A stretch of DNA of 55,737 nt, from positions 1 to 55,737 of the forward strand of contig CAMODB010000005.1 in NCBI GenBank assembly GCA_946611195.1, written 5' to 3'. The DNA comes from an uncultured Bacillota bacterium (GTDB lineage: Bacteria > Bacillota_I > Bacilli_A > ML615J-28 > CAG-313). The notes under the pieces were generated by a model, which did not search any database, was not told where the DNA came from, and worked only from the letters and a program-made list of their open reading frames with translations. Shown here piece after piece: positions 1-55,737 of this stretch. The translations under genes were made by a program, and so were the position numbers. How positions within the stretch are numbered: the first letter of the stretch is position 1; each line of letters starts with the position of its first letter.

Positions 1-77
1 GTTGTATCTATAGTATTATTAGATTCTATGAATCTTTTGCCACTCCCAGCTAGTAATAATATTAAAGCTTTAGTCAA
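1..77 (-). CDS. Partial (runs off window) sugar-phosphate nucleotidyltransferase, IspD/TarI-like N-terminus
   Basis: Not in the ORF track. TTG at 77 overlaps the end of the PAS gene, with AGGTGA SD upstream. Translates MTKALILLLAGSGKRFIESNNTIDT, matching the nucleotidyltransferase xILxAGxGxR motif. Confidence 0.6.
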   Translation of the reverse strand, partial: MTKALILLLAGSGKRFIESNNTIDT

Positions 78-1284
78 GTTTTTCACCTGTTTCATTTAAG
101 GTTTCATTTAATATTTTTTCATATTTATCAGCTGTTTTTGAGATTGGATTTCTTGCAAGATTATTCATTAAATCAATTGCTTCTTTGGTTGATAAAACTT
201 CTTCATTATTTTTATTACCATTATCAATCGAAGTAATATGAATAATAGATACTAATTCATCTTGATTTTTCGATAAATAAATTGAATCTTCAACCGCATT
301 AAAGACAATATTTTTAATCTTCATTCTAAATTTAATTCTTGTTAAATTAATAGAATTAATCGTCTTACTTTGTTCATTATAAAGATTTTTATCTTCATCA
401 ACAATTAAAGAATAAAATTCTTTAAAAGTTAATTCATTTCTTTCTAAATCACAGAATGAAGAAAAAGCTTGCGTTGTGTAATATAATTTTTCTTGATAAT
501 CAAAATATAGAACAATTCCTTCCGATAAAGACATTAAAACATGTAACATTTCTTTTGCTTTATAATGTTGATTAACAACTTCATCCAAAGCTCTTTTTAA
601 TTCTTTGGTTGCTTTTTCTCGGTCTTTATATAAATAAATAGCGGAACCAATCTTTTTATTTTTAAGAAAATGAGTTTGTACCAAACCTAAATAATGAGTT
701 GTTTCTTTTTCATTATAAAGACGAGCATCCATCGTAAATTCTAACATTTTAAGTTTGCTGGCATCATCATCTAAATGATTTAAAAAATAAGCTGCATTAC
801 TAGAAATGAATTGATTACCATCAATTAGTTCAATATTTAAATTATCAAAAAGAATCTTCCACCCTTTTTTACCTAAGAGTTCTTTTTTAGTAAGTCTTGT
901 TATTTCAATTAAAGAATTACTATATTCTAAAATATTACCATTTTCATCTAAAGATAGATATATATCATAAGTATCATTCTTAATTTGTTCATGTACTTCT
1001 CTTAAACAAATATCTTTCTTGATTTGATTTAAAAAGAAATATAATAGATAAAATACAAAGGCTAAGAATAAAAGTATGATCATAATATAGCGAAAGGCTT
1101 TACTATTTACGAAACTACTAAACGCAATAACAATGGCCACTACTAAGACAGCAAGATATATATAATCAACCATTTGTGGCTTTTTATTTAAATAAATTGA
1201 TATTGATAATATCATTAAAATACCAAAGACTATTCCCGCATAAGCTAGAAAAGAAGTAATTTGGACAAAAGTACTTAGTAGCAT
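70..1284 (-). CDS. Membrane protein, about 3 N-terminal TM helices plus two PAS-like domains, no output domain
   Basis: Hydrophobic first ~85 aa. PAS-like segments IYLSLDENGNILEYSNSLIEITRLTKKELLGK and LMSLSEGIVLYFDYQEKLYYTTQAF. AGGAGG SD. Confidence 0.6.
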   Translation of the reverse strand: MLLSTFVQITSFLAYAGIVFGILMILSISIYLNKKPQMVDYIYLAVLVVAIVIAFSSFVNSKAFRYIMIILLFLAFVFYLLYFFLNQIKKDICLREVHEQIKNDTYDIYLSLDENGNILEYSNSLIEITRLTKKELLGKKGWKILFDNLNIELIDGNQFISSNAAYFLNHLDDDASKLKMLEFTMDARLYNEKETTHYLGLVQTHFLKNKKIGSAIYLYKDREKATKELKRALDEVVNQHYKAKEMLHVLMSLSEGIVLYFDYQEKLYYTTQAFSSFCDLERNELTFKEFYSLIVDEDKNLYNEQSKTINSINLTRIKFRMKIKNIVFNAVEDSIYLSKNQDELVSIIHITSIDNGNKNNEEVLSTKEAIDLMNNLARNPISKTADKYEKILNETLNETGEKLD

Positions 1285-1294
1285 AAGAGACCTC

Positions 1295-2068
1295 CTATTT
1301 TACAATAATATGTTGATTTAAAGATAATTCTAAAGATTCTTTACTTAAATTACGAGTGATAGTTCCACCAATAGTAGTTGAAATATAACCTGTTTCTTCG
1401 GATACTACTAAGGTATACGCATCACTATCTTCACTAATACCGATAGCAGCTCTATGTCTTGAACCAAGTTCACTAGGAATATCGGCTTTATCAGATGGAG
1501 TATAGAAAACAGCTGCTGATACAATACGATTACCACGAATAATAACAGCACCATCATGTAAAGCTGTATTAGGGAAGAAAATTGTTCTTAATAATTCGGT
1601 TGTTACATTAGCATCTAATTTAACACCTTTATCAATATAAGTATTTAAATTATTTTCTTGTTCAATGGTAATTATAGCACCTATCTTTCTTTCGGAAAAA
1701 TAGAGGACTGTTTCTAATAATACTTTAATAAGATTTTGTTTTTCGTCTTCATTACTTAAATATTTAGGAGTAATCTTCTTATCGATAACATTTCTTTGAT
1801 GTTGTTTAAGTTCACTACTAGAAACATAAGTGATGGAGAAACTAAAGATAACGGTTGCGAGAATCGTTGTTAAAGCGATGTATTTTAAATCAAATACGAT
1901 ATATAAAACAATAATTAAAAGATAAACAATGGGAATGAAGATGACTACTTTTTTCTTGAATTTCTTCATAAGGCTTATCATAATAAGAATAAAGAAAACA
2001 AGTATTAACGCAACATCAAGCCAAAAACCGATGGTATTTTCTTCTAAATATTTGGTAATATTTTCCAT
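1295..2068 (-). CDS. cdaA: Diadenylate cyclase CdaA/DacA
   Basis: N-terminal TM helices, GAIITIE, LHDGAVII (DGA) and GSRHRAAIGISE (RHR) motifs. Confidence 0.95.
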   Translation of the reverse strand: MENITKYLEENTIGFWLDVALILVFFILIMISLMKKFKKKVVIFIPIVYLLIIVLYIVFDLKYIALTTILATVIFSFSITYVSSSELKQHQRNVIDKKITPKYLSNEDEKQNLIKVLLETVLYFSERKIGAIITIEQENNLNTYIDKGVKLDANVTTELLRTIFFPNTALHDGAVIIRGNRIVSAAVFYTPSDKADIPSELGSRHRAAIGISEDSDAYTLVVSEETGYISTTIGGTITRNLSKESLELSLNQHIIVK

Positions 2069-2079
2069 ATTTTCTCCTT

Positions 2080-2586
2080 TTATTTTTTTAATAAATTAAT
2101 CATTTTTTCATCTTTTTCATCTAACGCATAGTCAAGAGCAGATGAATTTCTTTCATCAACTAAGGAACGATCAATTCCTAAGTCTAATAATAATTGAGCT
2201 ATATCATAATTAGCATAGACAACTGCTAAATGAAGAGCTGATTGTTCTAATTCACAGCTGATATTAATATCACAACCAGCTTGAACTAATTCTTTAATTA
2301 ATTGAAATCTATTATTTCTTACTGCCAAATGGATTGGCGCATCATATTGATCATTACAGATATCTAAATTAAGACCCATTCTTTTTAAAAAGAGAAAAAG
2401 ACCATTAATATTATATTTAACTATATAATGGGCAATCGTATTGCCTTTTAAGTATTTTGTGTTAATATTAAATCCTTCTTTAACATAAGAACGAATTGTT
2501 CTTTTAAGATAAGCTAAATGATTATTATTATCACTTAAAAGATGAATAAGTTCCTTTAATACTTCTTTTTCTTCTTGTTTAGTCAT
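2080..2586 (-). CDS. Ankyrin repeat protein
   Basis: Repeated ankyrin motifs GNTIAHY, DAPIHLAV, QSALHLAV, SSALDYA. Confidence 0.9.
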   Translation of the reverse strand: MTKQEEKEVLKELIHLLSDNNNHLAYLKRTIRSYVKEGFNINTKYLKGNTIAHYIVKYNINGLFLFLKRMGLNLDICNDQYDAPIHLAVRNNRFQLIKELVQAGCDINISCELEQSALHLAVVYANYDIAQLLLDLGIDRSLVDERNSSALDYALDEKDEKMINLLKK

Positions 2587-5500
2587 TAATAAGTACTTCC
2601 TATCTTTTCTTCTTCATCAACGATATTTTTTATTTCGAGAATAATATCATTGAAGGAATTATATAAATCTTCCATTGAATAGACAAGAACTTTCCAACCC
2701 ATCTTTTTATAGATATTAACATAATATATATAATCATCAGTTAAAGAATAATGTTTATTCTTTCTCTTACCTAAAATGATTATACCAAAACGATCATGGG
2801 GTGTTCTAATGACAATATCAATTAAGCCAGGACCAAGTTTTGGTGAAAGTCCCGCATTAAGTAATGCATCAAAAACATAAGTAATAACACTTCCTTCAAT
2901 ATATGGTTGAAGAGGAGTAACATTAGTTATATAATTAGCGATATCCGTTTCATATTTTTCATTCACTTGTGGTGATTTAGTATTCTTATAAGAAAGATGA
3001 ATCATCTTTTTCGCATTGAAATAATTACGAATATAACGTTTCTTTTCATCTTCTTTTAAATCAATCAGTGCTGGATACCAGACATATAAATCATCACAAT
3101 TACGCGTAGCTTCACTACCAACCATAATTAAATTAATATGATTATCTAAGATTTCCATGGTTTGTTCACCACTATAACTTAAACGAATAATTTCAATTAA
3201 TGATTTATAGATTAAACGTTTATCAATTTCATTAAAGACTAAGATATTGATTTGCGAATTATTGGTTTCAAAATTCATAACCGCTTGTTCAACCATATCT
3301 TTTAAGGTATTATATTTTTCAATACTAATTCGCGAATCAGTATCATAAATATATTGATTGTCTTTGGTAAATTGATTTTGCGCTTCTTGTGATAATGATA
3401 GATATCTCTTCTTAATATGAATTAGATGAGAATCATCAATTCTTTGAATAAAAGTATTAGTAACTGATGATTCAAAATACTGGTCACCAAAGACTAAGAA
3501 TTGTTGATTTTCATTATTCTGTCTGAAGATTTGGGCATATTTATTAGCGGTTGCTAAATGTGCATCATCAACAATAATTGTATCAAAATAAGATAAATCG
3601 CTTAAATTATTTAAAGTATCAATATCTGTTAAGAAGATCTTTTTATATTTAGGAAGTTCTTTTAAATAGGTATCAAAATTATTGAAATCAAAGAAAGGTT
3701 CTTTCTTCTTCTTGGCTTTTCTTGCCATATCATTACAATAATTTCTTAAATCAACGAGATTATTATTACAATAATTTTCTTCACTTTCTAGATAAAAATG
3801 AATATCACTCTCAAGTCGATTAACATTGATACCACTAAAATTCTTTTCTTTTAATTCATTATAAAATAATAACATTGTCGAATATAAATAATTCTCAGCT
3901 AAGTTAGTTTGATATACCCCATCTTGAATCTTTTTCGCAAGATCATCTAATTTATATTTATAGAAGGAATCTAAGATATGTTCAATTTTGAAAACATGGG
4001 ATACTTGATCATAACGTTTAACATATTCATTTAAAGTCTTATCAACATCAACGAAGGAATAATTTTGAATATCCATCTTTCCACCATAAAAACAAGTAGA
4101 GAAAGCTCTTAACGCATTATACCATTCATCGTATAAATCAGTAAATTCTTGGTTATGGCTAATTAATTTTGTAAATAATTTTTCTTCATTGATAAGCTTT
4201 AAGATATCAATTTTACCACTCATGCGTTTCATGAATTTTAAGAAGTGCGCAACAGTTTGTCCTATTTCTACTACATTAGTATCAAATTCTTTAAAGGAGG
4301 AACCAAATAATTCTTTGAAAGTACGAGAATTGTTTTCAAATTCTTTTAAATTTTCTAAATATGTTTTATCTACTTCAATGATTAATTTCACATCGAAAGT
4401 ATTTATTACAGATTTGTTTTTAAAATACGAAATTAAATTGTTTCTTGATTGAATAACTCTTTCAAAATAGGGAACACTTGATTTAATATTTCTAACGATG
4501 CCTATAAAATGATTATCTTCAAATGTTAAATTATAAATAGCTAATTTACCTAAGATTTGTTTACCTTCTTCTTTTAAAGAATGAATGGTTTTACAAACAT
4601 TCAACATATTTTTAAGACGATTTTGTTCATCAATTTCATTGATAAAAGTAGATAAGCATAAGCTTTCATAACTTGAAATACTTGAAATAAATTTTAAAAA
4701 GCCTAAATAATTTTTTAAAACATATTCATTTAATTTTCTTAAATGTAAATTAGTAGGTAATAATTCAACAATTTCTTTACTGTATTTGTTATATAAGCGA
4801 ATATCTTCCATTAAGTCTTTAAGATCTTTTTTATCTTTTCTTAAATTCTTTTTGTCAATTCTTTTCTTTAAGATTTTTAAATAATTATTAGTTGAAAGAA
4901 TATTTGCTAATTCTTCGATATCCGCATCTTCAATATCATAATATTGATTAATATTCTTTAATAATTCATCGGCTTCAAGTATTTTATTATTTAATTCTTT
5001 ATATTTTTTAACCATTCCAAGTGGTGATATTGCGTATAAATTAAGCCATGATTCATCAATATTATATTTCTCAAATAAATCAATTAATTTATCCATAAAG
5101 ATAAATTGTTCTTTATTCGGTTCGCTGAATTTAAAATATTGTTTTGCTTTATCATAAGTCATGCTTGAAGATTCAATCCAAGTATTAATTTGCTTCACTA
5201 AATTATCGAAGGTTGGATTAGATGATAATAATAAATCGACATATTTATTATCTTCACTATCTTCATCATTTAATTTATAATGGCCATGACAAATAACTTT
5301 TAAATCTTTTTCACTGCTTCCGGCAACATAATCTTCACAAGCATTTTCTTTATACCATTCTAAGGAATTATAATTAAGGTCTATTTCTTTGGATAAGATA
5401 TCTAAATATTCATTAGATTTTTCTTTAAAGCCATTATCAATCCAACAAGAGATAGGTTTAACTCTTTCAAAAGATAATAATTGTTCAGTTAAATGATTGA

Positions 5501-6884
5501 AGTCCGCAATATCGACTATTTTATTTAAACCGACTTCTTTACAAAAATCATTTAAAATTGATACTAATTTTTCATTAACGGCATAATAATTAGCTGTTCT
5601 TTCAATAATTTCATTAACCTTAGGAGCAGTAGGGGAAGAAAGAAGAGTTGACCAATAATTAGATGTAAATGGATCAACAAAACTAAATTCATATTCGATT
5701 TCTTTTAAGCTTTTATAAATGAATTCAACTTCTTCTATTTCAAGTTTACTTGATGCATCGATGATGTTATCATCACCTTTTTGTTTCATACAAGTTAATT
5801 TTTCAATAATATAACTATATGGATAACCATGATATTTATAATCAAAGATAGCTTCTTCACTAGCTAAAGAATCAATAGTTTTAAAATCAAAATCGGGTTT
5901 TTTAGTTAATAATTCAATATCGCCAGCAAATTTTAAATGATGAGAATTATTAATTTCACAAACTAAATTATATAAGCCTAAACGATATAAATCTTTTCTC
6001 AGACAATTTATATTAACAATATCATGATTTAGATATAATACTTTCTTACCATTAGCTACTAAATCAGCTATGATATTTAAAATAGTTAAGGTTTTACCAG
6101 TACCTACTCGACCATCAACACCAAAACTTTTACCTAAATGAGCAGTATAAATAAGATGTTTTTGTTCAATATTCGTTGGTGTTATTGCTTTACAATTAGT
6201 AAAGAATTGGCGAAGTAAACTAATATCATTATATTCATTAATTGAGCCTTGATGATCAAAAGCATTATTGGGAATTACTAAATCGGAATATTCAATTTCC
6301 ATTTTGGTTAGGAAATTAGATGTTGATACGACTAAATTAAAATCATTAATTAATTTTAAACAAATATTATCAATATCATCTACTCTTTGAATCTTATAAT
6401 CCATTAAAGAATTTAAATATATTAAGGCATTTTGATTTAAGATATTATTGTTTTCCGCATATTTCTTAAATACGACATTAAAGGATGGAGCAGCACTCAT
6501 ATAAACTAAATTATCTTTTAAATCGATAGTAATTGGAAGTAAAATAATTGGTGCATATTTTTCCGTTTCAATTTCATCAAGATAACGAATTGTTCCACAA
6601 GTAATCACGATTTTAATCGATGAGTTGTGCGCAAAAAATTCATAAAGATAATTAATTTGATAATTAACTTCTTTATTATCTTGATTATATAATTGACCAA
6701 CACCATCTATTAAAATTTTTTCATCGAATAAATCTGTTAATTTTTTTACTCCACCTTGAAGTAAATCATCAATAACTTGAAAAGGAATTGTTCCTACTTC
6801 AATATAGTATTCACTATCAAGAATATTTAGTAAATGTGTGTTTTTTGATCTAATGTTATAAGTAGTAGTAAAATTTCTGCTCAT
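2586..6884 (-). CDS. DUF4011-like / SF1 (UPF1-like) helicase / C-terminal Vsr-MTES_1575-like nuclease fusion, degenerate
   Basis: YAPIILLPITI (DUF4011-like). Walker A GRVGTGKT in GKSF..G..GTGK.TI.NIIA...A.GKKVL context. Walker B-like IIVDDAH, GDQ. C-terminal IDIVI...GW nuclease-like tail. Long helical insert between Walker A and B. Confidence 0.7.
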   Translation of the reverse strand: MSRNFTTTYNIRSKNTHLLNILDSEYYIEVGTIPFQVIDDLLQGGVKKLTDLFDEKILIDGVGQLYNQDNKEVNYQINYLYEFFAHNSSIKIVITCGTIRYLDEIETEKYAPIILLPITIDLKDNLVYMSAAPSFNVVFKKYAENNNILNQNALIYLNSLMDYKIQRVDDIDNICLKLINDFNLVVSTSNFLTKMEIEYSDLVIPNNAFDHQGSINEYNDISLLRQFFTNCKAITPTNIEQKHLIYTAHLGKSFGVDGRVGTGKTLTILNIIADLVANGKKVLYLNHDIVNINCLRKDLYRLGLYNLVCEINNSHHLKFAGDIELLTKKPDFDFKTIDSLASEEAIFDYKYHGYPYSYIIEKLTCMKQKGDDNIIDASSKLEIEEVEFIYKSLKEIEYEFSFVDPFTSNYWSTLLSSPTAPKVNEIIERTANYYAVNEKLVSILNDFCKEVGLNKIVDIADFNHLTEQLLSFERVKPISCWIDNGFKEKSNEYLDILSKEIDLNYNSLEWYKENACEDYVAGSSEKDLKVICHGHYKLNDEDSEDNKYVDLLLSSNPTFDNLVKQINTWIESSSMTYDKAKQYFKFSEPNKEQFIFMDKLIDLFEKYNIDESWLNLYAISPLGMVKKYKELNNKILEADELLKNINQYYDIEDADIEELANILSTNNYLKILKKRIDKKNLRKDKKDLKDLMEDIRLYNKYSKEIVELLPTNLHLRKLNEYVLKNYLGFLKFISSISSYESLCLSTFINEIDEQNRLKNMLNVCKTIHSLKEEGKQILGKLAIYNLTFEDNHFIGIVRNIKSSVPYFERVIQSRNNLISYFKNKSVINTFDVKLIIEVDKTYLENLKEFENNSRTFKELFGSSFKEFDTNVVEIGQTVAHFLKFMKRMSGKIDILKLINEEKLFTKLISHNQEFTDLYDEWYNALRAFSTCFYGGKMDIQNYSFVDVDKTLNEYVKRYDQVSHVFKIEHILDSFYKYKLDDLAKKIQDGVYQTNLAENYLYSTMLLFYNELKEKNFSGINVNRLESDIHFYLESEENYCNNNLVDLRNYCNDMARKAKKKKEPFFDFNNFDTYLKELPKYKKIFLTDIDTLNNLSDLSYFDTIIVDDAHLATANKYAQIFRQNNENQQFLVFGDQYFESSVTNTFIQRIDDSHLIHIKKRYLSLSQEAQNQFTKDNQYIYDTDSRISIEKYNTLKDMVEQAVMNFETNNSQINILVFNEIDKRLIYKSLIEIIRLSYSGEQTMEILDNHINLIMVGSEATRNCDDLYVWYPALIDLKEDEKKRYIRNYFNAKKMIHLSYKNTKSPQVNEKYETDIANYITNVTPLQPYIEGSVITYVFDALLNAGLSPKLGPGLIDIVIRTPHDRFGIIILGKRKNKHYSLTDDYIYYVNIYKKMGWKVLVYSMEDLYNSFNDIILEIKNIVDEEEKIGSTY

Positions 6885-6918
6885 AGTACCCTCATTTTAA
6901 CATTTATATTTATATTAC

Positions 6919-6981
6919 ATTATAACACAAAATATCAAAATAAACTTTAAATTAGTTATTTAAATTATTTTATGTTATAAT
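6919..6981. promoter_or_regulatory. Divergent promoters, each with extended -10 TGTTATAAT
   Basis: attataaca at 6919-6927 (minus, helicase operon) and tgttataat at 6973-6981 (plus, hflX). SD AGGAGGT precedes hflX. Confidence 0.6.
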
Positions 6982-7006
6982 ATTTTCGAAACATTAGGAG
7001 GTAAAC

Positions 7007-8278
7007 ATGTTAGATACAAGAAATAAAGCCATTATTTGTGGAATTAATTTTGGACATGATGAAGATTTTAATTATTCTTTTTCTGAGTTAAAGAATTTAT
7101 GTGAAGCATGTCAATTAGATGTCGTTTGTGAAGTTGTTCAAAATCTAAATACTCCTAATACGCGTTATTATTTTGGTATTGGAAAAATTAATGAACTTAA
7201 AAATTTAGTTGATTTTCATCAAGCAGATATCGTTATTTTTGATGATGAATTATCCCCTGCTACTTTAGTAAACATTATGGATGAAATTGAAGTAGAAGTA
7301 ATTGATCGAACAATGTTAATTTTAAGAATCTTTGAAAAAAGAGCTAAAACTAAAGAAGCTAAACTGCAAGTAGAAATTGCTAAATTATCTTATCTCTTAC
7401 CTCGTTTAGTAGGATATCATAAGAATCTATCCAGAATTGGTGGTTCTGGTGGTTCAACTCATACTAGAGGTAGCGGGGAAACCGCCCTTGAATTAGACCG
7501 TAGACACATCGAAGAACGTATTTCTAAATTAAAAAGTGAATTAGCTGATCTTTCTTTAAATCGTTTAACCGCAAGAAAACAAAGGATTAAAAATGAAATG
7601 AAAATTGTTTCTTTTGTTGGTTATACAAATGCGGGGAAATCAACTACTATTAATACCCTTTTATCTGTTTTAAATGAGGATGAAGAAAATAAATATTTAT
7701 ATGCGGAAGATATGTTATTCGCAACCCTTGAAACATCAACAAGAAGAATTAAATTAAATAATAATCATGAATTCTTACTTACCGATACGGTTGGTTTTGT
7801 GTCTAAGCTTCCTCATCATTTAATTGAAGCTTTTAAATCAACCTTAGAAGAAATTAGGGAATCTAGTTTAATTATTCATTTAATTGATTCTTCAAGTCCA
7901 TATCTTGATAAACAAATTGAAACTACTAATCTAGTATTAAAAGAATTAGGTTGTGAAAATATTAAAACATTATATGTCTATAATAAAATAGATTTGATTA
8001 AAAATATGGTTTTCTTTAATCCAATCATAAAAGCGGATTTATTAATCAGTAACAAAACCAATGAGGGTATAAATGAATTAATTGAATTAATTGATAATAA
8101 TCTTTTCGATGATCTTAAAACTACTTTATTACTTCCTTTTTCGAAAGGAGATATCTACAATGTTCTAAAATTAAAAGCTAATATTTTATCAACTGAATAT
8201 TTAAATGAAGGTATCAAAGTAGAAGTAATCTTGAGTAAACATCTTTATTCTTTATATCAAGAATATATCTTAAAATAA
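7007..8278 (+). CDS. hflX: GTPase HflX
   Basis: GxGK..E, DR..LIL.IF..RA.T.EAKLQVE, GETALELDRR, VGYTNAGKST, DTVGF motifs. Confidence 0.97.
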   Translation: MLDTRNKAIICGINFGHDEDFNYSFSELKNLCEACQLDVVCEVVQNLNTPNTRYYFGIGKINELKNLVDFHQADIVIFDDELSPATLVNIMDEIEVEVIDRTMLILRIFEKRAKTKEAKLQVEIAKLSYLLPRLVGYHKNLSRIGGSGGSTHTRGSGETALELDRRHIEERISKLKSELADLSLNRLTARKQRIKNEMKIVSFVGYTNAGKSTTINTLLSVLNEDEENKYLYAEDMLFATLETSTRRIKLNNNHEFLLTDTVGFVSKLPHHLIEAFKSTLEEIRESSLIIHLIDSSSPYLDKQIETTNLVLKELGCENIKTLYVYNKIDLIKNMVFFNPIIKADLLISNKTNEGINELIELIDNNLFDDLKTTLLLPFSKGDIYNVLKLKANILSTEYLNEGIKVEVILSKHLYSLYQEYILK

Positions 8279-8284
8279 AAAAAT

Positions 8285-8315
8285 AGTGATATTATAGGAA
8301 AACTATAATATCACT
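8285..8315. terminator. Bidirectional terminator between hflX and dusB
   Basis: Stem agtgatattatag / ctataatatcact flanked by A and T runs. Confidence 0.8.
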
Positions 8316-8319
8316 TTTG

Positions 8320-9303
8320 TTATCTAACATAAACCTTATTATCTAACATTATTTCATTAATTAATTTTTTTAATTCATTTAAAGTAGATATTTGGGTGAT
8401 TCTAATGCGGTAAGGTTTAGTACCAATTAATTGTTTTAAATACCAAGCTCCATGGGTCCGCATTTGAATCAAAGCACTTCTTTCATTTTTGATTTTAATT
8501 AAGCGAAGTGTATGTTCTAAAATCATTTGAAGGATTTCTTCTTTCGTTGGTTTATCTATTATTTTCTTTTCTTCATAAAAAGAGACTAATTCTTTAAAAA
8601 TCCAAGGATTTCCTAGGGCACCTCTACCAACCGCAACCGCATCACAGCCTGTAAAATTAAACATTCGATCACAAGATTCTAAATCGATAATATCACCATT
8701 ACCAACAACCGGAATTGAAACACTTTCTTTAACAAGCTTAATATAATCTAAATTAGCCACACCTTCATAAAAATCACTTCGGCACCTCCCATGAACAGTA
8801 ATTAAACTAGCCCCCGCTTTTTCAATAATTTGACTTACTTTATCACAATTTATAGAATTATGATCCCAGCCAATTCTTATTTTGCAACTAATAGGAATAT
8901 CTAAATTATCTGTTAAAGTTTTAACAATCGTATATATCTTATCCGGATTTTTAAGTAGAGCCGAACCTGATCCATTTTGTACAATCTTTTTCATTGGACA
9001 ACCCATATTTAAATCAATCATTTCGGGATGGACTTTCTCAATTACTAGTCTTGATGCCTCTAATAAACTTTTTTCATCACTACCAAATAATTGTAAAGCC
9101 ATAGGACGCTCAGTTGAATCAATATTAATCATTTCTAAAGTTTTCTTATTATCATATAATAATCCTTTATCACTGATCATTTCACCAACAACTAAGCCAC
9201 AACCCATCTCTTTTGCAATTGTACGATAAGCGATATCCGTAACACCAGCCATTGGTGCTAAAAAGATATTATTCTTTAGAATCAGATTCTTGATTTTCAT
9301 CAT
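8320..9303 (-). CDS. dusB: tRNA-dihydrouridine synthase DusB
   Basis: LAPMAG, QLFGS, IDLNMGCP, KIRIGW, HGR, GNGDI, GRGALGNPW. Confidence 0.95.
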   Translation of the reverse strand: MMKIKNLILKNNIFLAPMAGVTDIAYRTIAKEMGCGLVVGEMISDKGLLYDNKKTLEMINIDSTERPMALQLFGSDEKSLLEASRLVIEKVHPEMIDLNMGCPMKKIVQNGSGSALLKNPDKIYTIVKTLTDNLDIPISCKIRIGWDHNSINCDKVSQIIEKAGASLITVHGRCRSDFYEGVANLDYIKLVKESVSIPVVGNGDIIDLESCDRMFNFTGCDAVAVGRGALGNPWIFKELVSFYEEKKIIDKPTKEEILQMILEHTLRLIKIKNERSALIQMRTHGAWYLKQLIGTKPYRIRITQISTLNELKKLINEIMLDNKVYVR

Positions 9304-10714
9304 TTATTTTTTCATCCTTAACATAAACAACATCGATAGTTTCTTTAGAAACCACTTTATGTAAACATATTAACGCAATTAAATTTGGTATAGCCATTAA
9401 AGCATTAAAGATATCTGCTAAATTCCAAATAATATTTACTTTTAAAAAGGAACCAATTAAAACTGCAATTAAGAAAATAAATAAATATACTTTTTCCATG
9501 ATTTTATTATTATTAGTTAAATATGCTAAACATTTTTGTCCATATAAATGCCAACCAATAATTGTGGTAAAAGCAAAAAAAGTAATGCACAATAATAATA
9601 AAATTGAAGAAATAATAGGTGGAAAAGGAAGTCCTACTTGGAATGCATAATTACTAATAGCTAGACCACTTAAGCCTTGTTTATAAGCTCCTGTTAAAAC
9701 AATTATTAAACCAGTAAAAATACAGATAACAATTGTTACAATCATTCCACCCATAGAAATGAGTCCTTCTTTAACCGGATCATCATTTTGTGATTCCGCA
9801 AGGGCAATTGGTGTAGATCCAAGACCCGCTTCATTCGCAAAGATACCTTTTTGTACCCCACTAGTTATGGCCCGTGATATGGTATAACCAGCAGTACCAC
9901 CAATAATGGAAGCTGGATTAAAGGCCATTACAATGATTTCTTTTAAAGCATTAGGAACAGATGTTATATTAATACAAATAATTAAAATACAAATTAAGAT
10001 ATATAAGACAGCCATAAAGGGAACAACATATTCACAAACTTTAGTTATACTTTTGATTCCACCAATTAAAACTAAAGCCGCAAAGAAAGTAACTAGAATC
10101 CCCATAATAAGTTGGATTGTTGTTATATCATTACCTAAGAAAGTAAAAACTGTATCTGTCTTAATAATATTAGTAAAAGCAGAAGTGATACCATTAGATT
10201 GGGTCATTGTACCAATACCTATTGCACAAGCAATCGCCCCGAAGAGGGCAAAAGTTTTCGCAAGAGGTTTAAATTTTTTACCCATACCATATTCAATATA
10301 TGCAAAAGGACCGCCAATTACTTCCCCATTATCCATAACTTTTCGAAATTTAATAGCTAAATAACCTTCAGAATATTTAGTAGCTAAACCAAATAAACTA
10401 ATAATAGCCATCCAGAATAAAGCACCTGGTCCACCACCACCATCAACACTAGCCTTGCTACCAATGATTAATGCGCTAGCAACACCAATAATATTACCAG
10501 TTCCAATAGTGGCTGATAAAGATACACATAAAGCCCCAAAGGTCGATATCTCACCATTTCCTTTTGATTTTGATACCATTAATTTTAAAGCTTTACCACT
10601 CTTTCGAAATTGAAGGCCATGTAATTTAATCGTATATAAAATACCAGTAATAATTATTAAAATAATTATCGGGATATAGATATATTCTGCTATCCCCGCG
10701 AAAATAGCTTCCAT
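9269..10714 (-). CDS. Alanine/glycine:cation symporter (AGCS/AlsT family)
   Basis: ATIGTGNIIGVA, GPGALFWM, GGPFAYI, GIFANEAGLGS, ADIFNALMAIPNLIAL. Confidence 0.93.
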   Translation of the reverse strand: MEAIFAGIAEYIYIPIIILIIITGILYTIKLHGLQFRKSGKALKLMVSKSKGNGEISTFGALCVSLSATIGTGNIIGVASALIIGSKASVDGGGGPGALFWMAIISLFGLATKYSEGYLAIKFRKVMDNGEVIGGPFAYIEYGMGKKFKPLAKTFALFGAIACAIGIGTMTQSNGITSAFTNIIKTDTVFTFLGNDITTIQLIMGILVTFFAALVLIGGIKSITKVCEYVVPFMAVLYILICILIICINITSVPNALKEIIVMAFNPASIIGGTAGYTISRAITSGVQKGIFANEAGLGSTPIALAESQNDDPVKEGLISMGGMIVTIVICIFTGLIIVLTGAYKQGLSGLAISNYAFQVGLPFPPIISSILLLLCITFFAFTTIIGWHLYGQKCLAYLTNNNKIMEKVYLFIFLIAVLIGSFLKVNIIWNLADIFNALMAIPNLIALICLHKVVSKETIDVVYVKDEKINDENQESDSKE

Positions 10715-10782
10715 TAATTAATTCTCCAGAAAGATTAACTTCTTAATCTTTAATTTAAATTATCTTTTTTTACAAAAAAAAT

Positions 10783-10888
10783 CTTAACTTAAGTCCCCCC
10801 ACCCACAAGCAACAAAAGTTTAAGGCTGCTTCAATCACGACCTGACCTGGTTCGCTATGCGACCTTGGATGAAGGTACTTAAATTAAG
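10783..10888 (-). ncRNA. ffs: Signal recognition particle RNA (small bacterial type, ffs/scr)
   Basis: Minus strand ACCAGGUCAGGUC-GUGAUU-GAAGCAGCC aligns with the E. coli 4.5S helix 8 (ACCAGGUCAGGUC-CGGAAG-GAAGCAGCC). Ends pair (cuuaauuuaagu/acuuaaguuaag). Lies directly downstream of tadA, as scr does in Bacillus. Confidence 0.9.
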
Positions 10889-10939
10889 ATTTTCTATAAT
10901 TATTATACTCTAATTTTTTATAATTTTTAAATAATATGC

Positions 10940-11410
10940 TTAATTAGATGTTTGTTCTTTTTTATTTCTTAAATTTTTAAAAAAATCTTTCATTAATTTT
11001 TCAATTTCTTCACTATATATTCCTGACTCTATTTCTATTTTATGATTAAGAGCTAAATTGTTAAAATTAATAAGACTATTTAAACAACCAAATTTAGGTT
11101 CACTTACTCCATATACTACTCTTTTTATTCTTGCTTGATAAATAGCACCTGTACACATTAAACAGCTTTCACAAGTAATATAAATAATAACATCATCTAA
11201 TTTCCAAGTATTAAGTTTTTTACTTGCTTTTTTTATAGCTAGTATTTCCGCATGACCAAAAACATCATTATTCTTTTCTCTTGTGTTATGAGCTCTTGCA
11301 ATAATTTTATCATTTTGTACAATTACACAACCAATTGGAACTTCATCTTCTTGATAGGCTTTCAATGCTTCAAGATAAGCTTTTTTCATGAAATATAAAT
11401 CATCTTTCAC
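10940..11410 (-). CDS. tadA: tRNA adenosine(34) deaminase TadA
   Basis: EVPIGCVIV, HAEILAI, TCESCLMCTGAI (PC replaced by SC), RIKRVVYG. Confidence 0.92.
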   Translation of the reverse strand: MKDDLYFMKKAYLEALKAYQEDEVPIGCVIVQNDKIIARAHNTREKNNDVFGHAEILAIKKASKKLNTWKLDDVIIYITCESCLMCTGAIYQARIKRVVYGVSEPKFGCLNSLINFNNLALNHKIEIESGIYSEEIEKLMKDFFKNLRNKKEQTSN

Positions 11411-11985
11411 TTTAATACCTCATGACAAAAACGACAACGAGCTTCATAACTTTCACTACCGCTAACTAAAATAATTGAATCATTATAATGAGCTGGTTTA
11501 CCATTAATTATTCTTTGGGTTCTTGTAGCAGGAGCTCCACACACTACACATATTGCGTTAAGTTTAGTAACAAATTCACTACGAGCAAGTAAATTTGGCA
11601 TAATACCAAAGGGTTCTCCTTTAAAATCTAAATCTAATCCTGCACATATAACTCTAACCCCTTTATTAGCTAATTCTTCACATAAAGTCACTAATCCTTC
11701 ATCAAAGAATTGAACTTCATCAAAACAAACAGCATAAGGTAATTTAGTTAAATAATTTCTTACATCTTCACTGTTTTTTACTACAACCGCATTAGTCCGA
11801 TTATTCTTATGTGATACAACATCTTGTTTACTATAGCGGTCATCAATAGTAGGTTTAAACACAATAACATCTTTTTTAGCATATTTAATTCGATTAATTC
11901 TTCTTATCAATTCTTCTGTTTTCCCCGCAAACATACAACCACAAATTACTTCAATCCAACCATCTTTATTTCTTCTAATATCCAT
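11407..11985 (-). CDS. tdk: Thymidine kinase
   Basis: GCMFAGKTEEL, DEVQFF, AGLDLDFKGEPF, Zn Cys pairs CVVC and CRFC. Confidence 0.97.
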   Translation of the reverse strand: MDIRRNKDGWIEVICGCMFAGKTEELIRRINRIKYAKKDVIVFKPTIDDRYSKQDVVSHKNNRTNAVVVKNSEDVRNYLTKLPYAVCFDEVQFFDEGLVTLCEELANKGVRVICAGLDLDFKGEPFGIMPNLLARSEFVTKLNAICVVCGAPATRTQRIINGKPAHYNDSIILVSGSESYEARCRFCHEVLK

Positions 11986-12100
11986 AGAAAACTCCTAACT
12001 ATATTTCTTACTTTATTCTAACACAATTTATTAACAAATGGGTTAATTTGATTTATTAATATTTTTTTGATATAATATTAACACAATTATGGAGTAAAAT

Positions 12101-12622
12101 ATGAACTATCAATTTTTAAATATTTATAATGACTTTCTATTAAAAAAAATAAATTTCACAGATTTTATTAATGAACTTGATACATATCTAAGAAGAATCA
12201 ATTCAACTGAACTGGAATATTTTTATAATTATACAACTGATGATCAATTCCTAGCTTTTGATCAAGATATGGTAATGTTAACATATCTTAATCTTTGGTT
12301 AATAAGCCCCATTTTAAAAAAAAGATTTCCTTTAAGTGGAGCCGATAATATCTATTTAAGCTTTATCAAAAGTGTAATTGATGAATATCCTGAATTCAAA
12401 CAAGAACCAATTTTAATTGAAGAAAATTTAAATTATTTAATTTATCAATTTGATAAATCTTATTTAATTATTAATACTCTAGATTTTGATATTGATATAA
12501 CTTTACCAGAAAAAATAAAAAATACAAATGCATTTTGCATCAATTGTAATGAAGAATTACAATTAGAAAACAAAGTATCTATTTATCCATATGGATTTAT
12601 GTTACTAACATTAGATATATAA
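12101..12622 (+). CDS. Hypothetical protein, possibly resembling the C-terminal part of a GH13 amylase
   Basis: GGAG SD and own terminator. Ends with a beta-sandwich-like LIYQ..YLIIN...ITLP...IYPYGFMLL pattern. Confidence 0.4.
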   Translation: MNYQFLNIYNDFLLKKINFTDFINELDTYLRRINSTELEYFYNYTTDDQFLAFDQDMVMLTYLNLWLISPILKKRFPLSGADNIYLSFIKSVIDEYPEFKQEPILIEENLNYLIYQFDKSYLIINTLDFDIDITLPEKIKNTNAFCINCNEELQLENKVSIYPYGFMLLTLDI

Positions 12623-12645
12623 AAAGGCCTCTACTGAGGCCTTTT
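12622..12645. terminator. Intrinsic terminator
   Basis: aaaaggcctc-tact-gaggcctttt. Confidence 0.85.
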
Positions 12646-12774
12646 ATTAATTCAAAATATCATAATAATATCTTAGTGCTTTATCGTAAGTTTTGTAAAT
12701 AACACATATTTCTTTTATCTTTATTTTTTAAATCATTTAATGGTACTATGATTATTGATGCTTCTCACTTTAAT

Positions 12775-14088
12775 TTATACAAACATAATAAAATATATAG
12801 GGTAATAATTTATCTTCCCTTTTTTTGTTACTTCTCTTTCATTACTAAAAACATATCCTTTTGACATTTTATAATTCTGGTCTAACAATAATTTCGGTAA
12901 TGCTCTAAAATTTTTATAATCTTTCCCAGATTTGATTTCTATTGGGAGAACATTCAATGACTCATAATCATCGACCAAATAATCTACTTCGCCGACTTTT
13001 TTTCTATCATAGTAATATAAATTATGTCCATGACATTTTAATTCTTCAGCGACAACCGTTTCATATACCGCTCCAAGATTGATTCCTGTAGTATCATCTA
13101 ATAAAGCATTTATATTGTTCTTATATAAAATGTTTGTTAATAAGCCAACATCATTCATATATAGTTTAATCAAATTCTTACTACTAGATTGAACTAGAGG
13201 ATATTTAGGTTCACTAACTGCTTTTGTATCTAGAGCAATTCCAGAGTAAATTAAATATTCGAATTCATTAGTATATTTAGTAAATCTAGCATCATCAATA
13301 TTTTCAATATTTTTATACTGTATTCTCTTGACTTTATTTTCGATATTAGATGGTATCATATCATAAATTCTTTTTATTATTAATTTATGTTCTTTATCAT
13401 ACTTTGACGCATCATTTGCATAAAAATTTATTATGTCTTTTTGAATTTCGCGAATTTTAATAACATTTTTACTTTCAATATAACTCTTTACTGCATCAGG
13501 CATACCACCAACATATAAATATGTTTTAAATAAATATAATATTTTTTTGTGTAATGCTTCATCTAATGATTCACCATTTATAAAACATTTTCTCATATGT
13601 TCAATTACTAGTTTGCCAACAGAGTTTGCAATTAAAAATTCTTCAAAATCCATAGGATACATCTTTTTTTCAATTATTGAACCCATAGGAGTTAAAGTAG
13701 TATTGGATAAAGCTATTCCTAATTCGGATCCGCTACATATATATTTATATTTGTTATCTTCCCTTAAAGGTTTTAATAATGTTAACAACTGTGGATATTC
13801 TTGAATCTCATCTATAAAAATAATAGTGTTGTCTCTTTCTTTTAATTTGTCACCAGCAACTACACTCACCTCAAGATAAAACTTTTCAATTGTATTAACG
13901 TCAGCAAATAATTGATTACCCACTTTATCATTTGCCATATTTAGTTCTATATAGTTTTCAAAATGTTTTTTAGCTAGTTCTCTAATTATATATGATTTCC
14001 CTACTTGTCTAGCTCCATCTATGCACAATATTTTTTCTTCATTACCAGTTAAATACTCTTCAATATACTTAGATATTTTTCTATACAT
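12775..14088 (-). CDS. AAA_14 ATPase with DUF4143 C-terminal PD-(D/E)xK nuclease-like domain
   Basis: GARQVGKS Walker A, IFIDEIQ Walker B, CSGS, KLYMNDVGLL, GAVYETVV, EVDY...PIEIKSG. GGAGG SD. Confidence 0.9.
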   Translation of the reverse strand: MYRKISKYIEEYLTGNEEKILCIDGARQVGKSYIIRELAKKHFENYIELNMANDKVGNQLFADVNTIEKFYLEVSVVAGDKLKERDNTIIFIDEIQEYPQLLTLLKPLREDNKYKYICSGSELGIALSNTTLTPMGSIIEKKMYPMDFEEFLIANSVGKLVIEHMRKCFINGESLDEALHKKILYLFKTYLYVGGMPDAVKSYIESKNVIKIREIQKDIINFYANDASKYDKEHKLIIKRIYDMIPSNIENKVKRIQYKNIENIDDARFTKYTNEFEYLIYSGIALDTKAVSEPKYPLVQSSSKNLIKLYMNDVGLLTNILYKNNINALLDDTTGINLGAVYETVVAEELKCHGHNLYYYDRKKVGEVDYLVDDYESLNVLPIEIKSGKDYKNFRALPKLLLDQNYKMSKGYVFSNEREVTKKGKINYYPIYFIMFV

Positions 14089-14118
14089 TGCACACCTCCG
14101 CTTTTCTAACTATATTAT

Positions 14119-14307
14119 ATACTATTTTTTACGCTTTTCCAACTTTTTTGCACACTGTTTTTTACGTTTTTCCAACTTTTTTGCATACTGTTTTTTACGC
14201 TTTTCCAACTTTTTTGCACACTGTTTTTTACGTTTTTCCAACTTTTTTGCATACTGTTTTTTACGCTTTTCCAACTTTTTTACATATTGTTTTTTACGCT
14301 TTTCCAA
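14119..14307. repeat. Tandem repeat, 33-bp unit x about 5.7, alternating variants give a 66-bp higher-order unit
   Basis: Units start at 14119, 14152, 14185, 14218, 14251, 14284. Consensus a(t/c)actgttttttacg(c/t)ttttccaacttttttgc. No unique spacers. Confidence 0.97.
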
Positions 14308-14352
14308 TAAAATACATTTATAAAAAGAATTATTAATTACAAATTATATAAA

Positions 14353-14397
14353 AAAGCATCATAAAGTTGAAATATATTATTCAACTTATGGTGCTTT
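14353..14397. terminator. Hairpin terminator downstream of the GHL10 gene
   Basis: aaagcatcataaagttgaa ... ttcaacttatggtgcttt, flanked by A and T runs. Confidence 0.7.
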
Positions 14398-14435
14398 ATT
14401 TTTTAATTATATAATCATCTATAGAAAGTTAATTA

Positions 14436-17177
14436 TTAGTGTTTCTTTCTAAAGATAAATAATAAACTAATACTTGATAAGAAAGATATGATTATTGCGG
14501 ATGAATTACAACCATTATCATTATTTTTTGGTTCAGGATTAACTGGATCAACTGGTTTTGGATCAACTGGTTGTTCTTCATTTTGTTTTAATTTGTTATA
14601 TTCTTCTTTAAATTCTTCGACTAAATTATTAAATTTATCAATATCCGTGTTTTCTTTGATTTTACTAAGATATAATTCTTTTAATTCTTTAGCGCCTTTA
14701 ACATCATCAGAATAATTTTCAATTCTCTTATATGCTAAATTATAGGCTTTAACGATTTTTGTTATTTCATCTTGTAAATCTAATAATCTTAATTCGTTAG
14801 TTTGGAGAATAGAATCATAATTATTAACAAAAGTTCCTTTTTCAATCTTTAAAGCTGTTTGAATTAATTGTTCTACTTCTGAATTATAATAAATTTCATA
14901 GACAGAATAATCTTTATATTCACTAGCTAATTCATTAATATAAGTTGTAAAGGAAGTAGATTTAGTTAAATATTCTTCTTTGAAATTTGGATATTTATCA
15001 AGTAATTCTTTAGTTTCATTAACAATCTTTTTAATATCGGTTGAACTTAAAGCTTGATTGATACGATCTTTGGCATCTTCCAAATCATCTTCCATTGTTA
15101 ATTTATCGATATTTGTATAATAATCTAATTCTAAATTATTATGATATTCATCTAATTCTTGAATAGCTTCTATTCTTATAGGATTTAATTCTTCATCTAT
15201 TAGTGGATATGAATCGATTAAATCTTGATATGCTTTGTATAAAGCATCAACCGCATTACTATCAACCGCATCGTTTATTGCATGTTTTAATTTAACTAAT
15301 TCTTGTCTAATTAAACTTCTTTTTTCATATGAATAATTATTTAAATCTTGATAATTATTAGAATTTTCTACTGTTTCTTTTTTATGATCAAGGATAGCTT
15401 GTTTAGCTAAATATACATCATAATTGCTGACTTTAGCTTGTTCTTCACTCGATAATTGATTATAGAATTCTTTTATTTTACTTAATGGTGTTTCTTCATT
15501 AAAAGTAATTAAATCTGGTAATTCATCGATTAATTCTTCTACTACTGTATGGTTTGTTGTTAACGCATCAGTATTAATAACAGGGCCAATAACATTAGCT
15601 AAATTAACACCTGCAACATAATAAGTGGAGCCAAGTGGATCATCAACAGTTATTTGATTATCAGTTCCATAATAATAAATTTGGTTAATATCGTTTTGAT
15701 TTAAGGTTTCTTTCTTATCTACTTTATAAACAATATAACCACGGATATTATCTTCTTGATCCCAGCTAATTACTTTTTCTTCATATTTTATATTTTTTAA
15801 TTCTACCTTAGGTAAGATATCGGCATAATATTGTTTTACATCAGCAGGTATTTTTACAACATTATAATCATTCTTAAGTAGATTCATTCCTCTTTGAATA
15901 ACTTCACTACTGTTATATAAAAAGTTATAACTATATAAACAATAACCACCTATTTCATCATATAATTGCGCATTAAGGATTTGATCACGCATTTCGTTTT
16001 TATTGAGTTTCCAATAATTAGCTGATGATCCGGTTGAGGCAGCCATATAATAACCCATACCCATATAAAGGTTTACTTTACGATTACGACAAGCCCAACT
16101 CCACCATTTTGTAAGATCAGCGTAAGATGCACCAGTATGTTCAATTGCCCAATATGCTTGTGGCATCATATAATCAATCCATTCATTGTTAATCCATTTT
16201 AAAGTATCTGCATATAGATAATCATCATAATGAGAAAAACCAGATGTATTAGAATATAATGGCGATTTTAATGAACCATCACTATTATAACTAGGACTTG
16301 CTGTGTATTTACCATTACGATAAATTCCACTTGGAGCAATTCCTAATTGAACAGCCTTATTATTCTTTTTATTGTATATTCTTAAAGAATTAGATAAAGA
16401 TTCAATAAATTTATCTACTGCTTGTCTTCTAAAATCACCAAGGCTTAAATTAGATGTATTATATTTTGTTCTCGTAGCTGAATCATCAACATCACTAATA
16501 TAGAAATAATCATCAAAATGGATGGCATCAACATCATAATTTTCGACGATTTCCATACATGTATCAACTAAAAAGGATTGAACTGCTGGAATACCGGGGT
16601 CTAAAATACGACCCTTACCATTAGATAAGATATTGTTTGTATTACTTGCGGGATTAACCGCTGGATAATCTTCCGCACAATATCCATCATAAACACGATA
16701 TGGATTTAACCAAGCATGGAATTCGATACCTCTTTTATGACAAGCTTCAATACAATATTCTAAAGGATCAAATTCATCAAAATTAACTTTTGAAAACCAA
16801 GTTGCGACAGGATTAAGTTTTGATTTGTATAACGCATTATTATGAGTACGAACATGGAATACTAAACAGTTAAGACCAAATTCTTCTAAATTATCTAGCA
16901 TTTGATCAAAATCACTAATCCATTTTTCTTTAGTAGAAAAGCTGGAAATTGAGCCTATAAAACAAGATGCCCAAGTAGCTCTTAATCTTTGGGTAGGATA
17001 ATTATAAGAAGCTGCTCTTAAGACTTGTTCACTACTACCTCTATAAGTTACCACTGTTCCATCATCTTTGGTAACAGGAACGGTATCAACACTAGCCATA
17101 ATATTTGTTGTCTTAGTGTTTAAGGTAAAAATAAATAATAATGTTATTAATAATAAAATTGTAAATAATTTTTTCAT
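14436..17177 (-). CDS. Secreted, surface-anchored glycosyl hydrolase-like family 10 (GHL10/DUF187, YddW/DigH-like) protein with helical stalk
   Basis: Signal peptide. FHVR, EFHAWLNPYR, DAIHFDDYFY, DYMMPQAYW. Helical repeats, Pro-rich linker and C-terminal GCNSS-TM-RKKH anchor. Confidence 0.85.
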   Translation of the reverse strand: MKKLFTILLLITLLFIFTLNTKTTNIMASVDTVPVTKDDGTVVTYRGSSEQVLRAASYNYPTQRLRATWASCFIGSISSFSTKEKWISDFDQMLDNLEEFGLNCLVFHVRTHNNALYKSKLNPVATWFSKVNFDEFDPLEYCIEACHKRGIEFHAWLNPYRVYDGYCAEDYPAVNPASNTNNILSNGKGRILDPGIPAVQSFLVDTCMEIVENYDVDAIHFDDYFYISDVDDSATRTKYNTSNLSLGDFRRQAVDKFIESLSNSLRIYNKKNNKAVQLGIAPSGIYRNGKYTASPSYNSDGSLKSPLYSNTSGFSHYDDYLYADTLKWINNEWIDYMMPQAYWAIEHTGASYADLTKWWSWACRNRKVNLYMGMGYYMAASTGSSANYWKLNKNEMRDQILNAQLYDEIGGYCLYSYNFLYNSSEVIQRGMNLLKNDYNVVKIPADVKQYYADILPKVELKNIKYEEKVISWDQEDNIRGYIVYKVDKKETLNQNDINQIYYYGTDNQITVDDPLGSTYYVAGVNLANVIGPVINTDALTTNHTVVEELIDELPDLITFNEETPLSKIKEFYNQLSSEEQAKVSNYDVYLAKQAILDHKKETVENSNNYQDLNNYSYEKRSLIRQELVKLKHAINDAVDSNAVDALYKAYQDLIDSYPLIDEELNPIRIEAIQELDEYHNNLELDYYTNIDKLTMEDDLEDAKDRINQALSSTDIKKIVNETKELLDKYPNFKEEYLTKSTSFTTYINELASEYKDYSVYEIYYNSEVEQLIQTALKIEKGTFVNNYDSILQTNELRLLDLQDEITKIVKAYNLAYKRIENYSDDVKGAKELKELYLSKIKENTDIDKFNNLVEEFKEEYNKLKQNEEQPVDPKPVDPVNPEPKNNDNGCNSSAIIISFLSSISLLFIFRKKH

Positions 17178-17238
17178 TTTATAGATTCCTTTTCTATTCT
17201 ATTATATCAAAAAAACTCATCTATTTCAATAAAATAAA

Positions 17239-17275
17239 AAAGATTTTAGAAATAATTAAATTTTCTAAAATCTTT
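17239..17275 (-). terminator. Terminator after the CDF gene
   Basis: aaagattttagaaa / tttctaaaatcttt stem. Confidence 0.7.
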
Positions 17276-17351
17276 GTTTTTTATTCATTCTAAGCAAAAT
17301 TTAGATAAATCAAATAGAAAATAAACAATATTATTTAAGTAATATTTCCTA

Positions 17352-18563
17352 TTATCTTTCATTTTTAAAAGAATTATGAGCTTCATCAACAGTCATGTTA
17401 ATGATAAATTTAGAATTCTTTTCTTTGAAATTTTGCTTAACTATTTGTTTGAAAGTATCAAGTGGAAGTGTGAAATTATCAGGAATCACCACATCAAAAT
17501 TTAAGATAATATGTTCATCATCATGTTTTACTTGGAAATCATGAAAGGTTAAATTTGTATTTATTTGTTGTAGTATATCTTTTGTTATTTCATAATATTC
17601 ATTAGTTTCTTCATCATTTATAGTAACCGGATCCATATGAATTGTTAGAATAAGACCAGTTTTGAGTTTGAAATCTCTTTCTATTTTATCGATTAATTCA
17701 TGACTTTCTTGAACTGTTTCATCACCTCTAACTTCAACATGAACCGTTACATAATTGGTTTGTGGTCCATAATTATGAATGATTAAATCATGAACACCAA
17801 GAACACCATCATAGCTTTCAATAATTGATATAATTCGTTCAATATCATCTTGCGTTGGATTTGAACCAAGAAGAGGATCAATGGTAGATTTGACAAGCAT
17901 GATACCAGAAATACAAATATATAAACTAATTAAGAGTCCAACAACACTATCAATATTTACTTTTCCCTTTGTGGTAACAAAAAGAATTGCCGATAAGAGA
18001 ACACCAGTTGTCGTTAAAATATCATTAAATGAATCAATACTATCCGCTTTAATTGTATCACTCTTTATTAATTTACCAATCGTACGATAGGTAACAAATT
18101 GATATAATTTAACAAGAATTGAAATGATTAAACTAATATAGATTAACCATGGATTATCAATTAAATAATTTGTTGTGTTATTCTTTATAAGATCAATTAA
18201 ATCAATTAAGGAATCTTTAAATAAACTAACACCAACTACTATTATTAATACCGCAATAAGTAAAGAAGTTATATATTCTATTCTTTGATGACCAAAAGGA
18301 TGATCACGGTCCGCCTTTTTTAAACTTAATTTAAAGCCAATAATGGTTAAAATACTAGAGAGTGAATCCATTAAATTATTGATACCATCTGCCAGAATAG
18401 CCGTAGAAAAACTTAAAATCCCTAAGATTATTTTAAGAGTTGCTAGTAAGAAATTAGTTATGATACCAAAGATACCTACAAAAACACCATATCTAGTTCT
18501 TACTTCTTTTGATTCAATATTTTTATAATCTTTGATAAAAAGTTTACATAATAATTTAATCAT
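17352..18563 (-). CDS. Cation diffusion facilitator family transporter
   Basis: ADGINNLMD, DRDHPFGHQRIEY, DSFNDIL, VHDLIIHNYG, VHVE, extended C-terminal dimerisation domains. Confidence 0.93.
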   Translation of the reverse strand: MIKLLCKLFIKDYKNIESKEVRTRYGVFVGIFGIITNFLLATLKIILGILSFSTAILADGINNLMDSLSSILTIIGFKLSLKKADRDHPFGHQRIEYITSLLIAVLIIVVGVSLFKDSLIDLIDLIKNNTTNYLIDNPWLIYISLIISILVKLYQFVTYRTIGKLIKSDTIKADSIDSFNDILTTTGVLLSAILFVTTKGKVNIDSVVGLLISLYICISGIMLVKSTIDPLLGSNPTQDDIERIISIIESYDGVLGVHDLIIHNYGPQTNYVTVHVEVRGDETVQESHELIDKIERDFKLKTGLILTIHMDPVTINDEETNEYYEITKDILQQINTNLTFHDFQVKHDDEHIILNFDVVIPDNFTLPLDTFKQIVKQNFKEKNSKFIINMTVDEAHNSFKNER

Positions 18564-18597
18564 TATGGCTCCTTTCTAAAAATTTAAATAATTTTTT

Positions 18598-19896
18598 TTA
18601 TTTATAATATTTATCAATATCGGCAACTAAAGCCCGATAGAAGACATCACCAATTTGGAGATATCCTTCCATCGTTGGATGAACACCATTAGTTCCGATA
18701 TATTCTTCTGTATTATTTCGATTATTTACTTTAACTAAAGCTTTAGGCATATTATTTTCTACATCAAATTGACCCTTAGTATCAATATAACGACAATAAG
18801 ATTTAAATTCGTTTCTGTTTACTAATTTTTGTAAATATTCAGCATAATTATAAGCTGTTGTTACCTCACCAAAGACATCATGATAAAAACCATGAGCTCC
18901 ATAATTAGCCGCAATACCACCATTAATGGATGGAGATTGAATACCTAATAAACCAATTTTACAATTAGGATAATCATTGTGTATTCTTTCTAGAAGAGAG
19001 ATAATAAAGGGTTCAAAATGAGAAAAATCATCATTATATGCTTTATATTGTCCATTCCAAGTAAGAAGGATATAAACTAAATCAAGATCTGGGTATTGAT
19101 GTTTTTCACAATATTTTTTAAAATTTGGTCCATCTATGGTTTCATCATAAAAAGGATTGCCTTGTTCAAATTCAATCCTTTTAGCAACGATATCTTCTTT
19201 ATGTATACCACCTTCAACATTTTTAAATGTTAAATCCACATTTGGTAGACAAGAATAATTACCGACTCCTCGTTTAAATTTCAATTTATGAGGGGTAATG
19301 GACTCTAAAACCCATTTTAGGTTAGCACTTTCCCAAACACTATGTTGATCATTATCATCAAGATTATGATGTTCTACTTCAAGCCATACACTGGCATTCA
19401 TTGGTACAGCTTCATTTTTAACAAAATGGCGCCATTGCCAACCACCATACCCTTCATAACCAATTTCTTCTTTCTGCATCGAACCTACAAAATTAAGACT
19501 ATCTTTAAAACCTAAACCTTGGGGTTCACCATCATCTTTTGTAAATCGACGATATCCTTCATAAGGCCATACTCCATTAAAAGTTAAAGAATCACCAAAA
19601 CATAAAACATTTAATTTTCTTTTAGGTCTAATAGGATTAACAACATGAAGAATAGTTTCTGCTTTTTCTATTTCATTATGAAAATCATCAAATAAGGTTA
19701 CTTCTAATTTATAATCACCTACTTCATTTTCTTTCGGTGTATAACTAAAATATCTTGGATAAGGATTTCCTTTATCACAATTAATATAGATATAATATTT
19801 ATAAGGATTCATACTTCTAATGATTCCCCGATAAAATAATTCAAAACGATCGCCGACAACTAAATCATATTTATCAGGTAGATAAATTAATTTCAT
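18598..19896 (-). CDS. SGNH/GDSL hydrolase family protein (start reassigned to MKLIYL at 19896)
   Basis: Block I FGDSLT, YEGYGGW, GVHPTMEGY. GGAG SD lies inside the longer ORF, before ATG 19896. Confidence 0.75.
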   Translation of the reverse strand: MKLIYLPDKYDLVVGDRFELFYRGIIRSMNPYKYYIYINCDKGNPYPRYFSYTPKENEVGDYKLEVTLFDDFHNEIEKAETILHVVNPIRPKRKLNVLCFGDSLTFNGVWPYEGYRRFTKDDGEPQGLGFKDSLNFVGSMQKEEIGYEGYGGWQWRHFVKNEAVPMNASVWLEVEHHNLDDNDQHSVWESANLKWVLESITPHKLKFKRGVGNYSCLPNVDLTFKNVEGGIHKEDIVAKRIEFEQGNPFYDETIDGPNFKKYCEKHQYPDLDLVYILLTWNGQYKAYNDDFSHFEPFIISLLERIHNDYPNCKIGLLGIQSPSINGGIAANYGAHGFYHDVFGEVTTAYNYAEYLQKLVNRNEFKSYCRYIDTKGQFDVENNMPKALVKVNNRNNTEEYIGTNGVHPTMEGYLQIGDVFYRALVADIDKYYK

Positions 19897-19988
19897 ATAT
19901 CTTTCTCCATTCATTATTTTCTATCTTATTTATTACTTATAATATACTCTATCATTTATTATTTGTCAAGCAATTATCTTTAAAGAAA

Positions 19989-20023
19989 AATAGATACAAA
20001 AGATAAATTCTTTTGTATCTATT
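19989..20023 (-). terminator. Terminator after the uracil permease
   Basis: 15-bp stem aatagatacaaaaga / tcttttgtatctatt. Confidence 0.8.
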
Positions 20024-20042
20024 GTTATTATTATTCAACCTT

Positions 20043-21488
20043 TTATTCTGGATTATTCTCTTTTTTTACTTCTTCATTTTTATTTTTCTTTTTGATTGAT
20101 AAAATAGCATTTAAGAAAATACCTAAAATCATGGCAACTGCAATACTAGTAATCTTAATAGTTGGATTTAATGGATTACCAAATTGAATAGTTAAGCCAC
20201 CGATACCCGCAATAAGAATAGTTGATGCGACAAAGATATTTTTATTATCTGAAAAATCTACTTTTTCATTGATTAACATCTTAACACCACTTGATGCGAT
20301 AAAGCCATAAAGAACTAAGCTTACACCACCAGTTACACAAGCAGGGATTGTTGACAATAGAGCAGTAACTGGGGTAATGAAACCAATACCAATAGTTAAT
20401 ATTGCGGCTAAGATTATTACTTTAACACTAGCAACTTTAGTTGTTCCTATTACCGCAACATTTTCGCCATATGTTGTATTAGCAGCACCACAAAGAGCTC
20501 CGGAAATAGCGGTAGCTGTACCATCACCAATTAGAGTTCTAACCATACCAGGTTCTTCATTTAATAAATCACGATTAATGATATTACCTAGATTCTTATG
20601 ATCACCAATATGTTCACAAATAGTTACTAAACTTACAGGGATAAATAGTAAAGCTACTTGTCCTAAAGTCTTAATATCAAAATGCGATATTTCATTAAAT
20701 CTTAAAAAGATGAATGATTGTTCATGATTAGGAACAAATAAATTATAATTAAAGATTGACGCAAAACTAAAGTTTTCACCAAATAAATTTGTTAATGGAC
20801 TAAAATCAATAATCTTTAAATAATCAACTTTTGCAACAATTCCAATAATCGTAAAGATGAAGGCAAAGAAATAGCCACCAAGCATACCAACTACGAAAGG
20901 AATTAAACTTACCATTTTACCTTTACCAAAGACACAGGCAAGAGCTGTAATAACTAAAGCAATTAAACCACATAGAATAGCAATTAAATTATAATTTTCA
21001 AGACCGCCACTGGTATTTGATAAATTATTAATTGCTGAACCAGCTAAACTTAGACCAATTACCATAATGATTGGACCAACAACAACTGGTGGTAATAATC
21101 TATTTAACCAATTTGTACCAATAGCTTTAATGATTAACGCAATGATAAGATATACTAATCCAACCATTACCATACCTAAAATTAAAGCTAAATAATTTCG
21201 TCCCTCATAATTGTTTATCAATCCTACACTTAAAGCCGAAGACATAGGTGCAAGATAAGCGAAGGAAGAGCTTAAGAAAACTGGTGATTTTTGTTTTGTT
21301 ACAAAAATATAAAATAATGTACCAATACCTGCAGATATTAAAGTAGCCGCAAGTGGTAAACCAGTAAGAAGGGGAACAGTGATACATGCTACTAGCATCG
21401 CCAGAATGTGTTGGATACTAAATAGTAACCATTCACTTTTCTTCTTAGGAGATTCCTCCACATCTAAAACTAATTGATTGTCATTCAT
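20043..21488 (-). CDS. uraA: Uracil-xanthine permease (NCS2, UraA/PyrP-like)
   Basis: QHILAM, FLSSSFAY, PPVVVGPIIMVIGL, EHIGD, NTTYGENVAV, GFIASSG. Confidence 0.9.
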   Translation of the reverse strand: MNDNQLVLDVEESPKKKSEWLLFSIQHILAMLVACITVPLLTGLPLAATLISAGIGTLFYIFVTKQKSPVFLSSSFAYLAPMSSALSVGLINNYEGRNYLALILGMVMVGLVYLIIALIIKAIGTNWLNRLLPPVVVGPIIMVIGLSLAGSAINNLSNTSGGLENYNLIAILCGLIALVITALACVFGKGKMVSLIPFVVGMLGGYFFAFIFTIIGIVAKVDYLKIIDFSPLTNLFGENFSFASIFNYNLFVPNHEQSFIFLRFNEISHFDIKTLGQVALLFIPVSLVTICEHIGDHKNLGNIINRDLLNEEPGMVRTLIGDGTATAISGALCGAANTTYGENVAVIGTTKVASVKVIILAAILTIGIGFITPVTALLSTIPACVTGGVSLVLYGFIASSGVKMLINEKVDFSDNKNIFVASTILIAGIGGLTIQFGNPLNPTIKITSIAVAMILGIFLNAILSIKKKNKNEEVKKENNPE

Positions 21489-21503
21489 CTTTTTTTACCT
21501 CCT

Positions 21504-21540
21504 CAAAAAAATAGAGAGTGTATGACTAACACTCTCTATT
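21504..21540 (-). terminator. Attenuator terminator in the uraA leader
   Basis: AAUAGAGAGUGU-UAGUCAU-ACACUCUCUAUU followed by a U run, immediately before SD GAGGAGG. Confidence 0.85.
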
Positions 21541-21633
21541 AAAATCAAAAATGAATACGAAAGAATATGCTTCACTAAAAGCATCATTAAGATTAAAGTT
21601 CTTTAATTTGTTAAAGTTCTTTAACTTACTCAT
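21526..21633 (-). CDS. Putative 35-aa leader peptide MSKLKNFNKLKNFNLNDAFSEAYSFVFIFDFNREC
   Basis: AGGAAGGUG SD, ATG at 21633, TAG stop in the terminator loop. -10 TATAAT at 21663-21668. Confidence 0.6.
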   Translation of the reverse strand: MSKLKNFNKLKNFNLNDAFSEAYSFVFIFDFNREC

Positions 21634-21711
21634 AGCGTTTCACACCTTCCTTATTTCAACATATTATACCTTTTTTTTAAAAATAAATCTAGTTGAATAC
21701 ACTTTTATTTT

Positions 21712-23127
21712 TTACATCTTGATAAAGATATAACGTAAGACACCAAGGACGGCAATAATAGTAACTACAATATCTTTCTTTGTATATTTAAATGTTAATA
21801 AAGTAATTAATACATAAGTTATTGCGCCAACCATAATACCATTAGTAATTGAGTATGTCGCAATCATCATGATTAAAGTCATGAAGGCTGTTGCTAAACC
21901 ACGAAGATCAGTGAAATCAATTGAAAGAATATTCTTTAACATTAATACACCAACGTAGATTAGAGCACAAGCAGTTGCACAAGAAGGAATATAAGATACC
22001 ACTGGACCAATGAATAAACATAAGAAGAATAGTACTGCCGTATTAAGAGCAGTTAAACCAGTTCTTCCACCAGCTGCTACACCGGAAGCTGATTCAACGA
22101 AAGTAGTAATTGTTGAAGTACCTGTTAAAGCACCAGTTACAGTACCAATAGAATCTGATAACATTTCTTGTTCAATATTGATTGGGTCACCATTTTCATC
22201 AAGAAGATTAGCTTGTGCTGAAGCACCATAAACAGTACCAATAGTATCAAACATATCTACTAGACAGTAAGTAATAACAAGCATGATTACCGAAATAATT
22301 GAACCAACTGTATTACCATCAAAGACATATTTGAAACCTTTAATACCAGCACCAAGGCCATGATTAAACCAATCTTTAAACATTGTTTGCATATGATTGA
22401 AACTAACATCAGCAATTAAACCTGGAGTCCAGATTGAGAAGATATAATAAGTTGCTGTCGCAATTAAAATACCAAAAATTACTGACCCATTTCTTAAGAA
22501 ACCATGTTTAGAATGAGCAAAAACAATAATAGAAATAAAGCCGACAAAGCAAACAATAGCTGGAGCAGCTAATTTCCATTGTGTTAAGTCAACTAATTCT
22601 ACTAAAGTATATTCATTATTTTCTACTAAACCAGAATTTTGTAGACCTAAGAAAGCAATAAATAAACCAATACCAGCAGGCATGGCTGCTTTCAAACAAC
22701 TAGGTAACGAAACCGCTATATATTTTCTTGCCCCTGTAACAGATAGAATCAAGAAAATAATACCAGACATTAAGATTATCGCAAGACCTGCTTGATATCC
22801 TGCTTCCATATTTAACGCAATATTTGGAAGAATAAAGGATACAAAGAAGAATGAATTAAGTCCCATACCAGCGGCTAACGCAAAAGGTTTATTAGCGATA
22901 AAGGCCATACATAGTGTTGCTATGACAGCCGCTATAATACCACCTATATAGGCAGCATTAAATAGTTCACGTTGAATACCATCAGCGGAGCCACCGATCA
23001 TTGATTGAGGATTTACAACTACAATGTAACACATTGCGAAGAATGTTGTAATACCGGCAATCAACTCAGTTTTAATAGTTGTTTGATTTTCTTCAATTTT
23101 GAAGACCCGATTAAAAAAATTTTTCAT
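21712..23127 (-). CDS. NCS2/AzgA-type guanine-hypoxanthine permease (PbuG-like)
   Basis: AGITTFFAMCYIVVVNP, GMGLN.FF, DMFDTIGT, FVES.SGVAAGGRTGLT. Purine riboswitch upstream. Confidence 0.92.
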   Translation of the reverse strand: MKNFFNRVFKIEENQTTIKTELIAGITTFFAMCYIVVVNPQSMIGGSADGIQRELFNAAYIGGIIAAVIATLCMAFIANKPFALAAGMGLNSFFFVSFILPNIALNMEAGYQAGLAIILMSGIIFLILSVTGARKYIAVSLPSCLKAAMPAGIGLFIAFLGLQNSGLVENNEYTLVELVDLTQWKLAAPAIVCFVGFISIIVFAHSKHGFLRNGSVIFGILIATATYYIFSIWTPGLIADVSFNHMQTMFKDWFNHGLGAGIKGFKYVFDGNTVGSIISVIMLVITYCLVDMFDTIGTVYGASAQANLLDENGDPINIEQEMLSDSIGTVTGALTGTSTITTFVESASGVAAGGRTGLTALNTAVLFFLCLFIGPVVSYIPSCATACALIYVGVLMLKNILSIDFTDLRGLATAFMTLIMMIATYSITNGIMVGAITYVLITLLTFKYTKKDIVVTIIAVLGVLRYIFIKM

Positions 23128-23187
23128 CTTTTCCTCCCATTATATATTTAAAGTCAATAAATCAGGGATTAAGATACGATAAAAACC

Positions 23188-23215
23188 AAAAAAAGATACG
23201 ATTTCAATCGTATCT
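23188..23215 (-). terminator. Riboswitch expression-platform terminator
   Basis: AGAUACGAU-UGAA-AUCGUAUCU plus U run. The 5' arm AUACGAU is complementary to the aptamer 5' end AUCGUAU (alternative antiterminator). Confidence 0.85.
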
Positions 23216-23255
23216 CCAAAACGAAAAAATAACAACAGTTTTTGTTGTTTGTTTG

Positions 23256-23325
23256 ATCGTAGTCCGGTTTATTTTTATGCCAACCGGGTAGAGACGCTTA
23301 GGGCATTTTACTAAGTATATACGAT
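23256..23325 (-). ncRNA. Purine (guanine-type, C74) riboswitch aptamer, loop variant
   Basis: P1 AUCGU/ACGAU, J1/2 AUA, P2 CUUAG/CUAAG, J2/3 GUCUCUAC, P3 CCGGUU/AACCGG, J3/1 AC. Upstream of a purine permease. Confidence 0.9.
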
Positions 23326-23340
23326 TTATTGGCTTCAATT

Positions 23341-23372
23341 ACATTATATCACTTAATAAAAATATTGTCTAA
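23341..23372 (-). promoter_or_regulatory. Sigma-A-like promoter of the riboswitch leader
   Basis: TAGACA-17 bp-TATAAT with TG extension. Confidence 0.7.
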
Positions 23373-23403
23373 TAATTTAGTATGAAAACCATTACAAAAT
23401 TTA

Positions 23404-23925
23404 TTATTTATATAAGATATAATTATCTTTTCTTGGCTTTCTTTCATTAAATTCTTTATCTTTATAACCTAAGATAAGATTACCTACACCTTTATATTTT
23501 TCATCTAAGCCCCATTCTTTTAAGATTTCTTTACCTTCTAAAGTTTCAAAAGTTTGACGAGCACGATGAATCCAACAACTATCTACGCCCAATGAAGTTG
23601 CTGCTAACATCATATTTCCTAAAGCTAAGGAACCATCTTCAACATAAGTTGGTATTGTTGAATCAGCTAATACGACTACGACGATTGGTGCATTATAAAA
23701 TGGATCATTTTGTGCACCTAAAATAGATGCGTTAATTTTTGCTAAACGATCTCTTAATTCTTTATTTTTTACACATACTAGAACTGGAGATTGAGCATTT
23801 CTACCACATGCCGCAAAAGTTCCGGCTTCAAGTATTTGTTGTAATGTTTCATCATCTACTTTTTTATTCGAGTAACTTTTAGCACTTCTTCTTTCTTTAA
23901 TAATATCTAAAACTAAATTTGACAT
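23404..23925 (-). CDS. Nitroreductase family protein
   Basis: IKERRSAKSY, NMMLAATSLGVDSCWI. Confidence 0.9.
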   Translation of the reverse strand: MSNLVLDIIKERRSAKSYSNKKVDDETLQQILEAGTFAACGRNAQSPVLVCVKNKELRDRLAKINASILGAQNDPFYNAPIVVVVLADSTIPTYVEDGSLALGNMMLAATSLGVDSCWIHRARQTFETLEGKEILKEWGLDEKYKGVGNLILGYKDKEFNERKPRKDNYILYK

Positions 23926-23934
23926 AATTCCCTC

Positions 23935-24699
23935 CTAGGCTGGATCGACTCTCTTCCAGTCTTTAATATATACTTTTTTAATTTTTGGTTCTTCTTTTTC
24001 CCAATATGCATAATTATCTACGCGTAAAAATTTTGCGTAAGCTGTATCAACATGATCAGTATTCTTTAATTCGACGGCATCTTCTGAATCACTATCATAC
24101 CAGCCTAAGAAACGATAACCTGCTACATGTAATTTAGGAAGTCCTACTTTAGGTAGTGGTGATAAGAATGTTCCTGGGATATGATCTAAGATATATTTAA
24201 TTCTAAAACTATGCCAATGATAAACAGTTTCCGAATTAAAATAGAATAATTTGGTTGTATCAACTAAAGCTGCCCAACTGGAAATAAAGAAATTATCAGC
24301 ATAATTATAAGGATCCATACATGTACAACCTTCATCATTACGCCAATATGCAAAATAAGAAACTAAGAAATGAATGAAATCCACAAATAAATCATTCTTT
24401 AAACAATAACCAATAAAATATTGATCAGTTTCCGTTTCTAAACTACCATTCATTCTTGGTTCTAAAAAATATTTATGGAAAGCAAAGCCCATCGCATAAC
24501 AATCTTTTTGTCCTTCCGCATAGAAGTCCGCAAATTTTAAAAAGTCTTCAGCATCATTAATATTATGTTTCTTTAAATCTTCAATTCCTCCATGAGTAAG
24601 GATAAAATCATAGAAAGCAGTATAAAAACAAACAAATAAATCATGTTTGCTTTCCCAAAAATCTTTACCTAATTCGTGATTAACAAATACGTATTTCAT
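23935..24699 (-). CDS. Hypothetical protein with a C-terminal InlB B-repeat-like segment
   Basis: PKLHVAGYRFLGWYD resembles the Listeria-Bacteroides repeat. No signal peptide. ATGA overlap with the upstream gene. Confidence 0.5.
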   Translation of the reverse strand: MKYVFVNHELGKDFWESKHDLFVCFYTAFYDFILTHGGIEDLKKHNINDAEDFLKFADFYAEGQKDCYAMGFAFHKYFLEPRMNGSLETETDQYFIGYCLKNDLFVDFIHFLVSYFAYWRNDEGCTCMDPYNYADNFFISSWAALVDTTKLFYFNSETVYHWHSFRIKYILDHIPGTFLSPLPKVGLPKLHVAGYRFLGWYDSDSEDAVELKNTDHVDTAYAKFLRVDNYAYWEKEEPKIKKVYIKDWKRVDPA

Positions 24700-25319
24700 T
24701 CTTCTTTTCCTTTCTTTTCTAAATGTCTTTCAATTATTCTAAAGCTATCAAGACCACAAACCGAAATAAGCATTTTCTTATTTATTATATTATAAGTGCG
24801 ACAAAGACAATTTTCTTCTAAATTTATTAGTTTTGGTTTTAGTGGTAAACTTAAACCTTTCTTTTTAATATAAGCTTCTTTGGAACACCATATTTCATAA
24901 AAATATTTTAATTTGTCTTTTTCATTTAATTTTCGATAATAAGCTAATTCTTCTTCATTTAAAACATTATTGATGACTTTTTTATCAATATCTTTTATTT
25001 CTTCAATATCAAGACCAATTTCTTCTTTATTAATTACCAGGGCGACAATACCATTAGAATGAGAGAGAGAAAAATAGATATTTTCTTTTTTAAGATATGG
25101 TTTACCATTTTCATTATAGATTAAGTCATCATTATTTAAATCATATTGATAATCTAAATATAAACTTTCTTTAAGTAAAAGATAAGCTCCCACTAATTCT
25201 TGTTTTTTTCTTAATTCATTTGTCTTGAGAACTTTTTGTTTTCTTTTTTCATCAAGTTCATTAATTAGTTCATCATTTAATTCTAAATTATGAGTATTAA
25301 GTAAATATATTATTGACAT
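24696..25319 (-). CDS. 4'-phosphopantetheinyl transferase (Sfp-like)
   Basis: NENGKPYL, FSLSHS, IGLDIEE, WCSKEAYIK. Confidence 0.92.
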   Translation of the reverse strand: MSIIYLLNTHNLELNDELINELDEKRKQKVLKTNELRKKQELVGAYLLLKESLYLDYQYDLNNDDLIYNENGKPYLKKENIYFSLSHSNGIVALVINKEEIGLDIEEIKDIDKKVINNVLNEEELAYYRKLNEKDKLKYFYEIWCSKEAYIKKKGLSLPLKPKLINLEENCLCRTYNIINKKMLISVCGLDSFRIIERHLEKKGKEE

Positions 25320-25966
25320 TTAATCAATTCCCTAAAATCAACAATATATTGATCAACTAATTTTTGGATTTTGTTTTGATCATTATGTGATTGTTCAAAG
25401 ACGCCAACGGTAATAAAGCCGGCTTGTTTTACGGTTTTAAGAGCGGTATATAAATCTTCGAATACCGCAACATTTTCGGCCCTTAGATTCATCTTCTTAG
25501 CCGCATCAAGATAGATATCTGGATTATCTTTACCTTTTTTATAATTTCTAACTTCTAAAATAAATTGAAAATCATCATAGATGTTATGAACTTCTAAAGC
25601 TTTTTTATAACAATCTTCATCGTTTGCGGTAGCAGCACAGAAAGGTATTGTGTTTTCTTTTAAATATGCAATAAATTCTTTAACACCTGGTTTTAATTTA
25701 ATATGAGAATAATAATCTAGAACACCTTGTTTCCATTCCTTTAAGATGTCTTCTTTTGTTTCTTTTAAATTGAAGCGATTAATTGTATAGGTAGCAGCTT
25801 TATCAAGACCAATATGACCGATAGCTGCACTATAATCATCTGGTTGAACAAGATTTCTTTTTTCAAAGAAAGCTTTATCAATTTCTGACCAAATTGAACA
25901 AGAATCTAATAGTGTTCCATCTAAATCAAATATTATACCGAAAACATCTTTACCATTTATCTTCAT
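25310..25966 (-). CDS. HAD family phosphatase (start reassigned to ATG 25966)
   Basis: FDLDGTLLDS motif I, GKDNPDIY, VFED. AGGTG SD before ATG. Confidence 0.88.
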   Translation of the reverse strand: MKINGKDVFGIIFDLDGTLLDSCSIWSEIDKAFFEKRNLVQPDDYSAAIGHIGLDKAATYTINRFNLKETKEDILKEWKQGVLDYYSHIKLKPGVKEFIAYLKENTIPFCAATANDEDCYKKALEVHNIYDDFQFILEVRNYKKGKDNPDIYLDAAKKMNLRAENVAVFEDLYTALKTVKQAGFITVGVFEQSHNDQNKIQKLVDQYIVDFRELIKCQ

Positions 25967-26023
25967 ACAAAACACCTACCATTTTTTATTATACCACATT
26001 TAATAAAATAATTCATAAAAAAA

Positions 26024-26050
26024 CCATATTAAAGATTTCCTTTAATATGG
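26024..26050 (-). terminator. gap terminator
   Basis: ccatattaaag / ctttaatatgg stem followed by a U run on the minus strand. Confidence 0.75.
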
Positions 26051-26068
26051 CTTCATATTTAATTGTTA

Positions 26069-27142
26069 TTATTTAAGACTTGCAAGATATTTGATAGTCT
26101 TAACCATTTGTGAAGTATATGAGTTTTCATTATCATACCATGCAACAACTTGAACTTCATATAAGTTATCACAAATAGGAGTAACCATAGTTTGTGTTGC
26201 GTCAAATAATGAACCAAATCTCATACCGATTACATCACTTGAAACGATTGGATCTTCATTGTATCCATATGAATCACTAGCTACAGACTTCATATATGCA
26301 TTGATTTCTTCTTTAGTTAAGCCTGCTTTTTCAACTACAGCTGTAAGGATTGTAGTAGAACCTGTAGGAACGGGAACTCTTTGTGCAGAACCAATTAATT
26401 TACCATTAAGTTCAGGGATAACTAAGCCGATAGCTTTTGCAGCACCTGTAGAGTTAGGAACGATATTAGCAGCACCAGCTCTAGCACGACGTAAATCACC
26501 TTTTCTATGAGGTCCATCAAGAATCATTTGGTCACCAGTATAGGCATGAATTGTAGACATGATACCTGATTTGATTGGAGCTAAATCATTTAAAGCTTTA
26601 GCCATAGGTGCTAAACAGTTAGTTGTACAAGAAGCAGCTGAGATGATTGTATCATCTTTAGTTAAATTCTTTTCGTTAACACCAAATACGATTGTAGGAA
26701 GATCATTACCAGCAGGAGCTGAGATAACTACTTTCTTTGCACCAGCATCTAAGTGTGCTTGTGATTTTGCTTTAGAACAATAGAAACCAGTACATTCAAG
26801 AACTACATCAACCTTTAATGCTTTCCATGGTAAGTTTTGAGCTTTAGGTTCTGCATAGATAGTAATTTCTTTACCATCAACTGTGATAGATCCTGGAACT
26901 TTAACTGTCTTTCCATCTTCTTCAAATTCTGGTTCTTTACTTGAAATAGTGTGAAGATTTTCACCAATACGACCAGTATAACCACCTTGAGCTGTATCGT
27001 ATTTTAATAAGTTTGCAAGCATTTTTGGACTAGTTAAGTCGTTGATTGCTACGATTTCGTAACCTGCTGCACCAAACATTTGTCTGAATGCTAAACGACC
27101 AATACGACCAAAACCATTGATTGCTACTTTAACATTTGCCAT
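26069..27142 (-). CDS. gap: Type I glyceraldehyde-3-phosphate dehydrogenase
   Basis: [37 protein letters not shown]. Confidence 0.98.
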
Positions 27143-27298
27143 TTTATATTTCCTCCTTTAAATGACTTTCTTTTTTTACCTTATATATTCTACCATTTTT
27201 TAATTTATTATTCAATTATTTTACTAAATCATTACAATGTAAATGGTTTCTAAACTATTTTTTAGTTAAAGAGGGAAAAAAAGTGTATAATTGATTAG

Positions 27299-28687
27299 GT
27301 GAAAATTATGAATAAGAAATATGAAATGGATATGACAAGTGGTAATCTATTTCTAAAGATGTTTCAATTTTCCATTCCTTTAATTCTAACTGGTATTTTA
27401 CAGCTTTTGTACAATGCCGCTGATTTATTAGTTGTTAGTAATTTTAGTGGTGATAAAGATGCTTTGGGAGCGGTTGGTTCTACTGGATCTTTAATCAGTT
27501 TAATTGTAAACCTCTTTATGGGTTTATCTGTTGGCACTAATGTTTTAGTTGCGAGAATGTACGCGTTAAAAGATGACGATGGAATGAGAAGAGTTGTACA
27601 TACTTCAGTAATACTTGCTATAAGTATGGGTACATTAGTTGGTATCTTTGGTTTCTTTATGGCTAAACCCTTACTTGTTTTAATGTCTAATCCAATTGAA
27701 TTGAGTGTTGTCTATTTAAAGATTTATTTTATTGGACTTCCTTTTAATCTATTATATAATTATTGTGCAGCAATACTTAGAGGAGTAGGTGATACAAAAA
27801 GGCCACTATATTTTTTAAGTGTTGCAGGTATTACCAACTTCTTACTTAATTTATTCTTCGTAGTTGTTCTTAAATTAAGTGTAGCTGGGGTAGCTATAGC
27901 GACAATAATATCCCAACTAGTATCTTGTATTTTAATCATTCATTGTTTAATTAAAACGAAAGAGAATTATCATTTCTCCTTTAAATATTTAAAATTTAGT
28001 AAACATGAATTATTAGAAACTCTAAGAATTGGTCTTCCTGCTGGTCTCCAATCATCAATCTTCTCGATTTCTAATGTTTTAATTCAATCAAGTGTTAATG
28101 CTTTTGGCGCAACCGCTATTAATGGTAATAGTGCCGCCCAAAGTTTAGAAGGTTTTGTTTACACATCAATGAATAGTGTATACCATGCCTCCTTATCTTT
28201 TACATCACAAAATGTAGCTGCCAAAAAAATTGAGAATTTTAAAAAAGTATTGATATCTGCTTTAATGATTGTAACAATTATTGGGGTTGTAATGGGTGGA
28301 AGTTTCTTTATATTTGGTAGAACTATGCTTAGTATTTATACCAAAATAGAACAAGAAATTGATGTTGGTTATATCAGACTTCATTATTTAACCCTTCCTT
28401 ATTTCTTGTGTGGTATTATGGATGTCACCTGTGGGGTTATTCGTGGTCTTGGTTACGCTATATTACCGATGATTGTATCTTTAGTTGGCGCTTGTGGTTT
28501 AAGAATCATATGGATTATTTTTATCTTTAGACCATTAACTGACTTTGTCAATCCCGTTGATTTAAATTATTTATATATATCTTATCCTATTTCTTGGATT
28601 ATTACTTTCTTAGCTCATCTTATTTGTTATTTTATATGTAGTAATAAAGTAAAGAAAAGAATTAAGCTTAGTTATAATATAGAATAA
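27299..28687 (+). CDS. MATE family efflux transporter
   Basis: 12 TM. PLILTGILQLLYNAAD, LRGVGDTKRPL, duplicated MATE halves. Confidence 0.93.
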   Translation: MKIMNKKYEMDMTSGNLFLKMFQFSIPLILTGILQLLYNAADLLVVSNFSGDKDALGAVGSTGSLISLIVNLFMGLSVGTNVLVARMYALKDDDGMRRVVHTSVILAISMGTLVGIFGFFMAKPLLVLMSNPIELSVVYLKIYFIGLPFNLLYNYCAAILRGVGDTKRPLYFLSVAGITNFLLNLFFVVVLKLSVAGVAIATIISQLVSCILIIHCLIKTKENYHFSFKYLKFSKHELLETLRIGLPAGLQSSIFSISNVLIQSSVNAFGATAINGNSAAQSLEGFVYTSMNSVYHASLSFTSQNVAAKKIENFKKVLISALMIVTIIGVVMGGSFFIFGRTMLSIYTKIEQEIDVGYIRLHYLTLPYFLCGIMDVTCGVIRGLGYAILPMIVSLVGACGLRIIWIIFIFRPLTDFVNPVDLNYLYISYPISWIITFLAHLICYFICSNKVKKRIKLSYNIE

Positions 28688-28712
28688 GGCACTATACATA
28701 AAGTATAGTGCC
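28688..28712. terminator. Bidirectional terminator between convergent genes
   Basis: ggcactatac-ataaa-gtatagtgcc. Confidence 0.85.
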
Positions 28713-28717
28713 ATTTT

Positions 28718-30622
28718 TTAATCTTCAAATTGCGTTTTATATAAGTTATAATAGATGCCTTCTTTTTTAAGTAATTCTTCATGTGAACCACTTTCTTTAA
28801 TTTCACCATCCATAATAACTAAGATTAAATCACAAGATACAATTGTCGAAAGACGATGTGCCACAATAAAGGTTGTACGACCCTTCATAAAATTATTTGT
28901 TACTTCTTGAATCTTTACTTCTGTGGATGTATCAATTGAAGAAGTAGCTTCGTCAAGAATTAAAATCTTCGGATTAATTAAAATTGTTCTCGCAAAGCAT
29001 AATAATTGTTTTTCACCTTGTGATAATTTTGAACCATCTTCACCAATTTGTGTATCATAACCATTTTCTAATTTTTGAATAAATTCATCAGCTTGTGCTT
29101 TCTTAGCAGCCTCGATGATTTCTTCCATTGTTGCATCTTTTTTACCATAAGCGATGTTTTCTTTTACTGTTCCATCAAATAAATGGGGATCTTGTAATAC
29201 ATAACCTAAATTAGTATGTAACCAAGTTTGACTTCTTTGACGATAATCAACACCATCAATTAAGATTTCACCTTCATTTGGTTCATAGAAACGACAAAGT
29301 AAATTAATAATTGTACTCTTACCATTACCAGTTTTACCAACTAAAGCAACACTTTGACCAGCTTTAATATGTAAATTGAAATTCTTTAAGATTGGTTCCT
29401 TTTCATTATAACCAAAAGTTACATTTTTAAATTCAACATCACCAATCAAATCAACAAAGTTCTCTCTTTTTGGTTCTCTAAAAGTACCATAGATTTCTTT
29501 AACTTCTTTACTATCTTCAATTTCTAGTGGTGTTTCAATTAATTCTATTATTCTTTCAGCAGCTGCTTCGGCTTGTTGAATATTAGCAATTAAATGGGAA
29601 ATCATCATTATAGGATCAAAGAATAAAGTCGTATAATTGATAAATAAATATAAGACAGGGATGGAAATTACTAAACCAGCTTTGGGACTTAAAATAAATG
29701 ATGAACCAATTCCTAAAGTAAAGGCTACGCCAATATAACCAATAACTAAAATTATTGGCCATAAGAAGCTGGATCTATATACCGCATGAATTGATTGTTT
29801 TTTCATATCATAAGCTAGATCATCAAATTCATGAGCCATCTTTTCTTCAATTACTAAAGTTTTAGTAGTTTTAGCTCCTTCAATATTTTGATCAAAAGCG
29901 GAAGTAATTTTTGAATTAGTTTTTCTTACACTTCGATAAGCATCAAGAATTAATTTTCTAAATAATAACGCAATAGAAAACATGATTGGGGTTAAAACAG
30001 TAATGATTAAAGCTAATTTAAAATTAGTAATATAAATCATCACTAAAACACTAAACATTGTTAATAATCCCCAAGCAAGATCGACAAAACCCCAAGATAG
30101 AATTTCTGATAATTTTCTGGAATCCGATGTTAATCTACTCATTATCCAACCTGCCTTAGTCTTATCATAATAAGAGAAAGGTAATTCTTGTAATTTTTCA
30201 AAAGCTTCTTTTCTTAATTCATAAGCAACAAAGGCTTCAATACGACCAGCATTATAAATAAAGAAATAAATGAAGACCATATAAAGAGCAGCAAATAATA
30301 AATAGATACCAATATAAACCCATTTTAAATCAAAATTAGGATTGTCAGAAAAAAATACTTCGACAACTTTAGAATTAATAAATGGGGTTAGAACATCAAG
30401 TAAGGCTACAACACCAATAGAAAGAGCCATACCAATAAAATGTTTTTTATCTTTAAAAACTACTTTAAAGATTTTCTTCCAAATTGACGCATTAATCTTT
30501 TGATATTTTTCATCTTTATTCTTTTTATTTAATTTAACATTTTGATTAATTAGATATACATATAAAGAAACAAAAGCTAAGGCTAAAAAGATAGCGCCAA
30601 TAATAACGATGGCATTATACAT
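28718..30622 (-). CDS. Type IV ABC exporter subunit (heterodimer, canonical Walker B)
   Basis: TMD+NBD. GKTGNGKST, degenerate signature LSQGEKQ, ILDEATSSID, AHR. Confidence 0.93.
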   Translation of the reverse strand: MYNAIVIIGAIFLALAFVSLYVYLINQNVKLNKKNKDEKYQKINASIWKKIFKVVFKDKKHFIGMALSIGVVALLDVLTPFINSKVVEVFFSDNPNFDLKWVYIGIYLLFAALYMVFIYFFIYNAGRIEAFVAYELRKEAFEKLQELPFSYYDKTKAGWIMSRLTSDSRKLSEILSWGFVDLAWGLLTMFSVLVMIYITNFKLALIITVLTPIMFSIALLFRKLILDAYRSVRKTNSKITSAFDQNIEGAKTTKTLVIEEKMAHEFDDLAYDMKKQSIHAVYRSSFLWPIILVIGYIGVAFTLGIGSSFILSPKAGLVISIPVLYLFINYTTLFFDPIMMISHLIANIQQAEAAAERIIELIETPLEIEDSKEVKEIYGTFREPKRENFVDLIGDVEFKNVTFGYNEKEPILKNFNLHIKAGQSVALVGKTGNGKSTIINLLCRFYEPNEGEILIDGVDYRQRSQTWLHTNLGYVLQDPHLFDGTVKENIAYGKKDATMEEIIEAAKKAQADEFIQKLENGYDTQIGEDGSKLSQGEKQLLCFARTILINPKILILDEATSSIDTSTEVKIQEVTNNFMKGRTTFIVAHRLSTIVSCDLILVIMDGEIKESGSHEELLKKEGIYYNLYKTQFED

Positions 30623-32432
30623 CTAAATCACCACCTTTACTTTCTTGGAATTTATATTCAAGAGCACCTTGAATTTCCCATAATTCTTGATAAATTCCCT
30701 TCTTATTTTTAAGTTCATCATGGGTACCAATTTCTGATATCATACCATTATCAAGAACAATAATTCGATCAGCAGATTTTGCGGTAGTAATACGATGGGT
30801 AATAATAATGGTTGTTGAATTACTATTGTGTTCTTTTAATTCTCTTCTGATTTCTTTATCCGTATTAGTATCAACTGCTGATAAAGAATCATCAAAAATA
30901 AGAATTGGCTTTTCATCTATTAGCATTCTCGCAATCGCTACTCTTTGTTTTTGACCACCGGATAAGGTAACACCTTTTTCACCTACTTCGGTGTCATATT
31001 GTTTTTCAAAATTCATAATATCATTATGGATTTTAGCGAGTTTACTAGCGCGATATACATCTTTTATTGTCGCATCATCTTTCGTAATACGGACATTTTC
31101 TTCGATACTACGCGCATATAAATAAGGATCTTGCATTACCAAACCAATATGCGAACGCATCCACTTCTTATCGATTTCTTTTAATTCAACACCATCAATC
31201 TTAATCGAACCACTACTATATTCTAGTAATCTTTCTAATAAATAAATAATTGTACTTTTACCACAACCTGTTTTACCAACTACTGCAATGGTTTCCCCAG
31301 GATTAATTTCAAAACTTAAATTGTGTAATAATTCAACTGTTGCGTCATCAAATTTAAAACTAACATCATCAAAAACAATATGACCATAAATATTTGGTTT
31401 TAAAGTACCATTAATCTTATATTCACTTTCAAGTTGTAAGATTTCATCAATACGACGAGCTGCAATCTTTGATTTTGAGAAATCATTGATAATACGACCT
31501 AAACTTCTAATTGGATAAATTAGTAGTGATATATATGATAAGCAAGCAACAATATCACCAGTTGTGACTAAACCAGCTTGTGCAAGATAGATACAGAAAC
31601 CAATCGTTATCGCATATTGAATTAAGCTTAAACCATCTGATAAACCCCAGAATAGGGCCCCAATCTTTGTTAAACGATAATTAGCATCTCTAAATTTTTC
31701 ATTCTTTTCTTGGAATTTTTCTATTTCATTCTTTTCTTGTGCAAAAGCTTTTACAACTCTAATACCTTTAACATTTTCTTCAATTACACCGGTCATGTCC
31801 GATTCAATCTCTTCGATTTTATCAAATCTTTTACTCATATTTTTAAAATGAATAATAGATAAGAATAAACTAATCGGAATAATGATCAAAGTAACTAACA
31901 TGATTTGATAATTAATAGCCGACATTTGAACTGCGGAAGCTAAGAATGCCGCAAAAATATAAAAGATTTCTGTTAATTCTGTTGATAAAAAGACTCTAGC
32001 AGTTTCAATATCCGATGTACATCTTTGAATTAAATCACCACTATCCGCATTATTATGATAAGTATATGTTAAATTTTGAATCGTGTGGAATAATTCTTTC
32101 CGCATATTTAAACTGATGTTTTCACCAAAGATTCCTTTTATTACATCACTCAAGAACATGATAAAAGCTCTTAAGATTTGATAAAAGACTAATGTAAAGC
32201 CAACCATCATTACACAATCGATAGCACTTTTAACTCTAACATCTTCAAAGAAATCCACTAAGAATTTTGGAAGTGTAGTTGATGCGGAAGCATTTTGTTC
32301 AAGTACAAAATCGAAAACATATTTGGTAAATTGGGGAACATAGGAATAAGTGATTGGTAATATTACACTAAAAAGTGTTGCGACAACAAGTAAGAACCAC
32401 TCCCTCTTGACCCACTTAAATAACTTTTTCAT
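30615..32432 (-). CDS. Type IV ABC exporter subunit (heterodimer, degenerate Walker B)
   Basis: GKTGCGKST, LSGGQKQR, IFDDSLSAVD. The complementary degeneracy with its partner is typical of asymmetric exporters. Confidence 0.93.
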   Translation of the reverse strand: MKKLFKWVKREWFLLVVATLFSVILPITYSYVPQFTKYVFDFVLEQNASASTTLPKFLVDFFEDVRVKSAIDCVMMVGFTLVFYQILRAFIMFLSDVIKGIFGENISLNMRKELFHTIQNLTYTYHNNADSGDLIQRCTSDIETARVFLSTELTEIFYIFAAFLASAVQMSAINYQIMLVTLIIIPISLFLSIIHFKNMSKRFDKIEEIESDMTGVIEENVKGIRVVKAFAQEKNEIEKFQEKNEKFRDANYRLTKIGALFWGLSDGLSLIQYAITIGFCIYLAQAGLVTTGDIVACLSYISLLIYPIRSLGRIINDFSKSKIAARRIDEILQLESEYKINGTLKPNIYGHIVFDDVSFKFDDATVELLHNLSFEINPGETIAVVGKTGCGKSTIIYLLERLLEYSSGSIKIDGVELKEIDKKWMRSHIGLVMQDPYLYARSIEENVRITKDDATIKDVYRASKLAKIHNDIMNFEKQYDTEVGEKGVTLSGGQKQRVAIARMLIDEKPILIFDDSLSAVDTNTDKEIRRELKEHNSNSTTIIITHRITTAKSADRIIVLDNGMISEIGTHDELKNKKGIYQELWEIQGALEYKFQESKGGDLDV

Positions 32433-32514
32433 GTTTCTTTTTCTCCTTTTTTAATATATTATCATACTTTATATATATTACAAAATCAAATGCAATGAAA
32501 AAGTTTACAAAAAA

Positions 32515-32543
32515 AGTTAATTCTTTTTTAAAAAGAATTAACT
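32515..32543 (-). terminator. Terminator after the NitT/TauT permease
   Basis: agttaattctttt / aaaagaattaact stem, U run on the minus strand. Confidence 0.7.
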
Positions 32544-32548
32544 AAATT

Positions 32549-33301
32549 TTATTTATTTTTGATTTTCTTTCCCATAAATCTGATTAATAAATCAATTAAA
32601 CCAATTAAAAAGACTAATATTACTACCCAAGCTAAGATATAATCATAACTAGTGCTTGATTTATAATCATAGATATAACCACCGATTGAATGATTAGTTG
32701 AACAAATATATTCACCCATTATCATTGTTTTAAAACCTAAGCCAAAGCTTGATAATAGACTCATAATGATGGTTGGAAAAAGAATAGGTACAATTCCTAC
32801 AAAGAATTTTCTAAATTTAGATATATCTAAGGTCTTTAAATCATCATCAATTTCTTTATTTAAATTATCTACTCCACTAATAAAGGATTCAATCATAATT
32901 GGTAAGACCACAAATGAAGTAAGAATATAAGGAGCGGCAGTGGAAGAGATAGCTAAAAAGAGATATACCGCTATTGCCGCAAAAGGTGCTACTTTCATAA
33001 TTGTTACAATTGGTCTTATTATATAAGTGGAGGATGGAATTAAATAATATAAAAAAGTAATTATAAAACTGATAATTAAACAAATCAAAACCGATATTAA
33101 AACTTTAACAAAGGTTAAAAGAATAGCACTTGCACTATCCCAGGTTGATAAAGTTTCACTTATTCGCTTAAAGATAGTTCCTAAAGATGGATATATTAAT
33201 TCGACATCTTTTATGCTTGCTATTACTTGCCAAATAACAAAGAGAAGAATAATTGTAAGAATTGAATAGATATATTTCTTAAGATAAATAGAATGCCGCA
33301 T
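32549..33301 (-). CDS. NitT/TauT-family ABC transporter permease
   Basis: Multi-TM. IRPIVTIMKVAP, EAA-like loop, GFKTMIMGEY...SIG. Confidence 0.85.
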   Translation of the reverse strand: MRHSIYLKKYIYSILTIILLFVIWQVIASIKDVELIYPSLGTIFKRISETLSTWDSASAILLTFVKVLISVLICLIISFIITFLYYLIPSSTYIIRPIVTIMKVAPFAAIAVYLFLAISSTAAPYILTSFVVLPIMIESFISGVDNLNKEIDDDLKTLDISKFRKFFVGIVPILFPTIIMSLLSSFGLGFKTMIMGEYICSTNHSIGGYIYDYKSSTSYDYILAWVVILVFLIGLIDLLIRFMGKKIKNK

Positions 33302-34217
33302 CAGGTAGTTTGCCTCCTACTTGTGCACTAAAACCTAAATCAATCATTGTTTGTAAATAATATGCTACTTCTTTTATTTCATTATCTAAAATAAAATAAT
33401 TACAATTTGGAATAGCTTTTGTTAAAACCTCTACACCTAAAGTTTTAAAACTATTGTGTAATTGAACAGCTTCACTGGCTGCTTTTTCGGGATTAAGAAT
33501 TGCGCTATTAACGCTATTATGTAATTTAGTTAAAGCTGCTTTTATATTTACATCATTGTATTTATCAATTTTTACAAAGATACCTGCTTGTGGATATGAA
33601 GAAAAGCCAGTTAATTTTTGCCATTCTTTTTGTAAATCAATAACTGATAAATTAAGATTCATTTTAAGTTTTGATAAGGCTGGTTCCGCACTAATAACAT
33701 AATCGGCTTGATTAGAAACAAGTAACGCATTAGCTTCGGATACATCGCTAACATATTTTAGATTGACATTTAAGCCATCTAAATTATTAATAAGCGTTCT
33801 AAAAACAATATCTGGTGTTGAATTCTTGCCAAATACAACGACTTCTTTACCATCTAATTCGTTTAAAGAACTGATTTCTTTTTTACTAGCTAAATATAAA
33901 TTACCCCAAACAAAGGTTTTAAATAAACCATATTTTTGATTTGTATTATAGAATTTAGATCCTAAATTTACGGGAGCTACAATAATATCATAATTAGCTT
34001 GTGTGAATGCCGCAACTAATAAATCAGCACCAGCTGTTATTTCTACAGTATTACCATTTTTAATTAAATCATTAGCTGCCTCAGCTAAACCTAAAGCTGG
34101 TGTACCAGTAGGCATAATTACAGATACTTTTTCAAGATCTTTATCTTGAGAGATAGTACAACTAGTAAAAGTCATACCGAAAATAAATAAACATAAAATT
34201 AATAATATTTTTTTCAT
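33279..34217 (-). CDS. NitT/TauT-family (SsuA/THI5-like) substrate-binding lipoprotein
   Basis: Lipobox FTSC, PTGTPAL, GKNSTPDIVF, SAEP, YPQAGIFV. Confidence 0.85.
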   Translation of the reverse strand: MKKILLILCLFIFGMTFTSCTISQDKDLEKVSVIMPTGTPALGLAEAANDLIKNGNTVEITAGADLLVAAFTQANYDIIVAPVNLGSKFYNTNQKYGLFKTFVWGNLYLASKKEISSLNELDGKEVVVFGKNSTPDIVFRTLINNLDGLNVNLKYVSDVSEANALLVSNQADYVISAEPALSKLKMNLNLSVIDLQKEWQKLTGFSSYPQAGIFVKIDKYNDVNIKAALTKLHNSVNSAILNPEKAASEAVQLHNSFKTLGVEVLTKAIPNCNYFILDNEIKEVAYYLQTMIDLGFSAQVGGKLPDAAFYLS

Positions 34218-34269
34218 AATAAATCATTTCCTTTGCAATAATATTATATCAAATGTATAATATAAATGC

Positions 34270-34285
34270 TGTAACAAATGTTACA
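34270..34285. promoter_or_regulatory. Crp/Fnr-type operator TGTAAC-N4-GTTACA
   Basis: Perfect palindrome between the divergent Crp/Fnr gene and ABC genes. Confidence 0.75.
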
Positions 34286-34320
34286 CTTTTGTTTGATTGT
34301 TATATATATAAGGAGTAGAT

Positions 34321-34911
34321 ATGAATTTATTAGAAACCTTAAATAAAAAAGAATTAGATGATTATACTTATCTTAAGGAATATAGACCTAATCAAGTAAT
34401 CTTTTATGAACAAGATTATTGTGATCGAATTGGTATTATCATAGAAGGTAAAGCAGTCATTGGCACAAGAATCAATGATGATAAAGAAGAAATAATCACA
34501 ACCCTTTATCCAAATGATTTATTTGGTCACTATTTAATCTTTAGTAAAAAAAATCAGTATTTAGGAACCGGTTATACAATCAATAAAACCAAGATTAGAT
34601 ATATATCAAAGATAAGTTTAAATAAATTATTTGAAGTAAACAAGAACTTTTTAAATAAATATTTAGAACTTATTTGTGATGGTAGTATTAATTTAAAGAA
34701 TCAAGTCAAATTATTAAGTCATAAAAATATTAGTGAACGTATAATGTATTATTTCTTAACTAATAATATTAATAATAAAATATATCTAAAAAGCGTAACA
34801 GATTTAGCAAACCTTTTATCTCTTCCTCGTCCTTCAGTATCTAGAGAATTAACTAATTTAATAAAAGATAAGAAAATAAAAAAAGATGGTAAAGAAATTA
34901 CCATCCTCTAA
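34321..34911 (+). CDS. Crp/Fnr family transcriptional regulator
   Basis: cNMP-binding-like beta barrel (IFYEQD..IGIIIEG..DLFG) and HTH LANLLSLPRPSVSREL. Confidence 0.92.
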   Translation: MNLLETLNKKELDDYTYLKEYRPNQVIFYEQDYCDRIGIIIEGKAVIGTRINDDKEEIITTLYPNDLFGHYLIFSKKNQYLGTGYTINKTKIRYISKISLNKLFEVNKNFLNKYLELICDGSINLKNQVKLLSHKNISERIMYYFLTNNINNKIYLKSVTDLANLLSLPRPSVSRELTNLIKDKKIKKDGKEITIL

Positions 34912-34931
34912 ATTAATAATAAAGGTTTATT

Positions 34932-35828
34932 TTAAAATCCTGTAATTAGGCAAATAATATAACCAACAAATATACTAATCAATAACATTGTGAATAAAAT
35001 CATTAAATTTTCTTTTAATGATTTTTTTCTTTTAAAGATAAAGATAAGACCTAAGCCGGCATTCATACATAAGCCTGCTACGCATGATCCTAGACTTAAA
35101 CTTCCTGTAAGGTAAGTTTGAGCAATAATAACGCTTGATGCACAATTCGGAATTAAACCAATTAAACTGGAAATAATAGGAGAAATATATTTAAAATTAG
35201 CTAAGAATGCTGCAATATTATCTTCACCAATATAATAAATGAGAATACCAAATATTAAATTGATAATTAAACAATAGATAAAGATTTTGATAGAATGAAG
35301 AAGGGGATGGAGAAAATGTTTATATAATTTTGATTCCGGGTTCTTGTTACCAAGGTGATGATGACAACAACCAATAAGTTCTTGATTATCAAAATCATGT
35401 TCACAATGATCTTCATGTAAATGATGTTCTACTTCTTCTTTTCTTTTATAAAGAACTAAATCTATTAAATAACCACTGATAAAACCAACTACAAATTTAA
35501 TACCTACGATTAATAAAACCGAAAGTATATGATCTTTATAACCTGTCGATATTAAAATAGGTAAAGCTTCATCACTACAAGATAAGAATAAGGCTACTAA
35601 TGTTCCCACTGTTATATGATGTGAAACATAGAGATTAGCACCTACAACACTAATTCCACATTGAGGAATAAGACCTAAGAGTGAACCTAATAGCGGTGAG
35701 AAGCGATTCTTTTTTCCTAACACTTTGGCTATCTTTTCTTCTAAAAAACTAATAATTATATATATTATTATCGCAACCGCAAATACTTTTAAAGAATCAA
35801 GTAAGGCATCTAAAATAACATCCCACAT
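34932..35828 (-). CDS. Putative metal (Mn/Zn) transporter with His-rich loop
   Basis: GLIPQCGISV / GLIPNCASSV repeats, SCSDEALP, HHLHEDHCEH..CCHHH. Confidence 0.75.
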   Translation of the reverse strand: MWDVILDALLDSLKVFAVAIIIYIIISFLEEKIAKVLGKKNRFSPLLGSLLGLIPQCGISVVGANLYVSHHITVGTLVALFLSCSDEALPILISTGYKDHILSVLLIVGIKFVVGFISGYLIDLVLYKRKEEVEHHLHEDHCEHDFDNQELIGCCHHHLGNKNPESKLYKHFLHPLLHSIKIFIYCLIINLIFGILIYYIGEDNIAAFLANFKYISPIISSLIGLIPNCASSVIIAQTYLTGSLSLGSCVAGLCMNAGLGLIFIFKRKKSLKENLMILFTMLLISIFVGYIICLITGF

Positions 35829-36247
35829 TATTTTGCCTCCTTATTTTGACATTCTTCACATATTCCATAAAAAACAACACGTCCTGGATCAACCATAAAT
35901 TTATGTTCTTCCATTATGTGTTCAACGATATCATCTACTTTTTGACATTTAAGATGGATAAGTTTACCACATTCTGTACACATCAAATGGAAATGATGAC
36001 TACAATGTTCTTTATCTTCAATATATTGATAACAAGCTTTTTCATTTTCGCCAATTAAGAATTTTTGGACTTCACCAGTTTGTACTAATACATCAAGATA
36101 ACGATATAGGGTAGCACGCGAAACATAGATTTGTTTTGCGTTAAGGATAAAGAGCATTTCATCAACATTTAAATGTCGATTAGCATTATTCTTTAACATT
36201 TCTAAAATCTTTTGTTTTTGAACTGTATTATAAGCTTTATTATCCAT
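35828..36247 (-). CDS. Fur family transcriptional regulator (start reassigned to ATG 36247)
   Basis: T.QKQ.IL, H, SRATLYRYL, HHFHLMCTECG, CEEC. AGGAGG SD before MDNKAY. Confidence 0.92.
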   Translation of the reverse strand: MDNKAYNTVQKQKILEMLKNNANRHLNVDEMLFILNAKQIYVSRATLYRYLDVLVQTGEVQKFLIGENEKACYQYIEDKEHCSHHFHLMCTECGKLIHLKCQKVDDIVEHIMEEHKFMVDPGRVVFYGICEECQNKEAK

Positions 36248-36264
36248 ATATCCTCCTAAATTGA

Positions 36265-36285
36265 AATTGAGACTCATTCTTAATT
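36265..36285. promoter_or_regulatory. Fur-box-like 10-1-10 inverted repeat
   Basis: AATTGAGACT-C-ATTCTTAATT, 8 of 10 pairs symmetric, just downstream of the minus-strand -10 (36287-36292). Confidence 0.6.
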
Positions 36286-36357
36286 TATTATAACATAATA
36301 AAAAAATATTTACTATTCTTTTGCATAAAAAGAAAAAATGCATTAAAATAATAGTGG

Positions 36358-36972
36358 GTGATATATATGGTAATTACAATTAGTAGAGAATGTGGTAGTG
36401 GCGGACATACTCTCGCCATGATGGTTGCGGATAAATTAAATATACCTTGTTATGATAAAGAGATAATCAGTGAAGTTGCTGAAAAATGTAATGTTAGTGA
36501 TGAATATGTAAGAGAAGCTGGTGAACTTTTAAAAGGTGGTTTCTTAAATCATATCATTGGTACTAATAATTATGTTTATCCTTATTCGACACCTTCTTTA
36601 AGAGATAAAATCAATAGTGTACAAGTAGATGTTATTAAAGAATTAGCAAAAAAACATGATTGTATTATTATTGGACGTGGTGCTGATTATATCTTAAGAG
36701 AAGAAAAACAAGTATTAAATGTTTTTGTTAAAGCAAACCTCGAATATAAAATTGCGCAAGCTAAATTGAAACATGGTTTAAATGAAAAAGATGCGAAAAC
36801 AATTCTCGAAAAAAGAGATAAAGAAAGAAGTAAACATTATTATTATTACACCGGTCGTAATTGGTCAGATTATAAAAATTATGATTTAATTATTGATACT
36901 GGTAAATTAGGTTTAGAAGAAGCTAGTAATATTATTATTGAAGCTTACAATTACATAAAGAAAAGTGCTTGA
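36358..36972 (+). CDS. Cytidylate kinase-like family protein
   Basis: ITISRECGSGG, IIIGRGADYIL, RDKERSKHYYYYTG..W..YDL. Promoter TTGCAT-17-TAAAAT at 36321-36349. Confidence 0.88.
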   Translation: MIYMVITISRECGSGGHTLAMMVADKLNIPCYDKEIISEVAEKCNVSDEYVREAGELLKGGFLNHIIGTNNYVYPYSTPSLRDKINSVQVDVIKELAKKHDCIIIGRGADYILREEKQVLNVFVKANLEYKIAQAKLKHGLNEKDAKTILEKRDKERSKHYYYYTGRNWSDYKNYDLIIDTGKLGLEEASNIIIEAYNYIKKSA

Positions 36973-36989
36973 TAAATTCAAGCACTTTT
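36961..36989. terminator. Bidirectional terminator
   Basis: aaaagtgcttga / tcaagcactttt. Confidence 0.85.
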
Positions 36990-36990
36990 T

Positions 36991-38361
36991 TTATAGTTTA
37001 GTAATGAAAGCACGATATCCTCTATAAGCTTCATAAACATCTACTTTAGATACTACTTCCATAGGTGAATGCATACTTAAAACAGCTACACCGGCATCAA
37101 CTACATTCATATTCATATTGCCTAAGATATATGCGATTGTACCACCACCACCTTGGTCTACTTTACCAAGTTCACTTGTTTGCCAATTTACATCACTTTC
37201 ATCCATTGCTTTTCTAATTTCCGCAAAGAATTCTGGCATAGCATCATTACAACCACTCTTACCACGAGCACCAGTATATTTATTAAAACATAAACCATTG
37301 CCAAGATAAGCTGCATTTTTACTATCATTAACTCCTGCATAAAGTGGATCGTAACCTGCTGATACATCACTTGATAACATCTTAGTATTAGTTAACGCAT
37401 TTCTTAATTTTAAATCATTATAATCAGTTGTTTTAGCAATTAGATTTGCGATAACATTTTCAAACCAACGTGAATGAGCACCAGTCGCACCTACTGAACC
37501 TACTTCTTCTTTATCCACAAGAACAGCACATGATGTATAATCTACTTTTTCTTCATCAAGAACAGCCATTAATGATGTATAAGCACATACTCTATCATCA
37601 TGACCATAACCAGCAATCATACTACGATCAAGTCCATAATCACGAGCTGGACCAGCTGGAACAATTTCAAGTTCAGCGCTTAAGAAATCTTCTTCTTCAA
37701 AGCCATATTTATCATTAAGAAGTTTTAAAATATTTTTCTTAATTGCATCCTTTTCTTCGTCACCTTCCATTGGAATAGAACCTACTGTTAAGTCTAAGTC
37801 TTCACCTTCTACTACTTTAGATGCTGGTTTACTCATTAAATCACCAGATAAATGAATTAATAAATCATTAATACCAACTACTGGATCATTTAAATCTTCA
37901 CCAACATTGACATCCACAACCGTACCATCTTTTTTAACTACTACACCATGAATAGCAAGAGGAATAGTAACATATAAATATTTTTTAATTCCACCATAAT
38001 AATGTGTATCCATTAAACAGAATCCATCTCTTTCATAAAGAGGATTTTGTTTAACATCGAGACGTGGTGAATCGATATGAGCACCTAGTACTCTTAAACC
38101 ACATTCTAAATCTTTTTTACCAATTACGAAAGCCGCAAAGTTTTTACCTTTGTTTGTTGCAAAAACCTTATCGCCAGGTTTTAAATTCTTAACTTCATCT
38201 AAATTTTTAAAACCTCTTTCGGAAGCTAATCTTATAGCTTCTTTTACACAAAGTCTTTCTGTTTTCCCTTTCGATAAGAAAGACATATAACCATCATTAA
38301 AACTAAATACTTTATCTAGTCCATCTTTTTGATATTTTTTCCATGCATTTTTTGCGTACAT
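36991..38361 (-). CDS. M18 family aminopeptidase (ApeA-like)
   Basis: GAHIDSPRL, GHDDRVC, DKEEVGS, SSDV, GGGGTI, SMHSP. Confidence 0.93.
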   Translation of the reverse strand: MYAKNAWKKYQKDGLDKVFSFNDGYMSFLSKGKTERLCVKEAIRLASERGFKNLDEVKNLKPGDKVFATNKGKNFAAFVIGKKDLECGLRVLGAHIDSPRLDVKQNPLYERDGFCLMDTHYYGGIKKYLYVTIPLAIHGVVVKKDGTVVDVNVGEDLNDPVVGINDLLIHLSGDLMSKPASKVVEGEDLDLTVGSIPMEGDEEKDAIKKNILKLLNDKYGFEEEDFLSAELEIVPAGPARDYGLDRSMIAGYGHDDRVCAYTSLMAVLDEEKVDYTSCAVLVDKEEVGSVGATGAHSRWFENVIANLIAKTTDYNDLKLRNALTNTKMLSSDVSAGYDPLYAGVNDSKNAAYLGNGLCFNKYTGARGKSGCNDAMPEFFAEIRKAMDESDVNWQTSELGKVDQGGGGTIAYILGNMNMNVVDAGVAVLSMHSPMEVVSKVDVYEAYRGYRAFITKL

Positions 38362-38415
38362 AATAATACCTCCAATATTTATTATATCACTTTAGTAATA
38401 ATTATTCATTAAAAA

Positions 38416-38441
38416 AACTTGACTACAAATGTAATCAAGTT
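38416..38441 (-). terminator. Terminator after the lipoprotein gene
   Basis: aacttgactac-aaat-gtaatcaagtt, one mismatch, U run on the minus strand. Confidence 0.65.
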
Positions 38442-38487
38442 ATTTTTAAAGTCATTATAAAACGATCATATTAATTATACATTAGTA

Positions 38488-39948
38488 TTACGCAAATAAA
38501 TCACCATACCACTTTAAAACGTCTTCTCTAAAAGAATATATATATCGTATCAAATCGTCCTGATTAATCTCTCCGCGTTGAACATAATAAATAGGATGAT
38601 GCCAATGTTTTTTGAAACCATTAAATTTAGCGTGATAATACATCATTATTCTATCATATCGCATATTTTCTGACATAATTTCATATAATCTTGTCATCAT
38701 ATTATTATTATCAAGATTCTTTAATTTTTGATAAACATCATATTTAGGAGAACAATATATGTTTATATTGGATAATTCTTCCGCAATTTTTAATAAAAAC
38801 ATATTTTCTTCATCAGTATTATTATAATTTGGAATAACAAAACCATATAGCCAGGTATTTACATTATAATAATTTGCTTCAGACAAATCTAAACCATATA
38901 TTTTTTTACCATCTAATTCGAAATCACTAATAGGTTCAGTGAATTTTCCATATGGCTCAAAAATTGGTTTAATTACCGCATTATTACTTGGATACGGAAC
39001 GATACCCTCTGTTTCCGGATTAAAGTCACCAGATAATGGTGCAGTAAATTTAGCTTGAGATCCTTTTACTAACTTAACGCCGTATTCATTCAAAAAACTT
39101 GCATATTCAGAAACAGTCTGTTTATTGTAATTTGAAATATCACATGTCAAATATCCACTTGCGCCCAAATTTCCACAAATATTATCATAAGAATCAAAAT
39201 TCGATTTTTGAATATATCTGCATTTAGCATTATATTCATAATATTTTTCTAAAGTCCATTCTCCTTTATAAAACAAAGTTAAAGGATCTTCTAATCCGTT
39301 CCTTGCTATTTCTGCTTTATCATATACAAGCATATTGTTTTCATTCATATTTTTAAAGCATGTCATATAAACATTATTATGAATAACTATGTCTGAATAA
39401 AGACTTTTAATATCATCAAAATTATTCAAATAACCTTCTTTTGTGTTTAAATTATATAAGGACACAAAATAGTCATTATAATCGATGGATTCCTTTTCTT
39501 TCAAATATACGTGATCATATATTAAATTTTCCATATTTGAAATGATAATTTGTGGATAATCTTCTTTATTTTCTAATTCTCTTACATAATCTATATGTCT
39601 AAATACTTTCGAAGGGTCAATAAAGAAATCATTTTTTTTCGTAATATAGTCTTCATCATCTTTATTCAACAAGCCATCGGAAATATCTTTAAACACTATA
39701 TTTATATTATATTTTTTACATACTTCATTAACCAAATCTTCTTTTTGTTTAATAGTATTGTAACCATATAAATCCACATATCCAATAACAATCTTTTTAG
39801 GAGAATTTGTTTCACCAGTTCCAGTAGAATCAACTATGTCAGTATTACCATTTCCTGTGGTTTTTACATAAGAACTTTCTTCTTGTTTTTTACAAGAAAA
39901 AGTAAATAATATAAAACTCAACAAAAATACTATCAAAATTTTTTTCAT
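38488..39948 (-). CDS. Lipoprotein, divergent extracellular solute-binding-protein-like
   Basis: Lipobox FTFSC, Thr/Gly linker, YDKAEIARNGLEDPLTLFYKGEWTLEKY resembling family-1 SBP segments. Confidence 0.6.
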   Translation of the reverse strand: MKKILIVFLLSFILFTFSCKKQEESSYVKTTGNGNTDIVDSTGTGETNSPKKIVIGYVDLYGYNTIKQKEDLVNEVCKKYNINIVFKDISDGLLNKDDEDYITKKNDFFIDPSKVFRHIDYVRELENKEDYPQIIISNMENLIYDHVYLKEKESIDYNDYFVSLYNLNTKEGYLNNFDDIKSLYSDIVIHNNVYMTCFKNMNENNMLVYDKAEIARNGLEDPLTLFYKGEWTLEKYYEYNAKCRYIQKSNFDSYDNICGNLGASGYLTCDISNYNKQTVSEYASFLNEYGVKLVKGSQAKFTAPLSGDFNPETEGIVPYPSNNAVIKPIFEPYGKFTEPISDFELDGKKIYGLDLSEANYYNVNTWLYGFVIPNYNNTDEENMFLLKIAEELSNINIYCSPKYDVYQKLKNLDNNNMMTRLYEIMSENMRYDRIMMYYHAKFNGFKKHWHHPIYYVQRGEINQDDLIRYIYSFREDVLKWYGDLFA

Positions 39949-40028
39949 ATTCTATTCCTCCATCAATTAGATTATATCATATTATTATTATTATTATGTA
40001 AGTACATTTATTTCAATAAATGATAAAA

Positions 40029-40053
40029 ATCCTCCATTACAAAAATGGAGGAT
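40029..40053 (-). terminator. Hydrogenase operon terminator
   Basis: atcctccatt / aatggaggat, U run on the minus strand. Confidence 0.8.
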
Positions 40054-40073
40054 AATTTATTTATTATATAGAA

Positions 40074-41846
40074 TTATTTTTCTGGGAATTGTACTCTATC
40101 TTTATTGTAATGAGTATGTAATAATTCATGTGCTTTATGAGAGTTAGGTTCGCCTAAGAATTTGTTATATAATTCAATAATTTGAGGGTTATTATGTGAT
40201 TGACGTAGAACTTGTCTTTCGTCTTCTGAATATAAGGCATTAGCTCTCTTTTGACGATATGTATCAATAATATCTAAATCTTCATTTGGCATTAGTGAAG
40301 GTTTGATATATGGTTGACCACCACCGTTTACACATCCACCAGGACATCCCATGATTTCAATAAAGGCATATGGACTCTTACCATCTCTAATTTGGTCTAA
40401 TAAGACTTTAGCATTTCTCATACCTGATGCAACAGCAACTTTAAGAATTGTACCATTGATATTAATATCTGCTTCTTTTAAGCCTTCCATACCACGTACT
40501 TGTTTAAATTCAATAGGGTTACTTTCTTTACCAGTAAGTACTTTATAAGCAGTTCTTAATGCTGCTTCCATAACACCACCAGTTGTACCGAAGATTACAC
40601 CAGCACCAGTATAATCACCCATTAAATCTTGATCATATTCTTCATCAGGAAGTTTAGCAAAATTAATACCACTTCTCTTAATTAATTTTGCAAGCTCTCT
40701 TGTTGTTAAAACGGCATCAACATCTCTTAAGCCATTTACTTCCATTTCTGGACGTTCTTTTTCAAACTTTTTAGCAACACATGGCATAATTGATACAACG
40801 AAAATATCTTTTGGATCAAGACCTTTTTCTTGTGCAAAATATGATTTAATAATTGCACCTTGCATTTGGTGTGGAGATTTACAACTTGATAGATGATCTA
40901 TTTGATCTGGGTAGAAATATTCTGCATAATTAACCCAACCTGGTGAACATGAAGTAATCATTGGTAATACACCATTTGATTTGATTCTTGCAAGTAATTC
41001 ATTAGCTTCTTCCATGATTGTTAAATCGGCACCGAAGTTTGTATCATATACTTTATTGAAACCAAGTCTCTTTAAAGCAGCTACCATTTTACCAGTAACA
41101 GGTGTACCAACAGGGAAGCCGAATTCTTCACCAAGAGCAGCACGAACAGCTGGAGCTGTTTGAACTACAACATATTTACCTTGACGCATAGCTTCATCAA
41201 CTTTATCGATTTCGCTCTTTTCCATTAAAGCACCAGTAGGACAAACATTTACACATTGACCACATAAGATACATGGGCTTTCCATGAAACTACGATTTTC
41301 TGCAGGTGCAATATAAGTATTAAATCCACGTTTTTCAAAGCCTAAGATACCAGTACCATGAGCATTAACACAACGTGCTACACAACGACCACAAAGTACA
41401 CATTTAGATGTATCTCTAATAATAGATGGTGATACATTATCATAATGAGTAGGAGTCTTTGCACCCATAAATTTATCTTCTCTAGCACCTGTAAGTTGAG
41501 CTACATGAAGTAATTCACAATGACCATTCTTTTCACATTGTTGACATTTGAATGAGTGATTTGATAATAATAATTCAACACTAACACGACGAGCATGAAC
41601 AGCTTTTGGTGAGGAAATTCTAATTTCCATTCCTTCTGCAATTGGATATACACATGAGGCTACTAAACCACGAGCACCTGTTGCTTCGACTAAACAAACA
41701 CGACAAGATGCTAAGCTACATTCACCATGATTATAGCTACATAGAGTTGGGATTTCATAACCACAAATTCTTGCAGCTTCAAGGATTGTTAAGCCTTCTT
41801 CTACTTGATATGGAACGCCTTCAATTTTAATATTTACTTTTGCCAT
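40074..41846 (-). CDS. hydA: [FeFe]-hydrogenase catalytic subunit (group A3, HydA/HndD-like)
   Basis: N-terminal 2Fe-2S, His-ligated 4Fe-4S and 2x4Fe-4S domains. H-cluster motifs TSCSPGW, MPCVAKKFE, EIMGCPGGCVNGGGQP. Confidence 0.95.
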   Translation of the reverse strand: MAKVNIKIEGVPYQVEEGLTILEAARICGYEIPTLCSYNHGECSLASCRVCLVEATGARGLVASCVYPIAEGMEIRISSPKAVHARRVSVELLLSNHSFKCQQCEKNGHCELLHVAQLTGAREDKFMGAKTPTHYDNVSPSIIRDTSKCVLCGRCVARCVNAHGTGILGFEKRGFNTYIAPAENRSFMESPCILCGQCVNVCPTGALMEKSEIDKVDEAMRQGKYVVVQTAPAVRAALGEEFGFPVGTPVTGKMVAALKRLGFNKVYDTNFGADLTIMEEANELLARIKSNGVLPMITSCSPGWVNYAEYFYPDQIDHLSSCKSPHQMQGAIIKSYFAQEKGLDPKDIFVVSIMPCVAKKFEKERPEMEVNGLRDVDAVLTTRELAKLIKRSGINFAKLPDEEYDQDLMGDYTGAGVIFGTTGGVMEAALRTAYKVLTGKESNPIEFKQVRGMEGLKEADININGTILKVAVASGMRNAKVLLDQIRDGKSPYAFIEIMGCPGGCVNGGGQPYIKPSLMPNEDLDIIDTYRQKRANALYSEDERQVLRQSHNNPQIIELYNKFLGEPNSHKAHELLHTHYNKDRVQFPEK

Positions 41847-41860
41847 AATTAGTATCTCCT

Positions 41861-43741
41861 TTAGTTCTTGCTGACAGCGCCAAACTTACATACAGATTGA
41901 CACATGCCGCACTTAACACATTTAGATGAATCAATAAACATAGATGGAAGTTTATGACCTGGAGCTACATAATCTGTCTTATGAATAGTTTCAACTGGAC
42001 AGTTACGAGCACACATACCACAACCAATACATTTATCTTTATCAATTACATATTCCATTAAATTCTTACAAATATGAGCTGGACATTTCTTATCAACAAC
42101 GTGGGCAACATATTCATTTCTGAATTGTTTCATTGTTGATAAAATTGGGTTAGCAGCTGTTTGACCTAAACCACAAATAGAATTAGATTTAGTTGCATCT
42201 GCTAATTCTTCAAGGTCTGCTAAATCTTGTAAAGTTCCTTTACCATCAGTAATTCTGGTTAGAATTTCAAGCATTCTCTTAGTACCGATACGACATGGAG
42301 AACATTTACCACATGATTCATCACAGATAAAGTCCATATAGAACTTAGCTACGTCAACCATACAGTTGTCTTCATCCATTACGATAGCACCACCAGAACC
42401 CATCATTGATCCTTTAGCAATTAAGTTATCATAATCAATAGGAGTATCTAAGTCAGCAGCTGTTAAACATCCACCTGATGGACCACCAGTTTGAATAGCT
42501 TTGAATTTTTTACCATTTGCGATACCACCACCGATATCATAAACAAGTTCTCTTAAAGTAATACCCATAGGTACTTCTACTAGACCAACGTTATTTACTT
42601 TACCAGCTAGAGCGAATACTTTAGTACCTTTACTCTTTTCCGTACCCATAGTGATGAATTTATCAGCACCTTCTCTTAATACATATGGAACAGTACCTAA
42701 AGTTTCAACGTTATTGATGATTGATGGATGTTGCCATAAACCTTTAACAGCAGGGAATGGTGGACGAGGACGAGGCATACCACGTTTACCTTCAATTGAA
42801 TTTAGTAAAGCAGTTTCTTCACCACATACGAAAGCACCAGCACCTAGTCTTAAATGAACATCAAAACTAAAATCAGTACCTAAAATATGATCACCAATTA
42901 AACCAATTTCTTTTAATTGTTTAATAGCATTCTTAATTCTTCTTACAGCTGTAGGATATTCAGCACGAATATAGAAATAACCGTTTTGAGCACCTATTGC
43001 GTAACCAGCAATCATCATACCTTCGATTACTGCAAATGGATTACCTTCAAGAAGAGCACTATCCATGAATGCACCTGGGTCACCTTCATCACCGTTACAT
43101 ACTACATATTTAGTACCAGCAGGTTGGTTAAGAGCGAATTGCCATTTTCTACCAGTAGGGAATCCACCACCACCACGACCACGAAGACCTGATTTTAATA
43201 TTTCATCTACAACTTCTTGTGGTTTCATACTTAAGGCTCTAAGTAAACCTTGGAATGCACCATAACCTAAAGCTTCTTGAACATTTTCTGGGTTGATTAC
43301 ACCAACACCATGTAATGCAACCTTAACTTGTTTTTTATAGAAGCTCATTTCTTCTAATTTATAAGCTTTTTGTTTAGTAACAGGATCAACATAGATTAAA
43401 CGATCGATGATTTCACCTTTCGCAAGAGTCTTATCAACGATTTCTTCTACGTCACTTACTTTAACACCTTTATAAACTAATTCATCAGGATAGATTTTAA
43501 TGAAAGGTCCTTGACTACAGAAACCAAAACAGCCAACGATGTTAGCTTCGAATTTGTCATCAAGTTTACGATCTTTAATTACTTTTTGTAATTCTTCTAA
43601 AATCTTTTGTGATTCATTAGATAAACAACCAGTACCAGCACAAACTAAAATACTTCTTTTTTTAGTATTTGCAAATTTGTTATTTAAAGTAGCAGTTCTT
43701 TCATCAATAATGGTTCTTAATTCTTTTTCAGTTTGAATCAT
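41861..43741 (-). CDS. hydB: NADH/FMN-binding diaphorase subunit (HydB/NuoF-like) with N-terminal thioredoxin-like FeS and C-terminal 2x4Fe-4S domains
   Basis: GRGGGGFPTG, NGDEGDPGAFMD, GAFVCGEET, GGPSGG, SMMGSGG, CGKCSPCR. Confidence 0.95.
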   Translation of the reverse strand: MIQTEKELRTIIDERTATLNNKFANTKKRSILVCAGTGCLSNESQKILEELQKVIKDRKLDDKFEANIVGCFGFCSQGPFIKIYPDELVYKGVKVSDVEEIVDKTLAKGEIIDRLIYVDPVTKQKAYKLEEMSFYKKQVKVALHGVGVINPENVQEALGYGAFQGLLRALSMKPQEVVDEILKSGLRGRGGGGFPTGRKWQFALNQPAGTKYVVCNGDEGDPGAFMDSALLEGNPFAVIEGMMIAGYAIGAQNGYFYIRAEYPTAVRRIKNAIKQLKEIGLIGDHILGTDFSFDVHLRLGAGAFVCGEETALLNSIEGKRGMPRPRPPFPAVKGLWQHPSIINNVETLGTVPYVLREGADKFITMGTEKSKGTKVFALAGKVNNVGLVEVPMGITLRELVYDIGGGIANGKKFKAIQTGGPSGGCLTAADLDTPIDYDNLIAKGSMMGSGGAIVMDEDNCMVDVAKFYMDFICDESCGKCSPCRIGTKRMLEILTRITDGKGTLQDLADLEELADATKSNSICGLGQTAANPILSTMKQFRNEYVAHVVDKKCPAHICKNLMEYVIDKDKCIGCGMCARNCPVETIHKTDYVAPGHKLPSMFIDSSKCVKCGMCQSVCKFGAVSKN

Positions 43742-43743
43742 TT

Positions 43744-44223
43744 TTACTTAGCTCCTTTATATTCATCAATAATCTTTTGTACTTCATCAACTTTTACGTT
43801 TGAATATACTTTATCATTTACCTTTAATGCAGGTGCTAAACTACAAGCACCGATACAACGTAAGGCATCTAAAGTAAATAAACCATCTTTAGTTGTGCAG
43901 CCAGGTTTAACATCAAGAAGTTCTTCAAATTTGCCAATAACTTGTTGAGCTCCTTTAACATAACATGCAGTACCTAAACAACATCCAATAACATATTTTC
44001 CTTTTGGATTTAAAGAGAAATACGAATAGAATGTTACAACACCATAGATTTCCGCAACAGGAATACCAGTTTTCTTCGAAACGATTTCTTGAACTTCAAG
44101 GGGAATATAGCCATATTCTTTTTGAATGTCCGAAAGAATTAACATTAATGGTGTTGGTTCATCAATGTAACGTGCAATGATTTCTTCGATTTGCTTCACA
44201 GCAGTATCATGTAATTTTGCCAT
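43744..44223 (-). CDS. hydC: 2Fe-2S subunit (HydC/NuoE-like), start reassigned to ATG 44223
   Basis: GVVTFYSYF, CLGTACYVKG, CIGACSLAP. GGAGG SD. Confidence 0.93.
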   Translation of the reverse strand: MAKLHDTAVKQIEEIIARYIDEPTPLMLILSDIQKEYGYIPLEVQEIVSKKTGIPVAEIYGVVTFYSYFSLNPKGKYVIGCCLGTACYVKGAQQVIGKFEELLDVKPGCTTKDGLFTLDALRCIGACSLAPALKVNDKVYSNVKVDEVQKIIDEYKGAK

Positions 44224-44378
44224 AATAACCTCCAAATTAGGGCTTTTAAAACTTTAGCCCATAATACATATGTATTTTATCAAATATTTTGATTTTTTTC
44301 AAAGAATATAACACGATAATCAGTTAGCTATCGCTAACTTAATTGTTAACTTTTCCTTTAACTTATTTAAAAAGAAAA

Positions 44379-44403
44379 AAGAAAGAGATAAAATCTCTTT
44401 CTT
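44379..44403 (-). terminator. trxB terminator
   Basis: aagaaagagat / atctctttctt plus U run. Confidence 0.75.
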
Positions 44404-45322
44404 AAAGCGTATTAAGATATTTAACTGCTTCCGTTGCAGCCATAGCTCCATCGGATGTTGCGGTTACTAATTGACGAAGTTCTTTGGTTCGATTATCCCC
44501 AGCTACAAAGATACCTGGATAATTAGTATGACAATCTTCTTTTGCGATAACATAACCATTTTCATCTAAATTAATTAATGATGCAAAATTTTGATTTTCT
44601 GGGATTCGTCCTACCGCAACAAATAAACCATCTAATTCAATATTCTTCACACTTTGATCAAGTTTATTAGTTACTTCAATACCAGTTAATTTCTTATCAT
44701 ATAAAAGTTTAGTAACAATCGAATTATATATAATTTCAATATTATTATTTTCTTTTAATTTTTTTATTGTAGCATTGTCTGCTCGAAAACTATCTCGGCG
44801 ATGGATTAGATATACTTTTTTAACAAGTTTTGCTAGATAGAGGGTGTCTTCTATTGCGGTATTACCGCCACCTACTACACCAACTATTTTATCTTTATAA
44901 AAGTTACCATCACAAGTTGCACAATATGAAATACCACGACCAATTAATTTATCTTCCGCATCTAAACCTAATTTACGATTTTCTGATCCGGTTGCAATAA
45001 TAACAGCTTTCGCAAAATAACTATGTTTAGTTGTCTTTACTTCTTTTATGCCATTGTTATCAATTATTTCAATTGCTTTCTCAAACTTAAAGATTGCACC
45101 TAAGTTTTTAGCTTGTTGATACATTTTAGTTGCAAGTTCAAAGCCTGAAATATTAGGATTAGCTGGATAATTTTCAATATCTAAAGTATTAATAATTTGT
45201 CCACCATAGCTTAAGGCTTCTAAGACTAAGACTTCTTTAGATGCTCGTCTTGCGTAAATGGAGGCAGTAAGGCCAGCTGGACCTGCTCCAATAATGATGA
45301 TATCAAAAAGATTATCATTCAT
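44402..45322 (-). CDS. trxB: Thioredoxin-disulfide reductase
   Basis: IIGAGPAG, GISYCATCDG, VGGGNTA, GIFVAGD. Confidence 0.96.
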   Translation of the reverse strand: MNDNLFDIIIIGAGPAGLTASIYARRASKEVLVLEALSYGGQIINTLDIENYPANPNISGFELATKMYQQAKNLGAIFKFEKAIEIIDNNGIKEVKTTKHSYFAKAVIIATGSENRKLGLDAEDKLIGRGISYCATCDGNFYKDKIVGVVGGGNTAIEDTLYLAKLVKKVYLIHRRDSFRADNATIKKLKENNNIEIIYNSIVTKLLYDKKLTGIEVTNKLDQSVKNIELDGLFVAVGRIPENQNFASLINLDENGYVIAKEDCHTNYPGIFVAGDNRTKELRQLVTATSDGAMAATEAVKYLNTL

Positions 45323-45325
45323 TTT

Positions 45326-45637
45326 TTATTCCTCCATTAATTGAATAATTGCTTCCTTAGGTCTTAAGCCAACACTTCTATTTACTTCTTTACCATTTTT
45401 GATTACTACTAGACAAGGAATAGATGTTACATCATAATCACTTGCTAATTCATCATTATCATCGACATTAACAGAAACGATTTTGAAATCATTTCTTTCT
45501 TCCGCAATACCCACAAGGATTGGTTTTAAAGCTTGGCATGGTCCACACCAATCAGCATTAAAATCAACTAAAACAGGAAGGGTAGAATTTAAGACTTCTT
45601 CTTTAAAATTTTTTTCATTAATTTCTTTTATTTTCAT
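45326..45637 (-). CDS. trxA: Thioredoxin
   Basis: DFNADWCGPC, cis-Pro SIP. Confidence 0.96.
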   Translation of the reverse strand: MKIKEINEKNFKEEVLNSTLPVLVDFNADWCGPCQALKPILVGIAEERNDFKIVSVNVDDNDELASDYDVTSIPCLVVIKNGKEVNRSVGLRPKEAIIQLMEE

Positions 45638-45655
45638 ATTTTTCTCCTTTTTCTT

Positions 45656-46195
45656 TTATAATAATTCTTTAATATCTTGTTCCATATCTTCTGGTTTATA
45701 AGTTGGGCTATAACGTTTTACAACATTACCTTCTTTATCAACTAAAAATTTCGTGAAATTCCATTTGATATCTTCTTTCTTTTGATAAGTCTTACTAATT
45801 TTTTTAACACCATTCATGACTAATTTATTTTTAGCACCTTTAATAAGGTCATCACTAATCTTGCTCTTTAAGAAAGTGAATAATGGTTCTTCATTTTCCC
45901 CATTGACTTCTATTTTTGCTAGCTGATCAAAAGATGTTTGATATTTAGCTGTACAGAATTCATGGATTTCATCATCTTCTCCTGGGGCTTGATGACCGAA
46001 TTGATTACAAGGGAAATCTAAGATTTCTAAACCTTGTTCATGATACGCTTTATATAATTCTTCTAATCCTTTATATTGAGGGGTAAAACCACAACCTGTT
46101 GCGGTATTAACGATTAAAAGAACTTTACCTTTTAAAGTACTTAAATCTAATTTTTCTCCCTTACGGGCTTTAACTACAAATTCATAAATATTCAT
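45656..46195 (-). CDS. Cys-type glutathione peroxidase family (probably thioredoxin-dependent)
   Basis: VNTATGCGFTPQY, FPCNQF, WNFTKFL. Confidence 0.95.
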   Translation of the reverse strand: MNIYEFVVKARKGEKLDLSTLKGKVLLIVNTATGCGFTPQYKGLEELYKAYHEQGLEILDFPCNQFGHQAPGEDDEIHEFCTAKYQTSFDQLAKIEVNGENEEPLFTFLKSKISDDLIKGAKNKLVMNGVKKISKTYQKKEDIKWNFTKFLVDKEGNVVKRYSPTYKPEDMEQDIKELL

Positions 46196-46207
46196 TTTGT
46201 TTTCCTC

Positions 46208-46666
46208 CTATTTACACCACTTGCCATCCAATAACTTTTGTAAGATTTTCTTATAAGTTATTACTTCTTCCTTTGTTAGCCATTGTTCTTCGGCTAAAGT
46301 TTTTGGTACATTAACCGCTTTTTCTTTTAATTTTCTTCCCTCATCAGTTAAGGATATGACAATATTTCTTTTATCAAGGCAGTCTTTACAGATACTTATG
46401 TAACCTTTCTTTTCGAGTTTTTTTAGCATATCGGTTAAAGTATTAGCTTGTAAATAAAGAGCTTTGACTAAATCTTTTTCGTTAACCTTTTCTTTTTCCC
46501 ACATTACCATCATTGTAACATATTGCGTATAAGTTAAATTTAATTCTTTTAATAATGGTTGATAACGTCTTAAGATTTTATTACTTACCGCATAAGTTGG
46601 AAAACATATTTGATTACATAATAATAACATATCATATTCATTAATGTCTTTTGTTTTATCATCCAT
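46208..46666 (-). CDS. OhrR-like MarR family regulator
   Basis: NQICFPTY (OhrR QLCF sensing Cys), LTYTQYVTM, wHTH, LTDEGRKL. Confidence 0.85.
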   Translation of the reverse strand: MDDKTKDINEYDMLLLCNQICFPTYAVSNKILRRYQPLLKELNLTYTQYVTMMVMWEKEKVNEKDLVKALYLQANTLTDMLKKLEKKGYISICKDCLDKRNIVISLTDEGRKLKEKAVNVPKTLAEEQWLTKEEVITYKKILQKLLDGKWCK

Positions 46667-46683
46667 CTTATCACCTCAACAGT

Positions 46684-46712
46684 ATTATATCGTGTCCGAT
46701 ATATTTTGTCAA
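46684..46712 (-). promoter_or_regulatory. Consensus promoter TTGACA-17-TATAAT with an internal palindromic operator
   Basis: -35 at 46707-46712, -10 at 46684-46689. TATATCG-N4-CGATATA at 46686-46703. Confidence 0.85.
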
Positions 46713-46730
46713 GATTATTGCATTTAAAAA

Positions 46731-46754
46731 AGACATCTAGAATTCTAGATGTCT
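46731..46754 (-). terminator. Terminator at the end of the long pur-serS operon
   Basis: agacatctag-aatt-ctagatgtct, overlaps the stop codon, U run follows. Confidence 0.7.
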
Positions 46755-47542
46755 AAATTAGTTTCCATTTCTTTAACTTCCTTAACAATTCTTTTATAAG
46801 ATAATTGGTTATCTATAATGATTTTTAAGATTTCATCACCATATTTTTTAACCATTTTATCAGCACCATCAATTATATCTAACCGATTATAATAATATCT
46901 AGTTTGATTAAAGAGGTTAATAATATTAATCCATTTTTGTTTTAAACCAATGATATATTCTTTATTAAGATTAGGATTTAAATCTTTAGTAGTATTAAAA
47001 TGAATAATTCTTCTGAGTGTATTATCTTTCTTTTGATGTCTATTATCTTTCTTTTTCCATTCATCTAAGAGTTTTAAAGCTGTTTCATAATCTTTTTTAT
47101 TAATATAATAACAAACCTTTATTTCATAATAATAATTAAAAGCAATTCTATTAAATGGCATTTTTATATCTTTTAAGATTTCATAAGCTTCATCTAAATC
47201 TTCTAGATATAATGTATTTACTTTATGTAACATTACAAAACTTCTTGTATCATCACCAATACGATCTTCTTTTAATATTTCATCTAAAGAAGCAATATAT
47301 TGCAGAGTATCACCAGTTTTTGATAATTTAAAATTAAGACGTACTAATGGATCAATAACAATCAAAGTTAAAGAGCCTAATAATAAGAGAATTGATAATA
47401 ATAAAATGAAAATACCAACGTTAATAATTTTTAAACCAAATAATACACCTATTACAAAAGCTAAAATAAAATAGATTGTAGTTATAATAATTCTATTTAT
47501 TTGATGGCGTTTACCGTAAATACCATATTTATATTTTTTCAT
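46745..47542 (-). CDS. Hypothetical membrane protein (2 TM plus helical cytoplasmic domain)
   Basis: Two hydrophobic segments in aa 17-65. ATGA overlap with rluA. Confidence 0.6.
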   Translation of the reverse strand: MKKYKYGIYGKRHQINRIIITTIYFILAFVIGVLFGLKIINVGIFILLLSILLLLGSLTLIVIDPLVRLNFKLSKTGDTLQYIASLDEILKEDRIGDDTRSFVMLHKVNTLYLEDLDEAYEILKDIKMPFNRIAFNYYYEIKVCYYINKKDYETALKLLDEWKKKDNRHQKKDNTLRRIIHFNTTKDLNPNLNKEYIIGLKQKWINIINLFNQTRYYYNRLDIIDGADKMVKKYGDEILKIIIDNQLSYKRIVKEVKEMETNLDI

Positions 47543-48495
47543 TTTGCCTCCAATAATTTATAAAATTCATGAGGAATTTTTGTGCTAAAAGTTAAATAAG
47601 TACCTTTAATAGGATGTTTGATTTTTAATTTTGACGCATGTAAACATAATCTATTAATAGGATTATCAGCTTCACCATATTTATCATCACCAAGAATAGG
47701 ATGTTTTAAATCACTAAATGTTACTCTGATTTGATTCTTTTTACCAGTTTCGATTAAGCATTTAACTAAAGAATATTTTTTATTTTCTTTGATTACTTCA
47801 TAATTAGTTATTGCTTTTTCACCAAGTTTTTCATTATGCGTATCATACATTAAATTATTTTGATCTTTTTTTAGATATTTTATTATTCGGTCTTGTTTTT
47901 TATCAAGTTTACCTTCAATCACCGCATAATATTCTCTTATTTTAACTAAAGTATTCCAATTTTTAATTAGAAGGTTTTTTAATTCTAATGTTTTAACAAA
48001 GATTAAAACTCCTGATGTTAATTTATCAAGGCGATGTACTTGAAAACAACGATTATGTTTATCTTTAGCCATTAAATATTTTAAAGCTTCTTGATAAGCT
48101 GTTTTACTTTTTTCATTATCTGATTCAATAGAAAGTAATCCTGCTGGTTTATTAATAACTAAGAATTCATCATCTTCATATATTATATCTAATTTAGAAT
48201 TTTCTTTATGTTTGGTTTCTTTTGTCTTTACTACTTCTTGATTAAGGATTGGTCTTTTACTGATATAGACTAAATCTTTTTTAACCAAAGGGTAATCAAA
48301 TTGGGTAACTAAAAGTCCATTTACAAGAACGCATTTGGAAGAAAGAATCTTTTTAACGTTATTTCTTGATTCTTTATTTAAGGTTTTAAGAAGAAAATCA
48401 AGTAAATTGATTTCATCATTTACTTGATATGTTTTTAATTCTTTTATAAATTGGGCTTGTCTTTTCTTTTCTTTATAATCAAGATTATCTTTCAT
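47539..48495 (-). CDS. RluA/RluD family pseudouridine synthase
   Basis: S4-like N-terminus, INKPAGL, HRLDKLTSG, ETGKKNQIR, HPILGD.KYG, LCLHA. Confidence 0.95.
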   Translation of the reverse strand: MKDNLDYKEKKRQAQFIKELKTYQVNDEINLLDFLLKTLNKESRNNVKKILSSKCVLVNGLLVTQFDYPLVKKDLVYISKRPILNQEVVKTKETKHKENSKLDIIYEDDEFLVINKPAGLLSIESDNEKSKTAYQEALKYLMAKDKHNRCFQVHRLDKLTSGVLIFVKTLELKNLLIKNWNTLVKIREYYAVIEGKLDKKQDRIIKYLKKDQNNLMYDTHNEKLGEKAITNYEVIKENKKYSLVKCLIETGKKNQIRVTFSDLKHPILGDDKYGEADNPINRLCLHASKLKIKHPIKGTYLTFSTKIPHEFYKLLEAK

Positions 48496-48496
48496 A

Positions 48497-49783
48497 TTAT
48501 TTCTTTGGCGTAAGTTTAGTCATGCCACCCATATATGGTTGAAGAACTTTAGGAATTAAAACAGACCCATCTTCTTGATAATTATTTTCAAGGAAAGCTA
48601 TTAAACCACGAGGTGAAGCTAAAACAGTATTATTTAAAGTATGTGTTAGATATGTACCATTTTCACCTTTAGTTCTAATAGATAAACGTCTTGCTTGCGC
48701 ATCACCAAGGGTTGAACAAGAACCTACTTCAAAATATTTCTTTTGTCTTGGACTCCAAGCTTCAACATCACAACTCTTTACTTTAAGATCGGCTAAATCA
48801 CCACTACAGCATTCTAAAGTTCTTACTGGTATATCAAGACTACGGAAGAATTCTACAGTATAACTCCACATTTTATTGTACCAAGTAAAAGAATCTTCTG
48901 GTTTACAAATGACCACCATTTCTTGTTTTTCGAATTGATGAACACGGTATAAACCTCTTTCTTCTAAACCATGAGCACCTACTTCTTTTCTAAAACATGG
49001 TGAATAAGAAGTTAGAGTTAAAGGTAAATCTTCTTCTTTGATGATTTGTCCTTTGAACTTACCAATCATGGAATGTTCAGATGTACCGATTAAGAATAAA
49101 TCTTCATTTTCAATCTTATACATCATAGCACCCATTTCTTCAAAGCTCATTACGCCATTAACGACATCCGAATGAATCATAAAAGGAGGAATACAATAAG
49201 TGAAGCCTTTATTGATCATAAAGTCTCTGGCGTAAGATAACATTGCGGAATGAAGTCTCGCAATATCACCCATTAAATAATAGAAACCATTACCACTAGT
49301 ACGGCCACTTGATTCTTTATCTAAGCCATTAAAGCGGTCAATGATATCCGCATGATAAGGGATTTCATAATTTGGTACTACTGGTTCACCAAATCTTTCG
49401 ATTTCTTTATTTTCTGTATCATCTTTACCAATTGGTACACTCTTATCAATAATATTAGGAATAACTAACATTTTTTCTCTTAATTTAATTGATAATTCTT
49501 CTTCTTCTTTTTCAATTTCTGGTAATTTTTCGTTGATGTTTTTAACTTCTTCTTTTAATTTTTCGGCATCATTTATTCTTTTTTCTCTCATACATAAGCC
49601 AATTTCTTTGCTGGCTTCATTCTTACGAGTACGAAGGGTATCACCTTCTGCTTTTAAGCTTCTGATTCTTTTATCAAGTTCAATTACTTCATCAACTAAA
49701 ACTAATTTATGATCCTGGAATTTATTACGAATATTTTGTTTTACTATTTCCGGATTTTCTCTTACAAATTTAATATCTAACAT
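48497..49783 (-). CDS. serS: Serine--tRNA ligase
   Basis: MLDIKFVREN, coiled-coil arm, GTSE, FRKE, RVHQFEKQEM, HTLNNT. Confidence 0.97.
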   Translation of the reverse strand: MLDIKFVRENPEIVKQNIRNKFQDHKLVLVDEVIELDKRIRSLKAEGDTLRTRKNEASKEIGLCMREKRINDAEKLKEEVKNINEKLPEIEKEEEELSIKLREKMLVIPNIIDKSVPIGKDDTENKEIERFGEPVVPNYEIPYHADIIDRFNGLDKESSGRTSGNGFYYLMGDIARLHSAMLSYARDFMINKGFTYCIPPFMIHSDVVNGVMSFEEMGAMMYKIENEDLFLIGTSEHSMIGKFKGQIIKEEDLPLTLTSYSPCFRKEVGAHGLEERGLYRVHQFEKQEMVVICKPEDSFTWYNKMWSYTVEFFRSLDIPVRTLECCSGDLADLKVKSCDVEAWSPRQKKYFEVGSCSTLGDAQARRLSIRTKGENGTYLTHTLNNTVLASPRGLIAFLENNYQEDGSVLIPKVLQPYMGGMTKLTPKK

Positions 49784-49799
49784 AATTTATTTCTCTTTT

Positions 49800-50852
49800 C
49801 TATATTAATTTAACAAAGAGGGCGGTTTCTTTTTTACCTTGATATTCCGTTGTAACGATATATTCAATTCCTCTTACCGCACCAGGTAATTTATCAATAC
49901 TACCATTTTCATTAACATATTCACATTTCGTTTCTATACTTAATTTATAGCCATCAGATAGATATGAATCAACGATAGCTTCAACATCAATTAAGTGTAA
50001 AAAATAATCCCATAATTCATTTTCTCTTAAAGTTTGCGGACAATTCTTTCCACTAAAGAAATGATGTTGTTTAATATCGGACATTAATAATTTATTTTCT
50101 TTTAAAAGTTTTACGACAAGTTTTGCACAACGAGCAAGATTTACAAAGAGGTTTTCGCCTTTTGCCATACTAATTTCAATACCGATAGAATTATTATTGC
50201 CACCACGATTACAGATCTTTTGATATGTTTCGTTATAATATACTTCACCAAGTAAATAATTATTTTCTCCTTTAACTAAAGTTAAGCCTTGATCATTGAT
50301 ATCATCTTTAGTTAAGATTTTGTCATTTTCTCCTCTCGGAGCCATAATATTAGATTTAATACCGCCAATAGAAAAATAGCCATCAGTAGTAATATCAATA
50401 TCATGATGATGATGAATACCTACTCCTGTATCATATAAATTATAACTAACCTTTGTCGAATCACCAGCATGCCAAGCTATTTCATTATCCGGTATCATAT
50501 GATAAATACCTTCATTACCAACTACATATTGATAACTACACGCATATTTTTGATTAGTTTCTTTAATGAATTCATTGTATACCGCATCAGCCCAGAATTT
50601 TGAACCATGACCAGGAAGAGTATCACCTGTATCATGAATGGTAATATATTTTTTTTCTTCTATTTTTCCTGGACGATTTTCATTAGTTTCTTTAGCTATT
50701 TTATTTTTGATATTAAGTGATTCAAATAGATAAGGCGTTAAACCTTCGACAAAGTTATAATTATAACTTTTCTTATAGCCATAAACACGAATTTTTTTCT
50801 TAAAATAATCAAGATCATTTAATTCATTAAAATATTCCAATAACTCATTCAT
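49800..50852 (-). CDS. N-acetylmuramoyl-L-alanine amidase (Amidase_2 family), no signal peptide
   Basis: ITIHDT, IAWHAGD, NNNSIGIEI, QHHFFSGKNCP Zn-ligand motifs, with an insertion after HAGD. Confidence 0.88.
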   Translation of the reverse strand: MNELLEYFNELNDLDYFKKKIRVYGYKKSYNYNFVEGLTPYLFESLNIKNKIAKETNENRPGKIEEKKYITIHDTGDTLPGHGSKFWADAVYNEFIKETNQKYACSYQYVVGNEGIYHMIPDNEIAWHAGDSTKVSYNLYDTGVGIHHHHDIDITTDGYFSIGGIKSNIMAPRGENDKILTKDDINDQGLTLVKGENNYLLGEVYYNETYQKICNRGGNNNSIGIEISMAKGENLFVNLARCAKLVVKLLKENKLLMSDIKQHHFFSGKNCPQTLRENELWDYFLHLIDVEAIVDSYLSDGYKLSIETKCEYVNENGSIDKLPGAVRGIEYIVTTEYQGKKETALFVKLI

Positions 50853-50870
50853 TTCTCAAATCTCCTTTTC

Positions 50871-51416
50871 TTATTTTTGATAGATTTCTTCTTTAAGAAC
50901 TCCAATATAAGGAAGATTACGGTATTGTTCATTATAATCAAGACCAAAGCCGACTACAAATTCATTAGGAATTAAAAAGCCCGTAAAGTCTGGATCTATA
51001 TCACAAACCCGCATTTCTTTTTTATCAAGTAGGGCGACAATCTTAACGCTTTTTACATGATAAACAGTTTTTAATAATTCTTTTACTATATATAAAGTTC
51101 GACCAGTATCGATAATATCTTCAACAACTAAAACATGACGGTTCTTAAGATCAAGGGTTGGTTTGATTTGAATTTGTACTTCACCACTTGATTTAGTTCC
51201 TACATAGCTTGATGGTTTCATATAATCAAATTCTAAAGGAAAATCTAATCTTTTACTTAGTTCACTTGTAAAGGGAACACTGCCTTTAAGTAAAGATAGA
51301 ATTATCGGATTTTTATCATTATATTCATTGGTTAAGGAAACAGCTAATTCATTAATTCTTTGATTCAAATCATTCTCGTTAATTAAGATTTTTTTAATAT
51401 CATTACTGATCTTCAT
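50871..51416 (-). CDS. hpt: Hypoxanthine phosphoribosyltransferase
   Basis: LLKGSV.F, VLVVEDIIDTGRTL, FVVGFGLDY..YRNLPYI. Confidence 0.96.
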   Translation of the reverse strand: MKISNDIKKILINENDLNQRINELAVSLTNEYNDKNPIILSLLKGSVPFTSELSKRLDFPLEFDYMKPSSYVGTKSSGEVQIQIKPTLDLKNRHVLVVEDIIDTGRTLYIVKELLKTVYHVKSVKIVALLDKKEMRVCDIDPDFTGFLIPNEFVVGFGLDYNEQYRNLPYIGVLKEEIYQK

Positions 51417-51431
51417 GAACTTTTTCCTTTC

Positions 51432-52871
51432 TTATTTATTTATTCTATTTAAGATTTCGCGAGCTATTTTAACCCCATTAGCTCCGGCTTGAGCAAGACC
51501 ACGCGTAATACCAGCTCCATCACCACCTACGAAAAGATTCTTGATAGTTGTTTCAAAATTCTTATCAACCATTGGACGATCAGAATAGAATTTAGCTTCG
51601 ACCCCATAGAAAAGGGTATGGTCGCTTGCGATACCAGGAGAGACATAATTTAAAGCTTCAATCATTTCAATTAAAGATAACATGAAATTATAAGGAAGTA
51701 CTAAGCCCAAGTCTCCGGGAACTGCTTCTTTTAAAGTTGGTTTTACAAAGCCTTCTTGAATTCGTTTTTGGGTACTACGACGGCCTTTTTTAATATCACC
51801 ATATTTTTGAACAATTACGCCTCCACCAGCTAATTTATTAGCTAGTGATCCTATTTCATAGGCATAAGCATTGGGATCATTAAATGGTTGATCAAATTCT
51901 TGGGAAACAAGGAGCGCAAAATTAGTATTATCTGATCCTAAACGTGAATCATTAAAAGAATGACCATTACATAAAGTAACACCATGATGATTTTCAACAA
52001 CGACATGTCCACTAGGATTAGAACAGAAAGTTCTAACAACGGTACCAACTGATGTTGTATAGATGAATTTACCTTCATAAAGATTCTTATTGATTTCATC
52101 CATAACGATATTATTGGTTTCCACTCTTACTCCTAAATCAACACGATTGCCAGTAAATTTAACATCATATTTCTTTAGTGTTTCCGTTAACCATTCACTA
52201 CCATTACGACCAACACCAAGAAGGACATAATCACCATAATAGACTTCACCATTTTTAATTTTAACACCTTTGACTTGATTATTTTCAATAATTAAATCTT
52301 CTACTTCACTGGTGAATAAATAATCAACATTACTCTTTAATTCTTCATAGATTGACGCAAGAACTTTTAAATTGATTTCGGTACCTAAATGACGAACATG
52401 GCTACGTAAAAGCTTTAGTCCCACCGCAATACCTTTCTTTTCAATTTCATATACTTCTTTCGTATTGGGATCAGTTATTTCTTGTGGGGCTCCATGTTTT
52501 AAATTAATAGAGTCCACATATTTGATAAGTTCAATTACTTCTTCTTCATCAAGATAATCAGTCATCCAACCACCAAATTCACTAGTGATATTGAATTTAC
52601 CATCGGAATAAGCTCCACTACCACCAAAGCCAGTAGTCATAGCGCAGGATGGTTTACAGCCAACATAACCATTTTTATCGACTGGACATTTTTCAATTTT
52701 CTTTTCCAGAATTGGACAACGACGATTGTAAATATCTTTACCTTTATCAATCAATAATAATTTTAGATTAGGGTTTTTATGTGCAAGTTCGTAAGCGGCA
52801 TAAATACCAGTTGGACCAGCCCCTACTAAAATACAATCATATTTAATATTCACTTTTAAATACTCCCTCAC
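51432..52871 (-). CDS. FAD-dependent oxidoreductase (uncharacterised dehydrogenase family). Real start possibly GTG 52853
   Basis: VGAGPTG, GFGGSGAYSDGK, RHLGT, GVRVE, RTFCSNP, GDGAGITRG. Confidence 0.85.
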   Translation of the reverse strand: MREYLKVNIKYDCILVGAGPTGIYAAYELAHKNPNLKLLLIDKGKDIYNRRCPILEKKIEKCPVDKNGYVGCKPSCAMTTGFGGSGAYSDGKFNITSEFGGWMTDYLDEEEVIELIKYVDSINLKHGAPQEITDPNTKEVYEIEKKGIAVGLKLLRSHVRHLGTEINLKVLASIYEELKSNVDYLFTSEVEDLIIENNQVKGVKIKNGEVYYGDYVLLGVGRNGSEWLTETLKKYDVKFTGNRVDLGVRVETNNIVMDEINKNLYEGKFIYTTSVGTVVRTFCSNPSGHVVVENHHGVTLCNGHSFNDSRLGSDNTNFALLVSQEFDQPFNDPNAYAYEIGSLANKLAGGGVIVQKYGDIKKGRRSTQKRIQEGFVKPTLKEAVPGDLGLVLPYNFMLSLIEMIEALNYVSPGIASDHTLFYGVEAKFYSDRPMVDKNFETTIKNLFVGGDGAGITRGLAQAGANGVKIAREILNRINK

Positions 52872-54155
52872 TTATTTAAAATAGTCTTTTAACACAAATG
52901 TTGATTTACGATCAGCACCAACAGAAACGATACCAACTTCAACCCCACAAATTTCGGAAATCTTTTTAACATAGTTTTTCGCATTAAGTGGTAATTCATC
53001 AAAGGATTGACATTTAGTTATATCTTCACTCCAACCAGGTAGAGTTATATAATTAGGTTGACATCTTTCCCATTCACTACTACGGGCTGGAAGTTCAAAG
53101 ATTTCTTTACCATCAAGATTATAAGATGTACAAATCTTTAATTCTTTAATACCAGTTAAAATATCAAGTAACATAATTGATAAGCTAGTTAAGCCATTAA
53201 TCATACAAGAATATCTTAAGATTACGCCATCTAACCAGCCAATACGACGAGGTCGTTTGGTTGTTACTCCATATTCATGAGCAGTTTCACGGATATAATG
53301 ACTAATTTCATCTTCAAATTCCGTTGGGAAAGCGCCACTACCAACTCTTGTTGAATAAGCTTTAACAACTCCTACGATCTCCCCAATCTTAGTTGGACCA
53401 ATACCACTACCATTTGATACACCACTACCAGTAGTATTTGAACTAGTTACAAATGGATAAGTACCAAAATCAACATCAAGTAAAGCTCCTTGTGCTCCTT
53501 CAAATAGTATCTTTTTACCTTTTTGATATTCACTATTTAAATAATAAATAGTATCGATAACAAAGGGACGAACGATATCAGCTAATTCTTTGTATTCTTT
53601 TACTGATTTTTCAACATCGATTGCTTCACCACCAAGACGAAGAATTTCTTTATTTTTAAGTTCTAATTTATCACGATAAATAGTTTCAAAATCACTAGAT
53701 ACAAAATCAGCTACTCTTATACCACGACGTGCTACTTTATCAGTATAAGTTGGACCAATACCTTTTTTAGTAGTACCAATTTTATTTTTACCTAATTCTT
53801 CTTCATATAATCCATCAAGTACAAGATTATAATCGAATATTACATGAGCACGATTAGAGATATATAAATTAGTTATTTCAAAACCTTTTTCTCTTAATTC
53901 TTTGATTTCTTTCACAAAGCTTTTTGGATTAAAAACAACACCATTTCCTAAAACATTCATTCTTTTTTTATCAAAGATGCCGCTGGGAATAATATGTAAA
54001 GCATATCTGTTACCATCGAATTCAATAGAGTGACCTGCATTGTCACCTCCTTGATAACGGACAACAATGTCTGCATTTTGACTTAGGTAATCGGTAACTT
54101 TACCTTTACCTTCATCACCCCATTGGGTACCTACAACTACTACTGCTTTTGTCAT
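52872..54155 (-). CDS. purA: Adenylosuccinate synthase
   Basis: GTQWGDEGKGK, QGGDNAGH, IGTTKKGIGP, EGAQG, TTKRPRRIGWLD. Confidence 0.98.
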   Translation of the reverse strand: MTKAVVVVGTQWGDEGKGKVTDYLSQNADIVVRYQGGDNAGHSIEFDGNRYALHIIPSGIFDKKRMNVLGNGVVFNPKSFVKEIKELREKGFEITNLYISNRAHVIFDYNLVLDGLYEEELGKNKIGTTKKGIGPTYTDKVARRGIRVADFVSSDFETIYRDKLELKNKEILRLGGEAIDVEKSVKEYKELADIVRPFVIDTIYYLNSEYQKGKKILFEGAQGALLDVDFGTYPFVTSSNTTGSGVSNGSGIGPTKIGEIVGVVKAYSTRVGSGAFPTEFEDEISHYIRETAHEYGVTTKRPRRIGWLDGVILRYSCMINGLTSLSIMLLDILTGIKELKICTSYNLDGKEIFELPARSSEWERCQPNYITLPGWSEDITKCQSFDELPLNAKNYVKKISEICGVEVGIVSVGADRKSTFVLKDYFK

Positions 54156-54164
54156 ATTATCCTC

Positions 54165-55457
54165 CTATAAAGCAAGACGTTTATATATAACGTCGATATT
54201 TTTCATATAATAATCTATTGTAAAACATTCTTCAATTTCGTTTTCTGTTAAATATTTTCTAATATCAATTGAATCAAGAAGTAAAGTCTTAAAATTAATT
54301 TGTTCATTATAAGCTTTAAATGTTAATTCTTGAATTAAATCATAAGCTACTTCTCTTGAATTTACTTTCTTTAAAAGTTTATTTAAAACCCGTCCTGAAA
54401 AGATAATTCCTTTGGTTAAATAAATATTATCCAACATTTTCTTTTCATTAACAACTAAAGTTGATAATACTTTTTCATAACGATTTAACATATAATCAAC
54501 TAAGGTTGCAGAATCAGCTAAAATAATTCTTTCACTTGATGAATGAGAAATATCTCTTTCATGCCATAAAGCATTATTATCAAAGGCGACATTAACATAA
54601 GCTTTAACTACACGAGAAAGGCCACAAATATTTTCGCTTGAAATGGGATTTTTCTTATGAGGCATTGCGGAAGAACCTTTTTGACCTGGTGTAAAAGCTT
54701 CTTGAACTTCTGCTATTTCGGTTCTCGAAAGTGATCTAATTTCGGTTGCGATAAGATTTAGAGTATTAGCTATTTGGGCTAAAGAATAGATATATTCAAT
54801 ATGTAAATCTCTTGGTAGGACTTGAGTCGATATTAAACAAACATCAAGGCCTAATTCTTGACAGACAAATTCTTCGACTTTACTATCCGTGTTCGCAAAA
54901 TTACCAACTGCTCCACTTAATTTACCTACTTCTATTCTTTTGCGGGCAGCTATAAAACGTTCTTTATTTCTTAACATTTCCGCATAGAATTTAGCTATTT
55001 TTAAACCAAAGCTAGTTATTTCCGCATGGATACCATGAGTACGTCCAATACAAGGTGTGTATTTATATTTAAGAGCTAAATCTTTTAAGACTTTAATAAA
55101 ATTATCTAAATCTTTTTCAATTACTTCATTAGCTTCTTTTAAAGTTAAACTTTGGGCCGTATCTACAACATCAGTACTAGTTAGACCATAATGAATCCAT
55201 TTCTTTTCTTCACCCAATGATTCCGATAAACAACGTGTAAAAGCAATCACATCATGTTTAGTAATTTCTTCGATTTCATGAATGCGGGAAAGTGTGAATG
55301 TAGCATTATTTTTTATTTTTAAATAATCTTCTTCTGGTATTTCCTTTATTGTTGTATAGTAATGCACAACCGCAATTTCTACTTTCAACATATTTTCATA
55401 TTTATGTTGTTCACTAAAGAGATCTTTCATTATTTTTCTTTCATAACGGGAAATCAA
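54165..55457 (-). CDS. purB: Adenylosuccinate lyase
   Basis: TKHDVIAF, GRTHGIHAE, GSSAMPHKKNPISSENICGL, WHERDISHSS. TTG start with GAGGTG SD. Confidence 0.97.
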   Translation of the reverse strand: MISRYERKIMKDLFSEQHKYENMLKVEIAVVHYYTTIKEIPEEDYLKIKNNATFTLSRIHEIEEITKHDVIAFTRCLSESLGEEKKWIHYGLTSTDVVDTAQSLTLKEANEVIEKDLDNFIKVLKDLALKYKYTPCIGRTHGIHAEITSFGLKIAKFYAEMLRNKERFIAARKRIEVGKLSGAVGNFANTDSKVEEFVCQELGLDVCLISTQVLPRDLHIEYIYSLAQIANTLNLIATEIRSLSRTEIAEVQEAFTPGQKGSSAMPHKKNPISSENICGLSRVVKAYVNVAFDNNALWHERDISHSSSERIILADSATLVDYMLNRYEKVLSTLVVNEKKMLDNIYLTKGIIFSGRVLNKLLKKVNSREVAYDLIQELTFKAYNEQINFKTLLLDSIDIRKYLTENEIEECFTIDYYMKNIDVIYKRLAL

Positions 55458-55524
55458 AAAACATCACCTCATTTTACATAATATTATACCACAATTCAAT
55501 TTAAAAAAGATAATAAATGAAAAA

Positions 55525-55552
55525 AGTTGTAAAAGCCTTCTCTTTTACAACT
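55525..55552 (-). terminator. Terminator upstream of the purB promoter
   Basis: agttgtaaaag / cttttacaact stem. Confidence 0.7.
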
Positions 55553-55568
55553 ATATTAATTTAAATAT

Positions 55569-55736
55569 TTAGATAAAGTTTTTTAAATAATTATAATTTA
55601 TTAAATTTAAGAATAAACTTATTAGAATTGATATCGGGAATAAAATAAAAGATAAAAGAATTAAAATTATTAATAATATTTTATTATCACCTTTTATTTT
55701 GATTCTTAGATACATATCAAATTGATAAATGAGATA
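55569..55736 (-). CDS. Partial C-terminus of a membrane protein (runs off window)
   Basis: Open frame YLIYQFDMYLRIKIKGDNKILLIILILLSFILFPISILISLFLNLINYNYLKNFI* ending before a terminator. Confidence 0.5.
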   Translation of the reverse strand, partial: YLIYQFDMYLRIKIKGDNKILLIILILLSFILFPISILISLFLNLINYNYLKNFI

Positions 55737-55737
55737 A

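Follow-up and report, generated by a model that had tools for sequence, protein, structure and literature searches.

The second messenger c-di-AMP is essential, yet toxic in excess, and every diadenylate cyclase of the CdaA type therefore needs to be controlled. To our knowledge CdaR and GlmM are the sole controllers of CdaA, and both are tied to the cell wall. Which proteins, then, could take over this task where cdaA lies outside its usual surroundings? The question is raised by a stretch of 55,737 nt from an uncultured Bacillota bacterium (GTDB ML615J-28; CAG-313; contig CAMODB010000005.1 of assembly GCA_946611195.1), here called the window, at the beginning of which the ORF listing shows four tightly packed minus-strand ORFs leading into ispDF: a helicase-nuclease-like protein (HEL), an ankyrin protein (ANK), CdaA and a membrane protein with two PAS domains (TM-PAS-PAS; Table 1). 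A sequence-only reading of this DNA had described the four-gene run with its short junctions and an IspD-like continuation, and all of these were found again when the sequence was re-read: the TAA of HEL overlaps the ATG of ANK in TAATG (shared base 2586), gaps of 11 bp and 10 bp separate ANK from CdaA and CdaA from the PAS gene, and the TTG start of ispD overlaps the stop of the PAS gene by 8 nt. This start opens an NTP-transferase N-terminus (LTKALILLLAGSGKRF), and the rest of the fused IspD/IspF is found on contig C11 (29497-30579) of the same assembly. Downstream genes have their own Shine-Dalgarno sequences, namely AGGAG (cdaA), AGGAGG (PAS gene) and AGGTGA (ispD). A single promoter for the cluster is plausible from the sequence of the upstream spacer; a promoter consensus scan performed no better than shuffles of this AT-rich DNA (58 sites vs 60.5 expected), and no terminator-like site was found in positions 1-7300. 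The cluster is flanked by the core genes hflX, dus and ispDF.

Table 1. Features of the cluster and its upstream flank, in positions of the window.
Feature	Positions	Strand	Description
Fused ispD/ispF, 5' end	1-77	-	TTG start at 77-75, runs off the contig
TM-PAS-PAS gene (membrane PAS-PAS protein)	70-1284	-	404 aa ORF; three TM segments in residues 5-89, two PAS-like domains, 50-aa tail
cdaA (CdaA-type membrane diadenylate cyclase)	1295-2068	-	257 aa ORF; about three TM segments in residues 10-83, then DAC domain
ANK gene	2080-2586	-	168 aa ORF; soluble; N-terminal helix, four ankyrin repeats, LVDExN..PLDYAxDE tail
HEL gene	2586-6884	-	1432 aa ORF
HEL C-terminal endonuclease-like domain	2589-2891	-	About residues 1332-1432
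HEL motifs II and III, FDTIIVDDAHL...LVFGDQ	3480-3587	-	Residues 1100-1135
HEL Walker A, GRVGTGKT	6090-6113	-	Residues 258-265; Q motif N238/Q241 just upstream
HEL N-terminal DUF4011-like domain	6195-6884	-	About residues 1-230; YYxELG and E-K-F-A-P-I-V-L-I-P-V conserved
Upstream spacer, hflX-HEL	6885-7006	-	122 bp; extended -10 TGtTATAAT 6927-6919; RBS GAGGG 6893-6889
hflX	7007-8278	+	Divergent from HEL; Pfam GTP-bdg_N/M and MMR_HSR1

The cyclase matches PF02457 with 135 bits (cut-off 27) and carries the DAC motifs DGA and RHR (LHDGAVII, GSRHRAAIG). TIGR00159 is still its best model, although the score of 180.5 bits lies slightly below the cut-off of 188.8; the models of other cyclases score 141.6 (CdaM), 133.9 (CdaS) and 37.2 bits (DisA, cut-off 201). 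Each of the 41 relatives possesses one DAC per genome, which is always this CdaA. Among the known partners, CdaR (YbbR) was found in none of the 32 high-quality relatives, GlmM scored above cut-off in just one of 41 and RadA in none of 41, and DisA was not seen in the relatives. The usual cdaA-cdaR-glmM setting, given in the sequence-only reading as the norm for this cyclase, is accordingly absent here, and the gene after cdaA encodes TM-PAS-PAS instead. In Bacillus and Staphylococcus, GlmM blocks the formation of the head-to-head CdaA dimer that is needed for catalysis. The inhibition of CdaA/DacA by GlmM is achieved through direct binding (PMC8573169, PMC6368335). As in the cdaA-cdaR-glmM operon of Bacillota, we find a membrane CdaA with about three TM segments and a DAC domain with DGA and RHR, in an operon with presumed regulators, one soluble and cytoplasmic and one membrane-bound and encoded directly downstream. 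In contrast to that operon, ANK and a pseudo-helicase stand upstream and TM-PAS-PAS downstream of cdaA, and none of the three is homologous to CdaR or GlmM. Our main reading, to which we assign a probability of about 0.55, is that these genes form a lineage-specific core operon with a housekeeping task in this Acholeplasmatales-type lineage and a neighbouring order, which would both make and control c-di-AMP. These wall-less bacteria belong to the Acholeplasma/Anaeroplasma group and come from the gut. HEL and ANK probably replace the usual CdaA regulators, which the group lacks.

Is the neighbourhood of these genes more than an accident of one contig? About 90 loci belonging to three families and two orders share the gene order HEL-ANK-CdaA, down to a HEL identity of about 20%: it is kept in 20 of 20 related loci, in 65 of the 67 informative loci from public MAGs, and in all six genomes of the second order. 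The junction between HEL and ANK has a median of -11 nt (at most 20 nt in 84 of 85 loci) and that between ANK and CdaA a median of -1 nt (at most 20 nt in 78 of 85), stop/start overlaps being usual on both sides of ANK, and the gene after cdaA usually encodes a membrane PAS-PAS(-degenerate GGDEF) protein. HEL and ANK have an identical phyletic range (families f1, f2 and f4), and no orthologue of either was found outside these families among 300 genomes of the class. HEL occurs in 59 of the 61 genomes of the order, in a single copy each, and its identity declines in step with taxonomy. Naturally fused forms of HEL, ANK and CdaA were not found, one apparent case being an artefact. The sequence-only reading had made its proposal depend on the gene order in related genomes and had named chance juxtaposition as an alternative; our survey shows that the order is clearly kept, and the counts given above argue against chance. 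The HEL-ANK-CdaA module is core and vertically inherited, not accessory.

By its sequence, HEL has branched off, and diverged strongly, from the DUF4011/Upf1-like SF1 helicase/REase family (Hhe/ProA type); it is a soluble protein with no hydrophobic segment. The HEL of the window has no match to DUF4011 (PF13195) at E<=0.1, and weak matches are present in 10 of 16 orthologues, the best with E=2e-5. When the HEL family profile is aligned with the canonical DUF4011 paralogue in hhalign, the probability reaches 98.9% over residues 91-515, and P112, L115 and P117 are invariant in the orthologue alignment; on these comparisons the N-terminal domain is homologous to DUF4011 even though it remains under the Pfam threshold. 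The AF2 model of residues 233-1432 (pLDDT 84.5) displays a two-RecA helicase-like core with Foldseek matches to HelD, SLFN11, IGHMBP2, Sen1 and UPF1, and motifs Q, I and Ia align to IGHMBP2. Motif II reads DD instead of the canonical DE and has lost the Q of DEAxQ, motif III no longer contains QxxPP, and motifs V and VI are unrecognisable in the orthologue alignments. Invariant across 57 orthologues are Q241, G258, G263, K264, D1106, D1107 and G1133, and F1100 and D1101 are likewise invariant in the orthologue alignments. Neither AAA_12 nor any Pfam nuclease model matches one of 16 HEL orthologues.

The C-terminal domain (AF2 pLDDT 82) has top fold matches that are all of the PD-(D/E)xK type but weak (E>=0.03), and hhalign against the REase domain of the paralogue gives a probability of 45% with E=2e-4. 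HEL reads IDIVI...GIIILG where the canonical paralogue reads IDLAV...AIELDG; the nuclease E-x-D is lost, the HEL of the window has no Pfam nuclease match, and the last 300 aa are devoid of invariant columns among the 57 orthologues. None of the motifs lost by HEL is missing from the paralogue, which the same genome encodes (FDLVIFDEASQ...IIVGDSKQMPP, DEASQ, TVQGDERD, VAVTRAK). On the alignments, HEL retains only the nucleotide-binding pocket (Q, Walker A, Ia, the DD motif II and the glycine of motif III) and the fold, and it looks catalytically impaired. The earlier description of HEL as a degenerate helicase-nuclease is borne out by the loss of RecA2 motifs and nuclease residues in orthologue alignments and Pfam searches. 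With a dN/dS of 0.05-0.2 overall and of 0.02-0.18 over the 330 aa of the 'dead' C-terminus, HEL is under strong purifying selection.

Hhe and ProA are anti-phage proteins that combine DUF4011, an Upf1-like SF1 helicase and a REase_MTES_1575/Vsr-like nuclease. HEL resembles them in its DUF4011-like N-domain with APxxLxPV, in motifs Q, I and Ia, in a helical insert of about 800 aa, in the presence of motifs II and III and a second RecA-like domain, and in its small endonuclease-like C-terminal domain. It differs from them in the DD of motif II, in the loss of motifs V and VI and of the nuclease E-x-D, and in that its gene belongs to the core, occurs in single copy without a patchy distribution, and stands ahead of (ANK-)cdaA. 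The Hhe model (NF042953) gives HEL 26.1 bits against a cut-off of 2000 and the ProA model (NF058533) 56.2 bits against 1500, both locally at residues 238-312 or thereabouts, in contrast to 734 and 1068 bits for the canonical paralogue. By these scores, the incomplete SF1 motif set and the lost nuclease residues, HEL falls outside Hhe/ProA.

These likenesses bear on the suggestion, made in the sequence-only reading, of a stress or defence module. In a module of this kind, comparable to CBASS-type signalling, a Hhe/ProA-like nucleic-acid sensor would act through CdaA to set off a cyclic-dinucleotide signal. The shared ancestry of HEL with the canonical ProA/Hhe-like protein of its genome, the low-scoring local matches between HEL and ProA, Hhe and PADLOC PDC-S37 (65 bits), and a weak match of ANK to PDC-M72A (49 bits) would fit such a module. 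However, the scores are far under the cut-offs, HEL is a nearly universal single-copy gene that tracks taxonomy and has no relatives on plasmids or phages, it has lost motifs V and VI as well as the catalytic residues of the nuclease, the cluster contains no effector gene and has core genes on its flanks, and CdaA is the sole housekeeping cyclase. We consider a defence function very improbable, and a DUF4011/Hhe-like gene need not be an anti-phage gene. What the operon does illustrate clearly is domestication: a helicase-nuclease scaffold of defence type has become a core and apparently catalytically silent protein, which purifying selection has maintained in two orders or more.

A more serious competitor emerges from the chromosomal neighbourhood. 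The cluster sits between clpC and ispDF, which is the slot of radA in relatives having RadA, and clpC-[HEL-ANK-cdaA]-...-ispD-ispF is syntenic with clpC-radA-...-ispD-ispF of RadA-bearing families of the same class; ispD-ispF comes after the cluster in most related loci. The conserved block also holds functionally unrelated genes (mgsA-like, MTHFS (5-FTHF cyclo-ligase), ispD/ispF and clpC-like), so that in genomes as compact as these, synteny by itself predicts too many functional links. It is possible, though we judge it unlikely, that the block is a conserved superoperon without coupling to c-di-AMP, in which HEL, perhaps with ANK, would be a housekeeping nucleic-acid-associated factor in the radA slot, and cdaA, the PAS gene and ispDF merely co-transcribed neighbours. 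The synteny and the unrelated genes in the block agree with this, as do the best fold matches of HEL, which are SF1 proteins associated with RNA polymerase or RNA (HelD, Sen1, IGHMBP2, UPF1), and the loss of ANK in two genera, which leaves HEL-cdaA intact. On the other hand, HEL and ANK originated jointly and, in the roughly 90 loci, occur nowhere but before cdaA, stop/start overlaps flanking ANK are the rule, and a lineage without every known CdaA partner is expected to possess some replacement. Moreover, many other families are without both RadA and HEL, and HEL is therefore not simply a RadA substitute.

ANK matches PF12796 (Ank_2) with 66.6 bits (cut-off 27.3) as well as Ank_3, Ank_4 and Ank_5, and about four repeats are visible in its alignment. 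Its orthologues (at least 187 bits) are confined to the three HEL-bearing families, the next ankyrin protein scoring at most 113 bits, and other ankyrin genes of the class never adjoin a DAC gene. ANK was lost at least twice, in genus g3 (L026, L051, L055) and in genus g15 (L112), and in both genera HEL and cdaA remain adjacent; ANK is therefore not indispensable. A role as adaptor is the most economical reading. Under the reading that the operon controls its own cyclase, HEL would act as a non-unwinding ATP-binding switch or scaffold, possibly one that binds nucleic acids, and ANK would couple it to CdaA at the DAC domain in the cytoplasm. In this way ANK would set the readiness of CdaA for the head-to-head dimerisation required in catalysis, the very step that GlmM blocks elsewhere. 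For a wall-less lineage without CdaR and GlmM, the operon points to three unexplored partners of CdaA, namely an adaptor with ankyrin repeats, a nucleotide-binding pseudo-helicase and a membrane protein with PAS domains.

A bolder version of this control is suggested by RadA/Sms-DisA of Bacillus subtilis and mycobacteria, where likewise a P-loop protein of DNA-motor type is encoded directly upstream of the cyclase in a clpC ... ispD-ispF neighbourhood. In B. subtilis, RadA/Sms interacts with DisA, and c-di-AMP synthesis is suppressed by DNA binding (PMC8645862). HEL-ANK-CdaA might have arisen by exaptation of a defence-type helicase-nuclease and be a membrane-tethered functional analogue of this checkpoint, in which the dead helicase would bind ATP and nucleic-acid structures (stalled forks, R-loops, free ends) and switch the sole cyclase off or on via ANK. 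We hold this version to be doubtful. The two systems differ in several points: HEL is SF1/Upf1-like and not RecA/Lon-like, and shares no homology with RadA, its catalysis looks impaired, the cyclase is a membrane CdaA and not a soluble octameric DisA with HhH domain, and ANK lies between the two genes. If true, the bolder version would connect the state of the genome or of transcription with osmotic and ion homeostasis in bacteria from which RadA, DisA, CdaR and GlmM have been lost.

The membrane PAS protein would feed in another signal, from the membrane side, at the position usually taken by CdaR. It passes TIGR00229 (24.5 bits, cut-off 22.9) and lies slightly below the cut-off of Pfam PAS (PF00989; 20.4 bits vs 22.6), while its f4 orthologues pass the cut-offs of PAS_9, PAS_3 and GGDEF, and hhalign between the family alignments (A4 vs A5) gives a probability of 99.4%. 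In the longer orthologues xxxEY stands in place of the GGDEF signature (degenerate GGDEF), and the profile comparisons identify the protein of the window as a truncated orthologue of these TM-PAS-PAS-degenerate-GGDEF proteins. With its N-terminal TM helices, PAS and, in f2 and f4, degenerate GGDEF, the family resembles the regulatory half of GdpP. Unlike GdpP, which has DHH/DHHA1 and one PAS, it has two PAS domains and lacks DHH/DHHA1, and the protein of the window has lost GGDEF as well. A DHH domain is present neither in this protein nor in its f2 and f4 orthologues, and DHH genes sit elsewhere in the genomes; a separate GdpP-like DHH gene adjoins dnaB in relatives.

The diadenylate cyclase CdaA of the source bacterium is encoded in a gene cluster that we consider, with a probability of roughly 0.55, to be a housekeeping operon specific to the lineage. 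A helicase-like protein (HEL), an ankyrin protein (ANK) and a protein with transmembrane and PAS segments (TM-PAS protein) would serve CdaA, the only such cyclase, as partners or regulatory proteins and would take the place of its usual partners CdaR and GlmM. The tight junctions described in the sequence-only reading are present in the window: a TAATG overlap between HEL and ANK is followed by gaps of 11 bp and 10 bp, and a good Shine-Dalgarno sequence precedes every downstream gene. An ispD-type gene starts with TTG at 77-75, in 8-nt overlap with the stop of the PAS gene, and encodes an NTP-transferase N-terminus truncated by the contig edge. The window is a complete contig of a 0.98-Mb MAG that is 65% complete; contig C11 of this assembly ends with the remainder of a fused IspD/IspF gene (29497-30579), of which window 1-77 is the other part, and the two contigs probably adjoin in the chromosome with this one gene split between them. 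Upstream, HEL is separated from the divergent hflX by a 122-bp spacer with an extended -10 element (TGtTATAAT). No terminator-like sites were found in 1-7300, and a promoter scan, in which shuffled sequences scored as well, is uninformative in this DNA of 28% GC.

Coordinates of the operon genes and of the HEL paralogue (source assembly GCA_946611195.1)
Feature	Location	Strand	Description
HEL	window 2586-6884	minus	ORF, 1432 aa
ANK	window 2080-2586	minus	ORF, 168 aa
CdaA	window 1295-2068	minus	ORF, 257 aa
TM-PAS protein	window 70-1284	minus	ORF, 404 aa
Canonical HEL paralogue	contig C1, 89267-93841, outside the window	minus	1523 aa

Chance juxtaposition, which the sequence-only reading had left as a possibility, is not borne out by the synteny survey. 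The order HEL-ANK-CdaA was found in 65 of 67 informative loci (from 69 loci in named public records, whose titles give Acholeplasmatales, Acholeplasmataceae, Anaeroplasma, 'Mollicutes' or Bacilli MAGs, with a few labelled outside the group), in all 20 fetched loci save one without ANK, and in all six genomes of f4, a family of another order, which share the arrangement ClpC-like - HEL - ANK - CdaA - MGS-like - TM-PAS-PAS-GGDEF - MTHFS - IspD - IspF. Across 85 loci the median junctions are -11 nt from HEL to ANK and -1 nt from ANK to CdaA. HEL is single-copy in 59 of 61 genomes and occurs in all 29 genera of the source order. Its sequence identity is 54% inside the genus and drops to some 20% over the whole order. 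A survey of 300 genomes of the class placed full-length HEL in the two families of this order and in f4 only; ANK orthologues (at least 187 bits) match this range, the next ankyrin protein reaches at most 113 bits, and no other ankyrin gene of the class is adjacent to a DAC gene. The HEL-ANK-CdaA module is core rather than accessory, and no HEL relatives were found on plasmids or phages.

HEL is a helicase-nuclease that has been domesticated and is degenerate in its catalytic parts; the sequence-only reading had likewise called it degenerate. Residues invariant in 57 orthologues comprise Q241 of the Q motif, G258, G263 and K264 of Walker A, F1100/D1101, D1106/D1107 (motif II in the form DD) and G1133 of motif III, together with W481, Y806 and F932, and the last 300 aa have no invariant column. 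Motifs Q, I, Ia and II-III of the HEL profile can be aligned with IGHMBP2 and Sen1, and a helical insert of about 800 aa separates the groups Q/I/Ia and II-III. HEL itself yields local P-loop profile matches only; of 16 orthologues, 10 match DUF4011 and 10 match AAA_11, and none matches AAA_12 or any nuclease family (Pfam). An AlphaFold2 model of residues 233-1432 (pLDDT 84.5) has a two-RecA core and resembles HelD, SLFN11, DbpA, IGHMBP2, Sen1 and UPF1, and the C-terminal domain (pLDDT 82) retrieves endonuclease-type folds at all top ranks (EndA, Hjc, the R2 RLE domain, 3hrl and I-Bth0305I), every one at E>=0.03. The HEL scaffold is under selection, since its dN/dS ratios amount to 0.05-0.2 over the full length and to 0.02-0.18 in the 'dead' 330 aa at the C-terminus. 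HEL may be an ATP-binding switch or scaffold with poor or no hydrolysis.

A plausible true defence-type relative is present in the same genome. This canonical paralogue possesses DUF4011 (106 bits), AAA_11, AAA_12 and REase_MTES_1575 (93 bits) domains, scores 1068 bits with ProA and 734 bits with Hhe (both under the equivalog cut-offs), and retains all helicase and nuclease motifs intact (DEASQ, QMPP, TVQGDERD, VAVTRAK, IELDG). The HEL family aligns with its N-terminal third at 98.9% probability (hhalign) and weakly with its nuclease domain (E=2e-4), where GIIILG falls on AIELDG. The sequence-only reading had suggested that HEL-ANK-CdaA could be a stress or defence module. An anti-phage role is very improbable for HEL in view of its single-copy presence in nearly every genome of the order, its lost catalytic residues, its tiny, sub-threshold scores with Hhe, ProA and PDC-S37, and its absence from mobile elements, and we reject the defence interpretation.

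CdaA of the window has a DAC domain (135 bits) with DGA and RHR motifs and hydrophobic segments within residues 10-83; it scores 180.5 bits with TIGR00159, slightly below the cut-off of 188.8, and far ahead of the CdaM, CdaS and DisA models. Each of 41 relatives has one DAC gene, always the HEL-linked cdaA (the exception is one MAG with 5% contamination), and no DisA-sized DAC protein was seen among them. CdaR (YbbR) is absent from all 32 high-quality genomes of relatives, and GlmM, which acts by binding to the DAC domain (PMC8573169, PMC6368335), was not found in the relatives beyond 565-aa phosphomutase paralogues (1 of 41 over the cut-off). Degradation of c-di-AMP looks conventional, because the relatives possess one DHH gene with a frame of about 820 aa beside a DnaB-like gene, a GdpP-like position (e.g. 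G045:C26:16689-17165), and a tandem pair of NrnA-like genes, each about 320 aa long; neither kind was found in the incomplete (65%) source assembly. Alternatively, the cluster might be a conserved superoperon in which HEL and ANK are unconnected to c-di-AMP. This is a weaker possibility, supported by the unrelated genes within the block and by the loss of ANK in two genera (g3 and g15), where HEL and cdaA are still neighbours.

The TM-PAS protein of the window has three TM segments and a sensory-box match slightly above the cut-off, and the families of this protein from f1 and from f2/f4 (f1 and f2 being the two families of the source order) align at 99.4% probability across the TM-PAS-PAS region (hhalign). 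The f4 members exceed the PAS_9, PAS_3 and GGDEF cut-offs; their GGDEF domain is degenerate, since its signature reads xxxEY, and it is wholly lost from the family of the window. The layout resembles the regulatory half of GdpP, but the DHH/DHHA1 part of GdpP is missing. A split GdpP is ruled out by the separate DHH protein of the relatives, and a YacL-type PIN/TRAM protein by the lack of such Pfam matches and by the layout TM-PAS-PAS(-dGGDEF). ANK consists of an N-terminal helix followed by four ankyrin repeats. Apparent ANK-CdaA fusions (a 456-aa ANK ORF in locus L066, a 452-aa frame in genome G019) are artefacts, the ORFs being separate genes.

The chromosomal slot invites a comparison with RadA-DisA. 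Most relatives, congeneric ones included, have ispD-ispF after the cluster and, before HEL, a shortened ClpC-like gene. This gene (Clp_N, AAA, AAA_lid_9 and partial AAA_2; about 550-640 aa) lies between hflX and HEL in L014, L016, L034, L035 and L059; it is missing upstream of HEL in the source species and its closest relative L013 (window 6885-8278), and was not found anywhere in the 65%-complete source assembly. The order in B. subtilis is clpC-radA-disA-yacL-ispD-ispF, with yacL in the slot matching the PAS gene. In RadA-bearing families of the class, radA is located between clpC and ispD/ispF (clpC-radA-3.6 kb-ispDF in L120, radA-ispDF in L118 and L119); HEL-ANK-cdaA is thus located in the radA(-disA) slot, hence the analogy with RadA-DisA (PMC8645862). 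The analogy is only suggestive, because many families have neither RadA nor HEL and because, in the sampled relatives, radA is followed not by disA but by glpX, rluA-like, methyltransferase and GNAT genes. For the first reason, a strict replacement of RadA by HEL is only partly tenable, although the slot is occupied. RadA/Sms is nearly universal in bacteria. Many small-genome families of the class lack it (45 of 61 sampled genomes), all HEL-bearing families included, and RadA scored over the cut-off in none of the 41 relatives.

The cluster would be a CdaA regulatory operon with a new partner set. Our literature search found no paper connecting ankyrin or DUF4011 proteins with CdaA, and database names of HEL and ANK relatives are generic or absent, none being informative. 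The DUF4011 literature found consists of defence or ICE surveys, and for c-di-AMP in Acholeplasma nothing was found except a riboswitch survey.

Several operon-bearing MAGs (L043, L067, L070, L034 and others) carry the public labels Prevotella, Bacteroidales or Staphylococcaceae, which are probably taxonomic mislabels or reflect bin contamination. In f2 and f4, a small methylglyoxal synthase-like (MGS-like) gene separates cdaA from the TM-PAS gene (L028:6528-6881, L102:5416-5799 and others), and a 5-formyl-THF cyclo-ligase gene lies ahead of ispD; the window operon has neither. In one related MAG, an extra 1356-aa ORF (L061:770-4840, beginning MNNIKFNETFDYKLIYVF) is located immediately upstream of HEL.

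Follow-up and report, generated by a model that had tools for sequence, protein, structure and literature searches.

Plasmid iterons, such as those of P1 incC-repA, F, R6K and pPS10, are helically phased direct repeats which are private to their lineage and expandable in copy number, and which adjoin or overlap the promoter of the Rep gene whose product binds them, resulting in autorepression. The Orc1/Cdc6 gene adjoins its own origin recognition boxes (ORB elements), while NrdR boxes and the sites of Ss-LrpB on its own promoter lie some 31-33 bp apart over the promoter and are bound cooperatively, Ss-LrpB being autoregulatory. The locus described here shares features with each of these, at a gene of the PDC-S01 family (PF13173 AAA_14 + PF13635 DUF4143; COG1373), of which it encodes a full-length member. 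PDC-S01 is reported to rank fourth in frequency among the defence candidates of prokaryotes, and in rumen genomes to be the single defence locus met most often (PMC12988326, PMC13356809); anti-phage activity of the family is reported as experimentally unvalidated (PMC12988326), and DUF4143 has been classed as a PD-(D/E)xK fold (PMC3424549). Our literature search on PDC-S01 found no upstream repeats, DNA sequence specificity, autoregulation, DNA partner or mechanism, and no published description of an array at a DUF4143 gene was found in the literature searched.

The window, which is the whole 55,737-nucleotide stretch of DNA analysed, carries an array of 33-bp units immediately upstream of such a gene, with the following features.

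12775 to 14088, minus strand: ATPase gene, 437 aa, AAA_14 + DUF4143, with a PD-(D/E)xK nuclease-like domain
14086 to 14088, minus strand: ATG start codon of the ATPase gene
14095 to 14099, minus strand: Shine-Dalgarno (SD) sequence GGAGG (CCTCC on the plus strand), 6 nt before the ATG
14099 to 14307, minus strand: seven-unit array, order A' A B A B P S in gene sense, from TRF and reading
14099 to 14109, minus strand: box of unit S, TTAGAAAAGCG, the last of the array, placed at about +1 in the predicted transcript and abutting the SD
14114 to 14119, minus strand: -10 hexamer TATAAT, located in the unit P spacer 17 nt downstream of the -35
14132 to 14142, minus strand: promoter box, unit P, which holds TTGGAA as -35
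14143 to 14307, minus strand: the five units farther from the gene (B A B A A'), none with a -10

The array resembles iterons in being head-to-tail, private, placed at a promoter and expandable, but its step is 33 bp in place of about 22 bp, and the iteron-binding Rep is a WH1-WH2 protein whereas the product here is an AAA+/nuclease fusion. A plasmid iteron/Rep replicon was rejected, there being no Rep initiator (AAA_14 and DUF4143 alone match in the encoded protein, with no match to a Rep family), a chromosomal housekeeping setting and an empty site in a congener. No sign of replication genes or origin function was found in the cassette, and the analogy to initiator-plus-repeat origins which had been drawn by the sequence-only reading thus stands as a resemblance, nothing pointing to origin function. 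As for Orc1/Cdc6, the gene lies beside its presumed sites, and the model of its product resembles Orc1/Cdc6 and PAB2304 (PDB 2QBY, 2V1U, 2QEN) in an AAA+ core with a helical lid and, putatively, a module that reads DNA; Orc1/Cdc6, however, has no nuclease domain where the protein here has a PD-(D/E)xK-like one, and ORB elements stand in inverted orientation to either side of an unwinding element whereas the boxes here are phased direct repeats. With all boxes in the same orientation, an Orc1/Cdc6-type arrangement of inverted boxes flanking an unwinding element was rejected. The NrdR and Ss-LrpB sites are palindromes for dimers of small regulators, in contrast to the asymmetric, head-to-tail sites here, presumed to serve a 50-kDa ATPase-nuclease.

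TRF reports the array (14099-14307) as 6.3 copies with 90% matches and a score of 334, the top-scoring tandem repeat within the window and third by score in the 982-kb genome, the two higher-scoring arrays of which look like coding repeats. TRF together with reading resolves seven phased boxes, confirming the 33-bp array that had been noted upstream of the ATPase gene; the degenerate copy said to lie in register (14098 versus 14131) was also correctly placed. Each unit consists of a box of about 16 bp (TTGGAAAAGCG plus an A/T tract) followed by a spacer of about 17 bp. Six boxes read TTGGAAAAGCG or TTGGAAAAACG, the seventh being the divergent box of unit S, and all seven keep exact 33-bp register, the distal five lying at 14165-14175, 14198-14208, 14231-14241, 14264-14274 and 14297-14307. 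The core GGAAAARCG occurs six times in the window, every time inside the array, against 0.42 expected from shuffles. All seven boxes share one orientation, and no downstream or inverted boxes of the kind found at transposon-like ends occur in the window. A 33-bp step corresponds to about three helical turns, which sets successive boxes on almost one face of the double helix, and the alternation of A and B units indicates that the array was duplicated in 66-bp steps. A CRISPR array was rejected, the spacers being about 17 nt and near-identical and the scanned neighbours including no cas genes. The array gave no Rfam match to a structured RNA and no stable RNA fold (z of +0.47).

The -35 TTGGAA (14137-14142) lies inside box P, and TTGGAA-17-TATAAT is the single 10/12 sigma-70-like promoter that the ATPase gene has upstream on its own strand. 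The GGAGG and TATAAT which the sequence-only reading had assigned to the degenerate copy are both present, although the -10 occupies 14114-14119 and not 14112-14117, a slip of 2 nt, and the view that repeat units make up the expression signals is borne out here and in relatives by a -35 within one box and an SD abutting another. The extra units contain no -10, on which ground the idea of tandem promoters was rejected; nor does the repeat change the -35/-10 spacing or the reading frame in the manner of a phase-variable promoter repeat, the extra units being upstream of the -35 and the promoter unit unchanged. There is also an open frame across the array, a minus-strand ORF at 14122-14307 of 61 aa with the repeat (LEKRKKQYAKK)n, whose phase the 33-bp unit (11 codons) preserves, so that the array might be thought to encode a small repeat peptide. 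We give this almost no credence: the ORF has a TTG start and no SD, ends within the promoter unit and is broken in relatives (for example by a TGA in the first spacer of L043), the spacers are unconserved across loci, and such frames are expected in stop-poor A-rich repeats. The ORF was rejected for its missing SD and unconserved frame.

The search for repeats upstream of homologues, proposed along with the sequence-only reading, gave a positive answer. Of the 75 homologue loci (53-91% identity), which span Mollicutes-like Bacilli, Erysipelotrichaceae, Bacteroidales and Treponema, 70 have 33 bp exactly as their best upstream repeat period, as do 22 of 27 more distant paralogue loci (30-78% identity), three more of these having a period of 32 bp. 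Among 281 clean unrelated control upstreams, 222 are without a repeat, and 33 bp falls outside the six commonest periods. The usual layout in the clade is one of three boxes: a distal box, a -35 box and a box at about +1 abutting the SD. Within the box GAAAA is invariant, while positions +5 to +9 are conserved at 80-98% within a locus and variable between loci, the spacers having 24-39% identity. As nearly all relatives carry repeats like these, the boxes of the array are very probably sites of self-binding and self-control.

The core common to the boxes, TTGNAAAA, looks like a -35 hexamer with an A-tract behind it, and every box is flanked by A/T tracts, features that would suit reading by a host factor, whether sigma or alpha of RNA polymerase on reiterated -35/UP-like elements or a nucleoid protein. 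In the Bacteroidales relatives, however, the 33-bp phasing is kept despite different promoters, suggesting that the boxes are not merely -35 elements. Moreover, there is always a box at the SD, past the -10, no -10 accompanies the extra units, and the private bases differ between paralogues of the same genome and follow the encoded residue described below; a host reader is therefore very improbable.

The encoded protein matches AAA_14 over residues 18-152 (90.4 bits; Pfam gathering cut-off 27) and DUF4143 over residues 226-388 (88.9 bits; cut-off 28.1), and the PADLOC PDC-S01 model PDLC04792 over its full length (residues 1-437, E=5.5e-167). Walker A (GARQVGKS) occupies residues 25-32 and Walker B (IFIDEIQ) residues 90-96, while E343, D369 and E384-x-K386 are putative nuclease residues, assigned to the catalytic motif by their position in the model. 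Across 73 sequences there is no variation at G25, Q28, G30, K31, D93, E94, E343, D369 and K386, and E384 is conserved in at least 90%; the intact nuclease residues suggest a role on DNA that goes beyond repression, a point against the operator reading set out below. The AF2 model (pLDDT 91) shows the AAA+ core followed by a helical/hairpin segment; modelled alone, residues 228-318 did not fold (AF2, pLDDT 50). Foldseek returns the Pyrococcus abyssi (P. abyssi) ATPase PAB2304 and DNA-bound Orc1/Cdc6 as the best structural neighbours, at low TM-scores of 0.26-0.44, the match to the Orc1/Cdc6-type AAA+ plus winged helix having a probability of 1.0 but a TM-score of 0.26-0.31, and a sequence-profile search of the PDB for a solved homologue gave nothing beyond chance matches. 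By its topology in the full-length model, a helix-loop-helix at 259-281, which Pfam counts within DUF4143, is placed as the putative DNA-reading element, with D266 as its putative specificity residue.

This residue is singled out by comparison of boxes with proteins. All loci have the GAAAA core in common, and the next three to five bases are private to each lineage (GCG here). D266 accompanies GCG in 24 of 25 cases (CCG has also been noted for D), G266 accompanies GTG, GTC or ATG in all 29 such loci having an assigned box, and W266 goes with CGC or CGT in 11 of 11. Among 395 variable columns position 266 comes first whether ranked on mutual information or on a tree-aware co-change score, the latter having been added, together with an independent set of loci, because plain mutual information is confounded by phylogeny; in that independent set the residue-to-base correspondence agrees in 11 of 11, and about 10 box switches on the tree underlie the covariation as a whole. 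Of the ten highest-ranking columns, four fall in 263-281 (p=3e-4, for a segment picked after seeing the data). Covariation of the repeat with the protein, the second comparison suggested at the outset, is thus positive, the variable bases of the box following residue 266. Paralogues within one genome carry differing sites, as for loci L014 and L033 of G025 and also in G000, and TTGGAAAAGCG clusters only beside cognate genes (four in G000; four in the congener G001, in 33-bp steps), occurring elsewhere at the control rate. No box that might mark a regulon was found elsewhere in the genome.

Taken together, we favour the reading, with a probability of roughly two-thirds (0.68), that the array comprises seven autoregulatory operator boxes to which the neighbouring gene's own product binds; the proposal of an iteron-like operator array bound by its own gene product gains support from the phasing in homologues and from covariation. 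In such an operator, one protein would bind each box through the helix-loop-helix at 259-281, the second private base would be recognised by residue 266, and a D266G substitution would be predicted to move the preference from GAAAAGCG to GAAAAGTG. Bound proteins may contact each other via their AAA+ domains, and we infer that binding would be cooperative and dependent on ATP; the 33-bp step (about 112 Å) is, however, long for direct contact of 50-kDa monomers, and this counts against the operator model. Filling of the -35 and +1/SD boxes would switch the promoter off, so that a potentially toxic ATPase-nuclease would be kept low and self-limited, by a control that moves with the gene on transfer. 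The extra distal units would provide more binding sites and no added promoters, and may tighten or buffer the control or be neutral.

The window adds to the family picture the largest expansion found in the clade. Among 73 loci there are two boxes in 12, three in 47, four in 11 and five in 2, while seven boxes are present at this locus alone, where the distal part consists of five units versus one in the closest relatives. As these three relatives (L037, L124 and L125, 90-91% identity) have three boxes each, the seven boxes here represent a lineage-specific expansion in 66-bp steps. That only the three promoter-proximal boxes are functional, the four others being a neutral minisatellite-type expansion by unequal recombination or an over-extension of the assembly, is a minority view which we consider unlikely. 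The distribution just given would fit it, as would the near-identical spacers of the A/B alternation, which make the expansion recent, and the source is a short-read MAG of 65% completeness in which array copy number could be misestimated. Against this, expansions with the 66-bp signature have arisen independently in other lineages (L052, L055, L061, L101 and L054), the boxes of the extra units stay intact, and the only other assembly record of the locus has the same seven units, though it is essentially the same contig.

Comparison of the presence or absence of the locus in close strains, also proposed earlier, places array and gene within a segment absent from the congeneric genome G001, which thereby presents an empty site for array plus ORF.

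12623 to 14435, minus strand: 1.8-kb segment missing from G001, in which the GHL10/orf173 intergenic site is about 188 bp
14347 to 14398, minus strand: hairpin and T-run, candidate terminator of the upstream GHL10 gene, read from the sequence and outside the scan's listing
12623 to 12652, no strand assigned: GC-rich hairpin aaaaaggcctctactgaggcctttt, lying where orf173 and the ATPase gene converge, read from the sequence

The hairpin at 12623-12652 is likely a two-way terminator, and that at 14347-14398 would insulate the cassette from read-through. DNA similarity to all homologues starts inside the array and stops no more than about 10 nt from the stop codon, and the neighbour genes of the window are absent near all of the roughly 105 homologue loci. 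Only array and ORF being conserved between loci, the reader must be encoded in the cassette, and on these comparisons array plus ORF behaves as an accessory cassette. The gene neighbours here are housekeeping genes and not a defence island.

These same observations lend themselves to a different emphasis, in which the array is the resting platform of a polymerised ATPase-nuclease that is released or activated on infection, or a cis site nicked for copying or moving the cassette, with regulation being secondary. The conserved module is exactly array plus ORF, in a context that differs in each genome and with an empty site in the congener; the nuclease residues are invariant, the fold is like that of Orc1/Cdc6 and MuB, and arrays exceed the number of sites that repression needs and survive without genes. 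In the genome studied here there are three arrays without an intact gene (C16, C1 and C20), indicating that arrays can persist, or act, without it; a pattern search of 40 relatives for the origin of the C16 array gave scattered single matches only. We nevertheless regard a platform or cis site as improbable, if somewhat less so than a neutral expansion, as the boxes are confined to a single side of the gene, a search for terminal inverted repeats, target duplications and boxes downstream gave none, plasmids rarely carry the family (61 of 72,556 plasmid records) and neither do phages often, and the box positions are tied to the -35 and +1/SD across phyla in an operator-like manner.

For the operator reading, the array in front of the gene would explain the travel of the gene as a self-contained unit, and the lineage-private site before a PDC-S01 gene offers a biochemical handle, in that the DNA ligand is defined and both the residue that reads it and self-repression are predicted. 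To this the window contributes, beside the seven-box expansion, the empty-site comparison which marks array plus gene as a cassette and the correspondence of residue 266 to base. A bolder and distinctly speculative extension is that DUF4143/PDC-S01 proteins are sequence-programmable Orc1/Cdc6-like ATPase-nucleases whose specificity is set by a position-266 code (D-C, G-T, W-CG), with the array at their own gene being operator plus resting platform or 'home mark' of an abundant immune sensor, or a cis site for spreading of the cassette; if true, the residue-to-base code could be re-engineered. In the JGI metagenomes the exact 33-mer had no match, while a looser SD-box pattern recovered two further three-box relatives.

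A single strong array was identified by Tandem Repeats Finder in the window (14099-14307, period 33, 6.3 copies, 90% matches, score 334), which read in the sense of the gene on the minus strand comprises seven units in exact register. The GGAAAARCG core occurs six times in the window, every one within the array, against an expectation of 0.42. The array extends over the sole good sigma-70-like promoter in the gene's orientation, as set out below.

Array, promoter and gene in the window (all minus strand)
12775-14088: gene, 437-aa ORF
14099-14307: array of seven head-to-tail units
Five distal units: TTGGAAAA(G/A)CGTAAAAAACAGT(A/G)TGCAAAAAAG, types A and B alternating
Promoter unit, one copy: TTGGAAAAGCGTAAAAAATAGTATATAATATAG
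Last box: TTAGAAAAGCG, directly joined to GGAGG, then 6 nt, then ATG
14137-14142: TTGGAA, -35
14114-14119: TATAAT, -10, 17 nt from the -35

The sequence-only reading, which had described a phased 33-bp array running into the gene's own promoter and ribosome-binding site, stands on the evidence of this array, its in-register units and the promoter scan, with its -10 coordinates shifted by 2 nt.

The encoded protein has both AAA_14 (90.4 bits) and DUF4143 (88.9 bits) domains and matches over its full length the PADLOC model PDC-S01, a phage-defence candidate (E=5.5e-167), while no NCBIfam model was matched and no homologue was found by sequence among solved structures. An AlphaFold2 model, built on an alignment of 73 homologues (pLDDT 91.3, pTM 0.89), presents the following parts.

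Regions of the protein model
Residues 1-155: AAA+ core
Residues 259-281 and 285-311: helix-loop-helix and beta hairpin, in the helical region after the AAA+ core
Residues 339-415: alpha-beta-beta-beta-alpha-beta core

The last of these bears the invariant residues E343, D369 and K386, with E384 conserved in at least 90% of sequences, and as modelled this arrangement is the layout expected of a PD-(D/E)xK nuclease, here putative; DUF4143 is listed as having this fold (PMC3424549). The top Foldseek neighbour of the model is the P. abyssi Walker ATPase PAB2304 (2QEN), and further neighbours, at low TM-scores of 0.23-0.44, include DNA-bound Orc1/Cdc6, ORC subunits and MuB.

The family is patchy and multi-copy among relatives, being present in 25 of 41 genomes with up to 12 copies each. 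The homologue set comprised 80 loci (53-90% identity) from rumen and gut Acholeplasmatales/Anaeroplasmataceae-like Bacilli, Erysipelotrichaceae, Bacteroidales, Treponema and Flexilinea. Tandem repeats upstream of DUF4143 homologues, which the sequence-only reading had proposed to seek, were indeed found: when the 200 nt that precede each start codon were scanned for direct repeats, 33 bp exactly came out as the best period at 70 of 75 loci. A first set of control upstreams gave this period in 17 of 338 cases, mostly divergent genes with a common intergenic region or additional family members; of 281 clean controls 222 were repeat-free, and 33 was not among the six commonest periods. Paralogues from relatives (27 further loci, 30-78% identity) showed period 33 in 22 cases and 32 in three. 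Bacteroidales relatives keep the same phasing despite a different promoter grammar, which argues that the boxes are not merely reiterated -35 hexamers.

Averaged over 73 loci, each box (the conserved part of a unit) has an invariant GAAAA, partly an artefact of unit anchoring yet absent from only 2 loci, followed by five positions that are 80-98% identical inside a locus and variable between loci, and then by a T/A tract; conservation is lost at some seven positions of the spacer (24-39% identity). Two boxes are present in 12 of these loci, three in 47, four in 11 and five in 2, with seven in the window alone. Within the clade to which the window belongs, the last box begins 19-28 nt 5' of the ATG and adjoins the SD, while the penultimate box holds the -35, with TATAAT in the spacer of that unit. 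The -10 and the start site predicted for the transcript therefore have a box on either side, which is the geometry expected of a repressor site.

The 11-mer TTGGAAAAGCG of the window's boxes has no other occurrence in its own genome (65% complete). Among 40 relatives it is clustered only before the 78%-identical homologue of the congener G001, in four copies at 33-bp steps; one copy precedes a 69%-identical homologue in another genome (G008), and the remaining occurrences are singletons at the frequency of a reversed control pattern. Boxes differ among paralogues that share a genome (loci L014 and L033 of G025, for example), and DNA similarity among homologous loci begins within the array and ends no more than about 10 nt from the stop codon. 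Since similarity is limited to array and ORF and the boxes are paralogue-specific, no candidate reader other than the encoded protein moves together with them; reading by a host factor is poorly supported and highly improbable. The repeat-protein covariation that the sequence-only reading had envisaged was also detected, as residue 266, which lies in the loop that leads into helix 269-281, tracks the private bases of the box.

Residue 266 and the triplet after GAAAA
D: GCG, 24/25
G: GTG, GTC or ATG, 29/29 with an assigned box
W: CGC or CGT, 11/11
N: CCG or CTG, 4/5
K: CTA, 2/2

Column 266 ranks first both by mutual information with the box and in a tree-aware score (FastTree and Fitch), with 5 of its 7 changes on branches with a box-class change (ten such changes in all). 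Segment 263-281 contributes four of the ten top-scoring columns (266, 268, 269 and 270; hypergeometric p=3e-4, for a segment chosen post hoc), and the rule is kept in loci outside the covariation analysis (D with (G/C)CG 6/6, G with GT(G/C) 5/5). Whatever role they play, the boxes very probably are sites of the encoded protein itself, more surely than they are the operator proposed next.

For the array, an autoregulatory operator is the reading with the best support, and we assign it a probability of about 0.68. Monomers would bind head to tail to boxes three helical turns apart and interact via their AAA+ domains, and the bound protein would block the -35 and +1/SD, thereby maintaining a self-limited level of a potentially harmful ATPase-nuclease. 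The main rival, that the array also, or instead, serves as a docking or 'home' platform or as a cis site for the nuclease, appears unlikely. The array's nearest known counterparts include the iterons of plasmids with their Rep proteins, the Orc1/Cdc6 proteins with their origin boxes, and regulators whose boxes are spaced by three turns; it resembles each in part and falls outside all three. The portions seen of the literature on DUF4143, PDC-S01, COG1373 and both Pfam accessions do not mention repeats, DNA specificity or autoregulation. We class the finding as a putative operator or iteron-like array on a new protein class, of which the window is one expanded instance.

The canonical three-box layout is found in all three of the closest relatives, L037 (90%), L125 (91%) and L124, whose genomic contexts all differ; they have one distal unit versus five in the window, the seven-unit copy number being as assembled from a short-read metagenome. 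The near-identical spacers of the window's distal units and their A/B alternation indicate a recent expansion in 66-bp steps, and comparable signatures of independent origin are found at L052, L055, L061, L101 and L054. The extra distal units lack a -10 in the promoter scan of the window; that only the three proximal boxes matter, the four extra being neutral, is rather improbable. At another family locus (L044, ~1500-1620) the homologue's two boxes are immediately preceded by some nine tandem copies of a 12-bp unit, ATTATTTGCAAC.

The array and gene form an accessory cassette. None of the neighbouring genes in the window (HflX-like GTPase, Dus, alanine symporter, deaminase, thymidine kinase, orf173, GHL10 glycosidase-like, CDF transporter and permeases) lies within 4 kb of any homologue. 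The order and orientation of GHL10 and orf173-TK-deaminase are shared by the congener G001, in which the two convergent stop codons are only ~188 bp apart; the distance is 1,813 bp in the window, where the inserted segment is flanked by two hairpin terminators. The family is rare in plasmids (61 of 72,556 records) and in phage records (14, of which 13 are unannotated 'Bacteriophage sp.' contigs from human faeces). Gene GC lies 5-13 points under the flanks in several hosts (for example L039, 27% vs 34-40%; L101, 38.5% vs 48-52%), consistent with recent horizontal acquisition there; in the window gene (26%) and flanks (27-28%) match. The homologue of an Anaeroplasmataceae MAG (L058) is split (2085-2283 and 4013-5250), its array and first ~25 codons lying ~1.7 kb upstream of the remainder, which suggests an insertion into the gene's 5' end. 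Elsewhere in the window, a 1,432-aa ORF (2586-6884, minus strand) has a weak ResIII helicase motif near residue 1100 as its sole Pfam match.

The window's own genome holds three more AAA_14 and DUF4143-type genes, in which direct boxes are absent and a private palindrome or inverted repeat lies between -10 and SD, as well as additional non-coding 32-33-bp arrays.

Other family genes and arrays in the same genome, by contig
C9:32874-34136 (locus L007:1360-1450): AAA_14 + DUF4143 gene, 27% identity; private inverted repeat AATGCGCCATAAA ... TTTATGGCGCATT just 5' of SD
C1:96109: AAA_14 gene; two neighbouring palindromes, CCGAAATGccATTTCGG and CCGAAATGcaATTTCG, between -10 and SD
C13:1164: AAA_14 gene; inverted repeat TTATCGTTTG ... 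CAAACGATAA at promoter
C20:1546-1640: 33-bp x 2.9 array, TTTGTACTAAATTCGGAGCGAGTTTTTATGG; adjoins truncated internal AAA_14 fragment (...LILFDEIQEYPRARLSFKNFAIDG, then stop)
C16:20012-20159: 33-bp x 4.5 array, non-coding; upstream of tmk (thymidylate kinase), between housekeeping genes
C1:52821-52935: 33-bp x 3.5 array, non-coding; between tuf and a TatD-like gene (tatD)

The C20 array looks like a decayed cassette without its gene start, and no family gene adjoins the C16 and C1 arrays at housekeeping genes; together these suggest that arrays can outlast their gene. For the C16 box, no cluster of matches turned up in 40 relatives. A repeat-peptide ORF is a poorly supported and scarcely credible account of the window's array. 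Three direct repeats with a 32-bp step (CATTTTGACA..., C4:36849-36929) lie upstream of a gene for a 160-aa product whose N-terminus by eye resembles an XRE-type HTH, so in this organism operator-like repeats phased at three turns also occur beside genes other than those for DUF4143 proteins. A 32-bp x 2.5 array, TTGCATTTTCGTGATAAA, with a gene start is found both at C13:27921-28001 (contig end) and, reverse-complemented, at C3:86-166 (contig start), a contig-end overlap in which the gene after the array is cut off.

Follow-up and report, generated by a model that had tools for sequence, protein, structure and literature searches.

The leader of a uracil permease-type gene in the window (the whole stretch of 55,737 nucleotides analysed here, contig CAMODB010000005.1 of an uncultured Bacillota bacterium) appears, on balance of its sequence features, to be a translation-coupled attenuator, in which RNA polymerase and the first ribosome would race each other and which is probably sensitive to UTP. 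A short upstream open reading frame (uORF) with a U-rich 3' half runs into an intrinsic terminator ahead of the permease gene, and it is this design, not the sequence, that is conserved in about 60 divergent loci, compared with about three by chance. No published description of this element was found in a literature search. By analogy, it would represent a fresh variant of an attenuation type already known from pyrBI and rph-pyrE of E. coli.

Anatomy of the permease leader

A first-pass annotation of this DNA had described a promoter, a Shine-Dalgarno (SD) sequence, a uORF of 35 codons, a small hairpin, a U-rich tract and a strong terminator with the uORF stop codon in its loop. All of these elements can be read from the sequence on the minus strand, 21691-21486 (Table 1). 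The promoter is the weakest element of the claim: its -10 box (21668-21663, minus strand) is a perfect TATAAT, but the sole -35 candidate, TAGATT (21691-21686, minus strand), is weak, with an A/T-rich spacer of 17 nt between them, and the site is absent from the list returned by a consensus promoter scan. Two relatives, L002 and L003, have canonical promoters in the same place.

Table 1. Features of the permease leader and its surroundings in the window
Feature	Position	Strand	Basis
NCS2 nucleobase permease, UraA/PyrP type, 481 aa (regulated gene)	20043..21488	-	profile searches
Permease SD, GAGGAGG, right after the U-run	21498..21504	-	sequence
Intrinsic terminator, proposed attenuator, including the U-run	21505..21540	-	terminator scan and fold
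Leader ORF (uORF), 35 codons and TAG, peptide MSKLKNFNKLKNFNLNDAFSEAYSFVFIFDFNREC	21526..21633	-	ORF list, sequence
U-rich tract, proposed RNA polymerase pause region	21541..21566	-	sequence
Small hairpin AUGCUU-UUAGUG-AAGCAU, directly 5' of the U-rich tract	21567..21584	-	sequence
18-nt in-frame tandem duplication in the uORF, KLKNFN twice	21592..21627	-	sequence and fold
uORF SD, AAGGAAGGTG	21643..21652	-	sequence; 9 nt before ATG
Putative leader promoter	21663..21691	-	sequence
Upstream unit: purine riboswitch and second NCS2-type permease	21712..23344	-	Rfam, Pfam

The terminator consists of a 12-bp stem and a 7-nt loop (-15.8 kcal/mol, 21540-21510; 5' arm 21540-21529, loop 21528-21522, 3' arm 21521-21510), followed by a run of seven U's (21511-21505) whose first two T's are the last two of the 3' arm. 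The TAG of the uORF (21528-21526) makes up the first three bases of the loop. In the 60 nt before the stem, U reaches 52%, compared with 38% in the permease coding sequence (CDS), and the U-rich tract contains TTCTTT (21565-21560), T5 (21551-21547) and T4 (21544-21541), all on the minus strand. The small hairpin forms in a co-transcriptional snapshot that ends at 21566 and is displaced by longer-range pairing in the full fold; in this model, it may serve as a pause hairpin. The leader as a whole has a fold z-score of -4.1 relative to dinucleotide shuffles, and its SD is predicted to pair with the downstream UAUUCUUUC once the tract has been transcribed. No antiterminator is predicted: when the 3' arm of the terminator is left out, the fold offers the 5' arm no stable alternative partner. 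Furthermore, the leader matches no Rfam family, either at the gathering threshold or at E<=10. With regard to the tandem duplication within the uORF, its two copies pair together to make up the apical part of the hairpin predicted for the leader, and it is not conserved, being missing in the relatives L002, L089 and L156. The two near-palindromic copies of TTAAAGAACTTTAA were considered as a PurBox-like DNA operator and rejected, as they correspond to this same duplication.

The best NCBIfam match of the permease is the uracil permease PRK10720 (E 3.6e-87, under the equivalog cut-off), and its Pfam match is Xan_ur_permease (245 bits); its orthologues sit in permease-upp operons. The upstream unit comprises a purine riboswitch (23344-23240, minus strand; Rfam RF00167, 50.7 bits) and a second permease (23127-21712, minus strand; Pfam Xan_ur_permease match), with its stop codon at 21714-21712. 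A terminator scan detected no terminator between 21712 and 21541, so transcripts of the upstream unit also enter the attenuator, and the uracil permease of the window can also be reached from the promoter of the purine riboswitch. Guanine-type purine riboswitches precede three relatives of this permease (61-63% identical), in two cases together with the leader in a tandem arrangement, and the substrate is therefore not proven to be uracil alone; these arrangements suggest that the substrate and the physiological signal may be not purely pyrimidine.

Since the hairpin is the first terminator after the upstream gene, it ends that transcript too. Together with the weak -35 box, this would fit a reading in which the ORF is there by chance, the hairpin merely ends the purine-permease gene and the uracil permease is expressed from an unrecognised promoter. 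Such a reading is very improbable, however, as the 15 nt from the U-run to the permease ATG (21488) are all ribosome-binding site and the permease SD directly abuts the U-run, which leaves no room for a promoter between terminator and permease. The chance of such a uORF at this locus is 0.01 in shuffled sequences, and the design recurs where the upstream gene differs or is divergent, for instance at L003.

Conservation of the design among related loci

The leader was compared across a set of 173 related permease loci, 117 of which have terminator-bearing leaders. When the uORF was allowed to span 18-60 codons, with an SD and an ATG and its end at the terminator, it was present in 61 of these 117 leaders, compared with 3.1 expected from shuffling; when at least 22 aa were required, 31 of 59 leaders carried it, compared with 0.8 expected from dinucleotide shuffles. 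The overlap of uORF and terminator, whose conservation the annotation had named as one check on its leader-peptide attenuator, is thus found in relatives, and the absence of the uORF from them, one of its refuting outcomes, proved false. Across the related loci, the uORFs measure 18-46 codons, and the first base of their stop codons ranges in position from -11 to +25 nt relative to the stem base, most often falling at -1 to -2. The encoded peptides share composition only: no residue is conserved, and 14 different C-terminal amino acids occur among 59 of them. Judged from these comparisons, the frame, the position of the stop and the U-rich 3' half are conserved and the peptide sequence is not; the constraint is on the RNA rather than on the peptide, and the element is not a chance arrangement.

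A metagenome scan for near relatives of the window's leader returned none closer than 65% protein identity, and because no near-identical relative was found, substitution patterns were read from three other close pairs. In these, the U-rich half and the terminator are nearly invariant and the 5' half of the uORF is free to diverge. Indels in the uORF come in multiples of three, and the nucleotides of the 3' half are invariant even at synonymous sites. Among orthologous leaders, nothing outside the terminator can be aligned; a riboswitch was ruled out on this ground and on the lack of an Rfam match. The leaders nevertheless fold more stably than shuffles (mean z -1.5), and across related loci pairing between the SD window and the U-rich end exceeds that in shuffles (5.6 compared with 3.8 bases, p=0.002).

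The composition of the uORF end differs from that of the permease, itself hydrophobic: U occupies 0.41, 0.49 and 0.51 of codon positions 1, 2 and 3 in the last 18 uORF codons, compared with 0.21, 0.41 and 0.39 in the permease CDS, and the excess at the third position has a p value of 7e-5. Runs of at least five T's precede the stem in 21 of 32 loci (1.8 expected), and TTNTTT, typically 10-30 nt 5' of the stem, is present in 47 of 59 uORF loci (10.2 expected). In GC-richer relatives, the tract is rich in C and U, with Ser, Pro and Leu codons instead of Phe. The U-richness is not fully separable from selection for a peptide rich in Phe, Ser and Ile.

These figures bear on the alternative raised in the first-pass annotation, that the Phe codons of the uORF sense Phe. 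More generally, the attenuator could depend on the ribosome and respond to a signal other than UTP, either general translation capacity or charged tRNA-Phe, with fast translation leading to readthrough and slow translation or stalling at Phe codons leading to termination. The geometry demands only a ribosome close behind the polymerase, and Phe accounts for 7 of the 35 uORF codons and, family-wide, for 17.5% of the last 18 residues, compared with 5.4% in the permease. We nonetheless regard such a signal as unlikely, since U is enriched at all codon positions, synonymous third positions included, and the GC-richer relatives replace the Phe codons. Moreover, stalling at Phe codons would reduce uracil uptake, without evident logic, and what is regulated is the permease, upp or pyrB and in no case a Phe gene. 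The antiterminator of a classic amino-acid attenuator is not predicted either. Attenuators of that type (phe, leu, his, trp) were rejected altogether, as there is neither an antiterminator nor an Rfam leader family, and the downstream genes (NCS2 permease, upp, pyrB) are not involved in the synthesis or import of amino acids. A TnaC-type arrest peptide and an antibiotic-sensing leader (erm, vmlR, tlrB) were ruled out by the lack of conserved arrest residues.

Genomic context and proposed mechanism

The host is an uncultured Acholeplasmatales-like gut bacterium, not a Bacillus. Under strict criteria, a short ORF with SD and ATG ending at the terminator is found in 2 of the 83 terminator-gene junctions of its genome, one being the uracil permease leader and the other an artefact arising where a real gene ends. 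An unbiased scan of 1.62 Mb, made up of this genome and two contigs of genome G016, detected any short ORF of this kind in 10 of 194 junctions. In four of them, U makes up 48% or more of the sequence before the stem, and these four precede the uracil permease, pyrB, a GH2 glycosidase gene and a gene of 454 aa, the last without the TTNTTT motif. Proximity of stop codon and terminator is not special in itself, because the terminators of ordinary genes also lie at or on stop codons: the median spacer in this genome is 6 nt, and 79 of 168 spacers are of 5 nt or less. By the proxy of Johnson et al. 2020, as summarised in PMC7858274, this suggests that the lineage transcribes ahead of its ribosomes. 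If uncoupled transcription is the default, coupling would need to be created locally, by pausing.

Since real genes in this genome normally have their terminators on stop codons, the arrangement would also be in line with a uORF encoding a functional small hydrophobic or membrane peptide, such as an accessory subunit of the permease, followed by an ordinary leaky terminator and involving no race. Indeed, 25 of 59 peptides have a transmembrane-like hydrophobic window, of 17 residues, after a Lys/Arg-rich N-terminus. The other 34, among them AFSEAYSFVFIFDFNREC of the window itself, have no such window, however, and the family-wide lack of a conserved residue, the invariance of the 3' half in close pairs at synonymous sites too, and the presence of the same design before pyrB, the gene of a cytoplasmic enzyme, all speak against a functional peptide. 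A strong terminator without a downstream promoter would, in addition, simply silence the permease. We therefore hold a peptide function to be quite improbable.

With regard to PyrR, the annotation had proposed a control independent of this protein, having failed to find the PyrR core, and both statements are borne out. RF00515 has no match anywhere in the window, whether the gathering threshold or E<=10 is applied, nor in the whole genome, and the core TCCNGNGAGG, searched as a pattern, did not occur in this leader. A PyrR-binding attenuator (RF00515) was thus rejected, as neither its binding loop (ARUCCAGAGAGGYU core) nor pyrR was found in this genome, which is 65% complete and in which NF003545 gives only weak matches at the PRTase level (22 bits). 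Among 41 relatives, a true PyrR protein is present in two only, as near-cut-off NF003545 matches, and absent from 39. The uORF occurs in 2 of 26 loci with a PyrR motif, compared with 59 of 147 loci without it, which suggests that the uORF design is nearly exclusive of PyrR sites. We consider it fairly probable that, in this lineage, the design stands in for PyrR.

The association with pyrimidine genes extends beyond the permease. The uracil salvage gene upp is a neighbour of the permease gene at 25 of the 59 uORF loci; at 24 of these it comes directly after the permease on the same strand, and at L033 it lies upstream on the opposite strand. In two genomes of one genus, pyrB too has this type of leader in front of it (MNKKGTTGFSLHHGYDKFVFFFSFFSIQMISK, then the stop, at the terminator base). 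All 41 relatives possess upp, while true pyrB occurs in just 9 of the 41, and it was not found in this genome (65% complete) or in its 95%-complete congener, so that most of these uncultured gut bacteria appear, from their gene content, to be pyrimidine auxotrophs. In this genome, upp directly follows recA, without a leader. Relatives have pyrG leaders of the reiterative-transcription type known from B. subtilis, without a uORF, and the pyrB leaders within this genome's own genus have a terminator and no conserved uORF.

Other PyrR-less pyrB leaders in the order keep conserved RNA elements without a uORF. A trans-acting factor, either an RNA-binding protein replacing PyrR or a small RNA, could likewise read the U/C-rich leader here, with the ORF being incidental; in close pairs, no other part of the leader is as well conserved as the pyrimidine-rich tract, and the stable folding of the leaders is consistent with such a factor. 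We give this explanation little credence, since it leaves unexplained why SD, ATG, open frame and terminator stop occur together in some 60 dissimilar leaders, compared with three expected, and why indels keep the frame. Besides, the leaders share no motif beyond U-richness, and no Rfam match.

In the translation-coupled mechanism that we infer, the uORF would be translated and transcription would begin about 30 nt 5' of it. By default, the polymerase would outpace the ribosome, the 12-bp terminator would fold and transcription would stop 15 nt before the permease start codon. If the polymerase were delayed in the U-rich tract, 1-26 nt 5' of the terminator, the leading ribosome would catch up, translate through the 5' arm and, on reaching the TAG in the loop, cover this arm, so that no hairpin would form and the permease would be read through. 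The delay would most likely be set by the supply of UTP at the U-runs, or of UTP and CTP in the GC-richer relatives, and would perhaps be strengthened by NusG, whose Bacillota form pauses the polymerase at TTNTTT. Low levels of pyrimidine nucleotides would thereby switch on the uptake of uracil and its salvage. For a terminator located up to 5 nt past a stop codon, the coupled ribosome of E. coli is known to suppress termination, whose efficiency drops from about 90% to less than 10% (PMC4824070). The NusG of B. subtilis makes RNA polymerase pause at TTNTTT via N81/T82, and a NusG-dependent pause buys time to translate the tlrB leader peptide (PMC12288461); the N-T pair is retained in the NusG of this genome.

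More tentatively, and with somewhat less than even confidence, we propose that these leaders belong to a class of protein-free pyrimidine sensors that is widespread in Bacillota and has not been described before, represented here by Acholeplasmatales-like and other uncultured Bacilli. Such sensors would replace PyrR at uracil-salvage operons and sometimes at pyrB. They would operate in organisms in which the polymerase ordinarily leaves the ribosome behind, and T-rich, NusG-type, UTP-limited pauses would allow one pioneer ribosome to be coupled again locally. In the same view, once the pyrimidine-rich tract sequesters the SD of the leader itself, the loading window may close.

Transcription attenuation by leader peptides is regarded as mainly a Gram-negative trait; Bacillota, with a polymerase that runs ahead of the ribosome, are thought for this reason to depend on PyrR, T-boxes, TRAP and riboswitches. 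If the proposed mechanism is true, NTP sensing "without repressors" would have arisen more than once, and pause sites could build coupling locally in an otherwise uncoupled system. The leaders would then provide a simple and testable natural system in which to study, beyond E. coli, how RNA polymerase and ribosome are coupled and how NusG-dependent pausing acts. For annotation, frames of 18-46 codons of this kind would be regulatory and should not be called genes, and they would mark pyrimidine-responsive operons in uncultured gut bacteria.

Comparison with known attenuation systems

A Bacillota precedent is offered by the tlrB leader, where a T-rich, NusG-dependent pause and translation of a leader peptide decide termination under uncoupled transcription (PMC12288461). 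The vmlR leader is grouped with it, as it combines a NusG-dependent pause, leader-peptide translation and attenuation. Both differ from the permease leader in that they sense antibiotic-stalled ribosomes and use alternative RNA structures, whereas here there is no conserved arrest peptide, resistance gene or antiterminator.

In Bacillus, Lactococcus and Streptococcus, PyrR attenuation (RF00515) governs pyrP and the pyr operon. The permease leader resembles these systems in having a terminator ahead of a uracil permease gene and in its proposed purpose and output, termination when pyrimidines are plentiful. PyrR systems need the PyrR protein, a binding loop and an antiterminator, unlike the leader described here.

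The leader has the traits of the pyrBI/rph-pyrE type, which is a functional class and not a homology family: a leader terminator, an ORF running into it, a U-rich tract (here 10-30 nt upstream), a pyrimidine gene and no antiterminator. The likeness to pyrBI drawn in the first-pass annotation is therefore apt. At pyrBI of E. coli and Salmonella, the ribosome occludes the terminator at low UTP. Both systems have a dedicated short leader ORF (pyrL in pyrBI) and a U-rich region 5' of the terminator, and two genomes of one genus in the order carry the design before pyrB itself. The pyrL frame continues beyond the pyrBI attenuator, unlike the uORFs, which mostly end at the hairpin or within it. A further difference is the gene under control, here a uracil-type permease, often with upp, in Bacillota (Acholeplasmatales-like). 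Unlike in the host of pyrBI, terminators here normally lie on stop codons, which suggests uncoupled transcription by default.

By analogy, rph-pyrE appears to be an even closer match than pyrBI. In E. coli and Salmonella, the ORF ends a few nt before or at an intrinsic terminator directly ahead of the pyrimidine gene, and readthrough needs a ribosome close behind the polymerase and neither an antiterminator nor a regulatory protein. The two systems share no sequence homology. Unlike the dedicated leaders of 18-46 codons described here, rph is a full-size gene, and the gene regulated is pyrE, not a permease; its host is a gamma-proteobacterium with coupled transcription and translation and an anti-pausing NusG. 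As in rph-pyrE, however, the ORF ends at the terminator, the commonest stop among the permease leaders lying 1-2 nt before the stem base.

Anatomy of the permease leader

The intergenic region between the two permease genes spans 223 nt and contains every element listed in the first-pass annotation, from the promoter and the Shine-Dalgarno (SD) site to the upstream open reading frame (uORF), the small hairpin, the U-rich tract and the terminator; the one qualification concerns the promoter, which has a weak -35 box (TAGATT, 17-nt spacer) and was not listed by a consensus scan. The TAG stop codon of the uORF (21528-21526) forms the first loop bases of the terminator, and the SD of the permease, GAGGAGG, directly follows the U-run. 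Because the U-run and the permease start codon (ATG at 21488) are just 15 nt apart, the permease can be expressed solely via readthrough of this terminator. The leader has a fold z of -4.1 against shuffles, and none of the Rfam families match it, even at E ≤10. Within the uORF lies an in-frame 18-nt tandem duplication (21627-21592, minus strand; AAGTTAAAGAACTTTAAC / AAATTAAAGAACTTTAAT, KLKNFN twice). In the predicted leader hairpin the two copies, each nearly palindromic, pair with one another at the tip. The duplication is missing from relatives.

Features of the window and riboswitches at three related permease loci (L006, L145, L004)
Feature	Coordinates	Strand	Basis or remark
Purine riboswitch	23344-23240	-	RF00167, 50.7 bits
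Xan_ur_permease-family protein, 471 aa, downstream of the purine riboswitch	23127-21712	-	Domain match
-10 box TATAAT, perfect	21668-21663	-	Sequence
Leader SD site AAGGAAGGTG	21652-21643	-	Sequence
Leader uORF, 35 codons, 7 Phe, peptide MSKLKNFNKLKNFNLNDAFSEAYSFVFIFDFNREC	21633-21526	-	Sequence
Hairpin ATGCTT/AAGCAT	21584-21567	-	Sequence
U-rich tract with TTCTTT, T5, T4	21566-21541	-	Sequence
Terminator, 12-bp stem, -15.8 kcal/mol, then seven-U run	21540-21510	-	Predicted fold
NCS2 permease, 481 aa	21488-20043	-	Best NCBIfam match uracil permease PRK10720, E 3.6e-87, below equivalog cut-off
Small SRP RNA	10787-10881	-	RF00169, 41.5 bits
L006 purine riboswitch, guanine-type	2124-2225	-	79 bits
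L145 purine riboswitch, guanine-type	411-512	+	83 bits
L004 purine riboswitch	3221-3322	-	74 bits

No terminator was found between the upstream permease gene's stop codon (21714-21712) and the leader, so that transcripts of this riboswitch-controlled gene would also enter the attenuator; the hairpin would thereby also end the upstream transcript, and the downstream permease would be reachable from two promoters. Canonical guanine-type purine riboswitches precede three relatives of the permease (61-63% identity), in two cases in tandem with the leader: in L006 and L145 the riboswitch, with its own terminator, stands directly 5' of the uORF of the orthologous permease, and in L004 a uORF and a terminator were looked for and neither was found. 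This tandem control by purine riboswitch and leader peptide puts a purely uracil specificity in doubt, and the uracil-type substrate of the permease is putative, not proven.

Recurrence of the design and its conserved parts

Across 173 usable loci of permease relatives (sources: 30 from relatives of the genome, 80 one-genome-per-species contigs and 80 metagenomes), the leader sequences are not alignable. What recurs is a design, in which an SD and ATG open a frame of 18-46 codons whose stop codon falls at or within an intrinsic terminator, itself located 20-130 nt ahead of the permease start codon. With strict criteria, a uORF of at least 22 codons is found in 31 of the 59 terminator-bearing leaders against 0.8 expected from dinucleotide shuffles, and with relaxed terminator criteria in 61 of 117 against 3.1, which bears out the conservation of the uORF-terminator overlap that the first-pass annotation had listed for checking. 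Counted from where the stem begins, stop codons start at -11 to +25 nt, and the distribution peaks sharply at -1 to -2.

In the element's own genome, strict criteria gave a short ORF at only two of 83 terminator-gene junctions, this element and a spurious case where a real gene ends. When 1.62 Mb, comprising the same genome and two contigs of the relative G016, was scanned under relaxed criteria, 10 of 194 junctions had any short ORF, four of them with a U content of 48% or more ahead of the stem; these precede the uracil permease, pyrB, a GH2 gene and a gene of 454 aa, the last without a TTNTTT motif. A U-rich 25-codon ORF, MISSRFLIQNIVFWLLILLFLVIFF, at about 12025 of contig C7 (G000:C7, minus strand), has four TTNTTT motifs and ends 8 nt before a terminator, with a GH2 glycosidase gene downstream; it may encode a small membrane protein or be another such attenuator, on an unrelated gene.

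The frame, the stop position and the U-rich (pyrimidine-rich) 3' half are conserved, and the peptide is not: no residue is common to all, and the last one has 14 different identities. Uridine frequencies at codon positions 1, 2 and 3 in the last 18 uORF codons are 0.41, 0.49 and 0.51, against 0.21, 0.41 and 0.39 in the hydrophobic permease coding sequences of the same loci, with an excess at third, synonymous positions (p=7e-5). Within 60 nt of the stem, T-runs of at least five occur in 21 of 32 loci (1.8 expected) and TTNTTT in 47 of 59 (10.2 expected), the latter typically 10-30 nt upstream. In all three close pairs compared (L006/L145, L089/L156 and, for pyrB, leaders L131/L129), hardly any nucleotide differs in the U-rich half or the terminator, while the 5' half of the uORF varies freely, mostly non-synonymously, and with indels in multiples of three; the 18-nt duplication of the window likewise keeps the frame. 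These invariant synonymous sites argue against the uORF encoding a functional small protein, as do the occurrence of the design at pyrB and the number of peptides that are not hydrophobic, even though 25 of 59 peptides contain a transmembrane-like window and selection for U-runs is not fully separable from selection for peptides rich in Phe, Ser and Ile. Termination set by a trans-acting factor would leave the conserved frame unexplained.

PyrR independence and association with pyrimidine genes

RF00515, the RNA family of the usual Bacilli regulator PyrR, has no match in the own genome. The PyrR protein model gives near-cut-off matches in only two of 41 relatives, one of them with a distant paralogue of the permease immediately downstream, the remaining matches being at a weak PRTase level. 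Where loci carry the PyrR core motif (Streptococcus, Erysipelothrix and others), two of 26 have a uORF, versus 59 of 147 among motif-free loci. These results uphold the claim that the element is independent of PyrR.

The permease is adjoined by upp in 25 of 59 uORF loci, in 24 of them on the same strand and directly downstream; in these loci a uracil uptake-and-salvage operon lies under control of the leader. Given that upp is present in all 41 relatives and true pyrB in only nine, these organisms probably depend on uracil salvage; true pyrB is absent from the own genome (65% complete) and from its leader-carrying, 95%-complete congener. Among the same-genus genomes, G002, G004, G006 and G009 have true pyrB and no permease orthologue, G001, G003 and G007 have the permease and no pyrB, and G005 has both, its permease with a plain promoter and no leader.

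A leader of this type also precedes pyrB in genus g7, which belongs to the same family; the peptide is MNKKGTTGFSLHHGYDKFVFFFSFFSIQMISK, with its stop at the terminator base. This 32-codon ORF (..KFVFFFSFFSIQMISK; L112/L131, G016:C22 about 211990-212200) is conserved, some amino acids apart, in another genome (L129, G045). Six other pyrB leaders of relatives (L114, L125, L127, L136, L141, L142) have a conserved terminator, TTAGTTTTCAAGTCTTT..GATTTGAAAACTA, and upstream of it AAAACTAC, a copy of the 3' arm and possible antiterminator; with neither a uORF nor PyrR found, they look like a PyrR-independent pyrB control element of no known type. The pyrG leaders of several relatives (L231, L235, L236, L239-L244, L247) look like the reiterative-transcription attenuator of B. 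subtilis pyrG: TATAAT is followed by AAAGAGCC, and this by a terminator whose 5' arm is rich in pyrimidines (GTTCTCTT...AAGAGGAC). The lineage thus appears to use another repressor-free nucleotide-sensing route too. The own-genome pyrG (G000:C2:76209-77789) is devoid of a leader of the B. subtilis type.

A proposed race between ribosome and polymerase

No antiterminator is predicted in the window leader, the 5' arm being left without a stable partner once the 3' arm is removed. Together with the lack of physiological logic for such a signal at these genes, this speaks against sensing of translation rate or of Phe by the seven Phe codons, the latter being the alternative raised in the first-pass annotation. 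Leaders are somewhat more stably folded than shuffles (mean z -1.5), and the SD window of the uORF tends to pair with the pyrimidine-rich end (5.6 bases against 3.8 in shuffles, p=0.002), as GGAAGG with UUCUUUC in the predicted fold of the window leader. Once transcribed, the tract may by this pairing close the window for ribosome loading.

The best-supported model is a race between the ribosome and RNA polymerase, in which we infer translation of the uORF, pausing, its UTP dependence and the direction of regulation. By default, polymerase would reach the terminator ahead of the first ribosome and transcription would stop. If polymerase were held up in the U-rich tract, the ribosome would catch up, move through or up to the 5' arm and, at the stop codon, cover it, allowing readthrough. 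In E. coli, a stop codon placed 5 nt from a terminator reduces termination from ~90% to <10%, an effect gone beyond about 27-30 nt (PMC4824070). In ordinary genes of the own genome the stop-terminator spacer has a median of 6 nt, with 79 of 168 at ≤5 nt and 41 of 168 overlapping the stop. Terminators close to stop codons have served, for B. subtilis and for bacteria besides, as a proxy for transcription that runs away uncoupled from translation (PMC7858274). In this genome, therefore, nearness of stop and terminator is no diagnostic sign by itself, and termination is the expected default. Coupling of transcription and translation would have to be created locally at the leader. The T-rich tract is of the kind that Bacillota NusG recognises (TTNTTT, through N81/T82), and pauses of this type leave time for ribosomal translation of the leader peptide of tlrB (PMC12288461). 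The NusG of the own genome (G000:C2:20377-20892, minus strand) keeps the Asn-Thr pair (..IVRNTPLVTGF..) when aligned to N81/T82 of B. subtilis NusG (8ehq_G).

A full-text literature search turned up no account of leader-peptide attenuation at a uracil permease gene or upp in Bacillota. The pyrBI and rph-pyrE attenuators of E. coli rely on the same principle of ribosome occlusion, with UTP-limited pausing as the signal. They have no homology to this element, which shares their working principle but differs from them in the gene it precedes, in phylum and in coupling regime.
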